Position numbers and translations under genes: made by a program | Part shown: piece after piece, positions 1 to 64,000 of the stretch | Numbering within the stretch: the stretch's first letter is position 1 | How the letters are laid out: every line of letters starts with the position of its first letter | Source of the DNA: Candidatus Saccharimonadales bacterium | GTDB lineage: Bacteria; Patescibacteriota; Saccharimonadia; Saccharimonadales; UBA10212 | NCBI GenBank assembly: GCA_035758565.1 | Contig: DASTXL010000001.1 | Coordinates: 267,242 to 331,241, forward strand | Direction of reading: 5' to 3' | Length of the DNA stretch: 64,000 nucleotides | Notes under the pieces: model-generated | Database searches by the model: none | Told to the model about the DNA's origin: nothing | Seen by the model: only the letters and a program-made list of their open reading frames with translations

Positions 1-76
1 CTTTGCAGGCAAGTACTTTATAGTGGAGAAGCAAAAACGCCCAAAGCCTTGATAGGATGTTTACAGTAAGGTTGAC

Positions 77-649
77 ATGGAAGAGATTGAAGTTAAGTTT
101 CTGAATATCGACGTTGAAGAGATCGAGTCAAAGCTCAAAAGTTTGGGCGCTAAAAAAGAGTTTGACCAAAAATACCGGCGCAAAGTTTATGATTATCCGG
201 ACCTGCGACTCAACGATCAAGGCGCTTGGATTCGCGTGCGCGATGAAGGCAGTCAAGTAACCATGGGTTTCAAGCAAAGAAAGATGTCTGACGACGGTGC
301 GAATGACGTTGGCATGAAAGAAATCGAAATCAAAGTGGATAGCTTCGACAAAGCCTGGCAATTTTTAGAAGCTGTCGGATTAAAGCAGAAGTTCTACGAA
401 GAAAACCGCCGGGTGCGCTGGACGCTCGACACCATTGAATTTGATATTGATTATTGGCCGCTGCTTAAACCGTACCTAGAGATTGAGGCAGGGAGCTGGA
501 AAGATATTGATAAAGCTATTAAAATACTTGACTTGAACCCCGACGACAAAAAAATATTCTCGACTTTTCAGGTATATCAGCTCGAAGGCATTAACGAGCT
601 GGAGTACGATATCCTGACCTTCGATAGCCAGATCAAAAAATCTAATTAA
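77..649 (+). CDS. CYTH-domain protein (class IV adenylate cyclase CyaB-like / triphosphatase)
   Basis: N-terminal EIEVKF (ExExK-type CYTH signature). Size of 190 aa and charged beta-rich pattern fit the family. Confidence 0.65.
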   Translation: MEEIEVKFLNIDVEEIESKLKSLGAKKEFDQKYRRKVYDYPDLRLNDQGAWIRVRDEGSQVTMGFKQRKMSDDGANDVGMKEIEIKVDSFDKAWQFLEAVGLKQKFYEENRRVRWTLDTIEFDIDYWPLLKPYLEIEAGSWKDIDKAIKILDLNPDDKKIFSTFQVYQLEGINELEYDILTFDSQIKKSN

Positions 650-1313
650 AAGCTTCTTCGGTTAATTTTTCTAGGTTTGGAATAATTATCCGGCGACCGG
701 TTTTGATCAAGCCTTTTTTGCGCAAGCGAATAATATTGGTCGAGATAGTTTCGCGGGTCAGGCTAAGAATATCCGCTAAGTCTTGGTGGGTAAGCTGCAG
801 GTCGATCTGCGTACCTTCTTTGACTTGCTTGCCGTAAGCTTCGGCCAAGTAAACCAGCTGGTGAGCCAACCTTTTGTATGAACTGCGCAGAGTGAGATTC
901 TCTAGGCTATTTAAGGTCGAATGCAGGCGTTTGCCGCAGATCGCCAGCAAGTCGCGATACAGAATTGGGTCGTTTTCTATACCTTCTTGAAGAACCGGCT
1001 GCTCAACTGTGTAAAGCTCTACGTCATTCATGGCTTCATAGTAGTAGACTTCGGGTCCGGGATTAATATCTTGCCCAACCAAGATTTTAAGAGCCAGCGT
1101 GATAGGGAAAATATCGCCGGGACCATAAATTACCTGCACACCCAACGCGCCATCGTTAGAAATTAGGTAGCGCTTAACAAAACCGGACTTGATCATGTTA
1201 AAAACAAGCCGGTCTTCGGTAGACTGGATGATTTGGCCTTTGGGAATCTTATAGTGGCGACCCTTAAGCAACAGAGCTTTTAGCTCTTCCGAAATTTTGG
1301 CGTCATTCATCAC
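642..1313 (-). CDS. Crp/Fnr-family transcriptional regulator (cNMP-binding domain plus C-terminal HTH)
   Basis: 223 aa. C-terminal HTH LTHQDLADILSLTRETISTNIIRLRKKGLI; N-terminal beta-roll-like region. Confidence 0.8.
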   Translation of the reverse strand: MMNDAKISEELKALLLKGRHYKIPKGQIIQSTEDRLVFNMIKSGFVKRYLISNDGALGVQVIYGPGDIFPITLALKILVGQDINPGPEVYYYEAMNDVELYTVEQPVLQEGIENDPILYRDLLAICGKRLHSTLNSLENLTLRSSYKRLAHQLVYLAEAYGKQVKEGTQIDLQLTHQDLADILSLTRETISTNIIRLRKKGLIKTGRRIIIPNLEKLTEEAFN

Positions 1314-1403
1314 CTATAAGGATATCAAACGCTACGATTTTATAAAGCATAAGGGGTTATAGCTCTGGTAAAAACATCGATTTTATGTTAATGTTATAGA
1401 TAT

Positions 1404-2597
1404 ATGAGTGAGGCTCAAAACATAAATAACGGGCTTTGGCTGCCGCCTGGAGTTGAGCTTAGCGGTTCAAGCCCAGCCGAGTTACCGTCGGATATCGATC
1501 TAAGCGATCTGCCTCCAGACATAGATCTAACCGATTTGCCTCTTAGAGATCCGGACGAAATAGCTAAAGAACAGTATGGCTTTGCCAGCGACAGCGATGA
1601 GTTCGAGGAGCGGTTTTCTACGAGCGCAATTTATAGACGAGAACTCTACTTAAAGTATTCTTACCCCGAAAGAAACATTTTCCGGGAAGCCGGCCAAGAA
1701 ATACAGGGGCAATCAATTCTTGAAATTGGCTACGGTGACGGCATTCTTATAAAAAACTATGTGCCCCAACACCCCAATGCCAGAGTAGTTGGAGTCGATA
1801 GAGCTTCAAACTTCCAAGAAGAGCTCAAAGAGTATTTTGAGCAAAAGAAACCCGGAATAGACATCGAGCTTTACAAAATGGATGCCCGTCAGCTCGAGTT
1901 CCCGGACGAATCTTTTGACTGTGTAGTCAGTATGTTCGTTTTATATCACTCTGACGCAATGAAGATACTTCAGGAGATAAAGCGAGTATTGAAGCCTGGT
2001 GGTCGGCTCATCGTTGGGCTGCGTTCGCCTGGCAATCAGCAAAAATTGTGGGACTTTGCGGGTGATGTAACGAAAGAACTTCGGCAAGTTTCTCGAGAGC
2101 GCGGAGCGGTTGAGTGGTACGGAAGAACTATTGATTATCGAACCCTCTTAGCACCTCCGAGCTTTTACTCTAACTTCAGCGTAGAAATGGGCGATCGGAT
2201 TTTACCCACAATGTTTGCTCCAGTGCATTCAAATCTATATTTGCCCCATTCCTCAAACTATGATCCGCGTCGGCAATTTGGAGAGTTGCACATTCCATAT
2301 CAACTGGGTGAAAAGGGTGAAGACGAGGGTTGGGGCGACTATAAGCGTACTCTTGACTCATTGCGAGACAGCTGCGAGAGCATTGTTTTAATAGACGATG
2401 AACCTCAGCGAGTACGCAACGTGCCGCAAGGTGGCGACTGGGATGCGGCAGTGGACAAAGTGGTGAGGCCCGTTTACGAGGCTGAAGTTAAGCGCAACGG
2501 CTACTTTACCGAATACGTCAAGCAAGCCTATTCCGTGTGGCAAAAGGTGCCTGATTCTTACCTGACAGAATTGCCACCAGCCGAATTTGATATATAA
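1404..2597 (+). CDS. Class I SAM-dependent methyltransferase with acidic N-terminal repeat region
   Basis: Motif I ILEIGYGDG and post-I LKPGGRLIV. N-terminus carries the tandem peptide LPSDIDLSDLPPDIDLTDLP. Confidence 0.7.
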   Translation: MSEAQNINNGLWLPPGVELSGSSPAELPSDIDLSDLPPDIDLTDLPLRDPDEIAKEQYGFASDSDEFEERFSTSAIYRRELYLKYSYPERNIFREAGQEIQGQSILEIGYGDGILIKNYVPQHPNARVVGVDRASNFQEELKEYFEQKKPGIDIELYKMDARQLEFPDESFDCVVSMFVLYHSDAMKILQEIKRVLKPGGRLIVGLRSPGNQQKLWDFAGDVTKELRQVSRERGAVEWYGRTIDYRTLLAPPSFYSNFSVEMGDRILPTMFAPVHSNLYLPHSSNYDPRRQFGELHIPYQLGEKGEDEGWGDYKRTLDSLRDSCESIVLIDDEPQRVRNVPQGGDWDAAVDKVVRPVYEAEVKRNGYFTEYVKQAYSVWQKVPDSYLTELPPAEFDI

Positions 2598-2628
2598 AAA
2601 ACGACCGGAGGGCAGGCCGGTCGTTTTA
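2597..2628. terminator. Rho-independent-type hairpin after the methyltransferase gene
   Basis: Stem acgaccgg (2601-2608) pairs with ccggtcgt (2617-2624). Flanked by an A-run upstream and a T-run downstream. Confidence 0.6.
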
Positions 2629-2662
2629 GGGCAAGTGGACTTACTTAGGATTAGTTTAGCTT

Positions 2663-2836
2663 TTAAGCTAGCTGGTGCTTAATGCGGCGCCAGCGCCTAG
2701 CTTGCAGTTTGCGAGCTTTTTCTCTCCAGGCGTAATTGTCGTCATCTTCCAGTTCATCAAGAGTGATATTAGACAACCTTGCCGGTTGAGTCAGTATGTA
2801 TTTAATGTTTGTGTCCGACGTACGCGCACTTTTCAT
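2663..2836 (-). CDS. Small hypothetical protein (57 aa), absent from the ORF track (below size cutoff)
   Basis: ATG at 2836 preceded by a strong SD (gaagggggagagctATG). Translation MKSARTSDTNIKYILTQPARLSNITLDELEDDDNYAWREKARKLQARRWRRIKHQLA. It competes with the low-complexity + strand ORF 2675-2863. Confidence 0.4.
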   Translation of the reverse strand: MKSARTSDTNIKYILTQPARLSNITLDELEDDDNYAWREKARKLQARRWRRIKHQLA

Positions 2837-2996
2837 AGCTCTCCCCCTTCATTGCTATTGTGACTAAAATGATATCGTTAAGCATAAGCTACCGGCTGTG
2901 AACAATTGCTTAAACCGATTGTTAACCATTTATCAATTGCCTTGTAAAATATCTCTCATAGGGCGTTAATTAACAGATAAGCGAGCCATAAAGGTT

Positions 2997-3659
2997 ATGA
3001 ATAAATTTGAATTTAAAAAGATCTTATCCACAGAGCCTGTGTATAACTATGTGCTCAAATCAATCGAAGAACACCTTGAAAACGGTGCAAAAGTGCTTTG
3101 GTTGCTATCGGGAGGTTCGGCGATTCCCATTGAAATCGAAGTTTCGAAGAAACTAAAAGACAACCACAAAACGGATAATCTAACCGCTTTGCTAATTGAC
3201 GAACGCTACGGCGATGCCGGTCATAAAGACTCGAATTACGAACAACTTAAAAGTTCTGGCTTTGACCTACCCCTCAAACCAATCTTGGAGAACAAAGGCC
3301 TTGAACAAACTGTAAATGATTACCAAAGCGAACTCTCTAGTTTGCTCGATCAAACTGATTTTGTAATCGCCTTAGCCGGACTGGGGCCCGACGGGCACAC
3401 CTTTGGTATTAAGCCGCACAGCCCGTCAGTAGAAACCGAGCGTCTAGTAATCGGCTACGAGTGGGACGATTACGTACGCATCACCACCACCGCTAAATTA
3501 ATAGAGAGAATTGACCTGTTGATCGTGTACGCAGCCGGGCTCGAGAAAAGAGAACAACTAACGAAGTTAAAATCCAACCTACCGGCAGCCGAACAGCCGG
3601 CGCAGCTTTTGAAACTAGGTAAAGAAGTGATCATCTTCAACGATCAAATAGACGAATAG
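2997..3659 (+). CDS. pgl: 6-phosphogluconolactonase
   Basis: Motifs LSGGSAIP, LIDERYGD..DSNY and GLGPDGHTFGI; directly upstream of gnd. Confidence 0.8.
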   Translation: MNKFEFKKILSTEPVYNYVLKSIEEHLENGAKVLWLLSGGSAIPIEIEVSKKLKDNHKTDNLTALLIDERYGDAGHKDSNYEQLKSSGFDLPLKPILENKGLEQTVNDYQSELSSLLDQTDFVIALAGLGPDGHTFGIKPHSPSVETERLVIGYEWDDYVRITTTAKLIERIDLLIVYAAGLEKREQLTKLKSNLPAAEQPAQLLKLGKEVIIFNDQIDE

Positions 3660-3699
3660 CTCGAGCAGTTTATAATAGACATAAAAGGAGGGCGTTAAG

Positions 3700-4647
3700 A
3701 TGCGTATTGGATTTAGTGGCCTCGGGCGCATGGGCGGCAACATGGTAGCCCGTTTATTAGAAAATGGTCATGAGGTAGTAGTTCTGAATCGTAGCCCGGA
3801 GCCGGTCGAAGAGGCGGTTAAACTTGGTGCTATCGCAGCCACAGACTACAAAGATTTGGCTTCCAAAATGAACCCGGCCATTATTTGGTTAATGTTGCCC
3901 GAAAACATTACCCAGGATCACGTGACCAAGGCTCTAGAAGCTCTGCCCGAAGGCGGCATACTTATTAACGGAGCTAATTCCCGCTACACCGATAGCACTA
4001 AATACGCCGAACAAGCCCGCCAAAAGAAAGTCCTCTACCTGGATGTTGGTACCAGCGGCGGAATTCTAGGACGCAAGGCCGGCTACGCCATGATGATCGG
4101 CGGCGATGAGCAGGCAGTCGAAGCTGTCAGACCAATTCTAGAAAGCTTGGCCCCGGCCGGTGGCGGGTGGGGATGTTTTGGTCCGGCCGGAGCCGGACAC
4201 TTCGTCAAGATGGTTCATAACGCCATTGAATACGGAATGATGGAATCTTACGTTGAAGGTTATCGAATGCTAAAGGAAGGACCTTATAAGGGGATTGATC
4301 TGGCCAAAGTTGGCGGCGTTTGGCAGCACGGCAGCATAGTGGATTCGCTGCTCAACGAAATGGCCCGCCAAGCCTTAGCCGAAAACCCTGAAATGACAGG
4401 GGTCGAAGGAGTAGTCGCCGAGAGCGGCGAAGCCCGATGGACGCTAGAGACGGCCAAAGAATTAAATATGCCAATGCCATCGATCCAAGCGGCCTTTGAC
4501 GTGCGCCTAGCTAGCCAAAAAGGCGAAATAACCTATGCCACCAAACTCCTGGCAGCCATTCGCAATAAATTCGGCGGCCACGCCTTAAACCCGACAGACC
4601 CGAACCATAGCGAAGCAGAAAAGGGTAGCCGCACTATTGCGCGGTAA
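3700..4647 (+). CDS. gnd: 6-phosphogluconate dehydrogenase, decarboxylating (short YqeC-like form)
   Basis: Rossmann N-terminus MRIGFSGLGRMGGNMVARLLENGHEVVV and GAGHFVKMVHNAIEYG. SD aaaaggaggg lies upstream. Confidence 0.85.
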   Translation: MRIGFSGLGRMGGNMVARLLENGHEVVVLNRSPEPVEEAVKLGAIAATDYKDLASKMNPAIIWLMLPENITQDHVTKALEALPEGGILINGANSRYTDSTKYAEQARQKKVLYLDVGTSGGILGRKAGYAMMIGGDEQAVEAVRPILESLAPAGGGWGCFGPAGAGHFVKMVHNAIEYGMMESYVEGYRMLKEGPYKGIDLAKVGGVWQHGSIVDSLLNEMARQALAENPEMTGVEGVVAESGEARWTLETAKELNMPMPSIQAAFDVRLASQKGEITYATKLLAAIRNKFGGHALNPTDPNHSEAEKGSRTIAR

Positions 4648-4686
4648 AGGTGAAAATATCAACTAAAACTGGTATATTTAGCTAAA

Positions 4687-5772
4687 ATGCTAAAGCTAAA
4701 CAAAAAATCAATAATCAAAAGGTCCAAAAAGGCTAATCAGCGCGCTCCAAAAAAGCGGATTTTCTTAAGTATGGCTTGGCTAACGGCCGTTTTTGCGCTG
4801 ATCTTGTGGTTTTTGGTCTTTTATTACACGCCTACTCATCCATCGGCCAAAGCGCTCTATTACAAAAGTTTAGACTTGTCACAGGCTAGACAGGCCACCT
4901 ACGTTGGCAAGCCGATAGAAAAAGTCAAAGATTTTGGCGTAGTCAACAATGTGCGCGAACAATTAGTTGTCTTTAATGTGTCTAAGGACGGTTTAAGCGA
5001 GTACGCCCTAATGACGCTGCCTAAAGACCCGCCCAAAAACGGCCACTATCCAACCATTATCCTGTGTCACGGTTATGCCAACCCCGAGGCATATTCAACG
5101 CTCGAAACCTACATTAACGATATGGATTTTTACAGTCAGCACGGCTTTGCCGTTATTAAGCCCGATTTTCGGGGCAACGGTTTCTCGGTAGCTTCAGGCA
5201 CGCCCGACGGCGCCTATTATTCTATGAGTTATAACACTGATGTTATGAGCCTTATCGCCTCGGTCAAACAAACCGGCTACCTAGACAAAAATAACATTAG
5301 CCTTTGGGGTCAAAGTATGGGAGCTTACGTTGCCCTGCGGGCAGCTGTAGTTTCGCCGGATATAAAACATGTGGTATTACTATCCGGCCCGGTGGGCACG
5401 CCGCAAGATATGTATTTGGATTACACGCCGATATCCGATTTTAATAATCCCGCTGCTACGGAAATCCGTCTGCAAGAAATCAACGCCCACGGTACGCCCG
5501 CGTCTAATCCAGCTTATTGGAATAAAACCACGCCGCTGAGCTATCTCAAACTCATTAAAGCTAACATTCAAATTCACGTCGGTTCAAAAGACCAAATAGT
5601 GCCTCCGAAGTTTTCTGCCGACTTAAACAGCAGGCTTAACAAACTCAAAATTCCCCACGAATATTATGTGTATCCTAATGGCGATCACGGCTTGGGCGCG
5701 CAGCGAGGTCTAGTTTGGCCGCGGTCTCTAACTTTTTTTCAGGCTAAATCAAGCCTCGACACTAAACACTAG
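4687..5772 (+). CDS. Membrane-anchored alpha/beta hydrolase (S9 peptidase / esterase-like)
   Basis: N-terminal TM helix, nucleophile elbow GQSMGAY, and later GSKDQIV and GDHG (Ser-Asp-His arrangement). Confidence 0.6.
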   Translation: MLKLNKKSIIKRSKKANQRAPKKRIFLSMAWLTAVFALILWFLVFYYTPTHPSAKALYYKSLDLSQARQATYVGKPIEKVKDFGVVNNVREQLVVFNVSKDGLSEYALMTLPKDPPKNGHYPTIILCHGYANPEAYSTLETYINDMDFYSQHGFAVIKPDFRGNGFSVASGTPDGAYYSMSYNTDVMSLIASVKQTGYLDKNNISLWGQSMGAYVALRAAVVSPDIKHVVLLSGPVGTPQDMYLDYTPISDFNNPAATEIRLQEINAHGTPASNPAYWNKTTPLSYLKLIKANIQIHVGSKDQIVPPKFSADLNSRLNKLKIPHEYYVYPNGDHGLGAQRGLVWPRSLTFFQAKSSLDTKH

Positions 5773-6996
5773 TAGCTTTAGAAAAGGTTTTTTAATGCCG
5801 CGAATTATTGAGTTAACTTTTTTGTTAACATTCGGCTCGATATTTTTGTAAATAATGGTAACGATAAACAGCGCCACCAAAGCTCCGGCCGTAAATAGAA
5901 AGTTCTGCCAAAAGTTAGTTTGCGGCGGTATGTAATATTTAAAAGCAAACACAATAAAGGCGTGTTCGATATAAACAAGCAAACTATTGCGCCCAAGCAG
6001 TTCAACTAAGTATCTGGTATATCGATTGATGGTCTCGCTGTATTTGTTGATAAGCATAAACAAAACGCTAAACCAAAGAGCAAACAAAACTAAGCGCAGA
6101 GGTCCGAGAGTCCATTTTTGAGCGTAAACCCAAACCGCTGAGTTAAAGCTATTCCAGTGCAAAGTCAGATTATAAAGCCAGTGCGGCAGCGAGGGTAGTT
6201 TTTCATTCAAAACAGATAGTATATAGACGCTGGCGTAACTAAACAGGAACGTTATGGCCGAAACGCCAACAATAGAAAGCTCGATCTTTTTCTTGGTAGA
6301 TGCCTTTAAGCTTTGCCAGCGGGCGTTGATCTGCGGCCAGTAAAAACCAAGCAGCATAGCCATGTTGAACAAGAACTGCCAGGTGATCGTAAAGTTATTG
6401 TCTTGCGGACCGAACTGACCCCACAGCCAAAACAAAAAACTGATACCGCTCATTAGCCACCACTTGCCCTTGGTCAGCAGATAAAAGGCAAACGGTGCAA
6501 TAAACATCAATAGGGCGAAACGATCCAAGAAATCCGCCCAGCCGTAACCATAGCGCATCAAAACAGTCTCTTTGATGATATGAGGCCAGTTGATTACGTT
6601 ATATAAGCCATACTTGATTGTCTGGTGGTTGGTGAAAACGGCCAACGCCGTAAACAGCAAGGTAAAGAACACCGAAGCCAGATAAAGTACCAGGGCTCGC
6701 CGCCACATTTTGCGGACAATAAATTTCATGCCAAGATTCAGGCGGCGCTTATAGACCATGCCCACAAGCAAGCCCGACATGAAGAAAAAGCCTTCGGCGG
6801 CACTAACGAACAGGCGGCCACGGCCGGTGAAATAATCAAACCCATTTGGGTAAAGTTCAATGTGGTCAATCAGTATAGAAATCAGAAACAGACCGCGAAT
6901 AATATCCAGGGAAACAATTCTGCTAGGCGAAAGATTGACGTTAACGGTAATATCTTCGATCTTGCTGTTAAGACGTTTTATGTTTTTTAGCACCAT
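5749..6996 (-). CDS. Polytopic membrane protein, OpgC/acyltransferase-3-like
   Basis: About 10 predicted TM helices. N-terminal SLDIIRGLFLISILIDH is typical of the family. Its 3' end overlaps the convergent hydrolase gene by 24 nt. Confidence 0.5.
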   Translation of the reverse strand: MVLKNIKRLNSKIEDITVNVNLSPSRIVSLDIIRGLFLISILIDHIELYPNGFDYFTGRGRLFVSAAEGFFFMSGLLVGMVYKRRLNLGMKFIVRKMWRRALVLYLASVFFTLLFTALAVFTNHQTIKYGLYNVINWPHIIKETVLMRYGYGWADFLDRFALLMFIAPFAFYLLTKGKWWLMSGISFLFWLWGQFGPQDNNFTITWQFLFNMAMLLGFYWPQINARWQSLKASTKKKIELSIVGVSAITFLFSYASVYILSVLNEKLPSLPHWLYNLTLHWNSFNSAVWVYAQKWTLGPLRLVLFALWFSVLFMLINKYSETINRYTRYLVELLGRNSLLVYIEHAFIVFAFKYYIPPQTNFWQNFLFTAGALVALFIVTIIYKNIEPNVNKKVNSIIRGIKKPFLKLLVFSVEA

Positions 6997-7195
6997 ATTA
7001 GTTTAAACCTTCTGGTTGATAGGCGTGGTTATACATGCTAATAAATTGTTCGGTTGTGATGCCGCTTAAAATCAAAACAAATCCTTAAATAGAAGCTTTG
7101 CTTTTATTATACCAAGTGCTGACTACAACTAATCAACCATCGCTGAATCTAGGCTGAGGTCTTAAACGCAAACGAGGCGTGCTAGAATTCTAGTA

Positions 7196-7825
7196 ATGAC
7201 AACGGCACCAAAACAAGCCCGCGAAAATGGTTGGACATTAGAAGCAGTTTTGCCCTGGCTTTTGGTTATTGGCGGCCTTATTGCTTTAGTTGCTTCGGTG
7301 ATGCTTTCTATAGAAGTGTTCGACAGGTTAAAAAACCCTAGCTACGTTCCTGTTTGCAATTTAAACCCCGTTTTGAGCTGCACGAATGTAGCGGATTCCA
7401 ATCAGGCTCACGCCTTCGGCTTTCCTAACTACTTCATTGGCATTGCCGGTTACGCCGCCGTAACCGCAATCGGTGTCGCCATGTTAGCTGGCGCCAAGTT
7501 TAAGCAGTGGTTTTGGCGATTGGTTGAAGCCGGGCTCTTGTTCGCCTTTTTATTCATTACCTGGCTGCAATTTCAGACGCTTTACCGCATTGGTGCGCTG
7601 TGTCTTTTTTGCATGATTGTCTGGGCCTGCACCGGACCGATGTTCTGGTACGCCACTTTATATAACTTGAGCGCCGGACACGCCCCTAAAAAGCTGACTA
7701 ATAAGTTTCCTCGAGCTATTGCTCTTGCTCGCCGGCATCACGGCGATATTTTACTCTTGTGGTTCTTAATAATTATCGCGCTGATTTTGAAACGCTTCTG
7801 GTACTACTGGAGTACTTTAGCCTAA
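7196..7825 (+). CDS. Vitamin K epoxide reductase (VKOR) family protein
   Basis: Four or five TM helices, loop cysteines CNLNPVLSC, and the active-site CLFC (CxxC) inside a TM helix. Confidence 0.75.
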   Translation: MTTAPKQARENGWTLEAVLPWLLVIGGLIALVASVMLSIEVFDRLKNPSYVPVCNLNPVLSCTNVADSNQAHAFGFPNYFIGIAGYAAVTAIGVAMLAGAKFKQWFWRLVEAGLLFAFLFITWLQFQTLYRIGALCLFCMIVWACTGPMFWYATLYNLSAGHAPKKLTNKFPRAIALARRHHGDILLLWFLIIIALILKRFWYYWSTLA

Positions 7826-8696
7826 GCCAACAACTGAGTTTCTCTAGTTCGCGGCTTACATAAGGCGCAGTTAGGTAAGCGCCGACGGCGTAAACAATAC
7901 CGGCAATCACGTCGATGGCGTAATGCTCGCCCTCGTAAACGACTCCTATGTATATCAGGGTAGGATAAAGTAGGCTTAAAGCGCCCCAACGCCGGCCGTA
8001 GAGCTTAAAAATCATCAACGAAAACAGCGTAGAAACACCAGCGTGTAAAGATGGAAAAGCGGCTACTGGGTTAGGAGAAATGTGATTATAGACCGAAGGG
8101 AAGTTGTGAATGCCCATGGCCGACCAAACATAGCTTGAAACTCTTGTTATTGGCTGAATGTAGTGATTTTGCGAGGCTAGCCAAGGTGGAGCCGTCGGCA
8201 GCAATAAAAATGTCAGATAGCCGGCAAAAAATAGCAAGCTATAAGCCGTTATGACCTGCCAATAATAACTATCCCGTGTTTTCCAAACTAAAATCGCCAC
8301 AAAAAATGGGATGATGAAAAACATCATGTACGGAATGTATAAAAGAATGTCGTACCACCGGACATGACCAGTCCACAGCCAGTTCTGCAAATAAACCGTT
8401 GGCAGGTTGCCAAATAAGAGCTTGTCGGCGTGGGGAGCAAAACCGTAGTGCACGTGCTTGTTCAACTGGTCGGCCACGCTGCGAAAAGATTCATAAATAA
8501 GAATCACGACCACAAAGGGTAGTAGCCGCTTGGTAAACTCCCAAGCATTGTCAAAAGCCATAAAAACAAACAGCAAAAATACGAAGAGTTTGTCTGGAGT
8601 AGGAAAGCTGGGTTCATGAATAAAGGCCGCCAGACACAGTAGCGCGCCGATAAGACCGAACGCTTTGATGAAATGAATTCGCTTAAGTTTAGCCAC
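7773..8696 (-). CDS. PAP2-superfamily membrane phosphatase/phosphotransferase
   Basis: Motifs PSLHAG and EHYAIDVIAG in a polytopic protein. Its 3' end overlaps VKOR by 53 nt (convergent). Confidence 0.6.
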   Translation of the reverse strand: MAKLKRIHFIKAFGLIGALLCLAAFIHEPSFPTPDKLFVFLLFVFMAFDNAWEFTKRLLPFVVVILIYESFRSVADQLNKHVHYGFAPHADKLLFGNLPTVYLQNWLWTGHVRWYDILLYIPYMMFFIIPFFVAILVWKTRDSYYWQVITAYSLLFFAGYLTFLLLPTAPPWLASQNHYIQPITRVSSYVWSAMGIHNFPSVYNHISPNPVAAFPSLHAGVSTLFSLMIFKLYGRRWGALSLLYPTLIYIGVVYEGEHYAIDVIAGIVYAVGAYLTAPYVSRELEKLSCWLRLKYSSSTRSVSKSAR

Positions 8697-8774
8697 TTTT
8701 ATAATTCTACATCAGCCGCAGTGCGCTTGCCGCTGTTCAGTTTATTATCAGATTCTATCAAGTAAAATTAAGTT

Positions 8775-9452
8775 ATGAGGATTTTAGTTATCGAAGACGA
8801 GCATAAGATTGCTAACGCGCTGAAGCGCGGATTAGAACAAGAGAAGTATGCCGTTGATGTTGAATACGACAGCGATAGCGGCTTAGGCGCCGCCCTAAGC
8901 GAAAGTTACGACGTAATGATTATTGACCGCATGCTGCCGGGTTCGATAGAGGGTTTGGATATCTGCCGTCAACTACGCGAAAAGGGCGTGCACACACCGA
9001 TTCTGCTACTAACTGCCCGCGACCAAGTCCGAGACCGCGTAGAGGGTTTAAATTCCGGCGCCGATGATTATTTAGTTAAACCATTCAGCTTCGAGGAGTT
9101 GCTCGCCCGCATCCGGGCACTGCTGCGCCGGCCGCACGAAGCTCAAAGCACGGTTTTAAACGTCGGCGATCTGTCGCTAGATCCGGTGACTTATGAAGTC
9201 AAGCGCTCGGGCAAGGATATTCGCTTAAGCGCCAAAGAGTTTGCACTTTTGGAATACTTAATGCGCAACGCCGGGCGAGTTTTATCAAAAGATAATCTCA
9301 TTGCGCACGTTTGGGACTTTGATGCCGACGTTTTGCCGAATACGGTGGAGGTTTATATGGGCTATTTACGCAGCAAAATCGATAAGCCCTTCGACAGCCC
9401 AGAACTGCTTCATACGCTCCGCGGCTTTGGCTACAAACTAGGAGAAAGATAA
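8775..9452 (+). CDS. OmpR/PhoB-family response regulator
   Basis: Receiver domain MRILVIEDE...DVMIIDRMLPG plus a winged-helix C-terminus (TLRGFGYKL). Confidence 0.9.
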   Translation: MRILVIEDEHKIANALKRGLEQEKYAVDVEYDSDSGLGAALSESYDVMIIDRMLPGSIEGLDICRQLREKGVHTPILLLTARDQVRDRVEGLNSGADDYLVKPFSFEELLARIRALLRRPHEAQSTVLNVGDLSLDPVTYEVKRSGKDIRLSAKEFALLEYLMRNAGRVLSKDNLIAHVWDFDADVLPNTVEVYMGYLRSKIDKPFDSPELLHTLRGFGYKLGER

Positions 9453-9512
9453 GATGAGTTTTAATGATTCAAAATCAAATCAGGCCGGCACGGCAAGAAG
9501 GCTTGCTTAAAA

Positions 9513-10508
9513 ATGTTTCATTCCGCAGCACTAAAAATCACGGCCTGGTACCTCGGCATCATCATGGTGGTAAGCATTGTTTTTAGCGTGGCGCTTTACC
9601 ATGTTGCCGGCAATGATTTAGATCGTAACGTCAACCGCCAGGTCTCTTACTACAATGGTTTTTTGTCGCCGTTCGACCTTAATAATTACTCGCAAATTCG
9701 AGAGCAACAACTCGATCAAGACCGAGCTCATCTACGCGCCAATTTGGTGGCATTAAACTTGCTGGTTTTGATTGTTGGCGGAGCGGCTAGCTACGCTCTA
9801 GCGCGCCGTACTTTAGAACCAATCGAAACCGCGTTAGAAGGCCAAAAGCGCTTCGCCGCCGATGCCAGCCATGAGTTGCGCACGCCGCTGACCGCCATGC
9901 AATCAGAGATTGAAGTCGCCCTGCGCGATCCAAAGCTATCTAAAACCGAAGCCGTCGCCCTTTTGGGCAGCAATCTAGAAGAAGTCGCCAAACTCAAAAC
10001 TTTATCAGAAGGTCTGCTTAAATTAGCAAACCACAACGGTCGTATTAAAACGAACCAAGCCGTTCATCTGGATGAATCAGCCCGCGAAGCCATTGCCAGA
10101 ATGGAGAAGAACGCTCAGCAAAAAAACATCGATTTAGAAACCAAGTTCAAGCCATCGGTGGCTATTGGCGACCCGGCCAGCCTAACGGAACTAGCAGCTA
10201 TCTTAATAGACAATGCAATCAAATACAGCCCGGCGGGCAGCAAAATTTTGGTAGCTACCGGACAGTCAAAAAAAGCAGCCTTTTTGCGCGTTGAAGACCA
10301 CGGGCAGGGCATCAAGGCTTCTGATTTACCTCGCATTTTTGATCGCTTTTATCGGGCCGACACCAGCCGCAACAAAGACCAGGCTGAGGGTTACGGCTTG
10401 GGTCTGGCGCTAGCTAAAAAGATTGCCGATCTTCACCACGGCCATATAGAAGTATCCAGTACCGTAGACAAGGGTTCGGTTTTTAGCGTCTACCTGCCGC
10501 AGGCTTAG
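9513..10508 (+). CDS. Sensor histidine kinase (HisKA + HATPase_c)
   Basis: H-box ASHELRTPLT, N-box IDNAIKYSP, G-boxes DHGQGI and GYGLGLA. Confidence 0.9.
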   Translation: MFHSAALKITAWYLGIIMVVSIVFSVALYHVAGNDLDRNVNRQVSYYNGFLSPFDLNNYSQIREQQLDQDRAHLRANLVALNLLVLIVGGAASYALARRTLEPIETALEGQKRFAADASHELRTPLTAMQSEIEVALRDPKLSKTEAVALLGSNLEEVAKLKTLSEGLLKLANHNGRIKTNQAVHLDESAREAIARMEKNAQQKNIDLETKFKPSVAIGDPASLTELAAILIDNAIKYSPAGSKILVATGQSKKAAFLRVEDHGQGIKASDLPRIFDRFYRADTSRNKDQAEGYGLGLALAKKIADLHHGHIEVSSTVDKGSVFSVYLPQA

Positions 10509-12172
10509 GCGATGTTCGTCATAGCTTTGAGCAGGGCAGATAAAACGCGGCCAAAACCAGCAATACCGCCGCCATAAACAATGTAGCGGTCTTCCCAGTT
10601 AGGTTCGTATTTAGATTTGAAGCGCTTTAAGCCTTCGAACGAGTAAAACCGGCCGCCGTTGGCATAAGCAAACCTTAAAATGCTGCCGAGTAGATTTTTG
10701 TCAGCGTCATTTTCTTTGTCCAGGCCGGACAAAGGACAAAGACCCATATTGAGATGGCTGTAGCCTTCGATCCCTAGATATTTTATGAAGTTAAGCATCA
10801 AAAAGTCGTTAATATTACTTAAGCTGCCGCTTTCGTGGCGCAGAAAGTCATAGTTGGCTTCTTTATTCAGAACATCAGGAACTTGATTAAGAAAAGCTTG
10901 GATATTACCGCTTTGGTCTTTAACGACGGCAATACGGCATTGTTGCATATAGGCGGCACTAAAGTAGCCGAGCATAAATCCACGCTCGGCTCGACCAGGT
11001 GAGCTCAACCAGCTGTCCGAAACTACAGCCAATCGGTCTAAGGTTGCTTGGTCGTGGGGAGGCTCTAAGACTTCAAAGGTATAACCGCCTTTAGAAAAGC
11101 GGTTATTGATGTTGCGAAAGTACTTGTTTCTAACTACCGAGGAGTTGAAATTGGCAACATCGACCAGAGCCTCCTCGCCAATCTTTTGCGCCTCCAAGCC
11201 TAAGCGTTTATATAGCTTGAGGTTAGACTTGTCCGTATGCACCAAAGCTGTTCGCCAATCGTTTGCACGGCAAAGTTCATCAAAAGAAATTAAAAGCTGT
11301 TTGACCTCGGCAGGTGTTCCCAGTGGATCACCGACCACCAGAGCTACGCCTCGGCTAACCCGATAAGCTAGCATGCTGGTTCTAGACTGGTTAAAAAAGT
11401 AGACCTTATCGCGCGGCCACAGCTTAAAGAAGTCTTCGCTAGTTTTTGGACGACAGCCAACAATATTTTTGGCGTCTATATAGTCTTGCTGCCGATGCGC
11501 CAGGCGAAAGCGAATCGGACTAAATAAAGAAAATGCTACGTAGGCCAGAGAAACCACACTGACCGTAGCTAGCGAATCGACGAAGAATAGGGAGCGCCGG
11601 GTATGCGGCGTGGGTTTATTGTTAGTGGTTAAGCCAATTTGGTCGATCGTGTAATGGGCGGCTGTCGACGGTCCGATTTCTTCATGAAAATCCCGCCGGT
11701 CAAAAAGCTGAAAGCCAATAACTCCATATAGAAAAGCTATCAATAAAATAATGATTGCTCTACGCAAAGCAATTCGAAAAGTCGTGGCTTCACTGCGAAC
11801 GACATACCGTTGCCTGAAAATAACCAGGCAAATCAAAAGCAAGATAGGCAGGACAAGATTAGTGAGTACTAGCAGCAGATAGTGGCCGCTCATTTCGTCA
11901 TCAAAAACAAAGTGCCTGGTATTACGAATTAAAATCAGCGGAAAAACAGCTAAGGCAGCCAGCCAGGCGTTATGCTTGCCGCGCCGCAGTAACATGCCCA
12001 AATATATAAGGCTAATGCCGGCAATTAGGGTTAAATGGGCATCGGCAATAATGATTCGAGCGTAGTGCAAGTGAACAAGCTCATAGAGCGTACTGGATAG
12101 CGTGGCGATTCCAAGCAAAGCCGTTAGCGCGGCAATTATATTAAGCGGCCAGTCTTGTCTTAAGCTTTTCAT
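10505..12172 (-). CDS. MprF-like protein: N-terminal TM domain plus C-terminal DUF2156 (aminoacyl-phosphatidylglycerol synthase-like)
   Basis: About 6 TM helices followed by a soluble ~330-aa domain with a DUF2156-like pattern (RNKYFRNINNRF, GFMLGYF, FKSKYEP). Confidence 0.6.
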   Translation of the reverse strand: MKSLRQDWPLNIIAALTALLGIATLSSTLYELVHLHYARIIIADAHLTLIAGISLIYLGMLLRRGKHNAWLAALAVFPLILIRNTRHFVFDDEMSGHYLLLVLTNLVLPILLLICLVIFRQRYVVRSEATTFRIALRRAIIILLIAFLYGVIGFQLFDRRDFHEEIGPSTAAHYTIDQIGLTTNNKPTPHTRRSLFFVDSLATVSVVSLAYVAFSLFSPIRFRLAHRQQDYIDAKNIVGCRPKTSEDFFKLWPRDKVYFFNQSRTSMLAYRVSRGVALVVGDPLGTPAEVKQLLISFDELCRANDWRTALVHTDKSNLKLYKRLGLEAQKIGEEALVDVANFNSSVVRNKYFRNINNRFSKGGYTFEVLEPPHDQATLDRLAVVSDSWLSSPGRAERGFMLGYFSAAYMQQCRIAVVKDQSGNIQAFLNQVPDVLNKEANYDFLRHESGSLSNINDFLMLNFIKYLGIEGYSHLNMGLCPLSGLDKENDADKNLLGSILRFAYANGGRFYSFEGLKRFKSKYEPNWEDRYIVYGGGIAGFGRVLSALLKAMTNIA

Positions 12173-12199
12173 GGAGTTAACAGTGTTATTATACGGTTA

Positions 12200-12865
12200 A
12201 TGCTAAAGTCTCGCTTCTTACCGCTAATAGCTTTGGCGGCAGCCATATCATTCAATAACTGGATACTCGGCATTTTCTTAAATAACCATCTGTTTTTGGC
12301 CGGCGGATCAGTTAGTGAATTTAGTGCATCAACTCAACCTTATCACTGGCTGTTCAGACTGCTCGATATAGTCTCTGGGCTTTTGCTGGCAGGGCTGGGC
12401 ATTCTTATTTACAGACTGCTGGCCGGACGACGCTATTATAGCTGGCTAGGATTTGGGCTACTGATTTTGGGACTATCAAACTGCTTGGATGCCGTTTTGC
12501 CACTGCCGTGTTCTGGCACGGTTGATGCTCATTGCAACGCGCCAGTCAGGATCAGCCTGCACCGAGTCTCGCTGCCTACCCATGTCTTTAGTAGTACGAT
12601 CATCGGCCTATGCTATGTACTAATCCCGCTGGCCGTTTACCTTTATGCCAATCGAGTGGGCAACCAAGCGACGAAGCTTCTTAGTTGGGTGGTATTAGTT
12701 TCGACTTTATTGTTTTTTGGGCTTTTAGCTTTAGAATCCTTCTACGAAAGTAGTGTTTTTAGCCACCTAGCAGGCTACGCTCAAGAGCTACAGATGATTC
12801 TACTGGGTTGGCTTTTTGTAAAAATAACCTCTGTTGCTAGGCGCGAACCAGCAAACTCGCCTTAG
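12200..12865 (+). CDS. Integral membrane protein (DUF998-like), function unknown
   Basis: 221 aa with six or more hydrophobic helices. A -10-like TGtTATTAT lies 7 nt before the ATG. Confidence 0.5.
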   Translation: MLKSRFLPLIALAAAISFNNWILGIFLNNHLFLAGGSVSEFSASTQPYHWLFRLLDIVSGLLLAGLGILIYRLLAGRRYYSWLGFGLLILGLSNCLDAVLPLPCSGTVDAHCNAPVRISLHRVSLPTHVFSSTIIGLCYVLIPLAVYLYANRVGNQATKLLSWVVLVSTLLFFGLLALESFYESSVFSHLAGYAQELQMILLGWLFVKITSVARREPANSP

Positions 12866-12904
12866 CCTCGATCTGATTCGTGTATAATAAATAGCGTTAA
12901 CAAT

Positions 12905-13044
12905 TTAAGTATCAAGAGAGCAGCCAGGGAACGAGCCCTAAACTGCCAGCAACCTGCTAAAAGTAAGGTGCTAAATCTCGCCCGCGAGGGAAAGATATGT
13001 TGATCAAAAACGATCCTTTCTCTTGCAAAAAGAAAGGATTTTTA
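12905..13044 (+). promoter_or_regulatory. SAM-I (S-box) riboswitch with intrinsic terminator expression platform
   Basis: Matches the SAM-I core: UAUCAAGAGAG...CAGGGA...GAGCCC...GCAACC...AAGGUGCUAAAUCU...GGAAAGAUA. The terminator follows. An extended -10 TGTATAAT sits at 12881-12888. Confidence 0.8.
13013..13044 (+). terminator. Riboswitch terminator hairpin
   Basis: 9-bp stem atcctttct (13013-13021) pairs with agaaaggat (13031-13039). A T-run follows and runs into the metK ATG. Confidence 0.75.
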
Positions 13045-14004
13045 ATGTCAAATTACAAAACCGCCGAAAGTGTCAGCCCAAAACACCCCGACAAACTCTG
13101 CGACCAAATATCCGACGCTATTTTAGACGCCTATCTAGCCAAAGACCCCAAAGCTCGCGTAGCCGTAGAGGCTGTTGGCGGCCACGGCATAATCTTTGTA
13201 GTTGGCGAAGTTACCTCTGATCATCATGTCGACATCGAGCCAATTGTTAAAAGAATCGCCCCCGGCGCAAAAGCACATATTAAAATTGTCAGGCAAAGCC
13301 CGGAAATAGCCAGTGGAGTTGACACCGGCGGCGCGGGCGACCAGGGAATAATGGTGGGCTACGCTACAAGCGAAACCACCGAACTTTTGCCTCTGGAGGT
13401 AGTTCTGGCGCGCCAACTTAATCAACGCTTATTTGCGCTCTGGCCGAATGACGGCAAAACCCAAGTCACGCTCAAAGACAATCAAATCGTAACTGTTGTA
13501 GCTAGCTTTCAGCACACCAAGCAGGCCGAACTCGCCGAAGCCGTAGCCGAGTGGCTTAAAGGCCAGAATACTGCTCGAGATGTAACTATTTTTGCCAACC
13601 CATCGGGCGACTGGGACCAAGGCGGCTTTGACGCCGACACAGGCTTAACTGGGCGCAAATTAGTCATTGATAATTACGGTCCGCAGATTCCTGTTGGCGG
13701 TGGTGCGTTCTCTGGCAAGGATGCTTCTAAGGTAGACCGCTCTGGCGCTTATATGGCCCGCCGAATTGCCGTTGACTACCTAAAAAACACTGGCGCCAAG
13801 GAGGTGTATTGTTACCTTGCCTATGCCATTGGTGTAGCCGAACCGGTCGAAGCCACCGTGCTAATTGACGGCCAAGAGCAGTCTGTTTCCGGCTACGACT
13901 TAACGCCAGCCGGCATCATTAAGCACCTTGATCTTCTTAAGCCGCAATACGAAAAAACCGCGGCCTGGGGTCACTTTGGCAATAAATTTACATGGGATAG
14001 CTAG
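13045..14004 (+). CDS. metK: S-adenosylmethionine synthetase, compact 319-aa form
   Basis: Motifs ESVSPKHPDKLCDQISDAILD, GAGDQGIMVGYA, GGGAFSGKDASKVDRSGAYMARR. I moved the start from ORF-track 12997 to 13045 because 12997-13044 is the riboswitch P1 and terminator. Confidence 0.9.
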   Translation: MSNYKTAESVSPKHPDKLCDQISDAILDAYLAKDPKARVAVEAVGGHGIIFVVGEVTSDHHVDIEPIVKRIAPGAKAHIKIVRQSPEIASGVDTGGAGDQGIMVGYATSETTELLPLEVVLARQLNQRLFALWPNDGKTQVTLKDNQIVTVVASFQHTKQAELAEAVAEWLKGQNTARDVTIFANPSGDWDQGGFDADTGLTGRKLVIDNYGPQIPVGGGAFSGKDASKVDRSGAYMARRIAVDYLKNTGAKEVYCYLAYAIGVAEPVEATVLIDGQEQSVSGYDLTPAGIIKHLDLLKPQYEKTAAWGHFGNKFTWDS

Positions 14005-14005
14005 C

Positions 14006-14575
14006 TCACCGGCCATTTAGCGGTTCGACCAAAGGCACAAAGGCAAAACCTGGATGTTCAATAACATCAATGTTGCCTTCGCTTAGCTTTTCTATTTCGT
14101 AAATCATTTCATCGATCGGAATCACCATTTTGCCACCCACGGCCACTTGACTAAGCAGATCACCAGGCACTTCATCACCAGCCGCACTCACCAAAATTCG
14201 ATCATAGGGTCCGTAACGGGGCAGGCCATACCTACTACCGGTTTTATGGAATTCTAAGTTATGTATTCCTAAACGACGGCAGTTATCACGACCTAGCTGC
14301 ACTAGCTCGGGAATAATTTCTACGGCGTAAACCCGACCGGTAGAACCCGTAAGATAAGCAAGCAGGGCAGAAGTCCATCCGGAACCGGATCCGACATCAA
14401 GAATTTTATCGCCAGGCTCAACGTCCAGCCAATCTAGCATGTAACGCACCGTTGTAGGCTGGCTGATGGTTTGCCCGAAGCCGATCGGGAGCGCTACGTC
14501 AAAGCCGACTCCTGCCTGACTAGGCAGGAACTTTTCGCGGGGGAAACTTTGAAATGCTGAATCTACGCTACCCAT
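14006..14575 (-). CDS. pcm: Protein-L-isoaspartate O-methyltransferase
   Basis: Motifs ISQPTTVRYMLDWL and ILDVGSGSGWTSALLAYL. Confidence 0.85.
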   Translation of the reverse strand: MGSVDSAFQSFPREKFLPSQAGVGFDVALPIGFGQTISQPTTVRYMLDWLDVEPGDKILDVGSGSGWTSALLAYLTGSTGRVYAVEIIPELVQLGRDNCRRLGIHNLEFHKTGSRYGLPRYGPYDRILVSAAGDEVPGDLLSQVAVGGKMVIPIDEMIYEIEKLSEGNIDVIEHPGFAFVPLVEPLNGR

Positions 14576-14639
14576 ATTTAAAATATGTAAGGATTCTTCC
14601 CGTGGCGCTATGACTTAAAGCACAAACACTGCCAAAACT

Positions 14640-14674
14640 AAAAGTCCGGCCCCCTAAGGGCAACCGGACTTTTA
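14640..14674. terminator. Bidirectional hairpin terminator
   Basis: aaaagtccgg pairs with ccggactttt around a GC-rich loop; A-run and T-run on either side. Confidence 0.6.
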
Positions 14675-14688
14675 AAGTCGGCCGTAAG

Positions 14689-14952
14689 CTATTGACCGTA
14701 GCGGATGTACGGTAGTTCCGGCCAGAGCAAGCGAGCCGTTTTTCGACCCTTGCTGCTAAGAGTGGCCATTGTGCCGTAACCGGTATTTTTGAGTTTAACC
14801 AGACCTTTATGCTGCATGTTCTGAAGGATATTAAACAAGCGGCGGCGGTCAAAGCGCAGCCTTTCGGCGAGGTTTTCAACGTCTTCTTCCCCAGATTCTT
14901 CTATGACCTGGATAATTAGCGCTTGGTCCTCGTTGAATTTTGCTAGTTTCAT
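14689..14952 (-). CDS. Small hypothetical protein (87 aa), possible winged-helix DNA-binding protein
   Basis: Strong SD (aaaggaggagatttATG). Helix-rich acidic N-terminus, then LFNILQNMQHKGLVKL. Divergent from the cyo operon. Confidence 0.5.
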   Translation of the reverse strand: MKLAKFNEDQALIIQVIEESGEEDVENLAERLRFDRRRLFNILQNMQHKGLVKLKNTGYGTMATLSSKGRKTARLLWPELPYIRYGQ

Positions 14953-15078
14953 AAATCTCCTCCTTTTGCTTTAAAGGTACTTGCTATTATAAGTCCCTAT
15001 GCTTAAACGACGCTTAAGCCTACCTAAGCTCTAACTTACTTAATGCAAGCATGAGCTTTATGTTTATTTTGGGTTATA

Positions 15079-15999
15079 ATGAGAGCGAAGATGAGGGCAA
15101 AATATAAAAAAGAGGTGGGCTTAACGCTGCTCTTTGCAGTTATTTTGGTAGCTACTATCATTGTGGTCGCGTTCTTTCGACGCCATAATGTCGCCATCTT
15201 GGAACCCCGCGGCACTATTGCTCACCAGGAACGCAATCTTATGCTGGTCGCTTTGCTGCTATGCGCAATAGTGGTAATCCCGGTGTTTGCGTTAACCATT
15301 TTGATTGCTCTTAAATACCGCGAAGGCAATACCAAAAAGAAACACTATTCGCCCAACTGGGAAGGTGGCCGCTGGATGGAGGTTACCTGGTGGGGAATTC
15401 CTTTTGCGATTATCTTTGTGTTAGCCATTATCACATGGAACTCATCTTATAATTTAGACCCCTATAAAGCTCTCGCTTCCAACAACAAAACCATGAGGAT
15501 CCAAGTAGTATCACTAGATTGGAAATGGCTGTTTATTTACCCAGATCAAAATATAGCAACGGTTAATTACGTACGATTCCCCGTGAATACGCCGGTTAAT
15601 TTCGAAATTACATCAGATAGTGTAATGAATTCTTTTTGGATTCCAAACTTAGGCGGCCAGATTTATGCTATGCCGGGCATGAGCACTGATCTGAATCTGA
15701 TGGCTAGCAAGGCCGGAGCCTACTCTGGCTCAAGCGCCAACATAAGCGGCCAAGGCTTTTCGGACATGGACTTTACGGCAACGGCCAGTTCTAAACAAGA
15801 CTTTAAAACCTGGTTGAGTTCAGTCAAAAAGTCAACCGCGAGCCTTAGCGAAAATACTTATAGCAAGCTAGCCAAACCTAGCCTGCACAATCAGATAGCC
15901 TATTATTCTTCTGTTAAGTCGGGGCTTTACGATCAGATTGTAGACAGGTATATGGGGCCGATGGCGCAAATGCCTGGGATGCACGGAGAAGGCCAATGA
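15079..15999 (+). CDS. cyoA: Cytochrome o/bo3-type quinol oxidase subunit II
   Basis: Two N-terminal TM helices and a cupredoxin fold without CuA ligands ([12 protein letters not shown]). The start may be 15091, because the first ATG overlaps TATAAT at 15075-15080. Confidence 0.9.
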
Positions 16000-17981
16000 T
16001 AACTTTTGCTAGCGCCTTACTTGGCAGATTAAACACCAGTGCTTTTCCGCACGAAATCATAACCATTGGCGGCGCACTGTCTATGGTGGGCGCCCTCGTC
16101 CTTATCGCAGCTTTACTGACTTACTATAAAAAATGGACATGGCTATATAAAGAATGGCTAACAACAACTGATCATAAGAAAATCGGCATAATGTATCTGA
16201 GCGTAGCCGGCGTGATGTTGTTGCGCGGCCTTTCTGACGCCTTGATGATGCGCGCCCAGCAGGCAACTTCGGTGGGCGCCCACCACGGAGTATTAACCAG
16301 CAACACTTTCCAACAAGTTTTCAGCGCTCACGGCACCATTATGATTTTCTTCGTTGGCATGGGCTTTTTGTTCGGCTTATTTAACCTGATAGCGCCTTTG
16401 CAAATTGGCAGCCGAGACGTGGCCTTTCCAGTACTTAACGCAGTTAGTTTTTGGCTGTTTGCAGCCGGTATGGCGTTAGTTAATTTATCACTCATAGTCG
16501 GTGAATTTTCGGCTGCTGGCTGGTTGGCCTATCCGCCGCTTTCCGAACTCAAATTCAGTCCGGGTGTAGGCGTAGACTATTGGATTTGGAGTTTGCAAAT
16601 TGCTGGTATTGGCTCGCTTATGAGCGGCATGAACTTTTTTACGACGATTATAAAAATGCGTGCGCCCGGTATGACTTTGATGAGAATGCCGCTGTTCGTT
16701 TGGAGCGTCTTGACCGCCTCGGTAATGATCATGTTTGCTTTTCCAATCTTAACCGTTACGCTAACGCTACTGGCTCTGGACCGAACGCTTGGCATGCACT
16801 TCTTTACGGCTGGGCAGGGAGGCAATCCGATGATGTACGTTAATCTAATTTGGGCCTGGGGACACCCGGAGGTCTATATTTTGGTAATTCCGGCCTTTGG
16901 AGTTTATTCAGAAATTGTGGCCACGTTTTCGCGCAAGAAACTGTTTGGCTATAAGTCAATGGTACTGGCGCTGGCCTCTATTGCTCTTTTGTCGTTTACT
17001 GTCTGGCTGCACCACTTCTTTACCATGGGCGCCGGTGCAGATGTGAACGCCTTCTTTGGCATCACGACCATGCTAATTGCCGTGCCGACTGGTGTGAAAA
17101 TATTCAACTGGCTATTTACTATGTATCGCGGCCGAATTAAATTTGTTAGCCCAATGATTTGGTTCTTAGGATTCGTCTTTTTGTTTACCACCGGTGGCGT
17201 AACGGGTGTTATGTTGGCCGTTCCGGCTATCGACTACCAAGTGCATAACAGCCTGTTCTTGGTAGCCCATTTCCACACTATGATAATATCGGGTGTTTTG
17301 TTCGGTTACTTTGCCGGCTTGACCTACTGGTTTCCTAAGGTTTTTGGGTTCAAACTCAACGACCGCCTGGGCAAATACGCCGCCTACTGCTGGATTATCG
17401 GCTTTGTACTGGCTTTCTTCCCACTTTATATTTTGGGCTTGATGGGCGCCACTCGCCGGCTAGACCACTACAGCGCCAGCTCGGGTTGGCAAGCGTTATT
17501 CATAGTTGCCGCTGTCGGTGTGGTAGTAATTTGCCTAGGAGTGTTCTTCCAGCTACTGCAACTTGTTTATAGTATTTGGAAGCGCGACTACAACCGCGAT
17601 CTAACCGGCGACCCGTGGGATGGCCGCACACTGGAATGGTCTACAACTTCACCAGTGCCGGTTTATAACTTTGCTGTTGTACCAGAGGTCACTGATCGCG
17701 ACGCCTGGTGGCAGATAAAGCACCAAAAAGGCGAAGTTAAAAAACCCGAATACGAGCCAATCACGCTGCCCAAGAACACGCCATTTGGTCTAGTACTGGC
17801 CGCCTTGGCCTTTGCGTTTGGGTTTGGAGTTATTTGGCATATTTGGTGGTTATGTATTGTTAGCTTTGTCGCTCTTCTTGTCTTTGTTATAGTTCGCTCA
17901 ACCGACGACAAAACCGAATACACATTATCGGCGGCCAAGATTGCCAAGATGGAAGCCGCCCGCGCGGAGGCCAGGTTATGA
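15996..17981 (+). CDS. cyoB: Quinol oxidase subunit I (heme-copper oxidase)
   Basis: 661 aa with canonical HCO motifs ([26 protein letters not shown]). Coupled to cyoA by an ATGA overlap. Confidence 0.95.
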
Positions 17982-18556
17982 GCGACATAATCCGATCCCA
18001 AGAAGACAAAACAACCTTCGGTTTCTGGGTCTATATAATGACCGACTGCATATTATTCGCATCGCTGTTCGCCACCTATGCCGTCCTTAGAAATAGCACC
18101 TACGATGGTCCGAGCGGCGCCGAGATTTTTAGCCTGCCATTCGTCTTAACCGAAACGTTAATTCTGCTGACCAGCAGCTTCACGATGGGTCTGGCTATTT
18201 TGGCAGCCCGTCAAAAATCCAAGGATCAAGTCTTGCTGTGGCTAGCTGTAACCTTTGTCTTGGGTCTGTCTTTTTTGGGCCTAGAACTCCATGAATTTAC
18301 TAAATTAGTCCACGAGGGTAACAGTTGGCGCCGAAGCGGCTTTTTGTCAGCCTTCTTCACGCTGGTAGGCACGCACGGTTTACACATCACAACCGGCCTT
18401 ATTTGGATGGCAACTATGGCCGTTCGCATTTATAAGCGCGGATTTGATAAGGTGTCGTACAAACGATTGACCATGCTGAGTTTATTTTGGCACTTCTTAG
18501 ACGTCATTTGGATATTCATATTTAGCATTGTTTATCTTTTGGGGGTAACCAGTTAG
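17978..18556 (+). CDS. cyoC: Quinol oxidase subunit III
   Basis: Five-TM protein with [10 protein letters not shown] and FWHFLDVIW. Coupled to cyoB by a 4-nt overlap. Confidence 0.9.
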
Positions 18557-18928
18557 ATGAAAGAGCAAAAGGAACCGGGAACCTACTTGAGTTATTACAT
18601 TGGATTTTTGCTATCGGTGATTCTGACTATGGCCGCCTATCTAGTCACCAAACACCACCTTAATACGCACCATACTTCACCGCCTGATAGCGTAATGCCG
18701 GCAATTCTGTTGGGACTTGGCGTGATTCAGCTATTTATTCAACTTTTCTTTTTCTTGCATCTGGGCCGCGAAGGCAAGCCACGTTGGAAATCAATGGCCT
18801 TAGTCTTCGCTATATTAGTAGTGCTTATAATAGTCGTTGGCTCAATTTGGATAATGGACAACTTAAATTACCGCATGACACCTAGCCAAGTTAATACGTA
18901 CCTTAAGAACCAAGACGGCGGTATCTAA
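18557..18928 (+). CDS. cyoD: Quinol oxidase subunit IV
   Basis: 123 aa, three TM helices; its start abuts the cyoC stop (tagATG). Confidence 0.8.
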   Translation: MKEQKEPGTYLSYYIGFLLSVILTMAAYLVTKHHLNTHHTSPPDSVMPAILLGLGVIQLFIQLFFFLHLGREGKPRWKSMALVFAILVVLIIVVGSIWIMDNLNYRMTPSQVNTYLKNQDGGI

Positions 18929-18942
18929 GCGAGCCATAAATT

Positions 18943-19818
18943 ATGGAAAAGATTAAGAGCTACTATAGCTTAACTAAGCCAGGCGTGATGTACGGCAACG
19001 CACTGACTGCTATTGCCGGCTTTTTGCTTGCCGCTAGCTATACCAAACGTTTTAGTTTTGGGCTTTTTATTGCTAGTACCTTCGGCTTGGCGCTAATTAT
19101 CAGTGCGGCCTGCGCGCTCAATAATTACTTAGACCGCGATATAGATAGTCGCATGGAGCGAACGAAGAAAAGGGCCAGCGTCACCGGCAAGGTCAGCCCG
19201 GCCGGCAATTTAGTTTTTGCCATCGTCTTAGCTGTTATTAGTTTGGTGGTTTTGGCCGCCTGGACTAACTGGCTAACGACTATTATCGCTTTAGTTGGCT
19301 TTGTTGATTATGTTTGGCTCTATGGAGCTTGGGCAAAACGCCGCACTCACCATGGCACGCTGGTTGGCAGCGTATCCGGAGCAGCACCAATACTGGCCGG
19401 CTACTGTGCCGTAACTAACCATATTGATATTGGCGCCATTCTAGCTTTTTTGATTTTATTCTTTTGGCAAATGCCGGAATTCTATTCAATATCCATCTAC
19501 CGCCGAACAGAATATGCCGCTGCCCGGGTGCCAGTTATATCAGTAGTTAAGGGCGTTCAAAATACCAAGACGCAAATATTTATTTACACGCTAGCTTATG
19601 TAGTTTGTACTCTTTTGTTGACAATTTTCGGCTATGCCGGCTGGGTCTACTTTGTGATCATGGCCGCATTGGGCAGTTATTGGTTGGGTCTTGGCTACCG
19701 AGGTTTAAAAACCAAGCCCAAAGACGACGATGTGTGGGCCCGCCGGATGTTCCGGTTTTCTATGATAACTATCTTGGTGCTTTGCATAATGCTGGCCATT
19801 GGCCCGTTGCTGCCATAG
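18943..19818 (+). CDS. cyoE: Protoheme IX farnesyltransferase (heme O synthase)
   Basis: UbiA-type motifs NNYLDRDIDSRMERTKKR and a polytopic profile. Confidence 0.9.
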   Translation: MEKIKSYYSLTKPGVMYGNALTAIAGFLLAASYTKRFSFGLFIASTFGLALIISAACALNNYLDRDIDSRMERTKKRASVTGKVSPAGNLVFAIVLAVISLVVLAAWTNWLTTIIALVGFVDYVWLYGAWAKRRTHHGTLVGSVSGAAPILAGYCAVTNHIDIGAILAFLILFFWQMPEFYSISIYRRTEYAAARVPVISVVKGVQNTKTQIFIYTLAYVVCTLLLTIFGYAGWVYFVIMAALGSYWLGLGYRGLKTKPKDDDVWARRMFRFSMITILVLCIMLAIGPLLP

Positions 19819-19833
19819 GTTATAATAAAGGTA

Positions 19834-20088
19834 ATGCTTTTGGGGATTCACATCATCGTGGCACTGGCTAGCCTGGTTAGTACCGGTTTAGCCCTTATCT
19901 CACCATCGACCACTAAGTTGCGCGCAAGTTACGAGCTAATAGCTTTGACCGTAGTCAGCGGCACTTATCTGGTTTTGCACACCCATCTGCCACTAACTCA
20001 AGCTTGCTTAACGGGTTTAACTTATCTTGGCATAAGTAGCTTGGCCGTAGTTTTGGCTCGACACAAGCTGGCTAGGCAAAAAATATAA
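19834..20088 (+). CDS. Small membrane protein (84 aa), unknown function
   Basis: Three hydrophobic helices. TATAAT at 19821-19826 lies 7 nt before the ATG. Confidence 0.5.
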   Translation: MLLGIHIIVALASLVSTGLALISPSTTKLRASYELIALTVVSGTYLVLHTHLPLTQACLTGLTYLGISSLAVVLARHKLARQKI

Positions 20089-20098
20089 GGAGAGGAAA

Positions 20099-20590
20099 AT
20101 GGCAACCAAATCTAATAATAGCCATTTATACACATTAGCGCTGCTGCGAATTGGGCTAGGCTATGTATTTTTGTGGGCATTTGTCGACAAGTTATTTGGT
20201 CTTAAGTTCTCAACCTGCAAGGATTTGAGCGTGGGCTGCAAACAAGCCTGGATTCACGGCGGTTCGCCAACGGCTGGATTTTTGGGTCACGCCACTACTG
20301 GACCACTGGCTGGCTTTTATCACCACTTAGCAGGGCAGGCCTGGGTTGATTGGCTATTTATGCTAGGCTTACTGTTTGTGGGTGTGGGCATGGTGTTCGG
20401 CACATGGATCCGCTCGGCCGCTGCCGCCGGTATTTGTTTACTGGTTCTAATGTGGAGTTCGCTTTTGTGGCCAGCCGATGCCCCCGGAGTTGACGAACAT
20501 ATTATTTACATCCTAGTGATGATAGTGTTCCTGGTTGGATCCTTTCCGAACAAGTGGGCAGTCAGGCTACCTTGGATTAAGTTACCGTAG
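20099..20590 (+). CDS. DoxX/DoxD-like membrane protein
   Basis: LALLRIGLGYVFLWAFVDKLFG and four TM helices. SD aaggagagg upstream. Confidence 0.55.
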   Translation: MATKSNNSHLYTLALLRIGLGYVFLWAFVDKLFGLKFSTCKDLSVGCKQAWIHGGSPTAGFLGHATTGPLAGFYHHLAGQAWVDWLFMLGLLFVGVGMVFGTWIRSAAAAGICLLVLMWSSLLWPADAPGVDEHIIYILVMIVFLVGSFPNKWAVRLPWIKLP

Positions 20591-20593
20591 GCA

Positions 20594-21091
20594 ATGAAAT
20601 GGCCATCTTGGATAAACTCCAGAAAATTTAGAGCTTGTTTGGTCGCAGTTTTAATCTTAGTTATTATTTTTGTTTCGCTATCGCACTCGCTGGCCAACAA
20701 AGCCAAAGACGAGTTCGTGGCTCTTTACGGTAATTTAAATCAGATAAACGGCTCGTTGGTGTGCGATCAAAGCCAGACTGGCAATCAGGATATTTATGAC
20801 GTTTTTTATAAGACAACAGCTAATCCAGAAAGCTACCTAGTCGCTACGGCTCAAAAAAAGGGTTACGGAATAGCTGCCGACCTCAGCTTAATAAATACGA
20901 TCTCTAAACAAAATAATCCAAGCATTCCATATAGTCGCTCTAATTTTTACCTTACTGGCACAAAGCAACAAAGTAGGCTGGATATACGTATCTTCCAGGC
21001 CGGCACCGTCAAAATAAGCTGTAATAATAATCAGAGCGTTCGAACTAACGCCAGCCAGCCGATAGTGGAAGTCAAGGTCACCAGGAATTAA
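20594..21091 (+). CDS. Hypothetical signal-anchored extracytoplasmic protein
   Basis: N-terminal TM/signal anchor, then a polar domain. No recognisable motif. Confidence 0.5.
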   Translation: MKWPSWINSRKFRACLVAVLILVIIFVSLSHSLANKAKDEFVALYGNLNQINGSLVCDQSQTGNQDIYDVFYKTTANPESYLVATAQKKGYGIAADLSLINTISKQNNPSIPYSRSNFYLTGTKQQSRLDIRIFQAGTVKISCNNNQSVRTNASQPIVEVKVTRN

Positions 21092-21231
21092 AATTTTCGC
21101 GGCGCGCCGGCGACTTTTAGGTGCTTATTTTGAGTGCTTGAGCTAAGCGTCGGCGAAGGACGGACGGGCCGTATTTAAATACAGTGAGGAGTACTGGAGC
21201 CGACAACAAAGCACGGTGCCAAAATAAGCGG

Positions 21232-22920
21232 CTAAAAACGCTGGCGGATGTGGGACATAGAATAGTCCCAGCTAGCGTCGGCTTTTTTGTGCGGATTAAA
21301 GATATTATCCGGATCGCAAATCTTTTTGGTTTGGCGAAATAGGTCAACAATTTTCTTGCCATACATAGCCTCCAGCCAAGGGCCGCGAATCAAGCCATCG
21401 TTGTGCTCGGCCGTGATGGAACCATGGTAGTGCAAGACAAGATTATTGACTTCGCGCATAGCTGGCTCTAGTTTTTTACGCTCGCTTGGGATCTCGATCT
21501 TCATCAGTGGAATAACATGAAAGTTACCGTCACCCATATGACCGGCAATTGTTGCGAACAATTTATACTTTTTAATGATTTTACGCAGACGCGGTAAAAA
21601 TTCAGTCAGGTATTCTGGTCGAACGATAAAATCATCAATGAACGGCGCAGTGTGCTTGTCCTTAACTTTGGATCTGAGCAGCTGGAAGCTATAGCGGCGC
21701 ATTAGCCAGAACTTTTCGGCTTTGCCTTCAGTCGGATCTTCTTCGAAACCGTTGATTTCGTAGCGAGCTCTGTATTTTCTAAGGTCGGCGTGCAAGGCTT
21801 TGACCTTTTCGCGGACTTCATCCTCTGTTTCGCCGTTGAACTCAACCATCAAAATAAGCTTAGGAATACCACGCCAAGCATGCATATGCAGTCCTGTAGG
21901 CGCCAGACTGAGTAGTAGCTTGACCACTCCACCCCAGCCGAGCATTTTATGAAAACTTGGCATAAAACGCATGCCTAGCCACATCGTGGCATCATCGAAT
22001 GATTCAAAGGTAGCCGGCTTGTGCTCGAGCACCTTCGGTATGACTTCGCCCAGATCGTCTATATCCTTCATAAATAAAACCAACAGGCCGGAATGCGGGC
22101 AGCTAGGGACCAGCTTGAAGTGTATATCTGTGACCAGCCCGAGCGTGCCTTGGGCGCCGCAGATAAGTTGGGTCAGATCAAAAACACCGGTCTCGCGGTT
22201 CCATACATCCCACAAGTAATAACCTGCTGAATTCTTGGACACGTGCGGACGAGCAGCCTGGATAGCGTCATAATTACCATCTAAAAGAATGAAGAGTTGA
22301 CGATAAAGCTGGCCCTCAAAATCTTTTTGTTTCATTTTTTTATCAAGCTCGGCTTTGCTCAATGGTTTGACTGTTCGTTCGACTCCATCAGCAAAAACAA
22401 CCTTGAGCTCCGTAACAAAATTCTGCGTCTTACCGTATTCTAAAGATTTCTCACCACCAGAGTTGTTATTAACCATACCTCCAACGCTGGCTAGGTCACG
22501 GCTGGCCGGATAAGTCGGCATTAGGGCCTTGTGCTTTAGCGTTTCCGGTTCAAAATCTTTATAAAGTACGCCAGGCTGGACTTGGGCCGATGAGGCGCTG
22601 ACTTTTTCGATCTTGGTAAAATATTTGCGGAAATCAACAATCACCGATTCGCTTATGGCACCGCCACTCATATCCGTGCCGGCACTACGGGCAGTCAAGC
22701 TGAGATCGGGCATTTTATCCTTCAGCTCGCTGACTGTGGCGACAAGCTTTTCAATGTCCGAGCCGTTTTTTGGCGCCACAACCAGCTGCGGGACTAATTC
22801 AAATAAAGAGGCGTCGTGGCTGAATAGTTCGCGAGTCTCCTCGGAATTATCAAAATCACCAGAAAAACCTTTTTGTTTTAACGCTTGTTCAAATTGTTCC
22901 ATTCCTCTTAAGCTTACCAC
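21232..22920 (-). CDS. FAD-linked oxidase (GlcD / D-lactate dehydrogenase family)
   Basis: FAD-binding PCMH-type N-terminus (PKNGSDIEKLV, ARSAGTDMSGGA) and C-terminal HGSITAEHNDG. Confidence 0.8.
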   Translation of the reverse strand: MVSLRGMEQFEQALKQKGFSGDFDNSEETRELFSHDASLFELVPQLVVAPKNGSDIEKLVATVSELKDKMPDLSLTARSAGTDMSGGAISESVIVDFRKYFTKIEKVSASSAQVQPGVLYKDFEPETLKHKALMPTYPASRDLASVGGMVNNNSGGEKSLEYGKTQNFVTELKVVFADGVERTVKPLSKAELDKKMKQKDFEGQLYRQLFILLDGNYDAIQAARPHVSKNSAGYYLWDVWNRETGVFDLTQLICGAQGTLGLVTDIHFKLVPSCPHSGLLVLFMKDIDDLGEVIPKVLEHKPATFESFDDATMWLGMRFMPSFHKMLGWGGVVKLLLSLAPTGLHMHAWRGIPKLILMVEFNGETEDEVREKVKALHADLRKYRARYEINGFEEDPTEGKAEKFWLMRRYSFQLLRSKVKDKHTAPFIDDFIVRPEYLTEFLPRLRKIIKKYKLFATIAGHMGDGNFHVIPLMKIEIPSERKKLEPAMREVNNLVLHYHGSITAEHNDGLIRGPWLEAMYGKKIVDLFRQTKKICDPDNIFNPHKKADASWDYSMSHIRQRF

Positions 22921-22933
22921 AAATCGAGGCTGG

Positions 22934-23914
22934 CTATAAAATCAGCATGGCATCGCCGAAGCTGTAAAAGCGATATTGGCTGTCTATAGCGTGCTTATAA
23001 ATTCGATGTAGCTCGTCGATTGAACCAAGCAGGGCAGAGATCATCATTAGAAGTGTGGATTTAGGAAGGTGAAAGTTGGTGATGATAGCGTCCACGTTCT
23101 TGAATTCGTAGCCCGGTTTGATAAATATATTAGTCACGCCGGAACAAGCTTTGAAGGGTCTGTCTAAGCTTTCCAGTGTCCGGGCGCTAGTGGTGCCAAC
23201 CGCCGTAATATGCGTAGCTTTGTTAAGTATGCCCGCGGTCTCGGTGGTCACTTCGTACCATTCGTGGTGCATGACATGTTCGTCAATGTCTTCTGATTTG
23301 ACCGGCGCAAAGGTGCCTAGGCCTACGTGCAGAGTCAGCTCGGCCACATCGTGTGTTTTCTTGATTCCATCAAGCTGCTCGTTTGTAAAATGCAGCCCGG
23401 CTGTTGGCGCCGCTTTGCTGCCCAGCGGATCGGCGTAAACCGTTTGATATTCATCGGCCAGTGATTCGTCTTGTTTAATATATGGTGGCAGGGGAGTTAG
23501 TCGAAAATCATCAAAGGCCGGATCGTCAATGTTTTTGCTAAGCTTTAGTGTCCGAATCCCGGCTTCATCAATATTAATAGTTTCGGCACTCAGGCCATTC
23601 GCCAGCTCGGCAATCTTGCCCAACTTAAATTTGCGGCCGGGCTTAACCAACGCCCGAACCGTATCTGGATTAACGGTTTCCAGCACAAAGATTTCTGCAT
23701 TGCCAAAACGCAGTCGGGCTTTTTCTACCTTAGAATTGTTCAAAACCAGAGTCGTCTCAATTGGCAGATATTTTTCTAAGTTATAAAAATAATCGTCGAT
23801 TATCTGTTTGGTCTGGCGGTCATAAATCAGTAAGCGAGCGTGGTTACGCGGCCGGGCAGGCGTCTGCGCGATAAGCTCAGATGGCAATTCAAAATCAAAA
23901 TCCGAAAGTTTCAT
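22934..23914 (-). CDS. queA: S-adenosylmethionine:tRNA ribosyltransferase-isomerase
   Basis: MKLSDFDFELPSELIAQTPARPRNHARLL and GTTSARTLES. Confidence 0.9.
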   Translation of the reverse strand: MKLSDFDFELPSELIAQTPARPRNHARLLIYDRQTKQIIDDYFYNLEKYLPIETTLVLNNSKVEKARLRFGNAEIFVLETVNPDTVRALVKPGRKFKLGKIAELANGLSAETINIDEAGIRTLKLSKNIDDPAFDDFRLTPLPPYIKQDESLADEYQTVYADPLGSKAAPTAGLHFTNEQLDGIKKTHDVAELTLHVGLGTFAPVKSEDIDEHVMHHEWYEVTTETAGILNKATHITAVGTTSARTLESLDRPFKACSGVTNIFIKPGYEFKNVDAIITNFHLPKSTLLMMISALLGSIDELHRIYKHAIDSQYRFYSFGDAMLIL

Positions 23915-23972
23915 GCAAAGAATAGTGTATCCGTTACTTTTCCTATCAGCAAAAAGATGATATAAATTAAAA

Positions 23973-25298
23973 ATGTTTGGTCGAAGAAATACCGAGGTTA
24001 GTAGCAGGCAAGTTGGCCAAGAACTATCAATAATATACGGCGCTCGTCAACAAAGCGTTGATCGCAGCGATGAGCTTATTGAACAGGTTACCGACACACC
24101 CGCAAAAACTGCAGCTGAATTTGCGCAGTCTTATTATGAAACCTTTTTTGATACACCAGCTAAGCAGATGTTGTGGACGGCTGAAGGCTACATATCATCA
24201 GTTGAGGCCGCTCATGCTTTCTATTTTAAAATCCGTGACGTGGCCGATACTCTAAAGATTGATCTAGTAGAGTCTTTGTCAACTGTGATGCCGGATGAAG
24301 GTTGGCGCGTACTTCAAACCATTCCTGACGGTCCGGAAAAAGTTGAAGCGTTGGCTAAGTTTGGCAAAAATACCGATCCAGTATTCATTCAACAAGCCCG
24401 CACCTTAGCCTATAGACTGGATCCTGACTATAGGCGCTCACGAGTTAATAACCTCTTGCGAATCGCAGATTTTGCCCAGGATGATTTTGCATTAGAATTA
24501 GTTTACCAAGAAGCAAAACGAGATCTTGGCTCCCAAGCCAAAGACGACGTTGATTGGGAAACAGTAGATTACTTTATCAACGCCGCTTCATTGGGTCACG
24601 CACCAGCATTAGTGGAAGCTAAGCGCTTAGTGCTGGCGAATCTAGGAAGAGTCAAAGTCCACGAAAGCCATTGGCTGGAAGAGATGACGCTGGTCAGCTA
24701 CATAGATGAACTTATGAAAAGGGGCGCTCTACCAACCCGGGCCGCCCCGCAGCCTCAAGACATGCCAGCCTACGAGCAAGTCGAGGCCAGGTGGCAGGAC
24801 AGCCTAATGAAGCGACGGGACCAGATTACCGCGAAGCTACACGAGGGAGTTGAGCTACCAGCATTTGATTGCTTGACACACGACATGTACTCAATAGCTA
24901 TTGACGCCAAAAACTACAGCACTCTACAAACACCATCGGAAATTGTCGCCTACATAAACGCCAAGGCAGAAGAATATGCCCAGGCATTAATGTCGAGAGG
25001 ATTAGAGGAATTTCCTGCCATCACGCTTGCGGCCGATCAACCAGGCGTCACATACGGCATCCCCCCTCAACAATTACTTCAGAATATTAAAGATTTTAGG
25101 GCACAGTGGAGAAAAGTGGTGCTACCCGGACCAAGGCGTACAGATGAAGAGGAGGCAGATTTATACAACGGCTCGAACATAAGAATGTTCAGGGCGTTAA
25201 ATAGAATTGCTGTATTTCGGGCATTGTGTCTTGCCGGGGTTGGGCTAAATTCTCCACAACCAGATCATGCACCCAAAATACGAGACCGTGTTCCATGA
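23973..25298 (+). CDS. Hypothetical soluble protein (441 aa)
   Basis: Long uninterrupted ORF with protein-like composition. No motif recognised. Confidence 0.55.
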   Translation: MFGRRNTEVSSRQVGQELSIIYGARQQSVDRSDELIEQVTDTPAKTAAEFAQSYYETFFDTPAKQMLWTAEGYISSVEAAHAFYFKIRDVADTLKIDLVESLSTVMPDEGWRVLQTIPDGPEKVEALAKFGKNTDPVFIQQARTLAYRLDPDYRRSRVNNLLRIADFAQDDFALELVYQEAKRDLGSQAKDDVDWETVDYFINAASLGHAPALVEAKRLVLANLGRVKVHESHWLEEMTLVSYIDELMKRGALPTRAAPQPQDMPAYEQVEARWQDSLMKRRDQITAKLHEGVELPAFDCLTHDMYSIAIDAKNYSTLQTPSEIVAYINAKAEEYAQALMSRGLEEFPAITLAADQPGVTYGIPPQQLLQNIKDFRAQWRKVVLPGPRRTDEEEADLYNGSNIRMFRALNRIAVFRALCLAGVGLNSPQPDHAPKIRDRVP

Positions 25299-25316
25299 CC
25301 GGTCTCTATTTATTTA
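25282..25316 (+). terminator. Hairpin terminator overlapping the stop codon of the 441-aa ORF
   Basis: gagaccg (25282-25288) pairs with cggtctc (25300-25306); followed by tatttattt. Confidence 0.5.
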
Positions 25317-25521
25317 CCCCTGTCGTATTTATTAGCAGGCTTATTCAATTAATTAATAATTGATTGGGCTGCATTCGAACCGCTAAAGCCTGGCATAAGG
25401 TGCGATTAACTTCTTAAAAGCGTTCCATAACTGACCGACTAACACCATGAGGGCTGGACACTTCAAAAACAGACCGGGTTCCTTGACCGCCAGCCTACTT
25501 TAATTCATAAGATACAATGCG

Positions 25522-26338
25522 TCAGATTAAGCCGCTAATACGTAAAGCATCTTCAGGCAATAGTTGGAGTTGTTCCGCCACTGCATTACTGTCGATATGG
25601 GATTTTTGTATGGACTTAGGGATCGGTAATGCATTCTGACTCCTTAACCAGGCAAGCGCTATCTGCGCAGGCATTGCGCTATATTTTTCGGACATCTGCA
25701 CAATCAGCTGATTATTAAGGATATCGCCTTTTTCAAGTGGCATGTAGGCGACAATGGCAATATGATTTTTTGCACACAACTCACGCAGTTGAAGGGTAAC
25801 CTCCTGCTGATGCGCACAGCTGTAATGCATCTGATTCGCCACAATCGGATACTTGGTTAACTTCATTACTTCCTGCAAGCATACGGCGTTGAAGTTACTC
25901 AATCCAAAATACCGTACTACCCCCTTATCAATCAATTCACCAATCTGAGGGATTGCTTCTTGCCATGATGCATCAAACCAGGGTGCGTGAATATAAAGCA
26001 GATCAAGGTAATCCGTAGCGAGCCGTCTGAGCATGCCTTCAACTGCCGGACGAACCATCCCATGTGCCACGTGGTTCTTCCATAATTTGGAAGCTATAAA
26101 AAGGTCTGCACGGTTTGCCGATTGTATCGCCTGGCCAACGGTACGCTCAGCTCCGCCGTTTGCGTACATTTCGGCCGTATCTATATGGTTCTGTTCGAGA
26201 GAGAGATTGCATATCGCATGGCTTCCACCTCCGCTTGTGTTCCTGGTGAGAATAAGGGATATCCGCCGTAGCCCCACGTACCGATGCCTATTGGGTGAAG
26301 CTGCTTACCGGACTTCGTTCGAAGGTTTGTTATAGCCA
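25522..26338 (-). pseudogene. Aldo/keto reductase interrupted by a frameshift in a (TC)5 tract
   Basis: From GTG 26338 the frame reads VAITNLRTKSGKQLHPIGIGTWGYGG...VEAMRYAISLS and stops at 26181-26183. The AKR continuation EQNHIDTAEMYANGGAERTVGQAI lies in the frame reached by skipping 2 nt. The junction is gagagagaga on the + strand (26197-26206). Confidence 0.75.
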
Positions 26339-26341
26339 CGC

Positions 26342-27274
26342 TCATACCAACCCTTTATCATGTAATTTGCTGAGCAGCAGGTGGAAATAGACGAACCCCG
26401 CATACGGACGCCAAGCGGCTGTGAGATTCTCAAGCTGCTCGTAGTCTGGCCTAGTATCTAACCCCAATAACTTCTGGATATTGTATTGCCCGCCGACGTC
26501 ATCACCGGGAAATATGTCCAAACGGCCGAGACCACGGAGCAGCACATATTCGGCCGACCAACGTCCGATGCCGCGAATAGATCGCAAGCTACCTAACGCC
26601 TCTTCGTTGGTGGCAAGCTCGAACTGCTCAAGCCGCAGCTCCTCATCGGCAACTGCATACGCAACCTCTTTAACGGCACGTGCTTTCTGATAGCTAAAGC
26701 CAAGCTGCTTGAGGTCACTTTCAGGCACATCGAACACATCTTCCGGTCTTGGGAAGGCATGCATAGTGCTGGCTGTACCTGGAAATGCTAAACCAAATGT
26801 TTCAGTAAAGCGGTTCAGTAGTGCAATGCCCGCGTCAAGCGACACTTGTTGGCAAGCAATAGCGTTTACTAAGGCTTCGAATATCGTTGGAAAACGCGGT
26901 GGCCGTACGCCACTAAACTGTTCGGCGAGCGGTTTCAGAACGGGATTTTTCGCTGCCAGCACCCAAAAAGGCTGCACGTCAACGGCCATGCCCAGCACTT
27001 TTTGCGCAATAACCTGTGCGTCCAATTGTTGCTCCGGCGTCAGTCGCTCACGACTTTGCAGCCTGACGAAAACTTGCGGTGGCTTTCTATCGGGTACAAA
27101 AGGCCACTGTAATACGGTAAGCTTTACGGGGATATCGCTCAATATCAGTATCCGACTGTATTTCTGGCCATCCCAATAATCGATGGTATTTTTCTCCCGC
27201 CGCCGAAGCGCCCATATAGTAAGGTCCAGTCGGAAGGGTAATGCGACCGGTATGGTACACACAGTTTCGTACAT
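26342..27274 (-). CDS. alkA: DNA-3-methyladenine glycosylase II family (AlkA-like, HhH-GPD)
   Basis: HhH-GPD motif LRSIRGIGRWSAEYVLLRGLGRLDIFPGDDVG. Confidence 0.8.
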   Translation of the reverse strand: MYETVCTIPVALPFRLDLTIWALRRREKNTIDYWDGQKYSRILILSDIPVKLTVLQWPFVPDRKPPQVFVRLQSRERLTPEQQLDAQVIAQKVLGMAVDVQPFWVLAAKNPVLKPLAEQFSGVRPPRFPTIFEALVNAIACQQVSLDAGIALLNRFTETFGLAFPGTASTMHAFPRPEDVFDVPESDLKQLGFSYQKARAVKEVAYAVADEELRLEQFELATNEEALGSLRSIRGIGRWSAEYVLLRGLGRLDIFPGDDVGGQYNIQKLLGLDTRPDYEQLENLTAAWRPYAGFVYFHLLLSKLHDKGLV

Positions 27275-27280
27275 AGCGTG

Positions 27281-27625
27281 CTACTTTTCGAGAAAGCTTT
27301 TGAGTACCTCTGCATCATTATGCAGTTCGTCTTTGGCGGAGAAGACAAGTGTGACCGGGCTGGTTTTAAGTTCATCGCGGAGTTGGGAGACGACCGCTTC
27401 GTTGCTTTTAAGTTCTTGCTCGTAACGCTTCTGGAATTCTGGCCACTTTCCTGGGTCATGGCCGAACCATTCACGTAAGCCTGTGCTAGGCGCAATATCT
27501 TTCAGCCACAAATCAACCTTAGCCTTTTCCTTTGTTAGTCCGCGCGGCCATAACCGGTCGATAAGTATTCGCTTGCCGTCCTTGGCAGATGGCTCTTCAT
27601 ACACTCGCTTGATATTGACCTTCAT
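27281..27625 (-). CDS. DUF488 (YeaO-like) protein
   Basis: IKRVYEEPSAKDGKRILIDRLWPRGLTKEKA...WLKDIAPS..LREWFGHDP.KW.EF is a typical DUF488 pattern. Confidence 0.8.
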   Translation of the reverse strand: MKVNIKRVYEEPSAKDGKRILIDRLWPRGLTKEKAKVDLWLKDIAPSTGLREWFGHDPGKWPEFQKRYEQELKSNEAVVSQLRDELKTSPVTLVFSAKDELHNDAEVLKSFLEK

Positions 27626-27629
27626 AATC

Positions 27630-28343
27630 CTAGTATCCCGTAAATTCTTCAGTCCTTACATTGTCTTCATTTACGTTTAAGCTGACTAAAAGCTGTCGCA
27701 TGGCTTTGACCATGCCTTCAGGGCCGGACAAATAGTAAATCGGCGCGTTCAAATCCAATACATGCTTCTTGATTGTCGCTTCATCCACGCGGCCACGTTC
27801 ACCCTGCCAATCCTCGGGCGCGTTATCGGAAGCGACTGGAATATAGGTAAAGTTGGGATTTTTTGTAGTAAGCCGTTCAAAATCTGCCATAAACGGCATG
27901 TCGGCTGGTGTACGGCTGGAATGGATAAGTGTAATCTTGTGAGCAGTTTTATCGTGCATGGCCTGGGTCACCATGCTGCGTACCGGCGTCACTCCGATAC
28001 CGCCGATAAGGAACACAGCCGGTGTTGTCTCGGTCTTATGTAGCGTGAAGTCGCCATACGGCGCATCGAGCTTTACTTCCGTACCGATAGGTAAATCCTT
28101 AAGAACCCGCTTGAAAGCCGTGTCGCGTAGTCGCGTGGCAGCACCTATATTTTCTTCAAATGGCGCGGTAATGATAGAGAAGCCGCGCGTATTACCTTCT
28201 TCGTCAGTCTCCGGCGGATTGATTAGTGTATAATCGGCGAACTGCCCAGCCCTAAACTCAAAGCCTTCCGGTTTTTCGAAGTAGAAGGCCATTGTGCCGT
28301 TTGCTATCTCTTCTTTCTTTACTAGTTTTACGCTTGCTATCAT
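27630..28343 (-). CDS. Ferredoxin-NADP reductase-like FAD/NAD(P)-binding oxidoreductase
   Basis: RGFSIITAP (RxYS-like FAD site) and LIGGIGVTP (NAD site). I moved the start to ATG 28343, which has SD AGGAGG 6 nt upstream just after the ArsR stop. Confidence 0.75.
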   Translation of the reverse strand: MIASVKLVKKEEIANGTMAFYFEKPEGFEFRAGQFADYTLINPPETDEEGNTRGFSIITAPFEENIGAATRLRDTAFKRVLKDLPIGTEVKLDAPYGDFTLHKTETTPAVFLIGGIGVTPVRSMVTQAMHDKTAHKITLIHSSRTPADMPFMADFERLTTKNPNFTYIPVASDNAPEDWQGERGRVDEATIKKHVLDLNAPIYYLSGPEGMVKAMRQLLVSLNVNEDNVRTEEFTGY

Positions 28344-28356
28344 GGTGATCCTCCTT

Positions 28357-28662
28357 TTACTCCCAGTGTTCGCATCCTTTAACACAGTATTTTTCAACGT
28401 GCCTTTCTATCTGCTCAAACAGTGGCTTAACCGTATCCTCGTTTATTGCGTAAATACGCTCTTTACCATCTTGTTTGACGGTAACGAAGTGACAGAGTAA
28501 CAGCTGCTTGAGGCTATGAGATGCCGCCGATTGTTCAATCTTCAACGTCTCAGCAATAGCAGTCACACTCAGAGGGCCCTTTTTAACAAGCAGCTGTAGG
28601 ATCCGAACGCGCTGCTTATTCCCTAATGTCATGAAAAAATGGTCAAATGATGTATAGTTCAT
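28357..28662 (-). CDS. ArsR/SmtB-family transcriptional regulator
   Basis: 101 aa with wHTH LGNKQRVRILQLLVKKGPLSVTAIAETLKIEQSAASHSLKQL. Confidence 0.85.
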   Translation of the reverse strand: MNYTSFDHFFMTLGNKQRVRILQLLVKKGPLSVTAIAETLKIEQSAASHSLKQLLLCHFVTVKQDGKERIYAINEDTVKPLFEQIERHVEKYCVKGCEHWE

Positions 28663-28737
28663 ATGAATAGTATAGCATGTGTTACTATGTAGCTGTAATC
28701 ATTACCGCAATGAACACGTCGGAGAGATATATAAATT

Positions 28738-30216
28738 ATGGACGGTGACAGTATGCCACTGGTAATCGTTATTACCCACGGTATAAACGCGTTTTGTATC
28801 TTACTGCTTATCCGAAGTGGTTTACACATCCTGGCCGACCATCCAATGCTGTACTGGACCGACCACACCAGACGGGATAACTACTGGCTTAAGTTCGGCA
28901 AGAAGAATATGCCGACCGACAAGCTCTGGACGGCCCATGACGAAGCGGAGGTCTCCAGTCACGTCTTGACGCTACCGGGCGGTGGCCACCACGAATTCGG
29001 CTCGGCGAGGAATTGGCATTTCGCCACAGCTACGATCTGGCTCATTACCGGAGCCGTTTATTGGGGATACATGTTTATCATCGGCGCCTGGCGACGTCTC
29101 ATCCCGACACACTGGAGCATCGTTCCGGCAGCATATCATGACTTCATCGGTTATATTACGCTTCATAAGCCGCCGATTAGTGCTTTCCAACCATATGATC
29201 CGTTGCAGCAACTTACGTATGCGGGCGTCGCATTCTTGCTACCAACATTAATGATCGTGACCGCCCTAGCAATGAGCCCGGCATTTATGAACCGTTTTCC
29301 GCGTTACATGCTGCTCTTCGGCGGCAGACGCCAAGTAGCGCGCAGCCTGCACTTCATTGGCATGCTGTTGTTCAGCATTTTCGTCGTCATCCACATATTA
29401 ATGGTGTCGCTGGTCTACTTCTCGCGGAATGTCCGCCTCATAACCTTCGGCAACACAAACGCCAGCTTAAGCTCCGCACTGACCATCTTTATCGCTGCAA
29501 TATTGCTTATTCTGATCTTCAACATTTTCGCCACCTATTTCACGCTGCGCCATCGGGTTGGTGTACGTAAGGTCCTAGTAAGTATTTTCCAACCAGTCGT
29601 GCATGGTGTCTTCGGCAGGCTCGTGCCACACAAGACGTATAAAAGGCAAGACATTTCACCATTTTTCCGCGTAAACGGCTATCCGCCCGAGACTGAGGAG
29701 TTCTACAAACTCCGCGATAGTGGCTATAAAGACTGGCGGCTCAAAGTCGGCGGTATGGTAGAGCACGAATTATCTCTGAGCCTGGACGAACTAAAAGCAA
29801 TGCCGAGAAAAGAGCAAATCACCAAACACATCTGCATACAAGGCTGGAGTGCTATAGGCGAATGGGGCGGCGTGCAAATGAGAGAAATCATCGCACGATG
29901 CAAACCGGACAAAAGAGCTAAATACGTAGTCTTCCACGCCTACGATGTCGATGTCAACGGCAAGCCGTTTTACGAAGCGCTCCGTGTGACTGACATGAAA
30001 GATCCACTGACTATTTTAGCCTACGAGATGAACTGGGAACCTCTGAGTCTGGAGCATGGTGCGCCGCTACGACTGCGTTGTGAGCGTAAGCTCGGCTATA
30101 AGATGGTCAAGTACATCAAGACTATTGAGTTCGTGGAAGACTTCAAACACATAGGTGAGGGACGTGGTGGCTACCGTGAAGATAACGTGTTGTTCGACTG
30201 GGAAGCCTCAATATAA
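28738..30216 (+). CDS. Fusion protein: N-terminal polytopic His-rich (cytochrome b-like) domain plus C-terminal molybdopterin-binding oxidoreductase domain (sulfite oxidase / MsrP-YedY family)
   Basis: About 6 TM helices with conserved His residues. C-terminal WRLKVGGMVE...HICIQGWSAIGEWGGVQMREII...GAPLRL is typical of the Oxidored_molyb domain. Confidence 0.7.
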   Translation: MDGDSMPLVIVITHGINAFCILLLIRSGLHILADHPMLYWTDHTRRDNYWLKFGKKNMPTDKLWTAHDEAEVSSHVLTLPGGGHHEFGSARNWHFATATIWLITGAVYWGYMFIIGAWRRLIPTHWSIVPAAYHDFIGYITLHKPPISAFQPYDPLQQLTYAGVAFLLPTLMIVTALAMSPAFMNRFPRYMLLFGGRRQVARSLHFIGMLLFSIFVVIHILMVSLVYFSRNVRLITFGNTNASLSSALTIFIAAILLILIFNIFATYFTLRHRVGVRKVLVSIFQPVVHGVFGRLVPHKTYKRQDISPFFRVNGYPPETEEFYKLRDSGYKDWRLKVGGMVEHELSLSLDELKAMPRKEQITKHICIQGWSAIGEWGGVQMREIIARCKPDKRAKYVVFHAYDVDVNGKPFYEALRVTDMKDPLTILAYEMNWEPLSLEHGAPLRLRCERKLGYKMVKYIKTIEFVEDFKHIGEGRGGYREDNVLFDWEASI

Positions 30217-30218
30217 GG

Positions 30219-30968
30219 TTATGCCGCAAGAGAATTAAGCTCGGCGACGCGCGGTAAAATTTGCCATGCACCCGAGTCACTCGTGGCTGTCGGATCGACA
30301 GACCGCTTCCACAACAGAACTGGAGCCTGCTCGCCGGTTGCGGGATTGATAGAGGTGTACTCGACAACTTGGGCGTTATGAATCTCATCAGTATTTACTG
30401 CTAACAAATCATCTTCGGATAAATTCTCCAAAACCAGTTGCGCTGCCCACATCCAATCACGGTGAGTAACCGCTAAAACGGCTTCTGCACCCTCGATATT
30501 GTCTATAAATTGTTTGACCCGACTGACAACATCCGGAACCAATGACTCCCCGCCCGGTGGCACCCAGTGCAGAGGATCAACCTTCATTTGCCTGAAGCTG
30601 TCAGGGTACGCCTGCTCGTGTTGCATTGAAAGCCAGCCACGAATTTTGCCACGGTTACGTTCATCTAGACAATTGTCTCCTTGCCACATTGCTATGGACA
30701 GATCTAGAGCAACGGCAGATTGCTCACTCCGGAGCGCAGACGATACATAGCAGCCGTCAAAAGCTCCCAGCCCACATGCTTGAACGATATGTTTTTGGAT
30801 CCATAAGCCTGCTTGATGGCTTTGTTCGGCCCCCCGGGCAGTTATTTCTTCTTGCTCGGGCTTCTTCGTAGCCGGAACCATATTGCCACGCCTCCAAGCC
30901 GATCGGCGAACATCACCTTCGCTTTCGCCATGCCGCACCAGTACTAAGTGTTGCAAGATTTCACCCAT
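30219..30968 (-). CDS. Histidine phosphatase family protein (phosphoglycerate mutase-like)
   Basis: LVLVRHGESEGD (RHG motif) and a downstream VTHRD. Confidence 0.75.
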   Translation of the reverse strand: MGEILQHLVLVRHGESEGDVRRSAWRRGNMVPATKKPEQEEITARGAEQSHQAGLWIQKHIVQACGLGAFDGCYVSSALRSEQSAVALDLSIAMWQGDNCLDERNRGKIRGWLSMQHEQAYPDSFRQMKVDPLHWVPPGGESLVPDVVSRVKQFIDNIEGAEAVLAVTHRDWMWAAQLVLENLSEDDLLAVNTDEIHNAQVVEYTSINPATGEQAPVLLWKRSVDPTATSDSGAWQILPRVAELNSLAA

Positions 30969-31053
30969 GTCTACAATCCTATAAACTTTTGCTTTTACAG
31001 TGCGTCCATAATCATATGAAAATCATATCATACGATAAGCCTTTTATTATAGA

Positions 31054-31458
31054 ATGGTACAAATGAAGCTTGCTGCATTTACGCCCAGAAAATTTTGCCG
31101 CCGCGTCTTCGGGCAGCTGTGGATGCTGGCTTTGCAATTTGTGCTTGGCATGATACTTAACCTCATAGGGTGGCAAGCAACGGGAGTAGAGCATGTTATC
31201 TATAATAGTGTGCTAATAGTACATGTTCTAAACGCTATCGGATTGGTAGAAGGCGGCATCTATATTGCCCTAAAAGAACAAAGTAAACTGTCTTGGTGGT
31301 CTGCAGCAGCAATAGCCGTGACGTTCTCCGGCGGAGTGCTGACCGTACTCACGAAACAGGATATATGGTCATTTGTTATGGCCTGTGGATTCCTGACCTC
31401 ATCGTGGCTGTATGTCGTGCTGTACATACGTGCCGACCGCATAATGCATGGGCAGTGA
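31054..31458 (+). CDS. Small membrane protein (4 TM), unknown function
   Basis: Hydrophobic profile only. Alternative start at ATG 31063. Confidence 0.5.
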   Translation: MVQMKLAAFTPRKFCRRVFGQLWMLALQFVLGMILNLIGWQATGVEHVIYNSVLIVHVLNAIGLVEGGIYIALKEQSKLSWWSAAAIAVTFSGGVLTVLTKQDIWSFVMACGFLTSSWLYVVLYIRADRIMHGQ

Positions 31459-31779
31459 ATCTTATGCACGATGATTCGTAGCACATTTTAGTAATACGTC
31501 TTTGATGATCAAATCGTCTTTTATACCCTTTGCAAACTCGGCCTTTTCGGTGTAGCTGCCCTTTGTTAGCACATAACGTGCGTACTCTACTGTGGGATCT
31601 TTTCAGATCGATTTTTATGTCGTGATAGCTCACCAGGCTCTGTAATCTCGTAAACAAATTTTACTATTATTGCTGGGTAAGTTAAGGTAAGGCGAGTCAA
31701 AAATTTTGGCGGTAGATGCGCCTGGTTCGAGTCTATTCCTGGCAAGCATAGAATCACGCAAAGTGCGATAATTAGTGCT

Positions 31780-34602
31780 ATGAGCGAGGAATTAAATAAA
31801 GCGCAGGCCGAAGCCGTAGACATTGTTGGCGGGCCAGCATTAGTCGTAGCCGGTGCCGGTACGGGCAAAACGCGGGTTATAACCGAGCGTATCCTAAAAC
31901 TCATCGAAAAAGGCGTAGAGCCGAGCGCTATTATTGCTTTAACGTTTACCGAAAAGGCTGCTGGCGAAATGCTGGACCGTGTGGCCGCTAGCAGCCTAAA
32001 GTTGGCACTAGATGTGCACATAGCTACCTTCAATGGTTTTGGCGGCGAGATACTAAGTCGTTATGGTAGCGAATGGGGATTAGGCAGCTTAAGTTTACTG
32101 GGCGAGACTGGGCAACTAGTTTTTTTGCGTGAGCATTTAGACGAATTGGAGCTGGACTATTTTGCGCCAGTGAGCAATCCGGATGGACAGCTGGCTAATT
32201 TACGAGATTATGTCTCGCGGCTCAAGCAGCAGCTGGTTAAGACCGAAGTTTATCTGGATTATGCTAAAAAGTTGTCGGCCCGCGATGCAGCTGAGAAGCT
32301 AGAAAAAACCAAGCATATAGAGCTGGCACGTTTTTATGACAAATACTCGAAACTGTGCCGGCAACATCAGGTAATCGACTACGACGATCAAGTGTATCTG
32401 ACTGTAGAGCTACTGAACGCCAGGCCAAATATCCTGCTTCAATTGCAAGAACAGTATCAATACGTACTCGTTGATGAATTCCAAGACACCAACCCGATGC
32501 AATCTGTGCTAGTAGATTTACTAACAGGACAGCATCAGAACCTAATGGTAGTTGGCGACGACGATCAAAGCATTTACGGTTGGCGCGGGGCAACGCTAGC
32601 TAACATTTTGGATTTCAAAAAAAGATATCCAAAGGCGCGTGAAATTACACTTATAGAAAACTATCGTAGCACGCAGCCAATCTTGGACGCGGCTTACCGA
32701 CTAATCCAAAACAACAACCCGGAGCGTCTGGAAGTAATTAATAAATTAGACAAACGACTGCACGCCCAAACTGACGGGCCGGCGCCGAAGTTGCAGCATT
32801 TTTTTACGTTTGAATCTGAGCTGACGTGGGTGGCAGAAGAAATTGCGCAGCGTGTCAAAGGCGGTGAAGACCCGGCACAAATCGCCGTACTGGCACGTGG
32901 GCGAGCCAGTGTAGACCGCGTGCATGAAGTACTGGAGCTACATGATATACCGCATGCTGTAGCCGGGCAGAAGAACAATTTATACCGCCAGCCGGCAGTG
33001 CTGCGACTGATAGAAACACTGAAGGCCATAGCCGACCCCACGGACAGCTTGGCGCTGTTCCACGCTTTAAGCGGGCCAGTTTTTAATGTAGTGCACAGCG
33101 AGTTGGCTGAGCTCAATTCTAAAGCACGTAGCGAGCACAGGGGTCTAGCAGAGATAATTACCAGCTCGGACAGCCAAGTCTGCAAGCAAGCACTACAGCG
33201 GCTTTCCGAATGGCGGACTATGAGTCAAAACGAAAGCGTCGGCTCGCTGGCTTACAGCATCATTACTGACAGTGGTTGGAAAAACCGGCTATACGCCGAG
33301 GCGCAGAAAGATAGCGAGGCCTATGTCCAGATGCAGGCATTAAGCGAATACTTCAAAACTTTACGCGACTTTGAGCGGGCCAGTGGGTTGCCCAGTGTGC
33401 AAAGCTATATTTTAAGCCTGCCAACACTTGAAGCCGGCGGTAGTGACTTCGAAGACGTATCGCTGCAAATTAGCGATTCCGCCGTAAACGTAATGACGGT
33501 GCACTCGGCCAAAGGTCTGGAGTGGGACACAGTGTTTATTGTTGATCTTGTAGAACGATCTTTCCCGCTTGCCGGTAGTAGCCGCGGTTCGTTGACTATT
33601 CCGTTAGAACTGCAAAATGTCACTAACGCAGACGATCACATGGCCGAAGAGCGCCGGCTGATGTACGTGGCTGTGACGCGAGCCCGGCGTGAGTTGAACT
33701 TGAGCTATAGTAGTCGTCACGGTAGCGGCGCACATCGCACAGCGTCGCGTTTTATTACCGAGATGTTTGGTGACATCAATACTGCGGAAACTACCGATCA
33801 ATCCGACCAAACCAACCTCGAATTATTTGCGCCCAAGCAACCCGGGCAGACTGTAGCATCGTTGCCGGCTTATATTTTAAAGGGCGGCACGCTGAGCTTG
33901 AGTGCCAGCCAAATTGAATGTTGGCTGAATTGTCCGCAGGACTTTTACTACAAGCATGTACTAGCAATGCCCGAGCAGCAGAGCCCGCTGGCAGCGTACG
34001 GCACAGCCATCCACGACGTCATTCGTGCCATTTTCGATGGCCGCCGAGCTGGGCAGATGCCCACATTAGCCGAGCTGACAAAAAGGGTCGAGCAAGCCTT
34101 GTCGCAAACAGGCTACACTAGCGCTGGCCATCGGCAGCGACATCATGCTCAGGCGCTAAAATCCTTGCAAATGATTTACGAGCGCTTCACCAAAGAAGAG
34201 TTACCTAGCCGCGACGAAGCCGATTTTGCCGTAACACTGTCGGATTTGCCAATAAAAATTACCGGGCGAATGGACGCGATTTACGAACGAGCCGATGGCG
34301 TGGAAATTCGCGACTTCAAAACCAGCACCAGCGTAACCACAGAGCAAAAGGCTAAGCAGCGCGCAACCAACTCGGATCAGCTGACTGTTTACGCATTAGT
34401 TTGGCAATTGATCCATGGCGAACTACCCAGGCTACTGGCCCTGGATTTTATAGAGACAAACCAACTTGGTACCGTTCGCAAAACCCAACGCGGCATCGAC
34501 ACGCTGAAAAGCAAACTAATCATTATGAACGAGCAGTTACGAGTCGGGCAGTATCCGCCGGGCCGCGACCATAGCTACTGCTCACATCCACCTCTAAATT
34601 AG
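31780..34602 (+). CDS. UvrD/PcrA-type SF1 helicase fused to a C-terminal PD-(D/E)XK (RecB/AddA-like) nuclease
   Basis: Walker A AGAGTGKT, DEFQDTNP, VGDDDQSIYGWRGA, TVHSAKGLEW, VAVTRAR. C-terminal GRMDAIY...EIRDFKT nuclease motif. Confidence 0.85.
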   Translation: MSEELNKAQAEAVDIVGGPALVVAGAGTGKTRVITERILKLIEKGVEPSAIIALTFTEKAAGEMLDRVAASSLKLALDVHIATFNGFGGEILSRYGSEWGLGSLSLLGETGQLVFLREHLDELELDYFAPVSNPDGQLANLRDYVSRLKQQLVKTEVYLDYAKKLSARDAAEKLEKTKHIELARFYDKYSKLCRQHQVIDYDDQVYLTVELLNARPNILLQLQEQYQYVLVDEFQDTNPMQSVLVDLLTGQHQNLMVVGDDDQSIYGWRGATLANILDFKKRYPKAREITLIENYRSTQPILDAAYRLIQNNNPERLEVINKLDKRLHAQTDGPAPKLQHFFTFESELTWVAEEIAQRVKGGEDPAQIAVLARGRASVDRVHEVLELHDIPHAVAGQKNNLYRQPAVLRLIETLKAIADPTDSLALFHALSGPVFNVVHSELAELNSKARSEHRGLAEIITSSDSQVCKQALQRLSEWRTMSQNESVGSLAYSIITDSGWKNRLYAEAQKDSEAYVQMQALSEYFKTLRDFERASGLPSVQSYILSLPTLEAGGSDFEDVSLQISDSAVNVMTVHSAKGLEWDTVFIVDLVERSFPLAGSSRGSLTIPLELQNVTNADDHMAEERRLMYVAVTRARRELNLSYSSRHGSGAHRTASRFITEMFGDINTAETTDQSDQTNLELFAPKQPGQTVASLPAYILKGGTLSLSASQIECWLNCPQDFYYKHVLAMPEQQSPLAAYGTAIHDVIRAIFDGRRAGQMPTLAELTKRVEQALSQTGYTSAGHRQRHHAQALKSLQMIYERFTKEELPSRDEADFAVTLSDLPIKITGRMDAIYERADGVEIRDFKTSTSVTTEQKAKQRATNSDQLTVYALVWQLIHGELPRLLALDFIETNQLGTVRKTQRGIDTLKSKLIIMNEQLRVGQYPPGRDHSYCSHPPLN

Positions 34603-34611
34603 AGCAAATAT

Positions 34612-34642
34612 AAAAACGCCCGGGTTAAAACCGGACGTTTTT
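34612..34642. terminator. Bidirectional hairpin terminator between the helicase and aquaporin genes
   Basis: aaaaacgcccgg pairs with ccggacgttttt; A-run and T-run on either side. Confidence 0.6.
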
Positions 34643-34658
34643 ATTAAATGCTTCTTAC

Positions 34659-35339
34659 TTATTTTTTCTTAGTGGTCGAGCGCTTGACTACAACACCGGC
34701 CTTAGCGGCACGAGATGCAGAAGTTGGAGCGAACAGGTAGGTGTAAAGATTGACACCGACCAAAGCACCAAGCAGTGGGCCAAGAATGTAGACCCAATCA
34801 AAGCTACGCAAACCTAGAGCAACCGCCGGGTTCAAAAAACCAGCAGCAGCCGTGGCGGCAATCATTATACCGGCAAACAAAGCTGTGGCATAAGTCAAGG
34901 CTGACTCAAGAGCATTGAAGCCGCGAGTAATAGCCGCCGCAAAGCCCATAGAAAGTACCAAGGTACCTACGGCCTCAGCTAGTAGTACGCGCCAGTTCCA
35001 GCTGGCAGTGCGAGCTTGAAGTTTGTGGTCAGTAAAGTACTGGTAGAGCTGCCATGAGGCAAAGCCACCAACCAACTGAGCCACGATATATGAAACGGCG
35101 CGCAGAGTAGTTACCCGGCGGGCAGTCCACATACCAAATGTGATAGCTGGGTTAACATGAGCTCCCGAAAGACCAGAGAACATCATATATACCACGCCCA
35201 AAGTCGCAGCCACACTGGTGGCAACGAAGTAAGAAACCGACGTGATTTCGCTCAACGCCAGCGCCACCATGACCAAAGTAGCCGTCCCGAGGAACTCTCC
35301 GAGGACAGGAGCTGCCTTGGCTCTTGTTACATATTGCAT
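34659..35339 (-). CDS. MIP-family channel (aquaporin/glycerol facilitator)
   Basis: Two NPA boxes (HVNPAITFG, FLNPAVALG). SD taaggaggg upstream. Confidence 0.9.
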   Translation of the reverse strand: MQYVTRAKAAPVLGEFLGTATLVMVALALSEITSVSYFVATSVAATLGVVYMMFSGLSGAHVNPAITFGMWTARRVTTLRAVSYIVAQLVGGFASWQLYQYFTDHKLQARTASWNWRVLLAEAVGTLVLSMGFAAAITRGFNALESALTYATALFAGIMIAATAAAGFLNPAVALGLRSFDWVYILGPLLGALVGVNLYTYLFAPTSASRAAKAGVVVKRSTTKKK

Positions 35340-35494
35340 CGAACCCTCCTTAGTTTAATCATGAACCTTACTATATACGGTTATTATGCTTATGCCAAGT
35401 TGCGGCTTCGCCTCATAAGAGCAAGCCTGCAGTTTTTCCTCCTTGTAACTCCTTGCTTTTCTTATTAGGTTTACTGAGTTGTTATAATAGATAT

Positions 35495-35749
35495 ATGAGC
35501 GAGCCAGCAACCGTAACTATATACAGCGCTCCTTGGTGCGCCTTCTGCCGGATGGCCAAGGACTATTTAACGAGCCTTAATGTAGCCTATAAAGACATTA
35601 ACGTCGATGAAGACCACGACGCCGCCCGAGCAATGGTGGCCAAGACCGGCCAGGCCGGAATTCCCGTTTTAGAGATAGGCGAAGCGGTAGTTATTGGCTT
35701 CGACAAACCCCGAATTGATTCAGCATTAAAACAATACAATCTGGCCTAG
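35495..35749 (+). CDS. Glutaredoxin-like protein (NrdH/YruB type)
   Basis: VTIYSAPWCAFCRMAKDYL (CxxC) and GIPVLEIG. I moved the start to ATG 35495, which lies 6 nt after TATAAT (35483-35488). Confidence 0.75.
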   Translation: MSEPATVTIYSAPWCAFCRMAKDYLTSLNVAYKDINVDEDHDAARAMVAKTGQAGIPVLEIGEAVVIGFDKPRIDSALKQYNLA

Positions 35750-35801
35750 ATATAGCGTGTCTTTGGTTTAAAAAGGCCCTATATATGGGTATACTTAAGG
35801 T

Positions 35802-36386
35802 ATGAGCGAGATACTCGACAGACCAGCTGGCGGTGAGATGCCGCGCAATCCGTTAGACGGCTTTTCTTTTATAGCCGGAAGCTTTGCTGAACCGTTACCG
35901 GCTCGGGTTAACGACATTAAAAAAGCTAACCCCAGTCATAGAACCCAAACTCCGGAACTAATAATGTACACCTTAGAGTTAGCCGGTCTAATCCCGTCGC
36001 GAGAACAATTGGAGCTTCAGAGGGCGGAATTCTTAGACTTCGAGAACGTTGAAGGTCAGGAGCAAGCCTTAGAAGCCGCCGCTGCGCTGCGGCAGGCCAT
36101 CCAGGAGGCCGCCAACGAGGCTTCTGTGGAGCGCTTAGAAATGCGTCCATCGCAATTTGACGCGATTCGCCAAGCAACCAGCATCTTGACTCCTGCCAAC
36201 ACGCCGGCTCTAAAAATTATTAAAGCTATGGCCACCAAACACAAACACGCCGATAGAGACATTAAGGTTGACGCGCTATTAAATCCTACCGAAGCCGCTT
36301 ACTGCGAAGATGTGTTTAGAATTCTGGCTGCCAGACAATTGCAGACTGAATATTCTGATAGAATAAGCGGGCAATATGGCGTTTGA
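35802..36386 (+). CDS. Hypothetical protein (194 aa)
   Basis: ORF overlaps the cobO-like start by 11 nt, implying coupled translation. No motif recognised. Confidence 0.5.
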   Translation: MSEILDRPAGGEMPRNPLDGFSFIAGSFAEPLPARVNDIKKANPSHRTQTPELIMYTLELAGLIPSREQLELQRAEFLDFENVEGQEQALEAAAALRQAIQEAANEASVERLEMRPSQFDAIRQATSILTPANTPALKIIKAMATKHKHADRDIKVDALLNPTEAAYCEDVFRILAARQLQTEYSDRISGQYGV

Positions 36387-36945
36387 AGACTATAAAACAA
36401 AAGAGTCAGTAATCGTTGTTTACACTGGCGAGGGCAAAGGAAAAACCAGCGCCAGCGTAGGTTTGTTAGCCCGATCCTTGGGCAGCGGCTGGAGGGCTGC
36501 CTACATTCAATTCATTAAGCATTGGAACGTCGGCGAGCACGACTTTATTCACAAAATCGAACCGGTTTTTGGCGATAAACTCTTCTTTTATAAAGGCGGC
36601 AAAGGCTTTTACGATGCCGGAGATTTGAGCGCCAAAAACGTCTCAGAAGAAGAACATAAAAAGGCCGCTCAAAGCACTTACGATATGGCTTACAAACTAG
36701 CCACTAGCGGTGACTATGATATTGTGATTTGCGACGAAATAAACAACGCCGCCCATCATGGCCTAATAACCAAAGACGATTTAAAGAAACTTATTAAAGA
36801 CAAGGCAGAGAAGACCAGCCTGTGCCTAACTGGCCGCGATTTTCCGGAAGAGCTGCTGCCGCTCACCGACATCGCTACTAACATGACCAAAATCAAACAT
36901 CACTTCGACGATAAGTTTCTGGCGAACAAGGGTATTGATTTCTAG
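36376..36945 (+). CDS. cobO: Cob(I)yrinic acid a,c-diamide / cob(I)alamin adenosyltransferase (CobA/CobO/BtuR family)
   Basis: VIVVYTGEGKGKTSASVGLLARSLGSGWRAAYIQFIKHWNVGE matches the P-loop family signature. Confidence 0.8.
   Translation: MAFEDYKTKESVIVVYTGEGKGKTSASVGLLARSLGSGWRAAYIQFIKHWNVGEHDFIHKIEPVFGDKLFFYKGGKGFYDAGDLSAKNVSEEEHKKAAQSTYDMAYKLATSGDYDIVICDEINNAAHHGLITKDDLKKLIKDKAEKTSLCLTGRDFPEELLPLTDIATNMTKIKHHFDDKFLANKGIDF
36893..36944 (+). repeat. Direct repeat copy 1 (last 52 nt of cobO)
   Basis: tcaaacatcacttcgacgataagtttctggcgaacaagggtattgatttcta is identical to 37024-37075. Confidence 0.95.
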
Positions 36946-36994
36946 AAAGATCGCTATTTACCCCTGGTTGGATGTTTGATTTTCTATCCGGGGC

Positions 36995-37018
36995 CCCCGC
37001 AAATTTTAATTTGTGGGG
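36995..37018 (+). terminator. Hairpin CCCCGCAAATTTTAATTTGTGGGG (family copy H1), likely the cobO terminator
   Basis: 10-11 bp stem including one G-U pair, followed by ttt. 22/24 identical to the reverse complement of 57297-57320. Confidence 0.55.
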
Positions 37019-37023
37019 TTTAG

Positions 37024-37075
37024 TCAAACATCACTTCGACGATAAGTTTCTGGCGAACAAGGGTATTGATTTCTA
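37024..37075 (+). repeat. Direct repeat copy 2 (orphan copy of the cobO 3' end)
   Basis: 52/52 identical to 36893-36944. The next base makes a TAA stop where copy 1 has TAG. Its end overlaps the stop codon of the convergent ParB-like gene. Confidence 0.95.
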
Positions 37076-38314
37076 ACCTAGGGCTAGCTGATCTGGATGC
37101 ACTTCCAGAGTTTCATCAATCTCTCGCCTACCCAAGCTATCTATAGCATCAAGAAGACCAAGCTCTGTTGCTCTTTGAGCGACCCTTCTAATCCTCTCTA
37201 AATCCCGCCCCTCAATTGGTAAATGCGCGCCAACTTCTACTAATGATTTAGACAATAGAAGACCTTCGACTGCCCCTCGAGCTATTGTTGTTTGCCGTTT
37301 TTTAGCGCTCTGATGCCATCTTTCCACTTGTCTTTCAATAGCATTTTGAGTTTGCGTATAGATTTCGAGTTGATTTGTGTTTCTCAGATTGTCCGCCTGT
37401 CCTAAAATACGCTTTCGGGCTTGGTCAGAAGACATTTTTTCTGATTTAGGCAGCGCAGGATTCATCTTAGAAGCAATGTTAATGGCAGCAGATTTAACCC
37501 TATCGTCGGCATCAAGTGTAGCGAGCTCTAGTAGATCCAGGTAATTCTCTGCGCTAACCTCACCACCCTCTGCCTCGGCAGAACGTTGAGCAATAAAATA
37601 ATCAATAGCGGCTCTGTGTAACTTAGTAAGCTCGGTGGCCAAATTGTAAGATAACCTACCGTCGTCTACCAATTTGTGCACGACTTCAGGCAGGGCAAAG
37701 TAGCGAAGAGCTTCGCGAGTAGCATCTTGACCTAGAGGGGAGTCAGGCAAAAAATCTGCAATCGAGTTATAGCGCCCCTCTTTGCAGCCTACAAAGTACA
37801 TTTCTCGGACGGCTTTAGCATATTGAATTGCCGGTGGCCTGTCATGAAAGTTCTCGCTGATTTGTAAACGCATGATTTCCTCAGGCGACAAACAGGGAAA
37901 GACTCTAGCGTGGATTAAAGTCTGCTCGCGCGAATAACCGTTTTCTTTTGCAATTTGCAAATAGGCGCGGTCACGCCGGTGCCCGGCCGCCAAAATCAAC
38001 ACAGTGCCATCGGGTTGTATTTTATTTTCGGGTACCTGCACATTTTTGCCCCAGCATTCGTTGGTGTAAGAAACGTAGCGCCTGGCCACATCAAGTGGTG
38101 TCTGAGCCAAAAAAATAGATGTGTGCATCTCGTTGTGGGACTTAATATCATGCACGAGCTCTTGATGTTTTTCGCTATCATGAGCGGCGCGCATCTGGCC
38201 GGCGATAATATAAGAGTCCATTGGCACCTGAACAATTACTGGAGTTTCGCCTATCTGAAAATACTCCGGCCGTTGATTTTCTTTGCTTTGCAAGGTCTCA
38301 TCAACCGCCGACAT
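37073..38314 (-). CDS. ParB/Srx-fold N-terminal domain protein with ParB-like HTH (413 aa)
   Basis: LILAAGHRRDRAYLQ resembles the ParB arginine patch GERRxRA. Downstream is the HTH-like LSYNLATELTKL, then a coiled C-terminal region. Confidence 0.65.
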   Translation of the reverse strand: MSAVDETLQSKENQRPEYFQIGETPVIVQVPMDSYIIAGQMRAAHDSEKHQELVHDIKSHNEMHTSIFLAQTPLDVARRYVSYTNECWGKNVQVPENKIQPDGTVLILAAGHRRDRAYLQIAKENGYSREQTLIHARVFPCLSPEEIMRLQISENFHDRPPAIQYAKAVREMYFVGCKEGRYNSIADFLPDSPLGQDATREALRYFALPEVVHKLVDDGRLSYNLATELTKLHRAAIDYFIAQRSAEAEGGEVSAENYLDLLELATLDADDRVKSAAINIASKMNPALPKSEKMSSDQARKRILGQADNLRNTNQLEIYTQTQNAIERQVERWHQSAKKRQTTIARGAVEGLLLSKSLVEVGAHLPIEGRDLERIRRVAQRATELGLLDAIDSLGRREIDETLEVHPDQLALG

Positions 38315-38382
38315 TACCTTCTACTTGCCCTCATCTTTATCCTTAGTATACCCTTCATAATCATTATCAAAACTGCTTATGC

Positions 38383-39210
38383 TTAGGTTAGCGCTTCCTG
38401 AAAGTCGCTAACATTAGGTTTTTCGTAACGCTTGGTTGGCTTTTTGCCCAGGCGGCGGCGTTTTTCGCGAGCGACACAACTTGCCAACGTGATCATCAGT
38501 GTATCGCGGTCTAGCTTCTGAAGCTCTCGGGCACCAAATCTGGTAGATAATATTACCCGGTAGCCTTCCAGCAGAGCAGCAATCGGGGCGTAATTATGAC
38601 CATTTGCGCCAACCATGGCTAACTGGCCAGTTTTTAGCGCCGCCTCCAGCGGCACAGCGTTATCTTTGCGAATATTATTCTCCAAGCTGGTCATGCGCTT
38701 GGAGTGACCCGGATTGCAGCAACTCGTAAACCGGCACATATGCTCCACGTCATGTTCTGGCGTCAGAAGAGGAATATCTTCTGCGTCCATAAGTTCTTGG
38801 CGGGCACGCGTCACCCGGTGCAGGCCACTCTGTCCAGAGGGGGTCATGCCAAGCTCATTATCAGTGGCTCCGGCGTAGCCAGCATAATTCAGATAATAAT
38901 CCGGCACCCAGCAGCCAGTAACATCGTCTATGACTATTCTGTCGAGGATACGGCGGGGAATAGAATTAGGATCATCCTGGGTGTAGTAATGCTTTTCAAA
39001 AAGCAAGTGCGAAGCATAAGGACCCAGTAGTTCCTCGCCATAAATAGAAAAGACCCTGGGTTGATCCAGGGTCAGTTGTTGAAAGGCGGCTTCGTCGCCG
39101 CCCGGTGCGCTGATGCGCCCATCGCGAATATCAATAGCCCGAGTCAGCAAAACACCGCCCATGTCGTTTTTTGTTTCTATTTTCTCAATGCCGGTTAAAC
39201 CGAGCGGCAT
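38383..39210 (-). CDS. HNH (His-Me finger) endonuclease domain protein (275 aa)
   Basis: CWVP...GYAGAT...GLHRVTRA...DVEHMCRFTSCCNPGHSKRMTSLENN matches the HNH_3/homing-endonuclease-like pattern. Confidence 0.7.
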   Translation of the reverse strand: MPLGLTGIEKIETKNDMGGVLLTRAIDIRDGRISAPGGDEAAFQQLTLDQPRVFSIYGEELLGPYASHLLFEKHYYTQDDPNSIPRRILDRIVIDDVTGCWVPDYYLNYAGYAGATDNELGMTPSGQSGLHRVTRARQELMDAEDIPLLTPEHDVEHMCRFTSCCNPGHSKRMTSLENNIRKDNAVPLEAALKTGQLAMVGANGHNYAPIAALLEGYRVILSTRFGARELQKLDRDTLMITLASCVAREKRRRLGKKPTKRYEKPNVSDFQEALT

Positions 39211-39393
39211 TAGTGTTACCCTCCACTTGCCTTTTTGTGAATACCTAAATTGTACGTATTAAAAGCAAGCTATAGGTATTGTTTTTTTGTCATCAGACAA
39301 TATTGTTTACAGTTTAGGAAATTATTACCAAAGAAGTTAATCAGATAATAGTATTTTTTACATCGCAAGCAATCGCTAGAGTAAAATGTGCTT

Positions 39394-39972
39394 ATGGCTA
39401 GACGATATCGCCGCAAACATTTTGCCAGCTTTGTCACTTTTATTGTTGCCGTTTTAGTAGTGGTAGCCACGCAGTCGGGCTGGCTTGAGTCCGGAACCAA
39501 AACCGCCGAGATTAACCAACCAGGACTTTATACAGTCACTCATTATGTAGATGGCGACACCATCGACGTTAACATGAACGGTGCCACCGAGACTATCCGT
39601 TTTATAGGCGTTGACACCCCAGAAACTCACAAGCCAAACACGCCCGTACAATGCTACGGAGAGCTAGCCGCTGCCAACACCAAAAACGTTATAAGCAAAT
39701 ATGGTAAAGTCCGCCTGCAAGCCGATCCCCTGGATACCAACCGCGATCGCTACGGACGATTGTTGCGCTACGTCTATTTACCCGACGGCACTTTGATGGA
39801 TGAGAAGATTATCCAAGGTGGTTACGGCTTTGCCTATACATTGTTTCCGTTCAGCAAGAAAGCGCAATTTAGCGCCGACATGCAAGCCGCCCAAGCCGCC
39901 AAACGCGGCCTTTGGGGTGCTTGCCAGATTCATCAAGAAACCGACGGCGTTTACCAAACCAATAGTGCTTGA
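39394..39972 (+). CDS. Membrane-anchored thermonuclease (SNase/micrococcal nuclease family)
   Basis: N-terminal TM helix; VDGDTIDV and IRFIGVDTPET; RYGRLLRYVY. ATG 39394 lies 6 nt after TAAAAT (39382-39387). The ORF track starts at GTG 39388. Confidence 0.8.
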   Translation: MARRYRRKHFASFVTFIVAVLVVVATQSGWLESGTKTAEINQPGLYTVTHYVDGDTIDVNMNGATETIRFIGVDTPETHKPNTPVQCYGELAAANTKNVISKYGKVRLQADPLDTNRDRYGRLLRYVYLPDGTLMDEKIIQGGYGFAYTLFPFSKKAQFSADMQAAQAAKRGLWGACQIHQETDGVYQTNSA

Positions 39973-40005
39973 AAGATATAGCTTTTGATTATATTGTAAA
40001 GACAA

Positions 40006-41106
40006 ATGATACCCTTCTTAAATCGTGAACCACACCAGCCCCAAGCGCCTCAACCAGAAATAGCTCCTCTTGCTATCGAGACAGAGCTTTGGACACCGGG
40101 CAAACCAGAGACGCAAAACCTTGATCCGAAGCTAGAAAAAGCCATCGGCGATGTAGTCCGTGAAATGAATAGAGCCGACGCCCATCAAACGCTTCACGAC
40201 CTACAACGCCAGGTAAGGATGTCAGAAAATAGCGTCGTCACCGCTATGTTGTACGGTCGAAACCGCAGTGAGTATTCAGATAATGAGGCTATGGTCATGT
40301 TTAATCCTTTCGCCAATATGGCTACACCTAACATGTTGGTAAGAGCCGAATTCATCCGCCGCGTCGCCAAAGAAATGGGCGTCACCGACGATAAGGGCAA
40401 GCTTAAGCCGGTGATCATGATTGCCGCACCGGGGCCCGGCCACGGACTAAGACTGACTCAAGCTGATCGAGAAGAAATTGAACACGGCAATTTAGGGCCG
40501 GCGGCCAAAGAATTGTTAGAAGGCATAAAAAGATATGATATGGGCAAGGTCGCCATGCTTGGCTTCTCACAGGGAGCGGATGTGGCCTTAGCCGGAGCTC
40601 AAGAAGCTTACTCCGGCAACTTTGATGTTGATGCGCTGTCTTTAGGTGATCCGGCCGGTGTCCATGACCGGACAACCAAAGATATTAGTAAAGATTTTAG
40701 AAAAACCGGCTTAGGCGCTCTGCGACAAGCAGGCAAAGCTACCGGATTAAAGGTTCAGCAAAAAGCTTTACTAGGAATAACTGGCTGGGGTATTGGAGGA
40801 ATAGCAAAGTTTGGCCTGGCTTCACAAACACCTACAAATAAACTTCTTTGGAAGGGCATGACCGTGGATAGCTTTAAGGCTAATATGCAAGCCGTGCTAG
40901 ACGAAGGCCGGGTCAGCAAGTTGGTTGTTGGCTATGGTGGCGACAGTGCTATTGCCAAGCCGGAGTGGATCGAACCTGCGATAGATGAATTGTATGACGA
41001 AAATAGCAGTGAAGCTTTTATATCAATTAAGGTTGCTGGCGCCAATCACACCTGGGGTGATAATCTAGAACTTCTTACCAAGCTTTATATGAGAGCGCTC
41101 GTTTAA
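40006..41106 (+). CDS. Hypothetical protein, possible alpha/beta-hydrolase fold
   Basis: Nucleophile-elbow-like GFSQGAD, later DPAG and GANHTW (candidate Ser-Asp-His triad). Confidence 0.4.
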   Translation: MIPFLNREPHQPQAPQPEIAPLAIETELWTPGKPETQNLDPKLEKAIGDVVREMNRADAHQTLHDLQRQVRMSENSVVTAMLYGRNRSEYSDNEAMVMFNPFANMATPNMLVRAEFIRRVAKEMGVTDDKGKLKPVIMIAAPGPGHGLRLTQADREEIEHGNLGPAAKELLEGIKRYDMGKVAMLGFSQGADVALAGAQEAYSGNFDVDALSLGDPAGVHDRTTKDISKDFRKTGLGALRQAGKATGLKVQQKALLGITGWGIGGIAKFGLASQTPTNKLLWKGMTVDSFKANMQAVLDEGRVSKLVVGYGGDSAIAKPEWIEPAIDELYDENSSEAFISIKVAGANHTWGDNLELLTKLYMRALV

Positions 41107-41954
41107 GGGTTGTCGCGGTCGTAACTGTTCTTGCCACGAATCTGATCAAAATCAAAAACCCATTTTTCGCCGTTATGAAAACGGGAAAGGGCAGTAGTAA
41201 AAGGCGCGTAAGTTAGCATCAAAAAGCCAACTACCGGCCAGGCGCCGAGCGAACCCAGCGTTCGGTGATTTTTCAGGGTTTTGGGCCACATTCTAAGGTA
41301 TAAATAATGTTGTAAAAGACCGCCCGTGGCCCGGCGGACCGATATATCAACTCGCATTTTAGAGTTGTAATGAATGGCGCCAAGGCCAAATTCGTCAGCT
41401 AAATGCATAGCAATATCCAGATCTTCCATAATATCTGACTGGTTGCACACTTCGGTTTTAATCTGGTGCCAAGCTGCCGTTCGGATAGCCATATTCGAAC
41501 CCCACAGCATATCGTGGCCCAAAAAAAGGCGATTCAAGTAAATGGCAACTAGGTTGCGCAAGAATTTCGAAGGTTTTTTAAAGGGCAGATCATAAAAGTA
41601 ACCGCTACCGGTTACGGCCTGTAGCCCTTCTTCTTGCATAAGGCGATTAATCGTTGCTACCCAGTTATCGGCCGGACGGCTATCGGCGTCAATACGGGCA
41701 ATAACTTCACCGCGGGCCACGGCCATACCGGCGTTTCGGGCAGCGATCAAACCCTGTTTTTTCTCTTTAATGACTCGAGCGCCGTGCAGGCGAGCGATTT
41801 TGGCGGTTTTATCGGTGCAATTATTATCAACCACAATGATTTCGAACGGCTTAACCGTCTGACTCTCAAGCGATTTTAAGCAATTTGCTATATTATCTTC
41901 TTCGTTATAACAGGGAACAACTACCGAAACCGTTAATGGTTTTTGTTCTATCAT
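41103..41954 (-). CDS. Family 2 glycosyltransferase
   Basis: VSVVVPCYNEEDNI and IARIDADS (DxD-like); C-terminal TM helices. Confidence 0.85.
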   Translation of the reverse strand: MIEQKPLTVSVVVPCYNEEDNIANCLKSLESQTVKPFEIIVVDNNCTDKTAKIARLHGARVIKEKKQGLIAARNAGMAVARGEVIARIDADSRPADNWVATINRLMQEEGLQAVTGSGYFYDLPFKKPSKFLRNLVAIYLNRLFLGHDMLWGSNMAIRTAAWHQIKTEVCNQSDIMEDLDIAMHLADEFGLGAIHYNSKMRVDISVRRATGGLLQHYLYLRMWPKTLKNHRTLGSLGAWPVVGFLMLTYAPFTTALSRFHNGEKWVFDFDQIRGKNSYDRDNP

Positions 41955-41998
41955 CTTGCTCCTTGTATAATAGCATGTAGATTAAAGCTTAAATTCTG

Positions 41999-43108
41999 AT
42001 GAAAACCAAAAAATCTAGATTAGGGTGGGCTAAGCTGCCGATGGGCAAACAGTTTTGGAAGAAGCTGAGTTGGTTCAAAAAATTTTGGATAATCGTGGCA
42101 ATTCTATGCTTGCTTATTTATGCGCAAGGTATGGTTATCAGCCAATGGTATATAAATAAACATAAAGACGAACCGCTGACCTTTGGCGTGACGTTTATTA
42201 GCGGTTACGCCAGTTTTCTGGGCGTCGATCCGCAAGCTACATTTAAGGCTCTGCGCGATGATATGGGCATTCACCGTTTTAGATTGGTGACTTACATGAA
42301 CGTGGTAGAACCGCAAAAAGGCGTTTATGATTTTAGCGACATTGACTGGCAGCTTAAGATGATTCAAGAGGTTCACGGCACCGCCACCGTGGCCATTGGC
42401 CTGCGCCAACCACGCTGGCCAGAATGCCATTTAGCAGATTGGGCCAACGGCGAATCTACCGCCCAGCGCAATAGCGACGTAGATAGCTATATAAAAGCTA
42501 CGGTTGAGCACCTTAAACAATTCAACGTCGTGCAGAGCTACCAGCTAGAGAACGAATACTTCTTGGGCGCCTTTGGTGAATGTCCGGCGGCTGACCGCAA
42601 TCAGCTAATTAAAGAGTTTAACCTGGTCAAAGCTACCGACCCCAAAACACCAATTATTATGAGTCTGGCTAATAACTATTTCGGTATTCCAACCGGCCAG
42701 CCTAGGCCCGATGAATTTGGCGTATCGGTTTATAAACGAGTTTACGATTTTACGGTAACCCACCGCTATTTGGAGTATCCATTCGGCGCTCGATATTATG
42801 CCTACCGAGCAGGTTTAACCGAGATGTTTACAGGCAAAGAATCAATGCTGCACGAGCTACAAATTGAACCGTGGATTCCAGCTCAATACGATATCCGCAC
42901 CGCGCCACTCTCCGAAGAGTACAAATCTATGAACCCAACTATTGCCGCTAAGCGCATAAGCTACAGCGTGAACACCGGCTTCCGCGATATAGATATGTGG
43001 GGCGGTGAGTGGTGGTATTACCTCAAAGTTGTCCGTCATGACCCAGCTGTCTGGAATGCCGTTAAAGGCGCTCTTGATAAAGTCCGTGCCACCGACGGAG
43101 CCCATTAG
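41999..43108 (+). CDS. Signal-anchored TIM-barrel glycoside hydrolase-like protein
   Basis: N-terminal TM helix. QLENEYF (acid/base NE motif of clan GH-A enzymes) and later ELQIEPW. Confidence 0.45.
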   Translation: MKTKKSRLGWAKLPMGKQFWKKLSWFKKFWIIVAILCLLIYAQGMVISQWYINKHKDEPLTFGVTFISGYASFLGVDPQATFKALRDDMGIHRFRLVTYMNVVEPQKGVYDFSDIDWQLKMIQEVHGTATVAIGLRQPRWPECHLADWANGESTAQRNSDVDSYIKATVEHLKQFNVVQSYQLENEYFLGAFGECPAADRNQLIKEFNLVKATDPKTPIIMSLANNYFGIPTGQPRPDEFGVSVYKRVYDFTVTHRYLEYPFGARYYAYRAGLTEMFTGKESMLHELQIEPWIPAQYDIRTAPLSEEYKSMNPTIAAKRISYSVNTGFRDIDMWGGEWWYYLKVVRHDPAVWNAVKGALDKVRATDGAH

Positions 43109-43151
43109 CTCTTTCTTAAGAACTTCTTTGAAAATATGGAATAATAACCTT

Positions 43152-43595
43152 ATGGCCAAGAAAGATAAGGACACCGGCAAGATCACTAACCGCCGCGCCC
43201 GATTCGATTACGAACTGGGCGATTCTTTGATGGTCGGAATTGAACTTACCGGTGCCGAAGCTAAAGCTCTCCGCCTGAACCACGGGCAACTCCGCGGCGC
43301 TTACGTTAATGTTCTAAATAATGAGCTTTGGCTCGTGAATGCTCAGATCAACAGCACAAGTGGCGTACCGGTAAGCCACGAAACCCGCAGTCGTAAGCTT
43401 CTAGCCAAAAGGCGCGAGATAGACAGCTTGGTGGCGGCCCGGCAAGCCGGCAACACTATTATTCCGCTAGAAATAATTACCAAAGGTCGCTTTATTAAAT
43501 TAAAGATTGCCATTGGCCGAGGCCGTAAGCGCTACGACAAGCGCCAGACTATTCGAAAGCGCCAAGAAGAACGCGAAGCTGCCAGAGGTTTATAA
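43152..43595 (+). CDS. smpB: SsrA-binding protein
   Basis: NRRARFDYELGDSLMVGIELTGAEAKALR and KRRE...GRGRKRYDKR. I moved the start to ATG 43152. Confidence 0.9.
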   Translation: MAKKDKDTGKITNRRARFDYELGDSLMVGIELTGAEAKALRLNHGQLRGAYVNVLNNELWLVNAQINSTSGVPVSHETRSRKLLAKRREIDSLVAARQAGNTIIPLEIITKGRFIKLKIAIGRGRKRYDKRQTIRKRQEEREAARGL

Positions 43596-43601
43596 GCACC
43601 C

Positions 43602-44012
43602 ATGGATCTAAACCAAGTCGTCCAACGATTAAAGAATCAAAAGTCAAAAAAGGACGTGCTTAAAGAAGCATACTCGTTAACAACTGAGCGATACTACGGC
43701 AAGCGTCTTCATACTTACTGGACGGCTATTAGGTTTTTTGGCAGTGATCCCGAGAAGTTATGGCAGCATCCCGGTCAGCTTGATTGCGCCCACCAGAATC
43801 AACTCCTGGCATCCTTATTGCTAGGAAGTGGCATGTTTAAAAAGACCGACATACAAAAACGCTGGACTCCTTACTGGGGAATATCACCTCACCAGTACTT
43901 GAAGGTAAAGATTGATAAGGACGAAGTTATTAATGTCGACCCTTGGTCATCGATTTATGGCATTAAGCTTGGCGATTATTCAAGATGGTTTCATACTAAA
44001 GGAAACGTATGA
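43602..44012 (+). CDS. Hypothetical protein (136 aa)
   Basis: Clean ORF coupled to xth by a 4-nt overlap. No confident motif. Confidence 0.5.
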   Translation: MDLNQVVQRLKNQKSKKDVLKEAYSLTTERYYGKRLHTYWTAIRFFGSDPEKLWQHPGQLDCAHQNQLLASLLLGSGMFKKTDIQKRWTPYWGISPHQYLKVKIDKDEVINVDPWSSIYGIKLGDYSRWFHTKGNV

Positions 44013-44827
44013 GGATTTATTGCTGGAATGTAAACGGCATCAGAGCCGTACTGCGGAAAGGCGCGTTGCAAGACTTTATCGCTCACGAAAAGCCCGACAT
44101 CCTTTGTATGCAAGAAACCAAGATTTCTGACGACGATATCAAGGGCATTGACCTCGAGCTTGGCAAAGATAACGGCGGCTATCATTTTTACTGGAACTCG
44201 GCCAGCAAGCGCGGATATTCCGGCACGGCAATTTTATCCAAAATCGAACCTAAGCAAATTATCTGCGGCTTCCCGGATGGTTTTGAGAAAAAATATAACT
44301 TTGTCGATCACAAGACTGCCGATACTGCGAACGAGGGCAGGGTGCTAACCGCCGAATTTGAAAATTTTTGGCTGGTAACCGTCTATACCATCAACGCTAA
44401 AGACGATTTATCCCGCTTGCCGCTCAAATACAAACATTGGGATCCGGCGTTCCTAGCTTACGTAAAACAATTAGAAAAAACTAAGCCGGTAGTTTTTTGC
44501 GGTGACCTAAACGTGGCCCACACAGAGGACGATTTGGCCAATCCAAAGCCAAATGTTGGCAAAAAAGGTTTTACCAACGAAGAGCGCGAGGGCTTCCAAA
44601 AGTATATAGATGCCGGCTTTGTCGACACCTTCCGCATGTTCAAGCAAGGCAATGGCTATTACACCTGGTGGAGTCACTTTGCCAATGCCCGCGCCCGCAA
44701 CGTTGGCTGGCGCATAGATTATTTTTTGGCCAGCGGCGCACTTAAAGATAAGATTAAAGCCGCCGACATCCACCCCAAATATATGGGCTCCGACCACTGC
44801 CCAATCAGCCTCGACATAGAAGTATAG
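44009..44827 (+). CDS. xth: Exodeoxyribonuclease III (AP endonuclease)
   Basis: MRIYCWNVNGIRA, ILCMQETK, GDLNVAH and SDHCP. Confidence 0.9.
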   Translation: MRIYCWNVNGIRAVLRKGALQDFIAHEKPDILCMQETKISDDDIKGIDLELGKDNGGYHFYWNSASKRGYSGTAILSKIEPKQIICGFPDGFEKKYNFVDHKTADTANEGRVLTAEFENFWLVTVYTINAKDDLSRLPLKYKHWDPAFLAYVKQLEKTKPVVFCGDLNVAHTEDDLANPKPNVGKKGFTNEEREGFQKYIDAGFVDTFRMFKQGNGYYTWWSHFANARARNVGWRIDYFLASGALKDKIKAADIHPKYMGSDHCPISLDIEV

Positions 44828-44898
44828 CTATTTTATTTTGTTGCACATTTAGCAATATTCTCCTACATTTTAGTTAGAGTAGTGCAAAGGGGAGATAT

Positions 44899-45282
44899 AT
44901 GTCAGAACGAAGTTTAGATTACGAAAAAGTCCCTCAATATAAATTTGAAGTAAACAATATGGATGGCGAAGTCCACGCCTGGGGAACAATCCCACAAGAA
45001 CACAAGGATGCCTTAGTGGGCCACGCCTTCCCGGTTACTTCACGCTGGGTCACAGGTGAAGAGACTGTGGCAGCAGGCGTTAGGTCGGCTAACATTGCCG
45101 AAGTTTTAGCTGCAGACGAATCAGAAACTACTCGTGAAGCTGCAATTTGGTGGTCGGGTTATGCTTCAGCGTTTGTTGGAAAGGCCGAACAATCGGCCGG
45201 GAATGATGCCAGGAGCCAAGTATTCATAGACGCTTCCTGTGGCACCCTAAACGAAGCTTTAGCTGAATACAGCGCGAGCTAA
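44899..45282 (+). CDS. Hypothetical protein (127 aa)
   Basis: SD aaaggggag upstream. No motif recognised. Confidence 0.5.
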   Translation: MSERSLDYEKVPQYKFEVNNMDGEVHAWGTIPQEHKDALVGHAFPVTSRWVTGEETVAAGVRSANIAEVLAADESETTREAAIWWSGYASAFVGKAEQSAGNDARSQVFIDASCGTLNEALAEYSAS

Positions 45283-45297
45283 CGCAAGTTGTACAAT

Positions 45298-46023
45298 ATG
45301 CCTGTGAAGAAGTTTGCGGTTTTTGACATCGACGGCACGCTGATTCGCTGGCAGCTGTATCATTCGCTGGCCGATAGATTGGCCCATCACGGATACATCA
45401 ACGAAGCTAGCTATGAAACAATGCGCGAAGCCCGCATGCAATGGAAGCGCCGCACAAGCGACGAAGCCTTTCCGCTGTATGAACGCAGAGTCGTGCAAGC
45501 TTTCGATAGCGCCCTAAAGTCTATTTCTCCTCAGCAGCTCGACGAAGTTGTGAACGAAGTTTTCGCAGAATATAAGGACCAGGCCTACACCTATTCCAGG
45601 AACCTTATCGCCAAACTCAAAAACGAAGATTATTTTTTGCTGGCCATCTCCGGCTCACCAGTTGAGATTGTTTCTAAAGTTGCGCAGTACTACGGCTTTG
45701 ATGACTGGCGAGGCAGCACGCATTTCTCCAAAGATGGCCGCTTTACCGGCGCCAAACGCGTAGTTTCATACCACAAAGACAAAACACTTATTGAGATGAT
45801 TAAAAAGCACGATTTATCATACGCCGTCAGCATTGGCGTGGGCGACACCAGGAGCGACATTGCCATACTAGAGATGGTCGCCAGCCCAATAGCCTTTAAC
45901 CCAGACCGCTATTTATATGAATACGCTCGCATGCGGGCATGGGATATTGTGCTGGAACGCAAGAATATGGTTTATGAGTTAAAGTATCAAGATGGAAAAT
46001 ACCAACTGGCGCAAGCAGGCTAA
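45298..46023 (+). CDS. HAD-superfamily hydrolase (subfamily IB, SerB-like)
   Basis: FAVFDIDGTLI (motif I), ISGSP, GVGDTRSD. The ORF track starts at TTG 45289; ATG 45298 is more likely. Confidence 0.75.
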   Translation: MPVKKFAVFDIDGTLIRWQLYHSLADRLAHHGYINEASYETMREARMQWKRRTSDEAFPLYERRVVQAFDSALKSISPQQLDEVVNEVFAEYKDQAYTYSRNLIAKLKNEDYFLLAISGSPVEIVSKVAQYYGFDDWRGSTHFSKDGRFTGAKRVVSYHKDKTLIEMIKKHDLSYAVSIGVGDTRSDIAILEMVASPIAFNPDRYLYEYARMRAWDIVLERKNMVYELKYQDGKYQLAQAG

Positions 46024-46774
46024 AGACCAGCCTTCCTTTCCCGACACTTTGTGGAGTCGGCCAGAAAACCGGCGGCACGCCGGCAAGCTTTTGATTATCG
46101 GCGGCAACAAGCACAGCTTTGCCGCTGTCAGCTCAGCCTACAGCGCCGCTAACGGTGCTGGAATCGGTACAGCCAGAGTGATGTTGCCGGATAGCTTAGA
46201 ACGAATGCTGATTAAAGTCTTTCCTGAGGCCGAATTCACCTCTAGCACGCTAAGCGGCAGTTTTGCTCGTACTGCGCTAGGGCCTATGTGCGATGCGGCA
46301 GCTTGGGGCGATCATATTTTACTAGCCGGAGATTTCGGCAAAAATTCCGAGACGGCTATTTTGTTAGAAAGCTTTTTGGCCAAGTATAAAGACGGGGTGG
46401 TTTTGGCAGGCAACGGTATAGATTATTTTTATAATGAACCCTCTCTTATATTGGATCGCCCCAGCACGACCCTAGTGGCGGAATTTAACCAATTGCAAAA
46501 ATTATTATCGGGCCGGTTGCTGTTAAAACACTCCATGAATTTAGCGCAGCTAGCAGAAGCTTTGGCCAGGCTTGCTAGCAATTGTCAGGTCAATGTAGTT
46601 ACCGCTCATTCCGATCAGATTATTGTAGCAGCGAGCGGACAAGTCAGCACTACGCCAGCCAGCAGGGTCGACTTTGCGGAGCTAGCGGCCCATATAAGCG
46701 TCTGGAGCTTGCAGCAGCCCGGTAAAACTTTCGAGGCTTTAACAACCGCGGTTTATTGTTACCTCCAAAGCTGA
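45992..46774 (+). CDS. Divergent YjeF-C / carbohydrate-kinase-like protein (NAD(P)H-hydrate dehydratase family?)
   Basis: HAGKLLIIGGNKHSFAAVSSAYSAANGAGIGTARVMLP resembles the family N-terminal motif. The C-terminal GxGD motif is not evident. Confidence 0.4.
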   Translation: MENTNWRKQAKDQPSFPDTLWSRPENRRHAGKLLIIGGNKHSFAAVSSAYSAANGAGIGTARVMLPDSLERMLIKVFPEAEFTSSTLSGSFARTALGPMCDAAAWGDHILLAGDFGKNSETAILLESFLAKYKDGVVLAGNGIDYFYNEPSLILDRPSTTLVAEFNQLQKLLSGRLLLKHSMNLAQLAEALARLASNCQVNVVTAHSDQIIVAASGQVSTTPASRVDFAELAAHISVWSLQQPGKTFEALTTAVYCYLQS

Positions 46775-46846
46775 GCCATGATCATAAGGCAAAATAATAC
46801 ATAAGGGTGGTCAAGAAGTTAAAACCAATTTATAATACTGCCGAGC

Positions 46847-46932
46847 GGGTGAGTGGCGGAACTGGTATACGCGCACGACTCAAAATCGTGTTCCTTTAAG
46901 GAGTGTGGGTTCGATTCCCACCTCACCCACCA
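46847..46932 (+). tRNA. tRNA-Leu (anticodon CAA), class II with long variable arm, CCA encoded
   Basis: Acceptor gggtgag/ctcaccc; anticodon arm cacga-ctCAAaa-tcgtg; T arm gtggg-ttcgatt-cccac. TATAAT promoter at 46831-46836. Confidence 0.9.
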
Positions 46933-46936
46933 TCGA

Positions 46937-46962
46937 AAAAGCCGGAACAACTCCGGCTTTTT
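46937..46962 (+). terminator. Terminator after tRNA-Leu
   Basis: aaaagccgga pairs with tccggctttt, followed by a T-run. Confidence 0.7.
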
Positions 46963-47004
46963 CATATTCACCGTTGTACAATAAAAGTGAAGATTTTATA
47001 AGCT

Positions 47005-48243
47005 ATGGCTGACGAAGATGAACAAAAGCATAACGACCAATTTGACGCAGCGCTACCGCTGCCTATAAACCATAGCCAAAAACCACAAGCAGCAAGCAGT
47101 AGCGGCGGCTCCGATGCTACGGCTGACTTGATTCGCAAAAAGATCGAGGCTGCCTACGCTAAAGAGCCAAGCGCCCAAGCGGAAGAAGAAGAACTAGAAA
47201 AAACAGCCAGCAAAAAACTCTCTAAGCACCAAAGGTTTATATTAGACCTCACTAGCTCCGGCAAACCTTTGCACGAAGTGCAGATAGCCTGGCACGAATA
47301 TTACGCTGCGCTGCCAGATAACCAAAAACACGAGGTATGGGAAGAGTTCTATAAGACCCATGCCGAAACATCACATTATCAGGCAATCACCCACACTCAT
47401 AAAGATCAAAAATCGCATGCCGCGACCGAAGAAAAAAGGTCGCTACCGCCAACTACTACCGCAAGCCGATCAATACAAAACTTCCGTAACTCACTAAAAA
47501 CGCCAGAACAGCGGGCTGTGGGAGTCAAAAAACAAAGTCCGCTGCACTCAATTCTATTTGGATTGGCCATAGGTTGCATAGTGCTGGTGATCTTTCTCTT
47601 CAGCTTCTTTAACGAGCGCTTCATCACTCCTTTTATTCAGCCTAGCCGCGACGTTAGCGCTACGCCGCTAATCATTGGCACTCAAGCCGTTGGACAGTCT
47701 CCGCAGTTAATAATTCCAAAAATAAACGTGCAGATTCCAATCATTTACGCCACCGATAACAGCGATAATACGATTGAGAATGACCTAGAAAGCGGTGTGG
47801 TGCATTACGCCGATACGGCCATGCCGGGCCAAGACGGCAACTTAGTTATTTTTGGCCACTCGTCAAATAACATTTTTAACCCCGGAAAATACAAGTTTGC
47901 TTTTGTGTTGCTGTCTAGGCTAGAGAATGGCGATACATTTTATGTCGATAATGGCGGCAAGCGCTACACTTACGAGGTTTTTGGCAAGAAGATTGTACCG
48001 CCGAGCGACGTCAATGTGCTGGGACCAGTAGCAAACAAGACGGCTACTGCCACTCTGATTACTTGCGATCCGCCAGGCACCAGCCTCAACCGTCTGGTAG
48101 TTAGCGCAGATCAAATCGACCCTAATCCCACCTCGAACATAGCCGCTTCGGCAGATACCGGAAAAGCCGCGCAAAACGCCAAAGCTATAGCCGGCAACGG
48201 ACCAACACTGTGGCAAAGGCTCTGGCACGCCATCTGGGATTAA
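47005..48243 (+). CDS. Sortase-family transpeptidase with a long (~180 aa) N-terminal cytoplasmic extension
   Basis: TM helix ILFGLAIGCIVLVIFLFSFF; catalytic His LVIFGHSS; TLITCDPPG (TLxTC); a downstream Arg. Confidence 0.75.
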   Translation: MADEDEQKHNDQFDAALPLPINHSQKPQAASSSGGSDATADLIRKKIEAAYAKEPSAQAEEEELEKTASKKLSKHQRFILDLTSSGKPLHEVQIAWHEYYAALPDNQKHEVWEEFYKTHAETSHYQAITHTHKDQKSHAATEEKRSLPPTTTASRSIQNFRNSLKTPEQRAVGVKKQSPLHSILFGLAIGCIVLVIFLFSFFNERFITPFIQPSRDVSATPLIIGTQAVGQSPQLIIPKINVQIPIIYATDNSDNTIENDLESGVVHYADTAMPGQDGNLVIFGHSSNNIFNPGKYKFAFVLLSRLENGDTFYVDNGGKRYTYEVFGKKIVPPSDVNVLGPVANKTATATLITCDPPGTSLNRLVVSADQIDPNPTSNIAASADTGKAAQNAKAIAGNGPTLWQRLWHAIWD

Positions 48244-48270
48244 CTAAATCTGCAGGATTAAATAATTTAC

Positions 48271-48417
48271 CGCTTGAGCGCAGAACGAGGAAGAAGCGAG
48301 CAACGGACCGAGATGTATTTGCATACATAGAGGGAGTAGCGGAGCTTCTGACAAAGTTATACGCCAAGAGCACTAGCGGAGCGGCCGGCTTCGCCGGGCG
48401 GCAGGCTAGTGCGGCGG
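48271..48417 (+). repeat. Paralogous ~148-nt element, copy A (convergent intergenic region)
   Basis: 89/148 positions identical to 51260-51408 with a single 1-nt indel. Hairpin ATGTAT-ttgc-ATACAT at 48312-48327. Conserved block aagagcactagcggagcggccggc. Confidence 0.8.
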
Positions 48418-48428
48418 TAAATTATTTA

Positions 48429-49931
48429 TTATTGCTTAGGCAAATCGTTGCCGGCACGCATATCAACATTCACCAAATTAAGCGTGCCGTCGCTTTTGGC
48501 TTGCAAAGTTATCATATGGTTATAGTCGCTGCTGAACAGTGCGCCGCTGGGATCGGTAGTAGGCACTAATGGCTGCTGGTTGGTAGAGTCGTAATCCGTA
48601 ACATAAACTTTGCCGTCAGACTCGCCAATCAGCCGATGGCCATCCATCCAAGTCATAGGACCAGCCAGCGGAGCATCCAGACGATACTGATAATTGTCTT
48701 TGGTTTCTATGTCGAATACTCCAAAGCTTTGGCCGTTTTCAACTTCTACAAAACGAGCGTTATTAGAAAAGCCAACTTTTGTAGCGCCCAACACGTTAAG
48801 GGCCAGGGTAGGGATAGCCTTGCCGATGCTTTTGTTATTAATGTCGCTCAAAGGATCCTCATATATATTTACTCTTTTGTCGGTATCACTGCCGGCGATG
48901 TAGTACCAGTGGCCGGAATACTGCGCTGCATCAATTAAATAAGTGCTGCCGGCAGTAAGGGTATAGAGCGGGTAAGTCTTGCCGTTATTCCAAATCCTAG
49001 CCTGAACTTCGCCGCTTGGCATATTTTGGTCGGTGATGTAGGTCATAAGATCTGTGCCATAAGGTTTAAAGGCCAGAACTTTTTTGAGCATTGGGGTGGC
49101 CAGCGTGCCCTTACTCACATCGCCGAGCTGCACAGTTTGGTTGGCTTGGCTATAAACATATAGCTGGTCGACTTTCTTATTAAACAAAGCAACCTCGTCG
49201 GGAACAATATTAAAGATTTTGTTTACGTTAAATGATTGCTCGGGCTTGTTGCGGTTAAAGACGATATATTCGCTGCCACCGCTATAAGTGTGCTTGAGTA
49301 AGACGTTATTGTTGTCAGTAGACCATTCAACAACGCTTAAATTGGCCCTGGCGCCATCATCTCCGGATAGCAACCCCTCGGGAATACTAACTTGGGTTGG
49401 AGTTTGGCTTTCGGTTTTTGACAGAGCGTTTAAGTCAAGCTGGTCAAAGGTAACCTGTTTTGAGTCGCTATCAGGTCGCTGGATCAAGAGCCAACGCTGG
49501 CTGGGACTCTCGGTTATTAAGGCGGGTTGCGTCGCATAGTTAGTTAGAGTTGTGGTGCGAAACTTCACTGGATATAAGAAGGGGTAAACAAAGCGGTCGA
49601 TGCTGCTTTCTTGAAGCGTAAAGCTGCGCTGCCAATCGCGGTAACCAGATTTTTTGAGGGTTAGAGTATAGTCGCCGGCCGGGATTACCAGCCTGGCAGA
49701 AGTGGTAGCATTCCAATTTTTGCCGTTTAGGTAAATTTCCGCGCCACCCGGTTTAGAATCCACAAACAGCAGGCCGTTTTGGATGATCTGGCCTTTCTTA
49801 TTTATGCCATAGCCGTTAGCTCCGTAAGCCAAAATCACGGTAGCCAGGCCTATGGCGATAGCCACAAGAACATAGCCTACGATTAAGCGTATTTTATGAG
49901 CGCGTCTTTTACGGGGGTCAAGAAAATCCAT
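48429..49931 (-). CDS. PEGA-domain surface protein, N-terminally anchored
   Basis: TM anchor; PEGA-like LFVDSKPGGAEIYLNG...GDYTLTLKKSGYRDW; large beta-rich C-terminal domain. Confidence 0.7.
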   Translation of the reverse strand: MDFLDPRKRRAHKIRLIVGYVLVAIAIGLATVILAYGANGYGINKKGQIIQNGLLFVDSKPGGAEIYLNGKNWNATTSARLVIPAGDYTLTLKKSGYRDWQRSFTLQESSIDRFVYPFLYPVKFRTTTLTNYATQPALITESPSQRWLLIQRPDSDSKQVTFDQLDLNALSKTESQTPTQVSIPEGLLSGDDGARANLSVVEWSTDNNNVLLKHTYSGGSEYIVFNRNKPEQSFNVNKIFNIVPDEVALFNKKVDQLYVYSQANQTVQLGDVSKGTLATPMLKKVLAFKPYGTDLMTYITDQNMPSGEVQARIWNNGKTYPLYTLTAGSTYLIDAAQYSGHWYYIAGSDTDKRVNIYEDPLSDINNKSIGKAIPTLALNVLGATKVGFSNNARFVEVENGQSFGVFDIETKDNYQYRLDAPLAGPMTWMDGHRLIGESDGKVYVTDYDSTNQQPLVPTTDPSGALFSSDYNHMITLQAKSDGTLNLVNVDMRAGNDLPKQ

Positions 49932-50074
49932 AATCTAAATTTGTTTAGCAAATGTTTGTATTTCTATGATCTCACATAAATTGTCGCTCAAATATTTTAT
50001 TTCGGCAAGATGCTTGTGTTAGGGGCGCGTGGGAGTTAATATATATCTCATAAATATTTGGGGACAATTTGTAA

Positions 50075-51193
50075 GTGAGCAGGGCAGCCAGCATCATCGA
50101 AATTAACGGCACTCGCTATGACGCCAACAGCGGCAACGTAGTCGGAGCTGTTAAGAAAGTTGCCACCCAAGTTAAAGGTCAATCAAAGGTAATAGACGGT
50201 TTTGTGCGTAAATCCGGCTCCGCTATCACTAAGGCCCCAGCAGCAGTTGTAAAGGCCCCAGCCGCTGTAATACCAAAGAGGACACCAGCTGAACCGCGGC
50301 AAGCAAAGCTAGCTCATCAGGTCCACAATCGAACACAACGTTCAAATGCCTTAATGCGCAACATTGTGAGTAAGCCCAAAGCCCAGATTGCCGAAGTCAG
50401 ACAGGGGCTTATAAAGCCATCTGTTTCTAAGGCCGTTGGCCAAGAACAAGAGCGTCGAGCTCGCGCAGTTGCTATTCCAAAGCATTCGAGAGTTGACCGT
50501 TTCGGCGTTCTAAAAACCGCCGAGACAAAGCCTCGCCACGAAATCACAGCCAAAGCTCGTCCGGTTGTGCAAATGAGCCAAGCTGTTAGTGCGCCGGCTG
50601 TCGCTAAGCCTTTGCCAAGCATGGTAGTCAGCGCTTCTCATCAAAAACTTGAAAGACTATTAGACGAGGCGCTTATTCGTGCCGATGCTCACAAAGCTAT
50701 GGAACGCAAGCGATCACGCAATCCACTTAACCACATTACCAGGTTGCCGCGCTGGCTAGTTGTTTCTATTTTGCTCATTATCGTCATAGCTATTGTTGGA
50801 TTTTTTGCGTGGCGCGACATACCTCAAGTAGCCTTAAAGGTAGCCGGCGAACAAGCTCACGTTAGCGCCAGCCTGCCTGATTATGCGCCGACTGGTTTTT
50901 CGATAGCCGGACCAGCTTCGCACCAAGGCAACACGGTGGTTATTAAATATCAAAGCGGCGGTTATTCTTACGACATAACCCAAAAAAGCTCCGGCTGGGA
51001 TAGCACATCCTTAGCCGCCAACGTTATAACTCCTGGCCTGCAAGTACAAACCAGTCAAGTACAAGGTACAACCGTTTATATCTACGGCAAGCAGAACAAT
51101 GCTACTTGGGTCAATAACGGTGTTTGGTACACGCTCAAAAACAATGCCAGCTTAACGTCTGACCAGATTATGCGCATTGTGCAATCAATGTAG
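50075..51193 (+). CDS. Hypothetical single-pass membrane protein (GTG start)
   Basis: Basic disordered N-terminal half, TM helix WLVVSILLIIVIAIVGFFAW, and an extracytoplasmic beta-rich C-terminal domain. Confidence 0.55.
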   Translation: MSRAASIIEINGTRYDANSGNVVGAVKKVATQVKGQSKVIDGFVRKSGSAITKAPAAVVKAPAAVIPKRTPAEPRQAKLAHQVHNRTQRSNALMRNIVSKPKAQIAEVRQGLIKPSVSKAVGQEQERRARAVAIPKHSRVDRFGVLKTAETKPRHEITAKARPVVQMSQAVSAPAVAKPLPSMVVSASHQKLERLLDEALIRADAHKAMERKRSRNPLNHITRLPRWLVVSILLIIVIAIVGFFAWRDIPQVALKVAGEQAHVSASLPDYAPTGFSIAGPASHQGNTVVIKYQSGGYSYDITQKSSGWDSTSLAANVITPGLQVQTSQVQGTTVYIYGKQNNATWVNNGVWYTLKNNASLTSDQIMRIVQSM

Positions 51194-51259
51194 CGCCAAA
51201 GAGTTATTTAGCCTACAATTAAAGTTAATGATAGTTAGTTTTATTGCGCGCGTACTTTT

Positions 51260-51408
51260 CGCTTTAGTGCCGAGCAAGGCGATGGCGAGGAATGGACTGA
51301 GCCGTATATGAAATACGGCGAAGGAATGCCGCAACCAGCAACGCCGCCCGGCGCAAAGAGTACCGGCGGAGTGGCCGGCCCTGCCGACAAGCAGAGCGCT
51401 GCGGTGCG
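51260..51408 (+). repeat. Paralogous ~148-nt element, copy B (upstream of / overlapping the gltX 5' end)
   Basis: Homologous to 48271-48417. Hairpin CCGTAT-atgaa-ATACGG at 51302-51318 carries two compensatory base-pair changes relative to copy A. Confidence 0.8.
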
Positions 51409-52858
51409 TGGGCCGGTTCGGACTCGTTTTGCGCCTAGTCCAACAGGTTACTTACACGTCGGCGGTATTCGCACTGCGCTGTTTGCATGGCTTTTGGCCC
51501 GTCAAGCCGGCAACGATGGCCAGTTTATCTTGCGGCTTGAAGATACCGACAAAAATCGCGAGGTAACCGGCGCTGACGAGCACATAATGAAGAGCCTAAA
51601 AGCTCTGGGTCTTAATTACGACGAAGGCCCGGACATCGGCGGTCCGTTCGGGCCGTATCGCCAAAGCGAGCGCCTGGATATTTATAGAAAGTGGGCCGAA
51701 AAATTAATAAAGAAGGGCAGAGCCTATGCCGATCCTTATTCTCCAATCGAAGTTCAAGCTTTTAGAGAGCAAGCTCAAAAAGAAAAGCGCCCGTTTTTAT
51801 ATCGTGACCGTCGGCCAGAGAATCCGCCGAGATGGGACGGCAGTCAGCCTTTGCGTTTTAAGTCAGAGCCCAAAGCCTACGTCTGGCACGATGAAGTTAT
51901 GGGCGATCTTTCAACCGGGCCGGAAGTCATCGACGACTTTATTTTAATTAAATCCGATGGTTATCCAACCTATAACTTCGCTCACATAATTGACGATCTC
52001 GAAATGCAGATCAGCCATGTTATCCGTGGCCAGGAGTTCCTAGCCAGCATGCCGAACTACCTAAATCTTTACGAGGCATTGGGTATCGAGCGGCCTGTGC
52101 TGGCCACCATGCCGCACATTTTGGGCCCGGATGGCAATAAGAAACTATCTAAGCGTGATGGCGCTAAAGATGTGCTGGATTACATCCGTGAGGGCTATCT
52201 GCCAGACGCACTAGTTAACTTTATTGCCAGCCTGGGCTGGAATGACGGCACCGAGCAGGAAATTTTTAGCCGTAATGAACTTACCGAGAAATTCCGCCTG
52301 GATCATGTGCAGCGTAGCGGCGCCCGCTTTGATGAGCGTCGCTTAACCTGGATGAATGGACACTATATCCGGGAACTTTCTTTGAAAGAATTAGCCGAAA
52401 GAGCAGCCGACTTTTGGCCGGCCAAAGCCAAAGCAGCAGACGAAACTTACAAAAACGCCATTCTTGGCCTTGTGCAGGAACGTTTGAAATATTTTGCCGA
52501 ACTGCCAGAGCTTACCAGGTTTTTCTTTGAAGAGCCCGATACCTCAAACGTCAAAGAGTTATATAAAAATCCAGTCGACAAGCAACTCAAGAAAATTGAG
52601 TTTAGCGATTATAAGCCAATGCTCGACAAGGTAATTACAAAATTAGAAAACTCTGACTTTTCCGAAGATAACATTACGAACAGCCTCAACCAGCTTCTAG
52701 AAGAGTTAGGCACCAAACCCGGCGTTTTATTTGCCTTAGTCCGCATAGCTTTGACTGGGCAAACCAGTTCGCCGCAAATCTTTGGAACTTTGCACGTCTT
52801 GGGCCAAGAAAAGTCCATCAATAGACTTAAAAAAGCCGCTGAAACGCTGGCCAACTAA
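51308..52858 (+). CDS. gltX: Glutamate--tRNA ligase
   Basis: RTRFAPSPTGYLHVGGIRTALF (HIGH region) and KLSKRDG (KMSKS). The conserved core starts near GTG 51404 (MRGPVRTRF...). The 32 codons from ATG 51308 coincide with repeat copy B, so the true start is uncertain. Confidence 0.9.
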   Translation: MKYGEGMPQPATPPGAKSTGGVAGPADKQSAAVRGPVRTRFAPSPTGYLHVGGIRTALFAWLLARQAGNDGQFILRLEDTDKNREVTGADEHIMKSLKALGLNYDEGPDIGGPFGPYRQSERLDIYRKWAEKLIKKGRAYADPYSPIEVQAFREQAQKEKRPFLYRDRRPENPPRWDGSQPLRFKSEPKAYVWHDEVMGDLSTGPEVIDDFILIKSDGYPTYNFAHIIDDLEMQISHVIRGQEFLASMPNYLNLYEALGIERPVLATMPHILGPDGNKKLSKRDGAKDVLDYIREGYLPDALVNFIASLGWNDGTEQEIFSRNELTEKFRLDHVQRSGARFDERRLTWMNGHYIRELSLKELAERAADFWPAKAKAADETYKNAILGLVQERLKYFAELPELTRFFFEEPDTSNVKELYKNPVDKQLKKIEFSDYKPMLDKVITKLENSDFSEDNITNSLNQLLEELGTKPGVLFALVRIALTGQTSSPQIFGTLHVLGQEKSINRLKKAAETLAN

Positions 52859-52883
52859 GCGCAAGCAATATAAAATAGAAACA

Positions 52884-54173
52884 ATGCAGGGGGATTTTAA
52901 ACAGCGAAAAGTCGCAGCGCCTAAAGCTGCCGAGACGCCTCAGTCGTCATTGGTTAAGTCGGCCAAGATAGATCCAGCGCCGCCCACAGCTGACGACATA
53001 GACGATACTATTGTCTTAGACGACAACAACGCCGAGCCGTCAAAAACACCAACCTCAAACTCGGAAGGTAACTTATTCACTCGTCCATTTATTAGATTGT
53101 CGGCCTGGTGGAAGACTCTAAACCGCAACGTTCGTTTTGGCGTTATTGGCGCGGGCATAATTCTGTTTTGCGTGATAGCCTTGGCTATTTACTTCTTTGC
53201 AAGTCCAGGCAGTAACCCCAGCTTTACCTTGCACAAGGGCAAAAAGACGCCAGCCATCAACACAGTGGCCTCGCCTCTTACTGGCGTGCAAGTAGCACCA
53301 GATCTAGCCAAAAGGCCAGTTACTGGCATCATGATAGAAAACAGCACTGACGCCAGGCCGCAATCCGGCTTACAGGATGCTGGCGTGGTCTACGAAGCTG
53401 TTGCCGAAGCCGGCATCACCCGCTTTTTGGCCTTATTCCAAGACGCCAGGCCGCAATACATTGGTCCGGTGCGCTCACTCAGACCGTACTTCATTGACTA
53501 CGCCGCACCGTATCAGGCTTCAATCGTCCACGTTGGGGGTAGCCCCGATGCCTTGAGCGAAGTAGAAAACGGCAATTATCGCAATCTAGACCAGTTCTTT
53601 AATGGTGATTACTTCACAAGAATATCTGCGCGGGCAGCCCCGCATAACGTTTATACTGGATTTGATTTGCTAGACAAACTCAACCAGTCCAAAGGCTACA
53701 CTTCAAGCACTTTCACTTCGTGGCCCCGCAAAAAAGACTCTAGGCCAAAAACGCCAACTACAACCTCGATTGACCTGGCCATCTCCAGCGAGGCTTATCA
53801 TGTACACTACGATTACGACGCTGGCTCTAACAGTTATCTGCGCAGCGAGGGCGGGGCACCACACGTGGACTTGGTTAGCGCTAGCGACGCCGCCGGCGTG
53901 CAGCTCAAGCCAAAAGTCGTTATAGCCTTGGTGGTTCCGCTTGGCCAAGGAGCCCTGGATGCCTCCGGTGCCTATTATTCTAATTATCAAACCTACGGTA
54001 GCGGCATTGCTTATGTATTCCAAGACGGCGGCGTTACGCAAGGCACCTGGACTAAGGACGGCACTACCGGTCCATTGCAGTTCACAGACGAAAACGGCCA
54101 CGCCTTAAACCTAAACGCCGGCCAAACCTGGGTCACGCTAGTCAGCGACACTAGCCAAGTTAGCTACAAGTAG
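52884..54173 (+). CDS. DUF3048-family extracytoplasmic protein, membrane-anchored
   Basis: PLTGVQVAPDLAKRPVTGIMIENSTDARPQSGLQDAGVVYEAVAEAGITRFLALF. I moved the start to ATG 52884, 7 nt after TAAAAT. Confidence 0.7.
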   Translation: MQGDFKQRKVAAPKAAETPQSSLVKSAKIDPAPPTADDIDDTIVLDDNNAEPSKTPTSNSEGNLFTRPFIRLSAWWKTLNRNVRFGVIGAGIILFCVIALAIYFFASPGSNPSFTLHKGKKTPAINTVASPLTGVQVAPDLAKRPVTGIMIENSTDARPQSGLQDAGVVYEAVAEAGITRFLALFQDARPQYIGPVRSLRPYFIDYAAPYQASIVHVGGSPDALSEVENGNYRNLDQFFNGDYFTRISARAAPHNVYTGFDLLDKLNQSKGYTSSTFTSWPRKKDSRPKTPTTTSIDLAISSEAYHVHYDYDAGSNSYLRSEGGAPHVDLVSASDAAGVQLKPKVVIALVVPLGQGALDASGAYYSNYQTYGSGIAYVFQDGGVTQGTWTKDGTTGPLQFTDENGHALNLNAGQTWVTLVSDTSQVSYK

Positions 54174-54325
54174 ACTTTTTACCCCTGACTCAATTGAAGG
54201 ACAACCGGACGGTTTTCCTTCAACGCTCAGTCGGCAAAGCCGCCCCTGGAAGGGCAAGCTGAGCTACTACCTTTCCTCTGTTAATTTGCCTTTACGTCTG
54301 TTAAAATAGACCGGTCTTGCTAAAC

Positions 54326-54400
54326 GGTCCCATCGTCTAGCGGTTAGGACACTGGGTTCTCATCCCAGCAACAGGGGTTCGATTCCCCTTGGGATCACCA
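54326..54400 (+). tRNA. tRNA-Glu (anticodon CUC), CCA encoded
   Basis: Acceptor ggtccca/tgggatc; D arm gtct-agcggtta-ggac; anticodon arm ctggg-ttCTCat-cccag; T arm agggg-ttcgatt-cccct. Confidence 0.9.
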
Positions 54401-54409
54401 ACTAAAGTG

Positions 54410-54433
54410 CCCGACTTTTTGTCGGGTATTTTA
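54410..54433 (+). terminator. Terminator after tRNA-Glu
   Basis: cccgac-ttttt-gtcggg followed by tatttta. Confidence 0.7.
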
Positions 54434-54575
54434 GTTGGTCGGTTCAGCCGAACCGGAACGCCGTCAAGGGTTCGATAACAAGGAGCACGCGCAGATGCTC
54501 GCATCGAGCATGCGACGCAGGTATCCCAAAGGAGCCTTTAGGCGACGACGGATTCCCCGTAGCGTCACCACACAT
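54434..54575 (+). other. Hairpin-rich segment with tRNA 3'-end-like fragments, bounded by two terminators
   Basis: Hairpins at 54440-54455 (cggttc/gaaccg) and 54495-54511 (atgctcg/cgagcat). gggttcgat at 54468-54476. gattccccgtagcgtcacca at 54551-54570 is 16/20 identical to the last 20 nt of tRNA-Glu. Confidence 0.5.
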
Positions 54576-54599
54576 AAGCCCGCCTCAAGGGGCTTTTTA
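54576..54599 (+). terminator. Rho-independent terminator
   Basis: aagccc-gcctcaag-gggctt followed by a T-run. Confidence 0.7.
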
Positions 54600-54616
54600 T
54601 TTGTATAATTAATTAA

Positions 54617-55027
54617 ATGAAGTTAACTTTGCGAATCAGCATCACTAAGCAAGCTATTATAACCCTGATAATATTGCTACTAGCGGTGGGTGGAGCAATT
54701 GCTATTCACGACCACAATAAACCAAAACCGATGCCGCCACACACTGCCGAGAATGGGAACTTCAACGCCGGCCAGCGATCGGCTGAAGTTAATATCCGCA
54801 ATATGATGTTCACGCCCTCTCAAGTTACAGTCGTTAGGGGCACTACTGTAACATGGACCAATAACGACAAGGTCTCCCACACCGTAATTATCGACCACGG
54901 CGACGGCCCGCAGAGCAGCAATATTTCTCCTGGTGCGAGCTTTAGCTACACCTTCAACCAAGCTGGCTCTTATCAGTACCATTGCCGCACACACCCTTCA
55001 ATGCGCGGCACAATCGTAGTCCAGTAG
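54617..55027 (+). CDS. Cupredoxin (plastocyanin/amicyanin-like type 1 copper protein), signal-anchored
   Basis: Ligand pattern SHTV...YHCRTHPSMRG (His, Cys-x2-His-x2-Met). Extended -10 TGTATAAT lies 7 nt before the ATG. Confidence 0.8.
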   Translation: MKLTLRISITKQAIITLIILLLAVGGAIAIHDHNKPKPMPPHTAENGNFNAGQRSAEVNIRNMMFTPSQVTVVRGTTVTWTNNDKVSHTVIIDHGDGPQSSNISPGASFSYTFNQAGSYQYHCRTHPSMRGTIVVQ

Positions 55028-55076
55028 TAAACCGCCTATGCTTGGTCTGCTGGTTACTTCTTATTAAGATTAGGTA

Positions 55077-56825
55077 ATGCGTAAGGAAGAGTTGCCGCGT
55101 GGGAGCGAGCAAGCGCTTAAAGTTGACTTAGATTGGCGCGAGCCATTTGAATGGCGTGAACCAGCTCACTGGCAAGAAGGCCTTGGGAACATTAAGGCAT
55201 TGGCCCACAGCATGCTCGCAGACGCCCGCATCCATGCAGCTAAAATGCTAATCAGGAACCGTGAGCGGGCCCAAGAACTTTATCACTGGCACGACGGGCT
55301 GCACACGCCGCCAGCCGCCGAACACTACCGCCATACTTATCTATGGGATTCCGGTTTTTGCCAGATCATGCTGGCGCAAGCCGCCGAACTGGCTTATAAA
55401 TCAGCAGTTCACCTAGAAACCCGTCTGAATAGCGCTCCACTAGAAGACCGGCTAGAAATTGTTTCAGCAATAAAACAACTGAAAGACCTTGCCGAAACTT
55501 TCCAGAGGGCCAGTGTTACAGAGGGCTTCTCGGTTATTAAAGGCCAAAAAGCAAACGGTTTCATACCCAACCTACAGTATGGCGAGGGAACTCTCTGGTA
55601 TGAAGTTGAGCAGTTTGTATCTCTCGACAAAGTCAACAAAAGCAGCAATTATACTCAGCCGCCTGTTTTGCCGCTGGCAACTTACGCGACTTATAAGTCA
55701 ATGGTCGAGACCAACAACCCCAATGCCAAGCTTTATCTAGAAGAAATGTACGGTTCTATGGATAAATTTATGCGCTACTTCCACGACTACCGCAGCAACA
55801 GCCTGGCCGATAAGAAAATAGGTGTGATTGAACCGCACGAAACCGGCTTGGACTCATTAGAACAATGGGATTACATCAAACCTCACCGAGTAGAGCGCAA
55901 CGGCGTCGACACGCCTCAAGAAGTTGACGATCGCAACCGCTTTGCCGACGGCGGTCACTTTGTAGTCCGGCTATTCGAACGCTACCTTGTGGCTGGCGGC
56001 GATCTTGCCAAACAGCGCCAGCTTTTCTGGTGTAACGACGTATTAATAAACAGCATTTATTTCCATAACCTGCAAGTTATGGCCAAGCTGGCAGCCGAGC
56101 TCGGCAAACAAGATGATTTGGAGTTTTATGAGAATTTAGCAAACACCGTTGAGCAACAGATGATAGATGATATGTGGCAAGACGATCCAGATAAAGTACC
56201 GATGCCGGGCTTTTACTCGCTAAAGGACAATGGCGAGCCAATTGAGACCATAACGGTTAGTAATTTAATGGCTCTAACTTTGCCCCACCTGCCCGAAGAA
56301 AAATTAAAAGCCGTTCTTAATATGATGGATGAGCACTTTAATGTGCCTTATCCGTTGCCTAGCGGCTCAATCAAGAGTCCGAACTACGACCCCAACAACC
56401 AAGAAAAGGATCGCTTGTGGCGCGGACCGACGTGGCTCAATACCAATTGGTATATAGCCGAACACGGCTTGTTTATGCAGGCTGCCCGGCAAGACATCAG
56501 CCCCAAGCTGCGTCTGCGCTGCAAAGCCTGGGCCAACCGCCTCACCCAGGCCTCCAACGAGCTCCTGGACATGAACGAACCCGAAAGGCGACGAGCACAA
56601 AGTATGGGCGCTAAAGTTATCGACATCTTCACCAAAATAGAATTAGAAGCCCATCATCTAAAAGAGTTCCGGACTGGCGCTTACGAACACTACAACCCGC
56701 ACACCGGCGAAGGCCAGCGCGATAAGGTGCGTAACTTTGCCTGGAGCTGGCTAGCTAGATTTATGACCCTAGACGAAGATTACAGCCAGCTAATTCGAGA
56801 AATCGAGCTATCTCTTTCAGCGTAG
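55077..56825 (+). CDS. (alpha/alpha)6-barrel glycoside hydrolase (GH63/GH37-like; glucosidase / mannosylglycerate-hydrolase-like)
   Basis: YLWDSGF, EPHETGLDS and DRLWRGPTWLNTNWYIAEHG are typical of the GH63-like clan. Confidence 0.55.
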   Translation: MRKEELPRGSEQALKVDLDWREPFEWREPAHWQEGLGNIKALAHSMLADARIHAAKMLIRNRERAQELYHWHDGLHTPPAAEHYRHTYLWDSGFCQIMLAQAAELAYKSAVHLETRLNSAPLEDRLEIVSAIKQLKDLAETFQRASVTEGFSVIKGQKANGFIPNLQYGEGTLWYEVEQFVSLDKVNKSSNYTQPPVLPLATYATYKSMVETNNPNAKLYLEEMYGSMDKFMRYFHDYRSNSLADKKIGVIEPHETGLDSLEQWDYIKPHRVERNGVDTPQEVDDRNRFADGGHFVVRLFERYLVAGGDLAKQRQLFWCNDVLINSIYFHNLQVMAKLAAELGKQDDLEFYENLANTVEQQMIDDMWQDDPDKVPMPGFYSLKDNGEPIETITVSNLMALTLPHLPEEKLKAVLNMMDEHFNVPYPLPSGSIKSPNYDPNNQEKDRLWRGPTWLNTNWYIAEHGLFMQAARQDISPKLRLRCKAWANRLTQASNELLDMNEPERRRAQSMGAKVIDIFTKIELEAHHLKEFRTGAYEHYNPHTGEGQRDKVRNFAWSWLARFMTLDEDYSQLIREIELSLSA

Positions 56826-57243
56826 TTCTAGCGAAATATTACCCGCAAAAATCAATATTGCCCGTGCTTAAATGCTTGGTCTAAAATAAAATTAGCCGTG
56901 TGAGGACTCGGTAAACGTTTCTCCTCGCAGACTTATTTTCAAACTCCAGGGTAGCATCACAACCTAGTCACTGCTAACCTCAATACATTTGCTAAGCTTC
57001 CTAGCTAAACGGGGCAGGTATCAGAACGGTTACCGACCCTTAGACGCTTCAAGGCAGCCGACTCTTATAAAGGCCGTTCGCCACATCTCGACTACAGATG
57101 AATGGCACTCTTTTTATAAACCTTAAAAACCTAATTTTCACCACTCGAGAAAACAGAGCGAGAGAGCACGAGTAAAAGTGGAATCGAGGACTTGTCTGAC
57201 GAACAATAGTGAGGAGTCCCGCAGATTCACTTTTAATGAGTGA

Positions 57244-57281
57244 TCGAATGAGCATCCAGTTTTCGAATGTGCTGAGAGTTT
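57244..57281 (+). repeat. Tandem 19-nt direct repeat x2
   Basis: tcgaatgagcatccagttt (57244-57262) and tcgaatgtgctgagagttt (57263-57281), 14/19 identical and directly abutting. Confidence 0.8.
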
Positions 57282-57296
57282 GGCGCCACCAGTGCA

Positions 57297-57320
57297 CCCC
57301 ACAAAGTAAACTTTGCGGGG
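57297..57320 (-). repeat. Hairpin family copy H2 (minus strand reads CCCCGCAAAGTTTACTTTGTGGGG)
   Basis: 22/24 identical to H1 (36995-37018). The two differences fall on paired positions (T-A becomes G-C). Not followed by a T-run on either strand. Confidence 0.8.
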
Positions 57321-57387
57321 AACCCCCGGGTTGTCGGCACAAGGTGGCAAAATCAGCCGCCTAGGCTGCCAAGAAAGGAATTCAACT

Positions 57388-57699
57388 ATGGAAAACGTAA
57401 ATCTAATCAACCAAGACGTATCGATCGTAGCCTACTACTTTCATAACCGCGGACGCCGTTTGCGCTGCTACCCAAAGGCTATGGAATGGAATGGCCGAAG
57501 AGTCAACTTCACCGAAACCGGCATGGTACACCCCACTAAGAAAGGTCAGCGCACCTTGCACATCTTTGACATGACCGACGGCAGTGCCGACTACCGCTTG
57601 GAGTTCGACGCTCAACAGCTTACCTGGACGCTGGTTTCAATCGCCGATATTAGCGAACAACAAGATGCCACATTCCTCACACCTAGCCTTGCCGCTTAA
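57388..57699 (+). CDS. Small hypothetical protein (103 aa) immediately upstream of the Y-family polymerase
   Basis: SD aagaaagga upstream. MENVNLINQDVSIVAYYFHNRGRRLRCYPKAMEWNGRRVNF...YRLEFDAQQLTWTLVSI. Beta-rich, with no S24 peptidase motif visible. Confidence 0.6.
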   Translation: MENVNLINQDVSIVAYYFHNRGRRLRCYPKAMEWNGRRVNFTETGMVHPTKKGQRTLHIFDMTDGSADYRLEFDAQQLTWTLVSIADISEQQDATFLTPSLAA

Positions 57700-57718
57700 C
57701 CCAGCTAAACCGCTGGTT

Positions 57719-58933
57719 ATGCACATAGACTTGAATAGTTGCTTCGCTACTGTCGAGCAGCAGGCTAGGCCACTGCTTCGCGGCCGGCCAGTTGGCGTCG
57801 CCAACCGCAATACCGAATACACCTGCGTGGTAGCTTGCAGCTACGAGGCTAAGGCGCTGGGCGTAAAGGTCGGCATGAGCTTCCACGACGCTAAATTGCT
57901 GGCGCCGGATATTGTACTAGTAGAATCCGACCCGCCCAAGTACCACTACGTTTATCAGATCTTGGTCGATATCATGAGAAGCTACTCGCCATTTGTCACT
58001 ATGAAATCGATAGACGAAGGTATCGTAGATTTTGAAGGCACCGAACTTGTAAACAAAGGGTCTCTGGAGGACATTGGCTACGAAATCAAACAACGCTTAA
58101 AGGACGAAATTGGCTGCTGGATGAAATGTAATATTGGCATTGCCCCCAACCGGTTTTTGGCTAAAACCGCCGCCGGTCTTAATAAGCCAGACGGCCTGGA
58201 TATTATTACCGCGAGAAATTTGCGCCAGATTTTTACTGGCCTTAAACTAACCGACCTGACCGGCATCGCCGAGCGCAACCAAGCTCGCCTAAACAGCGCT
58301 GGCATTTATACGCCGCTAGAGTTTTTAGACGCCCCGGCTGACCTACTCCGCCGCCGGGTGTTTAAAAGTGTTTGCGGCGAAGATTGGTATAAACGCCTGC
58401 GCGGCTGGGAAGTTGACGACGTAGAACACGGTTTAAAAACGGTTGGCCGGCAATTTGTGATGGACGAAATGCGTCCCAGCGCCGATACCGTGCGGACGCG
58501 CCTGGCCTACCTCTGCGAAACCACAGCTATGAAGTTACGTTATAAGGGAGTCTGTGCGCGCGGCATCTTCGTTTACGTACGTTACGCTAACGGCGACTAT
58601 TGGTATGACCGGCGGATGTTCAAAAGCGCTTTTTACACCAACCAAGAAGTGCTGCGCCGAGCATTACTACTCTTTAATAACCGGCCGCATGAGGCCTATG
58701 AGCGCGAAATCGGCGTGACTTGCTACGGACTAGAGCCGTCAAATATTAACCAAATTAGTCTGCTAGAGGAGGTTAACAAAGAAGCCTGGCTGACTGAGGC
58801 TATAGACACGATTAACGGTCAGTTTGGCGAATTCACCATAACTTTTGCTACGTCTTTGGGCGCCAAAGCTACCGTCAAACAAAAAATTCCGTTCGGTACC
58901 ACACGCTACTTTGAACTACTCTGCAACGCCTAG
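57719..58933 (+). CDS. Y-family DNA polymerase, UmuC-like
   Basis: MHIDLNSCFATVEQ, VGVANRNTEYTCVVACSYEAKALGVKVGM and SIDEG. An alternative in-frame ATG at 57665 would overlap the small ORF by 35 nt. Confidence 0.85.
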   Translation: MHIDLNSCFATVEQQARPLLRGRPVGVANRNTEYTCVVACSYEAKALGVKVGMSFHDAKLLAPDIVLVESDPPKYHYVYQILVDIMRSYSPFVTMKSIDEGIVDFEGTELVNKGSLEDIGYEIKQRLKDEIGCWMKCNIGIAPNRFLAKTAAGLNKPDGLDIITARNLRQIFTGLKLTDLTGIAERNQARLNSAGIYTPLEFLDAPADLLRRRVFKSVCGEDWYKRLRGWEVDDVEHGLKTVGRQFVMDEMRPSADTVRTRLAYLCETTAMKLRYKGVCARGIFVYVRYANGDYWYDRRMFKSAFYTNQEVLRRALLLFNNRPHEAYEREIGVTCYGLEPSNINQISLLEEVNKEAWLTEAIDTINGQFGEFTITFATSLGAKATVKQKIPFGTTRYFELLCNA

Positions 58934-59023
58934 TCTTGTACTTGAATAATCAGATTGAAAAAATCTTGCCGGCGACAGATAATAAAAGCATTAACTTTAT
59001 AGCTATACGGTGGGTGAAACAGG

Positions 59024-60256
59024 GTGTTATTTCGTAAGTTAAAGGCCGCTCATCAGAGAAAAGGCGGCCTAACAGTCAGTGAACAGGCAGAGAAAGACAG
59101 CCGCCTAGGCTCTGATTTTATTCTTAGCGCTATCGAAGACGGCGTAGTGCTAGCTAGCCGTGATGGTCGGGTCAACTTATTCAACCCGGGGGCAGCCGTT
59201 TTAACGGGCTGGAAAGCTGAGGAGGCTGTGAACTCTGATATTTATCACGTGCTGCCCTTAATAGACGCCAAGGGGCACCCTCTGCCAGCCGAACAGCATC
59301 CTTTTGCCCAGGCTATTGCCAGCGGCAAGGCCGTGCGCAACCCCAGCACCACCCTAGCTACCAAAAGTGGAAAAACCTTGACCATTTCACTGGTTGTCTC
59401 GCCAATCCTAGACGAGAAGGCCGCACCGACCGGCAACGTAGTAGGTATTTTTCGCGATGTCACCCGCGAAAAAGAGCAGGAAGAACAGCGCAATGATTTT
59501 ATCAGCACCGCTTCTCACGAAATGCGCACGCCACTGGCTGCCATCGAGGGTTACCTTAGCCTGGCGCTCAATCCAAAGATTAGCCAAATTGACCCAAACG
59601 CCCAAAAATACATCCAAAAAGCGGCTGACGCCACCAAGCACTTGGGTCAGCTGTTTCAAGATCTTTTGACCAGCTCCAGGGCTGAGGACGGCCGGATTAC
59701 CAGCTACCCGGTAGTAGTAGAGATGGGCGAAGTACTTACTCAGGTGGTAGAGAGCGAGCGCTTCCGCGCCAAAGAAAAGAGCCTGGCACTGAATTACGCG
59801 GTCAGCGCGCCGCAAGACGTGGCCGGCGGCAAGGTAATAAAGCCTTTGTATTATTGTTTTGCTGATCCAAACCGGCTAACGGAAGTTTTGCAAAATATAA
59901 TCGATAACGCCGTTAAGTACACCCCTCAAGGTTCCATCACGGTCCGTTTAACAGGTGATGGCAGTGTAATCCAAATCCAGGTCAGCGATACCGGCATTGG
60001 CATACCGTCAGAAGATATTCCGCACCTTTTCCAGAAGTTTTACCGTGTCGATAACACAGCTACGCGCACCATCGGCGGAACAGGGCTTGGCCTTTATATC
60101 TGCAAGAAAATTCTACAGCTCTATAATGGCAGCATATGGGTAGAAAGCACCCTAAGCAACGGCAGTACTTTTTACATTAACTTGCCCCGGTTAACCACCG
60201 AGCAAGCTCTTAATATGCAAAAGAACCAGGCCGGCATATCCAGCCCTGTTGCATAA
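59024..60256 (+). CDS. PAS-domain sensor histidine kinase (soluble), GTG start
   Basis: PAS-like N-terminus; H-box ASHEMRTPLA; N-box IDNAVKYTP; DTGIGI; GTGLGLYI. Confidence 0.85.
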   Translation: MLFRKLKAAHQRKGGLTVSEQAEKDSRLGSDFILSAIEDGVVLASRDGRVNLFNPGAAVLTGWKAEEAVNSDIYHVLPLIDAKGHPLPAEQHPFAQAIASGKAVRNPSTTLATKSGKTLTISLVVSPILDEKAAPTGNVVGIFRDVTREKEQEEQRNDFISTASHEMRTPLAAIEGYLSLALNPKISQIDPNAQKYIQKAADATKHLGQLFQDLLTSSRAEDGRITSYPVVVEMGEVLTQVVESERFRAKEKSLALNYAVSAPQDVAGGKVIKPLYYCFADPNRLTEVLQNIIDNAVKYTPQGSITVRLTGDGSVIQIQVSDTGIGIPSEDIPHLFQKFYRVDNTATRTIGGTGLGLYICKKILQLYNGSIWVESTLSNGSTFYINLPRLTTEQALNMQKNQAGISSPVA

Positions 60257-60317
60257 GGGTAGCTTTTAAATAGCAACGTTGTTACAATTGGCCTATAAAC
60301 TTAAGCAGGATCGCTAG

Positions 60318-61280
60318 ATGCCAAAAGTACTGCTCGTAGAAGATGACAATAATCTGAGAGAAATCTTCGAGATGCGTTTGCAGGCTGAGGGTTACGACAC
60401 CGTCACCGCCGGAAACGGCGAAGAGGGTCTAACCGTAGCCATGCAGACCAAGCCCGACCTAATCATCTCAGACGTCATGATGCCCAAATTGTCGGGCTTT
60501 GAGATGATCGAGAATCTACGAGCCACCCCAGAGGGTAAAGACGCCAAAGTCATAATGATGACGGCGTTAGGCCAAGCAGAAGACCGGTCTCGCGGCGAAA
60601 AACTGGGCGTGGTAAAGTACCTAGTGAAGTCTCAGGCTACGCTTGAAGATTTTGCCCGAGTCATCCGCGAGGTATTGCCGCCAACCGGCGCCAGTGCCGC
60701 ACCGGCAACAGGACAAGCTAGTGCATCCTCACAAAATAGCCAAGAAAGCGAGAGCAAAATGCCAGAAGAACCAACAACGCCAACTAACCCGGCAACACCA
60801 GCCGCTGATCCGGCGCCAACGCCACCAGCGGACCCAATGACCCCGCCAGCAACTGGCGCGCCAGACTCAGGTGTCAGTAGCGATCAGCAAAGCACCACCG
60901 ACGAGCAAAACGCCGTTCAAGGCCAAATTAATGATTTCGTAAATAACGCTCCGGCCACTGATGGTGCTACTCCCCCTGCCGCCGATAGCATGACCCCGCC
61001 AGCGCCAGCCACTACCCCGGATCCAGGCACAGCATTCACGCCAAGTGCGCCAGTAGATAATCCAGTATCTACTCCTGGCGCTCCCGATTTAACGGCTCCA
61101 GCTGCAACTACCGATGTACCAGTGGTTCCGCCGGCAACGCCGCCAGCTGATAACCCGCCGGTAGTGCCGCCGCAAACCGACGCGCCGGCACCAGCCGCAG
61201 ACGGTTCGGCAATGCCGCCAGCAGGCGACACATCAGCAACGCCGCCAGCGCCAGGAAATCCAACAAGCAACGCAATCTAA
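60318..61280 (+). CDS. Single-domain response regulator (receiver) with a ~200-aa Pro/Thr/Ala-rich low-complexity tail
   Basis: PKVLLVEDD...DLIISDVMMPKLSGFE...KYLVKS, then repeats such as DPMTPPATGAP and DSMTPPAPATT. Confidence 0.85.
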   Translation: MPKVLLVEDDNNLREIFEMRLQAEGYDTVTAGNGEEGLTVAMQTKPDLIISDVMMPKLSGFEMIENLRATPEGKDAKVIMMTALGQAEDRSRGEKLGVVKYLVKSQATLEDFARVIREVLPPTGASAAPATGQASASSQNSQESESKMPEEPTTPTNPATPAADPAPTPPADPMTPPATGAPDSGVSSDQQSTTDEQNAVQGQINDFVNNAPATDGATPPAADSMTPPAPATTPDPGTAFTPSAPVDNPVSTPGAPDLTAPAATTDVPVVPPATPPADNPPVVPPQTDAPAPAADGSAMPPAGDTSATPPAPGNPTSNAI

Positions 61281-61296
61281 ATTGAATAGACCAGTA

Positions 61297-61331
61297 AAAA
61301 TCCGCCCCTAACTTATAGAGGCGGATTTTTC
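61297..61331 (+). terminator. Rho-independent terminator
   Basis: aaaatccgcc pairs with ggcggatttt, followed by a T-run. Confidence 0.7.
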
Positions 61332-61356
61332 ATTTTACAGGTATAATATAGAACCA

Positions 61357-62673
61357 ATGAGCAGTCAAAAAGCAAGTATTGTCGCAATTGTCGGCCGGGC
61401 TAACGTGGGCAAGTCCAGTCTGTTTAACACCATCATTGGCCAGCGGGAAGCGATTGTCGCCGACGAACCCGGCACCACCCGCGATTCTTTAATGGCCAAG
61501 GCAAGCTGGAACGATAAAGATTTCTGGTTGGTAGATACAGCCGGCCTCAAAACCGCCGAAGACGATTTTGAGTTAACTATTCAAGAGCAGATCAGCGAAG
61601 CCGCTGCCACTGCCGATATGATATTGGTTGTTGTCGAAGCCGATGTGCCGCCGACAGAAGAAGATCGTCGAGTGGCCCGCATGGCTCTAAAAAGCCGCCA
61701 GCCGGTCGTTTTGGTAGTCAATAAGCTCGACAAAAATAAACGGGCTGACTTGGGCGACTGGCAGAGACTAGGCATTAAGCCAGCTTTTGGCACCAGTGTC
61801 ACTCAGCGTATCGGTATTGACGATCTGTTTGATTACGTTACGGAGCAGCTGCCAAAAGGCAGGATTCACGAGGATGATAATCGTATCCGCGTTGGCCTGC
61901 TTGGCCGGCCAAACGTTGGCAAGTCATCGTTGTTCAACGCGCTAGCTAAAAAACAGCAAGCGATCGTCGCGGATAGAGCAGGCACTACCCGGGATGTAAA
62001 CCGCACCGTTATTCGCTATGAAGGTCGGGAAATTGAACTCATGGATACCGCCGGCATACGCCGGGCTGGCAAAGTTGAGCGAGGAGCTGAGCACTTTAGT
62101 GTTTTGCGCTCGCTAGCCGTTATAGAGCAGGCGGACGTTTGCCTGCTATTAATGGACGCCGGCGAACTGAACGTACAGCTCGACCAGAAAATCGCCGGCA
62201 TGATCAAAGAAGCCGGCAAGGGTCTGGTGTTAGTAGTAGCTAAGTGGGACAGTTTAGACAAAGACGCCTACACGCACGATACTCTCGCCCCACAAATTGC
62301 CGCCAACTTCGACTTTGTGCCGTGGGCCCCATTGATATTTACCAGCTCCGTTACTGGGCAAAACGTTACCAAGATTTTCGACCTGATAATTCAAATTAGC
62401 GAGGTTAGGAAACAACGCTTCGCTACCGCCGAGCTTAACAACTGGCTGCGCCGAGTAGTCAACGAGCATCCGCCAGCCGGCCTTAAAAACCGCTCGCCCA
62501 AGCTCAACTACATAGTTCAGGAAGATGATAACCCAATTCCGAGCTTCAAGGTCTTTGGCGCCCACACGCGTTTTTTGCATTGGAGCTACAAGCGCTACAT
62601 GGAGCGCAAATTCCGCGAGACTTGGCCCCTAGACGGTTCACCGCTTAAATTCTGGTTCATCGAGAAGCATTAA
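61357..62673 (+). CDS. der: Ribosome-associated GTPase Der (EngA)
   Basis: Two G domains (GRANVGKSSLFN, GRPNVGKSSLFN; DTAG twice; NKLD and AKWD) plus a KH-like C-terminus. Confidence 0.95.
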   Translation: MSSQKASIVAIVGRANVGKSSLFNTIIGQREAIVADEPGTTRDSLMAKASWNDKDFWLVDTAGLKTAEDDFELTIQEQISEAAATADMILVVVEADVPPTEEDRRVARMALKSRQPVVLVVNKLDKNKRADLGDWQRLGIKPAFGTSVTQRIGIDDLFDYVTEQLPKGRIHEDDNRIRVGLLGRPNVGKSSLFNALAKKQQAIVADRAGTTRDVNRTVIRYEGREIELMDTAGIRRAGKVERGAEHFSVLRSLAVIEQADVCLLLMDAGELNVQLDQKIAGMIKEAGKGLVLVVAKWDSLDKDAYTHDTLAPQIAANFDFVPWAPLIFTSSVTGQNVTKIFDLIIQISEVRKQRFATAELNNWLRRVVNEHPPAGLKNRSPKLNYIVQEDDNPIPSFKVFGAHTRFLHWSYKRYMERKFRETWPLDGSPLKFWFIEKH

Positions 62674-62720
62674 ACGCTTCTGCTTGCTTTAACTAATTTT
62701 TAGGTAGTAAACTGCTGCCT

Positions 62721-64000
62721 GTGAGGAACATTCCACGAAACGTTGATGCCGTCATTGGTGCCCAGTGGGGCGATGAAGGCAAGGGCAAGATTGTCGACGC
62801 TTTGATGAGTAATGGTGAGTACCACTATGTCGCCAGAGCCGCGGGCGGCCCCAACGCCGGTCATACAATTTATGTAGACGGCAAAGTTTATAAATTTCAT
62901 GGCTTACCGGAAGGCGCGCTATATCCAGGAGCCGAAAGTGTTATTGGGCCAGGCGCCGTCGTAGATCCAGTTAAACTGACAGCCGAAATAAAAAATTATA
63001 GGGTCGGCCCAGACAAGCTGCTCATTAGCAACAATACTCATCTGATCACGCCTTTTCATGTCAGTAGAGACGAAATCAGAGAAGCTGGTCGGGGGAAACA
63101 AGGCAGCACTAAAAGCGGCTTGGCCTATGTGGCTGCCGACAAATACGAACGCGAGGGCATTCAGCTTGAAACGATAGCCGAAGGCCCAGAAGCTGTTAGT
63201 GAAGTTATTATTGAAAAACTCTACGGCCTTCAGCAACTCAGGCGTTACGTTGGCCTAAACGAACACAACCCAGTCGCGGAAGCCAGCGAGTGGATAGAGG
63301 CCGCGAAGGAACTATTGCAGTATAAGGGTGACACTACGATCTTTTTAAACAGAATACTAGATGTTAACGGCAGAATTCTCGCCTCTGGCGCCCAAAGCCA
63401 CTGGCTAGACATAAACGAACAGCCATACCCTTGGGGATCGTCAACCCATACCGGTATTGGCGGTATAGTTGATGGTCTAAAAATACCCGCTCAATCAATC
63501 GGCAGTGTTATAGGCGTGATGAAAGGCATAAAGTCTCGTGTTGGTGGCGGACCTATGGCCACGGAAATATATGACCAAAAATTAGCCAATCGTCTTAGAC
63601 AAAAACGCGGAGAACCGGGCGCCGAATACGGAACCACTTCGGGCCGACCAAGACGAGTAGGGTATCTTGATCTGCCGGAAGTGAGGCGTTCGATAATGGC
63701 CAACGGAATAAACAGCCTGGCCCTGACCAAGCTGGATCAATTACCGCTTTTTGGCCGATCAATGCTAGTAGCCGTCGGTTACGAAATAGACTACGAAGAA
63801 GGAACTCACGCTACTGCAGTTGCGCCTAACAACTCTAAGGAGCTTGATAGGGCTCGTCCAGCTTACGAAGAAGTTGGTCTATGGTCACAGCAAAAGAACG
63901 AGCGGGTAAGGGCAGCGAAAGAGCTTAGCGAACTGCCGCTGGAGGCTCAAAAATTGATAAGATTTATTGAGGAGCAGTTGGACATTGACATCAACTTCAT
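62721..64000 (+). CDS. purA: Adenylosuccinate synthetase (3' end beyond the window; GTG start); not in the ORF track
   Basis: My translation from GTG 62721 reads VRNIPRNVDAVIGAQWGDEGKGKIVDAL...GGPNAGHTI...GTTSGRPRRVGYLD. The frame stays open to position 64000. Confidence 0.85.
   Translation, partial: MRNIPRNVDAVIGAQWGDEGKGKIVDALMSNGEYHYVARAAGGPNAGHTIYVDGKVYKFHGLPEGALYPGAESVIGPGAVVDPVKLTAEIKNYRVGPDKLLISNNTHLITPFHVSRDEIREAGRGKQGSTKSGLAYVAADKYEREGIQLETIAEGPEAVSEVIIEKLYGLQQLRRYVGLNEHNPVAEASEWIEAAKELLQYKGDTTIFLNRILDVNGRILASGAQSHWLDINEQPYPWGSSTHTGIGGIVDGLKIPAQSIGSVIGVMKGIKSRVGGGPMATEIYDQKLANRLRQKRGEPGAEYGTTSGRPRRVGYLDLPEVRRSIMANGINSLALTKLDQLPLFGRSMLVAVGYEIDYEEGTHATAVAPNNSKELDRARPAYEEVGLWSQQKNERVRAAKELSELPLEAQKLIRFIEEQLDIDINF

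Follow-up and report, generated by a model that had tools for sequence, protein, structure and literature searches.

A putative orphan ParB-type DNA clamp of Saccharibacteria and its facultative neighbour, an HNH nuclease gene

On one strand of a Saccharibacteria chromosome, a gene for a protein resembling ParB lies directly beside a gene for an HNH-type nuclease. Do the two belong together, and what might they do? ParB-type CTP switches acting outside chromosome segregation have been recognised only recently; combinations of ParB with HNH appear in surveys but, to our knowledge, nobody has yet studied them. We analysed the pair within a 64-kb window (the whole stretch of DNA studied here, 64,000 nucleotides) and at related loci in other genomes. 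The reading that we prefer, with a probability of roughly 0.45, is that of a nucleotide-switch DNA clamp, an orphan of ParB type, which has an HNH nuclease as its facultative partner.

The gene pair and its chromosomal setting

The two open reading frames were as the first-pass annotation of this DNA had described them, and the peptides quoted there are present: AAGHRRDRAY at residues 109-118 and LSYNLATELTKL at residues 221-232 of the 413-aa protein, and LHRV, DVEHMC, CNPGH and ENN within residues 130-179 of the 275-aa protein. The locus is laid out as follows.

37073..38314, minus strand: putative orphan ParB/Noc-like protein, 413 aa (NCBI VFT49_01780, annotated 'hypothetical protein')
38315..38382, minus strand: intergenic spacer of 68 nt, in which no terminator-like or promoter-like site was found
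38383..39210, minus strand: predicted nuclease of the HNH_3 / His-Me finger type, 275 aa (VFT49_01785); its N- and C-terminal extensions are lineage-specific and its tail is basic
38314..38329, minus strand: leader motif GGCAAGTAGAAGGTAA, whose final base is the A of the ATG of the ParB-like gene
39216..39231, minus strand: leader motif GGCAAGTGGAGGGTAA, 5 nt upstream of the HNH start codon and including the Shine-Dalgarno sequence GGAGG
39388-39972: SNase with a hydrophobic segment at its N-terminus, an ORF neighbouring the pair

The spacer, being free of such sites, is consistent with co-transcription of the two genes in the window. The shared 16-nt leader reported before both genes is real: GGCAAGTRGARGGTAA occurs exactly twice in the 64 kb (38314-38329 and 39216-39231), each time at a start codon. 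With up to three mismatches allowed there were five matches against 1.29 expected, a number reached in none of 100 shuffles, and neither GGCAAGT nor AAGTRGARGG appears at any other gene start (59 in the window were checked). Outside the window, AAGTGGAGGGTAA also stands upstream of the orthologous HNH gene in locus L004. The motif is in large part a ribosome-binding site (Shine-Dalgarno) with seven further shared bases.

The neighbours of the pair are housekeeping genes, and contigs of Saccharibacteria share the order SNase / ParB-like / variable slot / CobO, the ParB-like gene adjoining cobO or SNase at the same chromosomal spot in at least seven of them. At the cobO side of the window locus there is a rearrangement.

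36893..37075, plus strand: X-Y-X scar where cobO meets the ParB-like gene, a perfect 52-nt repeat on either side of a 79-nt insert

The repeat is the 3' end of cobO (36893-36944 and 37024-37075, copies 131 nt apart), and the insert comprises a hairpin (36995-37018) and an inverted 13-nt fragment of cobO. One reading takes the pair for what is left, from partition or homing, of an integrated mobile element with the att-like cobO repeat as its boundary, and the end of cobO is indeed duplicated, perfectly over 52 nt, beside the pair. Its two copies, however, are both on the same side of the genes and do not bracket them. Furthermore, the GC content at the pair (0.46-0.49) is like that of the remaining window, its neighbours include no integrase or phage genes, and the same gene order recurs in genomes with no more than 60-86% identity in CobO. 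Searches of viral contigs and phage genomes did not turn up the ParB-like family, the viral scans giving generic HNH cores only. Given the synteny, the ordinary GC content and repeats only 131 nt apart that do not flank the genes, the att interpretation was rejected, and descent from a mobile element appears scarcely credible. Most likely, the ParB-like gene belongs to the Saccharibacteria chromosome by vertical inheritance and evolves fast.

Family and fold of the ParB-like protein

Taken alone, the 413-aa protein gave no usable match to Pfam, NCBIfam, PADLOC or the PDB sequences, and none at E-values up to 1 to PF02195, TIGR00180 or the Noc model TIGR04285; a ParB assignment was therefore impossible from this single sequence and required a family profile and a structure model. 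A word-indexed protein search returned each of the two window proteins as its own only match, the family profile adding one protein. The relatives amount to 382 representatives (about 380 clusters), all of them unannotated. Their profile matches ParB/Spo0J/Noc structures in the PDB (E 2e-8) and, when 60 relatives were scanned, 12 matched PF02195 and 16 matched TIGR00180 (E down to 5e-10), while HTH_ParB (PF17762) was matched by five. The AF2 model (pLDDT 85.7) found as its best Foldseek matches Noc (7nfu), ParB (7bnk, 6sdk, 6t1f) and KorB (8qa9), then sulfiredoxin; the top matches are all CTP-clamp proteins. Profile and model together bear out the ParB/Noc-type fold with arginine patch and HTH that the first-pass annotation had assigned. 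The protein is divided as follows.

37835..38242, minus strand: ParB/Srx N-terminal nucleotide-binding domain, about residues 25-160, aligned to the ParB boxes by profile
38189-38197, minus strand: Box I, Q40-x-R42 (Q40 in 144/150 and R42 in 145/150 relatives)
37961-37990, minus strand: Box II, A-G111-H-R-R114-D-R-A (G111 and R114 each in 150/150 relatives)
37850-37864, minus strand: Box III, Q151-x-x-E154-N155 (Q151 in 150/150, E154 in 145/150 and N155 in 149/150 relatives)
37574..37831, minus strand: ParB-type HTH region, about residues 162-247, with LSYNLATELTKL at 37619-37654, from profile alignment and model helices
37076..37552, minus strand: long C-terminal region, about residues 255-413, all-helical in the AF2 model and clade-specific

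The pocket residues are strongly conserved: the P-motif GxxR is invariant among the 150 relatives, and Q40, R42, E154 and N155 are kept in at least 96% of them. Position 112 of Box II is variable, with H in 127 and E in 19 of the 150; the window protein has GHRRDRA and its closest relatives, P0003 and P0004, have the canonical AGERRxRA. The contrast between GHRR and GERR drawn in the first-pass annotation is accordingly not distinguishing, and we rejected it as a separate signature, both states being polymorphic within the family. In the HTH, profile positions 190-226 align with those of Myxococcus ParB and Thermus Spo0J. The C-terminal helices of the model (residues 255-283, 296-317, 323-362 and 370-394, pLDDT 62-96) are alignable in the closest relatives only, and the Pfam ParB C-terminal dimerisation model was matched by none of the relatives scanned; presumably they form a dimerisation or partner-binding region. 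The 413-aa protein probably binds a nucleotide, and which one is not predictable, as the nucleotide specificity of ParB-CTPase-fold proteins cannot be predicted from sequence (PMC12704722).

Could this be simply an ordinary chromosomal ParB or Noc, engaged in segregation or SMC loading with its ParA and parS elsewhere, next to an unrelated HNH gene? The gene is indeed conserved, syntenic, chromosomal and single-copy in the window, and among solved and curated proteins it is closest to ParB and Noc. Against this, the protein scores nothing with TIGR00180, PF02195 or the Noc model, and none of its relatives scanned matches the Pfam dimerisation model. The earlier remark that no ParA gene is nearby holds across the 64-kb window, where no ORF carries the ParA-type Walker box KGGxGK[ST] (nor is there a second ParB-like ORF), and no ParA gene occurs at any of the 12 related loci listed. 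At its N-terminus the window protein has no ParA-binding motif [LFI]G[KR]G[LFI]; of 150 relatives, one has the motif, at the C-terminus. Canonical parS sites, with up to three mismatches, are absent from the 64 kb; no repeated palindromes were found near the locus and no palindrome common to the 13 loci, a divergent site being possible. The ParB-like gene also diverges at about three times the rate of its neighbours, and the recurrent adjacency to, and fusion with, an HNH gene (see below) is hard to put down to chance. We regard an ordinary ParB/Noc as very unlikely.

Compared with the ParB/Noc/KorB CTP clamps (PF02195 plus PF17762, and the five structures named above), the protein has the same ParB/Srx fold followed by a ParB HTH and keeps Box I Q-x-R, Box II G-x-x-R and Box III E-N, with GERRxRA in its closest relatives. 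It differs from them in having no ParA partner or ParA-binding motif and no parS that we could find, in its long and different C-terminal helices, in the His that most members have at the place of the Box II Glu, in its sub-threshold scores with every curated model, in its fast evolution and in its recurrent nuclease partner. Judged from sequence and model, it is most likely a divergent, ParA-less ('orphan') member of these nucleotide-switch DNA clamps.

The HNH nuclease and its occurrence beside the ParB-like gene

The His-Me/HNH assignment of the 275-aa protein was likewise upheld. It matches PHROG HNH endonuclease families (E 1e-6), and tblastn retrieved phage HNH endonucleases (E 4e-6). 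Its homologues match PF05551 and PF13392; the window protein itself scores 13.7 bits in Pfam (cut-off 27), and P0078, a fused homologue described below, reaches 28.2 with PF05551 (cut-off 27). Structure was less informative, the profile giving only noise against the PDB and the AF2 model, built from a two-row alignment, having a pLDDT of 30.4. The core of the protein is the following.

38668..38751, minus strand: HNH catalytic core, D-V-E-H157-M-C159-x4-C164-C165-N166-P-G-H169 ... E-N178-N, from a four-sequence alignment

Invariant in that alignment are H157, C159, C164, P167, H169, N178, G99-C100-W101 and H131-R132. The window protein has the beta-beta-alpha-metal residues (E-H157, N166 and N178; every homologue shares H157 and N178) and the zinc cluster C-x4-CC-N-P-x-H (C159, C164 and H169 invariant, C165 present in the window protein). 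By its sequence it is a divergent HNH_3/His-Me nuclease, and would be expected to cleave DNA.

The association of the two genes is not peculiar to this genome. HNH homologues accompany the ParB-like gene in five of 13 contexts and are absent from the other eight; three lineages besides that of the window also have the two genes side by side, and a fifth has them fused. The lack of co-conservation elsewhere, named by the first-pass annotation as what would undo the link, is therefore not what we see. The arrangement is far from fixed. The HNH gene lies upstream in the window, downstream on the same strand in L002 and L004, and in convergent orientation in L017, where the two are therefore not co-transcribed. 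In L007 they form a single 656-aa protein (P0078) in which both parts are full-length and in frame, the HNH part N-terminal, in an unrelated TruB/S15/PNPase context; this is the only fusion among 150 family representatives. A metagenome search starting from the HNH protein recovered this locus type only, and a genome scan with narrow alignments found L002 and L004 again and nothing else. What had been called a two-gene module therefore stands as a recurrent adjacency, at times a fusion, but one that is facultative and variable in order and orientation. The unknown neighbours of the ParB-like genes in the loci without HNH have no Pfam domain, which leaves alternative nuclease partners unsupported.

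How did such a distribution arise? The HNH domains of L017 and L007 are 44% identical and the ParB-like parts 26%, from which it follows that the association formed more than once. In the main rival to a clamp with a partner, the HNH gene would encode a selfish free-standing homing endonuclease. It would cleave alleles that lack HNH, within the ParB-like gene or next to it, and its gene would be copied into them as they are repaired, the ParB-like gene serving as a landing site without any cooperation. Copying-in of this kind is plausible in Saccharibacteria, which are naturally competent. The sporadic distribution (5/13 contexts) is what one would expect, as is insertion on either side and in either orientation, which in L017 exactly fills the gap between the convergent stop codons. 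Besides the L017 and L007 values, similarities are also incongruent in L011, whose HNH protein is 45% identical to that of L002 and 36% to that of the window, yet whose CobO is nearest to that of the window (86%). The window locus shows a recent scar of rearrangement and a swap in gene order, PF05551 is a homing-endonuclease model, and the nearest named relatives are small phage HNH endonucleases. With phage free-standing HNH_3 endonucleases, homing enzymes included, the Saccharibacteria proteins share the core GCW...GY...HR...(D/E)H-x-C-x4-CC-N-P-x-H...EN (about 30-36% identity over about 100 residues), but they have some 170 extra residues, are chromosomal and always occur with a ParB-like gene.

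Several observations fit homing poorly. The L007 fusion joins a full-length HNH to a full-length ParB-like protein in frame; all five lineages retain the catalytic and zinc residues, and we saw no decayed copies; and within the clade of the window, L002 and L004 the HNH gene was seemingly inherited together with the ParB-like gene across deep divergence. The DNA-binding module typical of homing enzymes was not detected, and viral contigs gave no relatives beyond the generic core. Homing is a serious but less probable alternative; if true, it would be a rare case of homing without an intron on the chromosome of a cellular CPR organism.

Possible roles and comparison with known systems

The HNH nuclease, then, is most likely a facultative partner of the ParB-like clamp, and we can sketch how the two might act. 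A dimer of the ParB-like protein would recognise DNA through its HTH, and a nucleoside triphosphate in the pocket formed by Boxes I, II and III would close the N-terminal gate, as in ParB. The HNH protein would thereby be recruited to the clamped DNA, or licensed there, and would nick or cut it; the two proteins may be in physical contact. The nuclease could be supplied from the same transcript, as in the window, or by covalent fusion at the N-terminus of the ParB-like protein, as in one relative, and in lineages with no HNH gene the clamp would act alone. Points that count against a clamp with a partner are the eight contexts without HNH, the unfixed order and orientation, the single fusion in 150, the failure to find a DNA target or parS-like site, and the H in place of the Box II Glu.

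As both genes diverge rapidly, we think genetic conflict of some kind the most likely biological role. Between loci they are about 31-40% identical, against 60-86% for CobO, and such divergence, far faster than that of the neighbours, would also suit a dedicated anti-phage or anti-plasmid defence resembling a split GmrSD, BrxU or SspE, with a ParB-fold NTPase as sensor and a His-Me nuclease as effector. The domain logic fits, as the first-pass annotation had pointed out: in these type IV restriction enzymes (DUF262 plus DUF1524) a nucleotide-binding ParB-fold module and a His-Me nuclease are likewise split or fused. The pair differs in the subfamilies of both domains, being ParB proper with an HTH. 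No DUF262 or DUF1524 was found in Pfam searches and the window proteins match no PADLOC family, so GmrSD membership was rejected; 60 relatives gave scattered single PADLOC matches only. The neighbourhood is housekeeping and not a defence island, no modification gene is nearby, and the ParB-like gene is fixed and syntenic, usually without a nuclease. A dedicated defence system is, in our view, improbable.

A broader version of the clamp with its nuclease partner is more speculative, and we hold it to be possible and rather doubtful: that Saccharibacteria, and perhaps other CPR, have repeatedly wired a lineage-specific ParB-type switch to an HNH nuclease, yielding a DNA cutter, delivered by a clamp and gated by a nucleotide, that is distinct from GmrSD-like enzymes and could exclude foreign DNA or process DNA taken up from the host. 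Were this so, the split, swapped, convergent and fused forms would be snapshots of the assembly of a two-part enzyme. The family is compact and well delimited, with its switch residues intact and a fixed chromosomal position, and a nuclease that is present, absent, re-ordered or fused according to lineage makes it a natural experiment on whether a ParB clamp can gate a nuclease. It also provides a tentative functional label for a conserved 'hypothetical protein' of an uncultivated phylum with very small genomes.

Two recently described sets of proteins come close. Orphan ParB-CTPase-fold proteins and ParB-HNH (PF01844) fusions have been surveyed (PMC12704722, PNAS 2025), many of the orphans being linked to mobile genetic elements and no function being reported for the fusions. 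Our pair resembles that set in being an orphan ParB-like protein outside a parAB operon and in combining the ParB-CTPase fold with an HNH nuclease. It differs in that the nuclease is of the HNH_3 / PF05551 type and mostly a separate gene in variable arrangement, and in that the ParB part keeps its HTH and its gene is syntenic and chromosomal in Saccharibacteria. The second is TasParB of the TIGR-TasA loci, a ParB-like protein that phages and parasitic bacteria encode in an operon with a DNA-targeting partner (PMC12045711). We found no tandem arrays or Rfam RNAs at our locus, which thus has no TIGR or CRISPR-like context and differs from TasParB in this respect; its partner is an HNH protein, whereas that of TasParB is a Nop-domain Tas protein.

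The two genes and their leader

Both genes (VFT49_01780 and VFT49_01785, 'hypothetical proteins' at NCBI) lie on a 483,507-bp contig of a Candidatus Saccharimonadales MAG, and their products of 413 and 275 aa each occur a single time in a collection of 5.8 billion proteins. They are arranged as follows:

38383–39210, minus strand: HNH ORF, 275 aa, first of the pair
68 nt, minus strand: spacer between the HNH and ParB-like ORFs
37073–38314, minus strand: ParB-like ORF, 413 aa, downstream of HNH

Every peptide motif quoted in the first-pass annotation is present in these ORFs. The 16-nt leader it described as shared was likewise recovered: GGCAAGTRGARGGTAA has exactly two copies in the 64 kb, one at each of the two start codons, and in no shuffle was the observed number of matches attained. 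The motif includes a Shine-Dalgarno box, and strong boxes are uncommon here (GGAGG precedes 4 of 59 starts); the extra GGCAAGT was found only at these two of the 59 gene starts checked. Given that AAGTGGAGGGTAA also lies 5′ of the HNH orthologue of a related genome, we read the motif as a conserved translation-initiation region, duplicated locally. Since the spacer contained no terminator-like or promoter-like site when scanned, an HNH to ParB-like operon is plausible.

Elsewhere in the window, a box TATAGATATATGAG is common to two gene starts (1387–1428 and 35478–35519; 71% identity over 42 nt), and the glutaredoxin start is probably the ATG at 35495 (MSEPATV...), not the listed TTG at 35453; together they suggest that transcripts have no leader or a very short one. 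The 12-nt perfect palindrome TTGGCCGGCCAA (52414 and 61901) is the only long palindrome repeated in the window.

A ParB-type protein and a predicted HNH nuclease

By itself, the 413-aa sequence has no match in Pfam, NCBIfam, PADLOC or the PDB. An exhaustive phmmer search (E up to 1e-3) recovered 382 representative relatives, 350–457 aa long in the middle 90% of the top 150, the conserved portion of the family being the first ~240 residues. A 60-sequence family profile matched solved Myxococcus, Thermus, Caulobacter and Bacillus ParB/Spo0J and Noc (best E 2e-8), with alignments spanning Box I, Box II and Box III, the nucleotide-pocket motifs of ParB, and the HTH. Curated models were matched by some of 60 relatives (PF02195 12, PF17762 5, TIGR00180 16, Noc model 10), and an AlphaFold model built on the same alignment (pLDDT 85.7) retrieved Noc, ParB, KorB and then sulfiredoxin with Foldseek. 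Profile, curated-model and predicted-structure matches all group the family with ParB, as originally proposed.

Pocket residues of the ParB-like protein, with the number of relatives keeping each
G111: 150/150
R114: 150/150
Q151: 150/150
N155: 149/150
R42: 145/150
E154: 145/150
Q40: 144/150

The contrast first drawn between GHRR here and GERR in ParB does not mark a separate signature. Of 150 relatives, 127 have His at position 112 and 19 have Glu, and Box II reads AGERRIRA and AGERRLRA in the two closest, so the difference is a polymorphism of a single ParB-type family. Over its C-terminal ~160 residues the protein has a helical region specific to its clade in place of the Pfam ParB dimerisation domain. 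That the protein is an ordinary ParABS ParB is unlikely: it has no ParA-binding motif, and the 64-kb window holds neither a ParA, as already remarked at first pass, nor a second ParB-like ORF. No DNA target site was found in the window and 13 loci with the parS pattern or among repeated and cross-locus palindromes. The nucleotide bound is not predictable from sequence (PMC12704722). We regard the finding as a new, unannotated variant within the known ParB-CTPase-fold family, with an HNH partner.

PHROG HNH-endonuclease families match the 275-aa protein (E about 1e-6), and its residues 80–194 are 30–36% identical to small phage HNH endonucleases. Its homologues match PF05551 and PF13392, with the PF05551 threshold passed by a fused homologue (P0078). 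The protein has the signature GCW...GY...HR...(D/E)H-C-x4-CC-NP-x-H...EN, in which H157, C159, C164, H169 and N178 are invariant among the HNH homologues aligned. As its structure model reached only pLDDT 30, the HNH fold is predicted from sequence evidence alone; the family matches, phage similarity and signature residues agree with the His-Me/HNH identity initially assigned.

A fixed chromosomal position with a variable slot

Flanking the pair are housekeeping genes: on the CobO side a UvrD/AddA-type helicase-nuclease, an aquaporin and glutaredoxin besides CobO itself, and on the opposite side SNase with a GT2 glycosyltransferase. GC content is unremarkable. Among the 12 relatives whose genomic context was recovered (loci numbered L001 to L021), L002, L004 (without CobO), L005, L006, L016 and L017 share the order SNase(−) / ParB-like(+) / variable slot / CobO(−) / Grx, of which L020 retains ParB-like / slot / CobO. 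CobO is 60–86% identical among these loci and the ParB-like protein only about 31–40%; the ParB-like gene is thus inherited vertically at a fixed position and evolves fast. This conserved synteny rules out the mobile-element remnant suggested at first. Two conserved-looking ORFs flanking the locus have no Pfam match: one of 194 aa overlapping the cobO start (35802–36386) and one of 366 aa after SNase (40006–41106). L016 encodes a weak homologue of the 366-aa protein.

Insertions between the ParB-like gene and cobO vary from locus to locus (L016 7453–8160, L017 2266–2880, L020 6167–7531): this slot contains HNH, a GH1 glycosidase, a 235-aa protein rich in Cys and His, or no gene at all (L005, L006). 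The start of the inserted gene overlaps the cobO stop as TAATG in both L017 and L020. In the window, this end of cobO carries a repeat:

36893–37075, cobO 3′ end: X(52)-Y(79)-X(52) structure, X copies 100% identical

The repeat earlier called att-like is therefore real, but both 52-nt copies lie on the same side of the genes, 131 nt apart in the interval from cobO to the ParB-like stop codon. Within the 79-nt insert are a hairpin (36995–37018) and 13 nt that repeat cobO 36889–36901 in inverted orientation. Repeat copy 2 overlaps the stop codon of the ParB-like gene; in L005 and L006 cobO itself has this overlap. The structure is probably the scar of a recent repair or rearrangement. A hairpin at 57296–57320, 92% identical over 25 nt to that of the insert, is possibly a recurrent terminator element.

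Gene order in the window, HNH then ParB-like (37073–39210), is the reverse of that in L002 (5089–7344) and L004 (2876–5004), and probably in L011 (2–1036), where HNH abuts cobO and CobO is 86% identical to the window's. This difference from the nearest relatives points to a recent swap of the two adjacent same-strand genes in the window lineage, which may also account for the scar at cobO and for the duplication of the leader.

Association of the HNH and ParB-like genes

Arrangement of HNH and ParB-like genes
Window: HNH directly upstream, same strand
L002, L004: HNH directly downstream, same strand
L017: HNH convergent, its start overlapping the cobO stop (TAATG)
L007 (P0078): full-length HNH fused in frame, N-terminal to full-length ParB-like, 656 aa, among TruB, S15 and PNPase genes
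L001, L005, L006, L016, L018–L021: no HNH homologue

The pair is therefore linked beyond this genome, HNH accompanying the ParB-like gene in 5 of 13 distinct contexts, the window included (three adjacent arrangements and one fusion). A metagenome scan starting from HNH returned only two loci, L004 again and L011. Between L017 and L007 the HNH domains are 44% identical and the ParB-like parts 26%, from which we infer at least two independent associations. Repeated adjacency and fusion argue for a real relationship, in which a ParB-type nucleotide-switch clamp would bring the HNH nuclease to DNA or license it there. We favour such cooperation, at a probability of roughly 45%; it would resemble GmrSD-like enzymes, and a ParB fold is likewise combined with HNH in the uncharacterised ParB-HNH fusions that exist (PMC12704722). 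A free-standing homing endonuclease targeting the ParB-like locus fits the HNH distribution almost as well, the gene being facultative, variable in position and phylogenetically incongruent, yet we hold it the less probable account. Membership of a catalogued defence system is unsupported: PADLOC gave no consistent match across the window proteins and 60 relatives, the window proteins matching no family. The first-pass observation of a two-gene module thus stands, its interpretation only in part, and the finding is valuable mainly because its split, swapped and fused forms make up a natural series open to testing.

In two loci lacking HNH, L001 (7303–7914) and L018 (2838–3386), a divergently oriented gene precedes the ParB-like gene; the proteins encoded there are homologues of each other (29% identity, E 5e-15), have no Pfam domain and may represent another recurrent neighbour.

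Follow-up and report, generated by a model that had tools for sequence, protein, structure and literature searches.

A candidate mobile palindromic repeat with a branched, covarying fold, found between genes and in frame within genes of Saccharimonadales

Introduction

What is the structured sequence that occupies most of the gap between two convergent genes of a Candidatus Saccharimonadales bacterium, and why does a recognizable relative of it stand at the 5′ end of gltX in the same 64-kb stretch of DNA (the whole of which was analysed and is referred to as the window)? The original prediction had recognized two copies, A and B, of an element of about 148 nt, and had offered as readings a small structured RNA, a miniature mobile or REP-like element, or the relic of a duplicated gltX 5′ region. 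The resemblance on which it was based is sound. BLASTN aligns 48271-48418 with 51260-51405 on the same strand at 61.7% identity over 149 columns, with an E value of about 7e-8 in a 128-kb search space, and nhmmer gives E 2.8e-7. All of the quoted shared blocks, cgctt(g/t)ag, gcgag.aa.ggac.gag, aagag.ac..gcggag.ggccggc and tgcgg.g, are present; the hairpin stems are ATGTAT/ATACAT in copy A and CCGTAT/ATACGG in copy B with both changed pairs complementary, and the single indel between the copies does fall within the hairpin loop (TTGC versus ATGAA).

A full-length element in the sortase-PEGA gap

Copy A lies, as first described, between the 3′ ends of a sortase-domain gene on the plus strand (47005..48243; Pfam PF04203) and a PEGA-domain gene on the minus strand (48429..49931; Pfam PF08308), and the view that it is not a leader for any gene stands. 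The 148 nt initially delimited do belong to a conserved element, but copy A proper is longer: it comprises 170 nt (48259..48428, plus strand; 158 bits with the covariance model, model positions 1-176) of the 185 nt that make up the convergent gap. It is closed by a perfect 14-bp stem, termed P1, whose 5′ arm, TAAATAATTTACCG (48259..48272, plus strand), is the exact reverse complement of its 3′ arm, CGGTAAATTATTTA (48415..48428, plus strand), the latter ending 1 base before the PEGA stop codon at 48429-48431. Within this closing stem are two further arms on the same strand. P2 (48273..48368), defined from the consensus structure, per-pair counts and alignment to the model R1, is a long, imperfectly paired hairpin whose internal loops are conserved and which ends in the hairpin first noticed, ATGTAT-TTGC-ATACAT at 48313-48328, and P3 (48370..48412), defined from the fold, the consensus structure and the model alignment, reads GCACTAGC..GGCCGGCTTCGCCGGG..GCTAGTGC. 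The predicted fold of the 170 nt is Y-shaped with a free energy of -75 kcal/mol (z = -6.8; 0 of 200 shuffled sequences were as good), and 53 of the 56 pairs of the family consensus described below are intact.

The missing start codon of copy A had been taken to argue against a peptide. For this copy the conclusion is right, since with respect to the element reading frame it is frameshifted and has stops; as a statement about the family it fails, given that the element is translated in many hosts. The 119-aa ORF at 48210-48569 that runs over copy A and overlaps both neighboring genes has no Pfam match and is spurious. A terminator scan found no canonical terminator in the gap, and the explanation of copy A as an intrinsic or mobile (SPRITE-like) terminator was set aside on that result, though copy A may incidentally form a barrier to both convergent transcripts. 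The terminal 13-mer of copy A, considered as a possible donor flank, has no match beyond chance elsewhere in the window.

A dispersed family

Copy A is not the orphan it was taken to be. With filters off, the covariance model finds exactly three copies in the window as a whole, A (158 bits), B (129 bits) and C (59 bits), the last having first surfaced as a weak nhmmer match seeded with copy A, a query that on its own gave no match of comparable strength except copy B. When 80 loci surrounding gltX, taken from genomes chosen one per species, were searched with a profile of the three, 8 further copies appeared, and matching metagenome contigs to the pattern GAGCCGTAYANNNNRTACGGYRAAGG brought in another 37 loci. 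In the 1.59 Mb made up of the window and 117 loci, iterated nhmmer searches detected 57 copies (53 distinct), and several contigs have two or three copies, as the window has three. All the hosts found are Saccharimonadales metagenome-assembled genomes (MAGs), and a peptide-pattern scan of viral contigs gave 28 pattern matches of which none was confirmed. The element has a G+C content of 60-64% in a window of 48%.

No Rfam family accounts for it. The Rfam 15 scan of the whole window, which the prediction had proposed as a check, has only two tRNAs reaching the gathering score and no match at copy A or B, and permissive scans of these two copies (E up to 10) give chance-level snoRNA and lncRNA entries, none better than E = 1.8. 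For Saccharibacteria, Patescibacteria and the candidate phyla radiation (CPR), full-text literature searches brought up no report of repeats that are palindromic, MITE-like or similar to the Rickettsia palindromic elements (RPEs).

At the protein level, an exhaustive HMMER search with a profile of the element peptide against 1.84 billion representative proteins matched 257 clusters at E ≤ 1e-3, 90 of them at E ≤ 1e-10. About two thirds of the matches are ORFs of 50-75 aa called on the element itself; the remainder are long proteins with the element internal or N-terminal. A word-indexed search with the same kind of profile saw only 8 short ORFs, and it was the exhaustive HMMER search that was needed for the long hosts.

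One fold on one strand

When folded individually, nearly all copies give the same three-way junction, a Y shape with almost no unpaired junction strands. P1 closes the structure; it is conserved next to the junction (GCAC/GTGC or CG/CG) and variable over the about 13 bp that follow, the stem being about 13-16 bp across copies. P2 is the long arm, and its base (CTTG/CAAG), internal loops and terminal hairpin (GCCGTAY-N5-RTACGGT) are all conserved. In the hairpin P3 the stem varies, and the loop is close to CTGGCTCTGCCAG. The P2 loops were inspected by eye for resemblance to hammerhead, K-turn and sarcin-ricin motifs and these were dropped, the junction being nearly fully paired and no ribozyme family having scored.

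Covariation is not confined to the first hairpin but extends over almost the whole structure. Statistics were taken from an alignment of 46 full-length copies (A5), for which the RNAalifold consensus has 56 pairs, 51 of them with compensatory double changes. Standard pairing is present in 90.6% of cells compared with 65.8% when partners are shuffled (none of 500 shuffles reached the observed value), and a displacement of the partners by 1-3 columns lowers it to 32-42%. The covariation score is 0.692 versus 0.231. The structural constraint acts on one strand. There are 183 G.T wobbles to 58 A.C mismatches (119 to 57 without two conserved wobble columns), and the excess is present in genic (47:22) as well as in intergenic copies (31:11), so that it is one fixed strand that folds, whatever the orientation of the neighboring genes.

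Copies inside genes

With simple ORF calling, 18 of the 57 matches lie inside long ORFs, all in the sense orientation and all in one frame of the element, which is its only stop-free frame. Such copies add about 56-58 residues to their host, often between domains, and the peptide is roughly ..LD..QGAGEQRTEPYMKYGEGAAQ.ATQQ.AKS.GG.AGSA..Q.. in sequence. Hosts identified by Pfam include GltX (inside the gene in L056, at its 5′ end in the window, L025 and L084), YchF (two different positions in two genomes), dihydrouridine synthase (Dus, with two copies in one gene), RNase J, a Mur ligase, exonuclease III, a Y-family polymerase (two sites), a response regulator, HAD hydrolases, a DNA methylase, malic enzyme and several methyltransferases, PrmC twice among them. 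In FolD the copy is between the two domains, and in a pseudouridine synthase it is between the S4 and catalytic domains. There is no credible antisense genic copy; four antisense calls are short or over-extended ORFs, an example of the latter being the pilin gene of L085, whose real start is downstream. Subfamilies with a stop in the P2 loop (ATGTAA, ..TATATGTAA..; AAATAG, ..TACAAATAG..) are exclusively intergenic. Column entropy is nearly flat by codon position (1.02, 0.98 and 1.12 bits for positions one to three), from which it can be taken that conservation operates at the level of nucleotide and structure, with the peptide as a by-product.

In the window, copy B is the case of this kind. 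It spans 51246..51421 on the plus strand (129 bits with the covariance model), is partly decayed and is fused to the 5′ end of gltX (glutamyl-tRNA synthetase; 51308..52858, plus strand; Pfam tRNA-synt_1c, residues 37-348). With 44 of the 56 pairs intact and P1 and P3 eroded, its fold is weaker than that of copy A (z = -1.5), and it is wholly open in the gltX reading frame. Its hairpin, CCGTAT/ATACGG, is at 51302-51318, and ATG 51308, one of the three candidate gltX starts, is within the P2 loop, the other two being ATG 51326 and GTG 51404. GltX orthologs begin 2-3 residues ahead of VRTRF, which favors GTG 51404, and the conserved GltX core runs from about 51413; judged by these alignments, the start is probably near 51404 and not at an upstream ATG. 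Copy B is thus either gltX 5′ UTR or an N-terminal extension. Its nearest relative, L084b, occupies the same site before gltX in a syntenic locus, the gene order sortase, PEGA, DUF4367, gltX, DUF3048 being common to both, and copy B is therefore probably an old insertion shared with that locus. The best GltX relatives of the window, with up to 72% identity, are all from Saccharibacteria MAGs.

Empty sites and variable ends

Related sequences that lack the element are available for several sites. The GltX of L056 has a 58-residue insertion absent in 12 orthologs, exonuclease III of L027 has a 56-residue insertion absent in 6 orthologs including the window's own xth, and a TylF-like methyltransferase of L014 has a 58-residue insertion relative to its orthologs. 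The copy A site is empty in L024 and L073, where the sortase stop codon directly adjoins that of PEGA (TAG|CTA; 0-nt gap), and copy A, an insertion with its structure intact, lies where the ancestral spacer probably had zero length. At the copy C site, L118-L120 are empty with gaps of 0 or 12 nt, and other relatives have a different neighboring gene. The family is dispersed and polymorphic in presence and absence, and its copies persist in minimal spacers at gene 3′ ends and inside protein-coding genes. The notion that one arm of P1 should in every case be host DNA present before insertion fails for genic copies, as the 168-174 nt inserted in them are about the full P1-to-P1 length.

Copy C (about 21105..21247, plus strand; nhmmer and covariance model) is a short variant in a convergent gap, with P1 and P2 present and P3 deleted. 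Against the covariance model it reaches 59 bits, with 44 positions deleted, and the z value of its fold is -4.5; other derivatives without P3 are L104, L088/L106 and L107. Its extended outer stem reaches the last codons of the adjacent minus-strand FAD-binding oxidoreductase gene (21232..22920), the stop codon and last five codons of which form the outer 3′ stem, CTAAAAACGCTGGCGG. This is the native end of the gene, all 120 of the 120 orthologs retrieved ending at the same residue, ..HIR(E/Q/D)(K/H/R)F, and with the 3′ arm native the outer 5′ arm must be an inverted copy of host coding sequence. A pre-existing host arm does hold for this outer stem. The arrangement suggests that template switching can extend the palindrome into the flanking DNA, or that host sequence is copied at insertion.

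The ends are otherwise singular in being paired within a copy and unrelated between copies. Compared between copies, the outer P1 (13 bp) is no more alike than random sequence, at about 30% identity, and this is so even where the otherwise variable P2-mid helix is about 90% identical (L014a/b, L089a/b, L116a/L095). The duplexes formed by a copy's own P1 arms average -27.6 kcal/mol compared with -18.6 for cross-paired arms. In a test for target-site duplication, flank similarity was 4.96 for own flanks and 4.62 for cross-paired flanks, a marginal signal (p = 0.047); no target-site repeat of fixed length was found across copies, clear flanking direct repeats of 13-16 nt being confined to L101 (13/16) and L084b (11/13). 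At L027 there is a TCCGGA flank repeat. Neither a transposase, reverse transcriptase or HUH gene linked to any copy nor, among the copies found, a near-identical parent-daughter pair was seen.

Intergenic copies have their own regularities. At 16 distinct intergenic loci the stop codon of the convergent gene is inside or at the end of the P1 3′ arm, and in tandem, co-directional spacers the element is antisense in 11 cases and sense in 1; a random insertion model predicts neither this orientation bias nor the stop overlap. Their A/T-rich 5′ flanks would, to go by sequence, give U-rich tails on the opposite strand, which may have a terminator-like side effect. At the orthologous loci L083 and L100, identity is 78.5% over 2.4 kb and about 80% in the flanks; it is 96.3% in the element core (136 nt, 5 differences) and 82%, like the flanks, in the outer 5′ arm. 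The three P1 differences are all uncompensated. L108 and L084a, which share a site, have compensated P1 changes. The conservation of the L083/L100 core hints at selection on a resident copy or repeated insertion and so at something other than a purely inert parasite.

What the element may be

The reading that we favor, with a probability of about 0.8, is that the family is a non-autonomous, selfish mobile repeat of some 170-176 nt in Saccharimonadales (CPR) which, by analogy, would work like the RPEs. It is the mobile option among those originally offered, though not in its REP-like form, that has fared best, copies being at dispersed, non-homologous sites in many genomes with empty sites in relatives. 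From these distributions we infer ongoing mobility. Movement would be in trans by some enzyme that may recognize the conserved P2 and junction on a folded single strand, either ssDNA or RNA; P1 would juxtapose both ends, which would be set by structure and distance and not by terminal sequence, and the encoded peptide would be a by-product. A more particular proposal, that this is a novel type of mobile element defined by structure, with ends set by a fixed length of the closing helix from the junction and an outer helix re-templated from host DNA during or after every insertion, we regard as tentative and on balance doubtful. It fits the random outer P1 between copies otherwise about 90% alike, the copy C stem that inverts the native end of the neighboring gene, the L083/L100 5′ arm that diverges like its flanks around a 96% core, and the 16 intergenic loci with the 3′ arm at a convergent stop. 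Instead of, or besides, re-templating, there may have been domestication of some resident copies, and this would account for their being better conserved than the neighboring genes.

The family could alternatively consist of functional structured RNAs, or RNA elements exapted by their hosts as 3′-end stabilizers, terminators or regulators of translation, which we consider unlikely. The very strong and strand-specific covariation is what such a role would leave, and the L083/L100 copy, 96% identical within 78.5% surroundings, the compensated P1 changes of L108 and L084a at one site, the intergenic copies that come directly after stop codons and the lack of a canonical terminator in the copy A gap all point the same way. 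However, the P1 differences between L083 and L100, three in number, are uncompensated, there is no Rfam match above chance even at E = 10, and only 7 of the 80 loci around gltX (21-kb windows, related genomes) hold a copy. The closest relatives lack the element at the A and C sites and manage with 0-nt gaps. Moreover, in many unrelated essential genes the element is in frame and must be translated; the part of the original small-RNA suggestion that survives is the covarying strand-specific fold, not a free-standing RNA gene. If instead the peptide of about 55 residues (..QGAGEQRTEPYMKYGEG..AKS..GSA..Q..) were what is selected, as a mobile protein module with the palindrome secondary, it would be natural for it to be recognizable across 257 protein clusters, and for genic copies always to be in the same frame and at N-termini or in inter-domain linkers. 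That possibility is slight: third codon positions hardly exceed the first and second in variability, compensatory stem changes freely alter amino acids, many copies (A and C among them) are frameshifted or stopped, intergenic or antisense, and about two thirds of the protein matches are element-only ORFs of 50-75 aa.

A segmental duplication of the gltX 5′ region, with copy A as its decaying remnant, or a role of A and B as gltX-specific leaders had the attraction that the two are 3 kb apart on the same strand and that B abuts gltX, but this reading is refuted. The nearest relatives of copy A are copies in other metagenomes (L095, 72%), and 19 copies from other genomes are closer to it than copy B, which is 20th at 60%. 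The similarity between A and B stops exactly at the element ends, and dozens of unrelated contexts hold the family. A gltX leader or T-box was likewise dismissed, no T-box or other leader family matching in Rfam and the same element being in unrelated genes, which shows copy B not to be specific to gltX, as well as in unrelated spacers. Analogies to retrons, DGRs and the IS110 bridge RNA were discarded, with no adjacent reverse transcriptase or recombinase and with copies inside housekeeping genes.

Wider significance

If the selfish-repeat reading is confirmed, the tolerance of palindromes of this kind in essential enzymes would have had an independent origin in a second lineage with ultra-small and reduced genomes. 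The repeat would then account for some of the lineage-specific insertions and N-terminal extensions of CPR proteins, and many of the 50-75-aa ‘hypothetical proteins’ of metagenomes would be the element read as an ORF. The strong covariation together with the odd ends would also provide a large and tractable data set on how elements of this sort move.

Comparison with known mobile repeats

Like the MITEs (Correia/NEMIS, ERIC and RUP), the present element is non-autonomous and, in common with them, under 200 bp. The transcripts of these MITEs fold to stable stem-loops closed 5′ to 3′, some are fused to ORFs, and some act on neighboring mRNAs. Unlike them it has no conserved TIR sequence, TA termini, A+T-richness or consistent target-site duplication, and its covariation is far above what a model of TIRs bound by a transposase needs. 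No parent IS with matching ends was seen in the loci examined. Classification as a classical MITE was rejected on the outer P1 identity of about 30%, which means no conserved TIR, on the lack of TA ends and on the richness in G+C.

With REP/REPIN elements, mobilized by RAYT, and with ssDNA hairpin elements of the IS200/IS605 type it is a folded single strand that is recognized, in a strand-specific manner, without target-site duplication and after gene 3′ ends. The element described here is also strand-specific and at gene 3′ ends, and its recognition as a folded strand would be a further similarity. In contrast to REP/REPIN it is about 170 nt, its conserved part is internal, its ends are variable and its insertion within genes is common; the size and the frequency of intragenic copies rule out REP/REPIN as such. 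No Y1/HUH gene was seen near copies. REPs are described in PMC3733652 as being of 20-40 bp, with conserved GTAG/CGTC ends, and strictly extragenic.

The closest counterparts are RPEs. In the passages that PMC2229807 and PMC10969869 devote to them these are of 105-146 bp with a 12-bp TIR, in-frame ORF fusions and uncertain target-site duplication; they are found between genes and fused into conserved genes, and the mobilizing enzyme is given there as unknown (Ogata et al. 2000, 2002, via PMC2229807 and PMC10969869). The same passages treat protein-coding palindromic repeats as a peculiarity of Rickettsia. RPEs and the present element alike are short palindromes, dispersed and closed by some 12-13 bp of terminal stem. 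Both are intergenic as well as in frame in conserved housekeeping genes, always in the same peptide frame; the target-site duplication is unclear in both, and the hosts of both are bacteria with small, reduced genomes. The properties by which RPEs are known as a class, dispersed copies, a closing stem of the 12-bp type and in-frame insertions absent from orthologs, were each found. The differences are substantial: the host here is Saccharimonadales (CPR) versus Alphaproteobacteria, the element is about 170-176 nt versus 105-146 nt, it has a branched three-way junction versus a single stem-loop, and it is G+C-rich relative to its genome with terminal stems that differ in every copy. The likeness is accordingly one of functional class, drawn by analogy from properties and apart from sequence homology to RPE families. 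What the window and its relatives present is RPE-like behavior in a further phylum, combined with a fold that branches and covaries strongly and with terminal stems of an unusual kind.

Element copies in related genomes

Where the mobile repeat occupies orthologous positions in two related genomes (L083:1499-1675 and its counterpart in L100), the 2.4-kb alignment is 78.5% identical overall, and the element core, at 96.3% over 136 nt, is its most conserved stretch of that length, with a conservation above that of the PrmC-like and HtrA-like genes that flank it. One dihydrouridine synthase gene on the metagenome contig Ga0136558_1010083 (L103:1090-2463) carries two separate in-frame copies, and the Dus domain that Pfam recognises in it is broken into two parts. 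Another contig of just 1.9 kb, L085, has three copies, with both orientations represented, and these precede two type IV pilin-like genes (N-termini GFTLVE and GFAIVE).

Sequences near the copies in the window

The sortase/PEGA gap of the comparison locus L051, homologous to the site of copy A, is filled by a 126-nt A+T-rich palindrome-like spacer (L051:1686-1811; CAATGGACGAATG...CATTCATTGAACATTG) that is different from copy A and is not a member of its element family. Around the left end of copy C (window 21088-21120), the stop codon of the plus-strand gene, 21089-21091, is followed directly 3′ by AAAATTTTCGCGG. This sequence is similar to the one with which the coding part of the FAD-oxidoreductase gene ends in L118, a relative whose site is empty (CTAAAATTTTTCGCGAA), and after it comes an inverted copy of the present end of the FAD-oxidoreductase gene. 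This segment is possibly a relic of the target together with its inverted duplicate.

Searches of the whole window with Rfam and ARAGORN gave matches to tRNA-Leu(CAA) at 46847-46932, just upstream of the sortase gene, and to tRNA-Glu(CTC) at 54326-54400, some 1.5 kb downstream of the glutamyl-tRNA synthetase gene, gltX, and to nothing else. Elsewhere in the window there is a perfect 52-nt direct repeat (36893-36944 and 37024-37075) that contains the final codons and stop of a plus-strand ORF. The 79 nt between its copies hold a GC-clamped hairpin, CCCCGCAAATTTTAATTTGTGGGG, to which a hairpin at 57296-57325, in inverted orientation, is related. The arrangement at 36893-37075, repeat and hairpin together, has the appearance either of an insertion accompanied by a long duplication of its target or of a scar of the att type.

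What the first reader, a model, noticed from the sequence alone, without database searches (positions are those of the whole stretch)
56826..57387. 562-bp non-coding region in an otherwise tightly packed window, upstream of the small-ORF/UmuC-like operon
Most intergenic gaps here are under 150 bp. This one is 562 bp. All three + frames are full of stops, and only implausible ORFs occur on the - strand. It contains several signals. There is a sigma70-like promoter candidate: TTGCCC at 56858-56863, an 18-nt spacer, then TAAAAT at 56882-56887. Several local hairpins occur, for example ggact/agtcc around 57190-57220. A 19-nt tandem repeat lies at 57244-57281. The segment tttggcgccacca ends at 57288. 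Hairpin H2 lies at 57297-57320. A near-palindrome GCCGCCTAGGCTGC at 57355-57368 sits just before the SD of the small ORF. Inference: one or more unannotated ncRNAs and/or an unusually complex regulatory leader for a mutagenic polymerase operon.
Basis: seen in the sequence. Interest (0 to 1): 0.55.

Follow-up and report, generated by a model that had tools for sequence, protein, structure and literature searches.

The report
New leader RNA before translesion-polymerase operon
The 562-bp gap holds a promoter and a roughly 230-nt pseudoknotted leader RNA that matches no Rfam family, recurs in hundreds of soil Saccharibacteria directly upstream of error-prone (translesion) DNA polymerase operons, and so probably controls these mutagenic enzymes through RNA.

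Summary
The gap (56826-57387) is real and non-coding, and it has two parts.

**Part 1, 56858-57125.**
- The RNA has helices P1/P1a, P2 and P3/P4, a hairpin-loop pseudoknot (GAACGGU:GCCGUUC), and a terminator-like P5 hairpin followed by a U tract.
- A covariance model finds exactly one copy in each of 151 Saccharibacteria loci with a hit: 31 of 81 window-plus-genome sources, and all 120 metagenome loci pulled out by an RNA-only pattern.
- On 100 non-redundant sequences, 85.6% of cells pair, against 44% or less in slid controls. 48 of 55 pairs show compensatory changes.
- Rfam 15 has no match.
- Where enough sequence is available, the RNA precedes a small ORF plus a Y-family polymerase (62 of 81), a small ORF plus umuD-umuC (12 of 81), or umuDC directly.
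- More distant Saccharibacteria carry a second, ~150-nt leader at the same place. Its pseudoknot and its Shine-Dalgarno-sequestering helix overlap.

**Part 2, 57126-57387.** It is a lineage-specific insertion shared only with the closest relative.

**Most likely function:** a cis-acting attenuator or riboswitch-like leader with an unknown effector.

The parts
56849..56861 (+). AAATCAATATTGC motif (contains the palindrome CAATATTG) overlapping the -35 hexamer. It may be an UP element or an operator.
   Evidence: This is the only exact copy in the 64-kb window; 1-mismatch copies are at chance level. A[AT]TCA-N2-4-TTG occurs in 19 of 127 family promoters against 0.4% background. Its function was not tested.
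56858..56887 (+). Sigma70-type promoter: -35 TTGCCC (56858-63), 18-nt spacer, -10 TAAAAT (56882-87). The predicted start of transcription is about 56893-56895.
   Evidence: Found by the pattern scan. In 127 non-identical family members, a -10 hexamer with at least 5 of 6 matches to TATAAT occurs in 126. It ends 6-7 nt before the RNA's AGCC in 109 of them. 115 of 127 pair a -10 (at least 4 of 6) with a -35-like hexamer (at least 3 of 6) at 16-19 nt.
56892..57125 (+). Conserved structured leader RNA ('variant 1'), about 233 nt.
   Evidence: CM R1 scores 135.5 bits, E 7e-33, and nhmmer gives 56876-57124. There is one hit per locus, always on the operon strand, in 151 loci. On 100 sequences, 85.6% of cells pair against 44% or less in slid controls, and 48 of 55 pairs show double changes. 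No Rfam match.
56899..56929 (+). P1 (UGUGAGGA 56899-906 with UCCUCGCA 56922-929) encloses a tiny P1a hairpin. It also encloses the internal loop that carries the near-invariant GGGCU / UUCCUCC motifs (GGACU / UUUCUCC in this window).
   Evidence: P1 is 99.5% paired on 100 sequences, and 4 of its 8 pairs show compensatory changes. AGCC, GGGCU, UUCCUCC and cAGAC are at least 97% conserved. Window pairs are read.
56948..56980 (+). P2 hairpin (AGGGUAGCA / UGCUAACCU with one G-A mismatch); conserved loop motif GUCaCUGC.
   Evidence: Helices 3-5 are 68-99% paired with compensatory changes. Per-sequence folds agree.
56996..57058 (+). P3 (GCUUCCU 56996-57002 with AGGCAGC 57052-57058) encloses P4 (GGG..GGUA 57011-57020 with UACC..CCC 57031-57039).
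   Evidence: All 10 pairs of helix 6 show double changes, and helix 7 is 87% paired. In the window the model's P4 register is off by 1-2 nt; the pairs given here are read directly.
57024..57030 (+). Pseudoknot 5' strand, GAACGGU, in the P4 hairpin loop.
   Evidence: It pairs with 57073-57079. The pairing was not part of the CM, yet it is 89-90% paired and 5 of 7 pairs show double changes, for example GAGUGG/CCACUU, AGACGG/CCGUCU, UGGCGG/CCGCCA.
57073..57079 (+). Pseudoknot 3' strand, GCCGUUC, directly abutting P5.
   Evidence: Same as the 5' strand.
57080..57125 (+). P5 terminator-like hairpin (GCCA-CAUCU ... AGAUG-UGGC, 57080-57106), followed by ACUCUUUUUAUAAACC.
   Evidence: Helices 10 and 11 show compensatory changes at all 7 pairs. 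Median hairpin energy is -6.7 kcal/mol, and a T run of at least 4 occurs in 67 of 100 members. The simple terminator scan calls P5 in member L157 but not in this window, where the stem has internal loops.
57126..57387 (.). Lineage-specific insertion between the leader and the small ORF. It contains a long imperfect hairpin at about 57131-57287 and a GCCACC/GGUGGC hairpin (57285-57290 / 57343-57348). It also contains H2 (57297-57320, window-only) and a small hairpin CAGCC/GGCUG (57354-57368) just before the SD.
   Evidence: It is present only in the window and in L201 (small ORF 89% identical; about 73-76% nt identity), and L201 lacks the ~40 nt holding H2. It is absent from L202 and L203 (83-86%) and from all other loci. 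The alifold energy is -39.3 against -14.1 +/- 3.6 for column shuffles, but the reverse complement folds equally well at -34.5, so the strand and any function are undetermined.
57374..57390 (+). Shine-Dalgarno AAAGGAA (57374-57380) and start codon ATG (57388-57390) of the small ORF.
   Evidence: Read. The ATGGAAAA start aligns in relatives.
57388..57699 (+). Small ORF (103 aa), the first gene of the operon, from a family of unknown function.
   Evidence: A homolog precedes the polymerase in 79 of 80 genome loci; the remaining contig, L047, has only 57 bp upstream of the polymerase. It is the first gene after the RNA in 116 of 121 instances. No Pfam or NCBIfam hit. The AF2 model is all-beta with pLDDT 80 and has no PDB match.
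57665..58933 (+). Y-family DNA polymerase (start at 57665 or 57719).
   Evidence: Pfam IMS 3.9e-34 and IMS_C 3.6e-10. The best NCBIfam models are Pol IV, all below their cut-offs.

Best explanation
The first 300 bp of the gap encode the promoter and 5' leader of the small-ORF/Y-family-polymerase operon.

**Proposed mechanism**
- Transcription starts about 6-7 nt after the TAAAAT box, at (U)AGCC.
- The first ~233 nt fold into a multi-helix RNA. P1, whose internal loop carries the invariant GGGCU/UUCCUCC core, comes first, followed by P2 and by P3 enclosing P4. The P4 loop GAACGGU then pairs with GCCGUUC as a pseudoknot.
- The pseudoknot's 3' strand directly abuts P5, a modest hairpin followed by CUCUUUUUAUAA.
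- I propose the folded domain binds an effector, either a small molecule or a protein, whose identity is unknown. Binding would set how often RNA polymerase terminates at P5.
- In most relatives it would also set whether the CUCU tract occludes the nearby Shine-Dalgarno sequence. Either way it would gate expression of the translesion-polymerase genes.
- In this genome and its closest relative, a ~260-nt self-complementary insertion has been placed between the leader and the SD. Termination control could still work here; SD occlusion by the CUCU tract probably cannot.

**Shown:** conservation, structure, strand, promoter position and the gene association.
**Inferred:** the transcription start, termination, the effector and the direction of regulation.
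For: **Structure**
- A MAFFT-only alignment already gives P1, P1a and the long-range GAACGG:CCGUUC pairing with compensatory changes.
- On the CM-aligned sets, 84.8% (31 sequences) and 85.6% (100 non-redundant sequences) of cells pair, against 38-45% in slid controls. The covariation score is about 0.5 against 0.14 or less, and 0 of 500 shuffles reach it.
- The pseudoknot was not in the model, yet it is about 90% paired.

**Strand**
- All hits are on the operon strand. Near-invariant G-U pairs, such as P1 column 15-47 with GU in 98 of 100, would be A-C on the other strand. The + strand folds with z -2.7 against -0.9 for the - strand.

**Cis linkage**
- There is one copy per locus, and the upstream neighbour varies: the glycoside hydrolase is found only in L012 and L201-L203.
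- The RNA-only pattern scan returned 120 loci. Wherever a first gene could be assigned downstream (121 of the 151 instances), it is a small-ORF homolog (116) or umuD (5), on the same strand.
- For 81 instances with at least 2.3 kb downstream, 62 are small ORF > PolY, 12 are small ORF > UmuD > UmuC, 1 is UmuD > UmuC and 6 are other.
- The median distance from the end of P5 to the start codon is 43 nt, which leaves no room for a second promoter.
- The promoter position is fixed relative to the RNA's 5' end in 126 of 127 members.

**Expression platform**
- P5 plus a T run of at least 4 occurs in 67 of 100 members, and L157 has a canonical terminator there.
- The second leader type, in more distant Saccharibacteria, has an analogous hairpin-loop pseudoknot (GAAACG:CGUUUC, 98% paired). 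It also has an SD-sequestering helix (88% paired, 4 pairs with double changes). The two share 3 nt.
Against: - There are no transcript data, so the transcription start, termination and read-through are all inferred.
- No conserved anti-terminator alternative to P5 was found in variant 1. The pseudoknot strand abuts the terminator stem but does not overlap it, so a switching mechanism is not demonstrated for this variant.
- P5 is weak (median -6.7 kcal/mol). One third of members lack a T run of at least 4, and the simple terminator scan finds nothing in the window.
- CUCU-SD pairing is predicted with only -2 to -6 kcal/mol and long loops. Any pyrimidine tract tends to pair with an SD.
- Variant 1 and variant 2 are not detectably homologous with the CM, so carrying variant 2's mechanism over to this RNA is an analogy.
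- In the window itself the SD lies 262 nt downstream of the RNA.
Confidence: 0.72

Rival explanations
1. The RNA is a stand-alone, trans-acting or protein-partnering small RNA gene with its own promoter and terminator. On this view it only happens to sit next to the polymerase operon, or it works with the small protein or the polymerase, rather than regulating the operon in cis.
For: It has its own well-placed promoter. It has a terminator-like 3' end in about two thirds of members, canonical in L157. In the window, in L201 and in roughly 10% of members, 100-650 nt separate it from the first ORF. The complex, highly conserved core is compatible with a ribonucleoprotein.
Against: In most members only about 43 nt separate P5 from the start codon, with no second promoter. 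The operon would then have no promoter other than the RNA's. Strand and order are invariant in 151 loci even when the downstream genes change from PolY to umuDC. The variant-2 leader physically includes the SD in a covarying helix.
Confidence: 0.12
2. The part the reader actually described (57126-57387: long hairpin, GCCACC/GGUGGC hairpin, H2, pre-SD hairpin) is a second functional RNA module, such as an extra attenuator or a processing or stability element. On this view it is not neutral inserted DNA.
For: Window and L201 share it at about 73-76% identity. A joint fold is far better than column shuffles (-39.3 against -14.1 +/- 3.6). It has 7 compensatory pairs, which only 2% of shuffles reach, and no broken pair other than those at gaps. 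The small hairpin before the SD changes from CAGCC/GGCUG to GCGGC/GCCGC.
Against: Only two sequences are available, and alifold is biased toward consistent pairs. The reverse complement folds equally well (-34.5, 9 compensatory pairs), as expected for a palindromic DNA insertion. The stretch is absent from relatives at 83-86% small-ORF identity and from about 150 other members. H2 is missing even in L201, and an H2-like hairpin sits between convergent genes elsewhere in the window. Unrelated insertions recur at the same spot in other lineages, such as L007, L010, L019 and L150.
Confidence: 0.25
3. The conservation reflects DNA-level signals (promoter plus operator sites for a LexA-like repressor), or a decayed gene, rather than an RNA structure.
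For: A palindrome, CAATATTG, overlaps the -35 hexamer, and an upstream AATCA-N-TTG motif recurs in 15% of promoters. GAAC...GUUC superficially recalls Gram-positive SOS boxes; that resemblance is from my own knowledge, not a test.
Against: Forty-eight of 55 proposed pairs change on both sides while staying complementary, including partners 40-170 nt apart. DNA operators do not behave this way. G-U pairs are strand-specific. The GAACGG and CCGUUC halves are about 40 nt apart and covary as RNA pairs. The ORFs in the gap have no Pfam hit. The AUG inside P1 is replaced by GUG-UGA in the window.
Confidence: 0.03

Closest known systems
Orphan riboswitch candidates and complex-fold cis-regulatory leader RNAs found by comparative genomics (e.g. 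the motifs of Weinberg et al. 2017, PMC5737381)
   Same: A 5'-UTR location on the gene's strand. A multi-helix fold with a covarying pseudoknot. A highly conserved unpaired core. A terminator-like or SD-occluding 3' module. A narrow phylogenetic range and a consistent gene association.
   Different: No Rfam 15 family matches, in the window or in 14 relatives. The 2017 paper lists TM7 motifs only for lysM genes and nothing for polymerases. The associated genes, translesion polymerases, are not a known riboswitch regulon. No ligand is known.
LexA/RecA SOS control of dinB and umuDC (established knowledge; reviewed in PMC3901139)
   Same: The same target genes: Y-family polymerases, plus UmuD-UmuC in sister lineages. 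The same presumed logic of keeping mutagenic polymerases off until they are needed.
   Different: SOS control is a protein repressor acting on a DNA operator. Here the conserved element is a transcribed, covarying RNA. Whether these genomes also have LexA was not tested.
8-oxoguanine riboswitches (guanine-riboswitch variants; PMC10556655)
   Same: This is the only RNA precedent I found for sensing a DNA-damage product. They also use an aptamer followed by an intrinsic terminator.
   Different: They have a purine-riboswitch three-way-junction fold, and the Rfam purine model does not hit here. The words 'translesion' and 'SOS' do not occur in that paper's main text. They are unrelated in sequence and architecture.
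Pseudoknot riboswitches that occlude the SD (preQ1-type; review PMC11625349, seen only in the search listing)
   Same: For the variant-2 leader, formation of a hairpin-loop pseudoknot competes with, or stacks on, a helix containing the SD. This is how preQ1-type switches work, according to my own knowledge.
   Different: Those aptamers are far smaller (about 34-80 nt) and unrelated. In this window's variant a hairpin plus U tract is interposed, and no overlap is seen.
Small-protein + Y-family polymerase operons of Firmicutes (YolD-like/UvrX, YqjX/YqjW; from my own knowledge)
   Same: A gene of about 100 aa immediately upstream of, and overlapping, a Pol IV-like Y-family polymerase gene.
   Different: The small ORF here has no Pfam YolD-like hit and also occurs upstream of bona fide umuD-umuC. 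No leader RNA is known to me for the Firmicutes operons.

Membership tests
Any Rfam 15 family (4227 covariance models) | A score at or above the family's gathering threshold, or at least a low E-value. | tested here: not met
   Nothing in the gap reaches gathering. The only hits at E of 10 or less are two eukaryotic lncRNA models at 11-12 bits. There are no hits at the element in 7 variant-1 relatives or 7 variant-2 relatives.
tRNA-like / tmRNA (prompted by ...GGCGCCACCA) | A cloverleaf or tRNA-like domain with acceptor stem, T arm and 3' CCA. | tested here: not met
   ARAGORN finds only tRNA-Leu and tRNA-Glu elsewhere in the window. Rfam's tRNA and tmRNA models do not hit. GCCACC pairs with GGUGGC 57343-48 in a lineage-specific insert.
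Riboswitch (as a kind) | A conserved, structured sensor domain in the 5' UTR of the regulated genes. | tested here: met
   structure and conservation; position between promoter and first ORF, same strand, 151 loci.
Riboswitch (as a kind) | An expression platform with mutually exclusive pairings: terminator against anti-terminator, or SD sequestration. | tested here: inconclusive
   Variant 1, including the window, has a P5 hairpin plus U tract, but no conserved competing helix was found. Variant 2 in distant relatives has a pseudoknot and an SD helix that share 3 nt.
Riboswitch (as a kind) | Direct, selective binding of a metabolite or ion without protein. | not testable with these tools
   This needs in-line probing, ITC or similar.
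Intrinsic (Rho-independent) terminator | A GC-rich hairpin immediately followed by a U run. | tested here: inconclusive
   The window has an interrupted stem 57080-57106 followed by ACUCUUUUU, which the scan does not call. Across the family a T run of at least 4 occurs in 67 of 100 members with median energy -6.7 kcal/mol. The scan does call it in L157.
Same RNA family as the 'variant 2' leader of other Saccharibacteria | Detectable by one covariance model, or an alignable core. | tested here: not met
   R1 with filters off gives no + strand hit above noise on the L045 leader. The resemblance is architectural only: a P1 with a CCUC motif, a GAA(A)CGG:CCGUU(U)C pseudoknot and a CUCU tail.
UmuC (Pol V catalytic subunit), for the downstream polymerase | IMS plus IMS_C plus the C-terminal DUF4113 domain, with a UmuD partner. 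| tested here: not met
   IMS and IMS_C are present, but DUF4113 reaches only E 0.097, below its cut-off. The NCBIfam UmuC model scores 84.8 bits, well below the best Pol IV model at 185.5 bits; every match is below its curated cut-off. No S24 gene lies in the operon. True UmuD+UmuC (DUF4113 at 5.7e-18) follow the RNA in other loci.
YolD-like / UmuD-like accessory proteins, for the small ORF | A Pfam YolD-like or Peptidase_S24 match. | tested here: not met
   No Pfam or NCBIfam hit. Seven of 30 diverse members give weak DUF6504 hits, best E 0.0036. There is no PDB sequence or fold match.
LexA-operator (SOS box) controlled promoter | A conserved palindromic SOS box overlapping the promoter, and a LexA gene in the genome. 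| not tested
   Only an incidental palindrome, CAATATTG, at the -35 hexamer, and it is not general across the family. The genomes could not be scanned for lexA.

The most novel reading that the evidence does not exclude
The RNA, together with the analogous variant-2 leader, would be a new riboswitch class. It would directly sense a small-molecule signal of DNA damage or replication stress, for example an altered nucleotide, a dinucleoside polyphosphate or another alarmone. It would thereby replace or supplement LexA-type protein control of translesion polymerases throughout Saccharibacteria. The uncharacterised ~100-aa all-beta protein would be a new polymerase accessory factor co-regulated with them.
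Probability: 0.3. Interest if true: 0.85.

Novelty: new variant of a known kind. Interest (0 to 1): 0.7.

Why it matters
Translesion polymerases are mutagenic, and in studied bacteria they are kept in check by the LexA/RecA protein circuit. Here an ultrasmall-genome lineage (Saccharibacteria, part of the Candidate Phyla Radiation) keeps an elaborate RNA of about 230 nt in front of these genes. A second, ~150-nt form sits at the same place in other clades. The RNA stays there even when the operon changes from a Pol IV-like gene to umuDC.

This points to RNA-based control of mutagenesis and damage tolerance, for which I found no precedent in Rfam or in the searchable literature. It provides:
- a well-defined orphan riboswitch or leader candidate, with more than 100 diverse sequences ready for ligand screening;
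- an annotation fix for a recurrent 'empty' intergenic region in Saccharibacteria genomes;
- a handle on an uncharacterised small protein family that always travels with these polymerases;
- a natural regulatory part for a group in which genetic tools, riboswitches included, are actively sought (PMC11665869).

Tried and rejected
- **Known RNA families.** Rfam at gathering and at E of 10 or less on the gap, and at E of 1 or less on 14 relatives, gave nothing.
- **tmRNA, tRNA-like or RNase P reading of GGCGCCACCA and GAGGAGUCC.** No ARAGORN or Rfam support, and the segment lies in non-conserved DNA.
- **Pseudogene or hidden ORF.** Pfam on four ORFs inside the gap was negative.
- **Direct blastn of the gap against relatives.** It gave only weak patches. 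Iterative nhmmer was needed.
- **Structural aligner.** mafft-qinsi was unavailable because MXSCARNA is missing. I seeded a CM from MAFFT plus per-segment folds instead.
- **Repeat or mobile-element origin of the insert.** There are no other copies in the window or in 1.45 Mb of loci, apart from an H2-like 24-mer at 36995-37018.
- **The 19-nt tandem repeat.** Not supported by TRF.
- **Homology of variants 1 and 2.** A multi-source filters-off search failed internally. The single-locus run was negative.
- **Small ORF identity.** Pfam, NCBIfam, PDB sequence search, AF2 plus Foldseek, and a 1.84-billion-protein profile search gave no annotated relative, only weak DUF6504 hits. I also wasted one Pfam call on truncated sequences.
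- **Literature.** Searches for a prior description using Saccharibacteria, Patescibacteria, TM7, umuC, riboswitch and DUF6504 found nothing relevant.
Full report
**1. The observation**

The gap is real. An MGH1-like glycoside hydrolase ORF ends at 56825. A conserved 103-aa ORF starts at ATG 57388, and a Y-family polymerase gene (IMS plus IMS_C) overlaps its end. No other gap between ORFs of at least 90 aa in 44-64 kb approaches 562 bp. ORFs inside the gap have no Pfam hit.

Three items are weaker than stated:
- The '19-nt tandem repeat' is only 14 of 19 identical and TRF does not report it.
- 'tttggcgccacca' sits at 57279-57291.
- A single promoter-like match is what shuffled sequence gives, 0.9 expected.

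Rfam (gathering, and E of 10 or less) and ARAGORN find nothing in the gap. The + strand folds better than shuffles (z -2.71); the - strand does not (z -0.93).

**2. Organism and comparative set**

The polymerase retrieves 80 loci from Candidatus Saccharibacteria/Saccharimonadales MAGs at 52-77% identity. A small-ORF homolog is found in 79 of the 80, usually directly upstream of the polymerase; the remaining contig (L047) has only 57 bp upstream. The upstream neighbour is not conserved: the glycoside hydrolase is found only in L012. Even so, most loci keep a gap of 150-700 nt in front of the small ORF.

**3. A conserved RNA in the 5' half of the gap**

Aligning the upstream regions revealed a shared ~230-nt block. 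In the window it lies at about 56876-57124, not next to the ORF.

A plain MAFFT alignment already supports three pairings with compensatory changes:
- an 8-bp helix P1;
- a variable hairpin P1a;
- a long-range pairing, GAACGG with CCGUUC.

Per-sequence folds showed the same architecture everywhere. I built covariance model R1 from 19 sequences. It hits 31 of 81 sources, once each, always on the operon strand and directly upstream of the small ORF. The window hit is 56892-57125 at 135.5 bits.

**4. An RNA-only search**

I scanned metagenome contigs with a pattern taken only from the P1 region (AGCCNTRYRNGGGCTN{9,26}TTCCTCCNYRYAGRC).
- R1 gave exactly one hit in each of the 118 of these loci that I searched; about ten hits are truncated by a contig end.
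- The promoter is fixed in position. Of 127 non-identical upstream regions, 126 have a -10 hexamer with at least 5 of 6 matches to TATAAT. In 109 it ends 6-7 nt before the RNA's AGCC. In 115, a -10 (at least 4 of 6) is paired with a -35-like hexamer (at least 3 of 6) at 16-19 nt.

**5. Structure**

On 100 non-redundant sequences (A5), 85.6% of cells form standard pairs, against 38-44% when partners are slid by 1-3 columns. Forty-eight of 55 pairs change on both sides. The covariation score is 0.494 against 0.122 or less, and 0 of 500 shuffles reach it (the 31-sequence set agrees).

The pseudoknot was not part of the model, yet it is about 90% paired with clear co-changes: GAGUGG/CCACUU, AGACGG/CCGUCU, UGGCGG/CCGCCA. 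Near-invariant G-U pairs fix the strand. Nucleotides conserved at 97% or more are the 5' AGCC, GGGCU and UUCCUCC flanking the P1 internal loop, cAGAC, and ACGG/CCGU of the pseudoknot.

Window coordinates:

| Element | Coordinates |
|---|---|
| P1 | 56899-906 / 56922-929 |
| P2 | 56948-56980 |
| P3 | 56996-57002 / 57052-58 |
| P4 | 57011-20 / 57031-39 |
| Pseudoknot | 57024-30 / 57073-79 |
| P5 | 57080-57106 |
| 3' tract ACUCUUUUUAUAA | follows P5 |

The model's P4 register is 1-2 nt off in the window. The AUG inside P1 in many members is GUG-UGA here, so the element is not a leader peptide.

**6. What it is attached to**

| Downstream order (81 instances with at least 2.3 kb) | Count |
|---|---|
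| small ORF > Pol IV-like Y-family polymerase | 62 |
| small ORF > UmuD-like S24 peptidase > UmuC (IMS + DUF4113) | 12 |
| UmuD > UmuC directly | 1 (plus four on short contigs) |
| small ORF > unannotated or unrelated genes | 6 |

The first gene is the small ORF in 116 of 121 cases and umuD in 5. The median distance from the end of P5 to the start codon is 43 nt.

So the RNA stays with translesion-polymerase operons while both the upstream neighbour and the polymerase type change. Usually there is also no room for another promoter. This is the signature of a cis-acting 5' leader.

**7. Expression platform**

P5 is a covarying hairpin with median energy -6.7 kcal/mol. It is followed by a T run of at least 4 in 67 of 100 members, and the simple scan calls it a canonical terminator in L157. 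I found no conserved anti-terminator. The pseudoknot strand abuts P5 but does not overlap it. The conserved CUCUUUU tract is often predicted to pair weakly with the AAGGAG SD.

**8. A second leader in other Saccharibacteria**

Loci L031-L080, including those labelled Microsaccharimonas or Saccharimonas, lack R1 hits apart from L038. Most of them carry a different ~150-nt conserved leader at the same place, and it too has no Rfam match.
- 94.5% of its cells pair, against 45% or less in slid controls.
- A hairpin-loop GAAACG pairs with CGUUUC (98%).
- The adjacent UUCUCUAA pairs with UUAGAGGA, which is the SD (88%, four pairs with double changes).
- The two helices share three nucleotides, which is a classical translational-switch arrangement.

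R1 does not detect this variant. I therefore treat it as an analogue that supports the cis-regulatory reading, not as proven homology.

**9. The 3' half of the gap**

The closest relative, L201 (small ORF 89% identical, same glycoside hydrolase neighbour), shares 57126-57387 at about 73-76% identity but lacks the ~40 nt containing H2. L202 and L203 (83-86%) and all other loci go straight from the RNA's U tract to the SD.

The insert is strongly self-complementary: alifold -39.3 against -14.1 +/- 3.6 for shuffles, with 7 compensatory pairs. The reverse complement does as well (-34.5), so neither strand nor function can be assigned. An H2-like hairpin also sits between convergent genes at 36995-37018. 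Unrelated insertions occur at the same spot in other lineages.

**10. Comparison with known systems, and novelty**

No Rfam family, tRNA, tmRNA or T-box model fits. Literature searches found no description of a Saccharibacteria/TM7 polymerase-associated RNA. Weinberg et al. 2017 list only lysM-TM7. The nearest functional precedent is the 8-oxoguanine variant of the guanine riboswitch. Its fold is unrelated, and that paper's text does not mention translesion synthesis.

The element works like an orphan riboswitch or attenuator leader. It is a new RNA family with a previously unseen regulon, so I rate it a new variant of a known kind.

**Confidence**

| Claim | Confidence |
|---|---|
| It is a genuine structured RNA | about 0.95 |
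| It acts in cis on the operon | about 0.7-0.8 |
| The effector is a small molecule | about 0.3 |

**11. The small ORF**

The small ORF has 427 homologs by word-indexed search and 245 clusters at 50% identity in 1.84 billion representatives. The source names shown are all 'hypothetical protein'. The AF2 model is confident (pLDDT 80) and all-beta, with no PDB match. Only weak DUF6504 hits appear, in 7 of 30 members. It is an uncharacterised, lineage-restricted companion of Y-family polymerases.

Noticed in passing
window 57388-57699 (and homologs in L001-L203): The 103-aa small ORF belongs to an uncharacterised all-beta protein family. A homolog precedes the Y-family polymerase in 79 of the 80 genome loci, and precedes umuDC in some lineages. 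It is sometimes duplicated in tandem (L027, L030, L099). It has no Pfam, NCBIfam or PDB match. Only weak DUF6504 hits appear in 7 of 30 diverse members.
   Followed up: partly
L031-L080, about 150-190 nt upstream of the small ORF (e.g. L045 3440-3593): A second, ~150-nt conserved leader ('variant 2') is also absent from Rfam. Its covarying pseudoknot (GAAACG:CGUUUC) overlaps an SD-sequestering helix.
   Followed up: partly
L192, L123, L131, L186, L125, L162, L085 (metagenome loci): The same RNA precedes umuD-like (Peptidase_S24) plus umuC (IMS + DUF4113) genes. A few of these loci (L186, L162, L125) show a TylF-like methyltransferase ORF further downstream. Saccharibacteria therefore carry both Pol IV-like and Pol V-like operons behind this leader.
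   Followed up: partly
window 36995-37018: A near-copy (2 mismatches) of hairpin H2 (CCCCACAAAGTAAACTTTGCGGGG) lies between convergent ORFs 36376-36945 (+) and 37073-38314 (-). It looks like a small recurring terminator-type palindrome.
   Followed up: partly
window 56849-56861: AAATCAATATTGC, containing the palindrome CAATATTG, overlaps the -35 hexamer. It is the only exact copy in the window, and a related AATCA-N2-4-TTG motif occurs in 15% of family promoters against 0.4% background. It could be an operator or an UP element.
   Followed up: partly
L130 +560..+2062 and L122 +638..+2605 (relative to RNA start): In a few loci the RNA and small ORF are followed not by a polymerase but by 243-397-aa proteins with no Pfam hit. 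In L094 the next ORF resembled SmpB to my eye, which I did not test. These may be further members of the regulon.
   Followed up: no
L003 3238-3309, L033 3401-3474, L036 3033-3106, L063 3111-3184: In several relatives a tRNA gene lies a few hundred nt or less upstream of the leader. This hints that the cassette sits at a recombination-prone or tRNA-linked position.
   Followed up: no
L040 6596-6719: A LOOT RNA (RF03000) match above gathering (61.8 bits) lies downstream of the polymerase operon in a Microsaccharimonas MAG.
   Followed up: no
L150 (RNA at 2873; small ORF 850 nt downstream), L087, L093, L096, L108, L176, L007, L010, L019: Independent insertions of 100-650 nt between the leader's 3' end and the first ORF recur in different lineages, as they do in the window. 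The junction after the U tract seems to tolerate or attract insertions.
   Followed up: no
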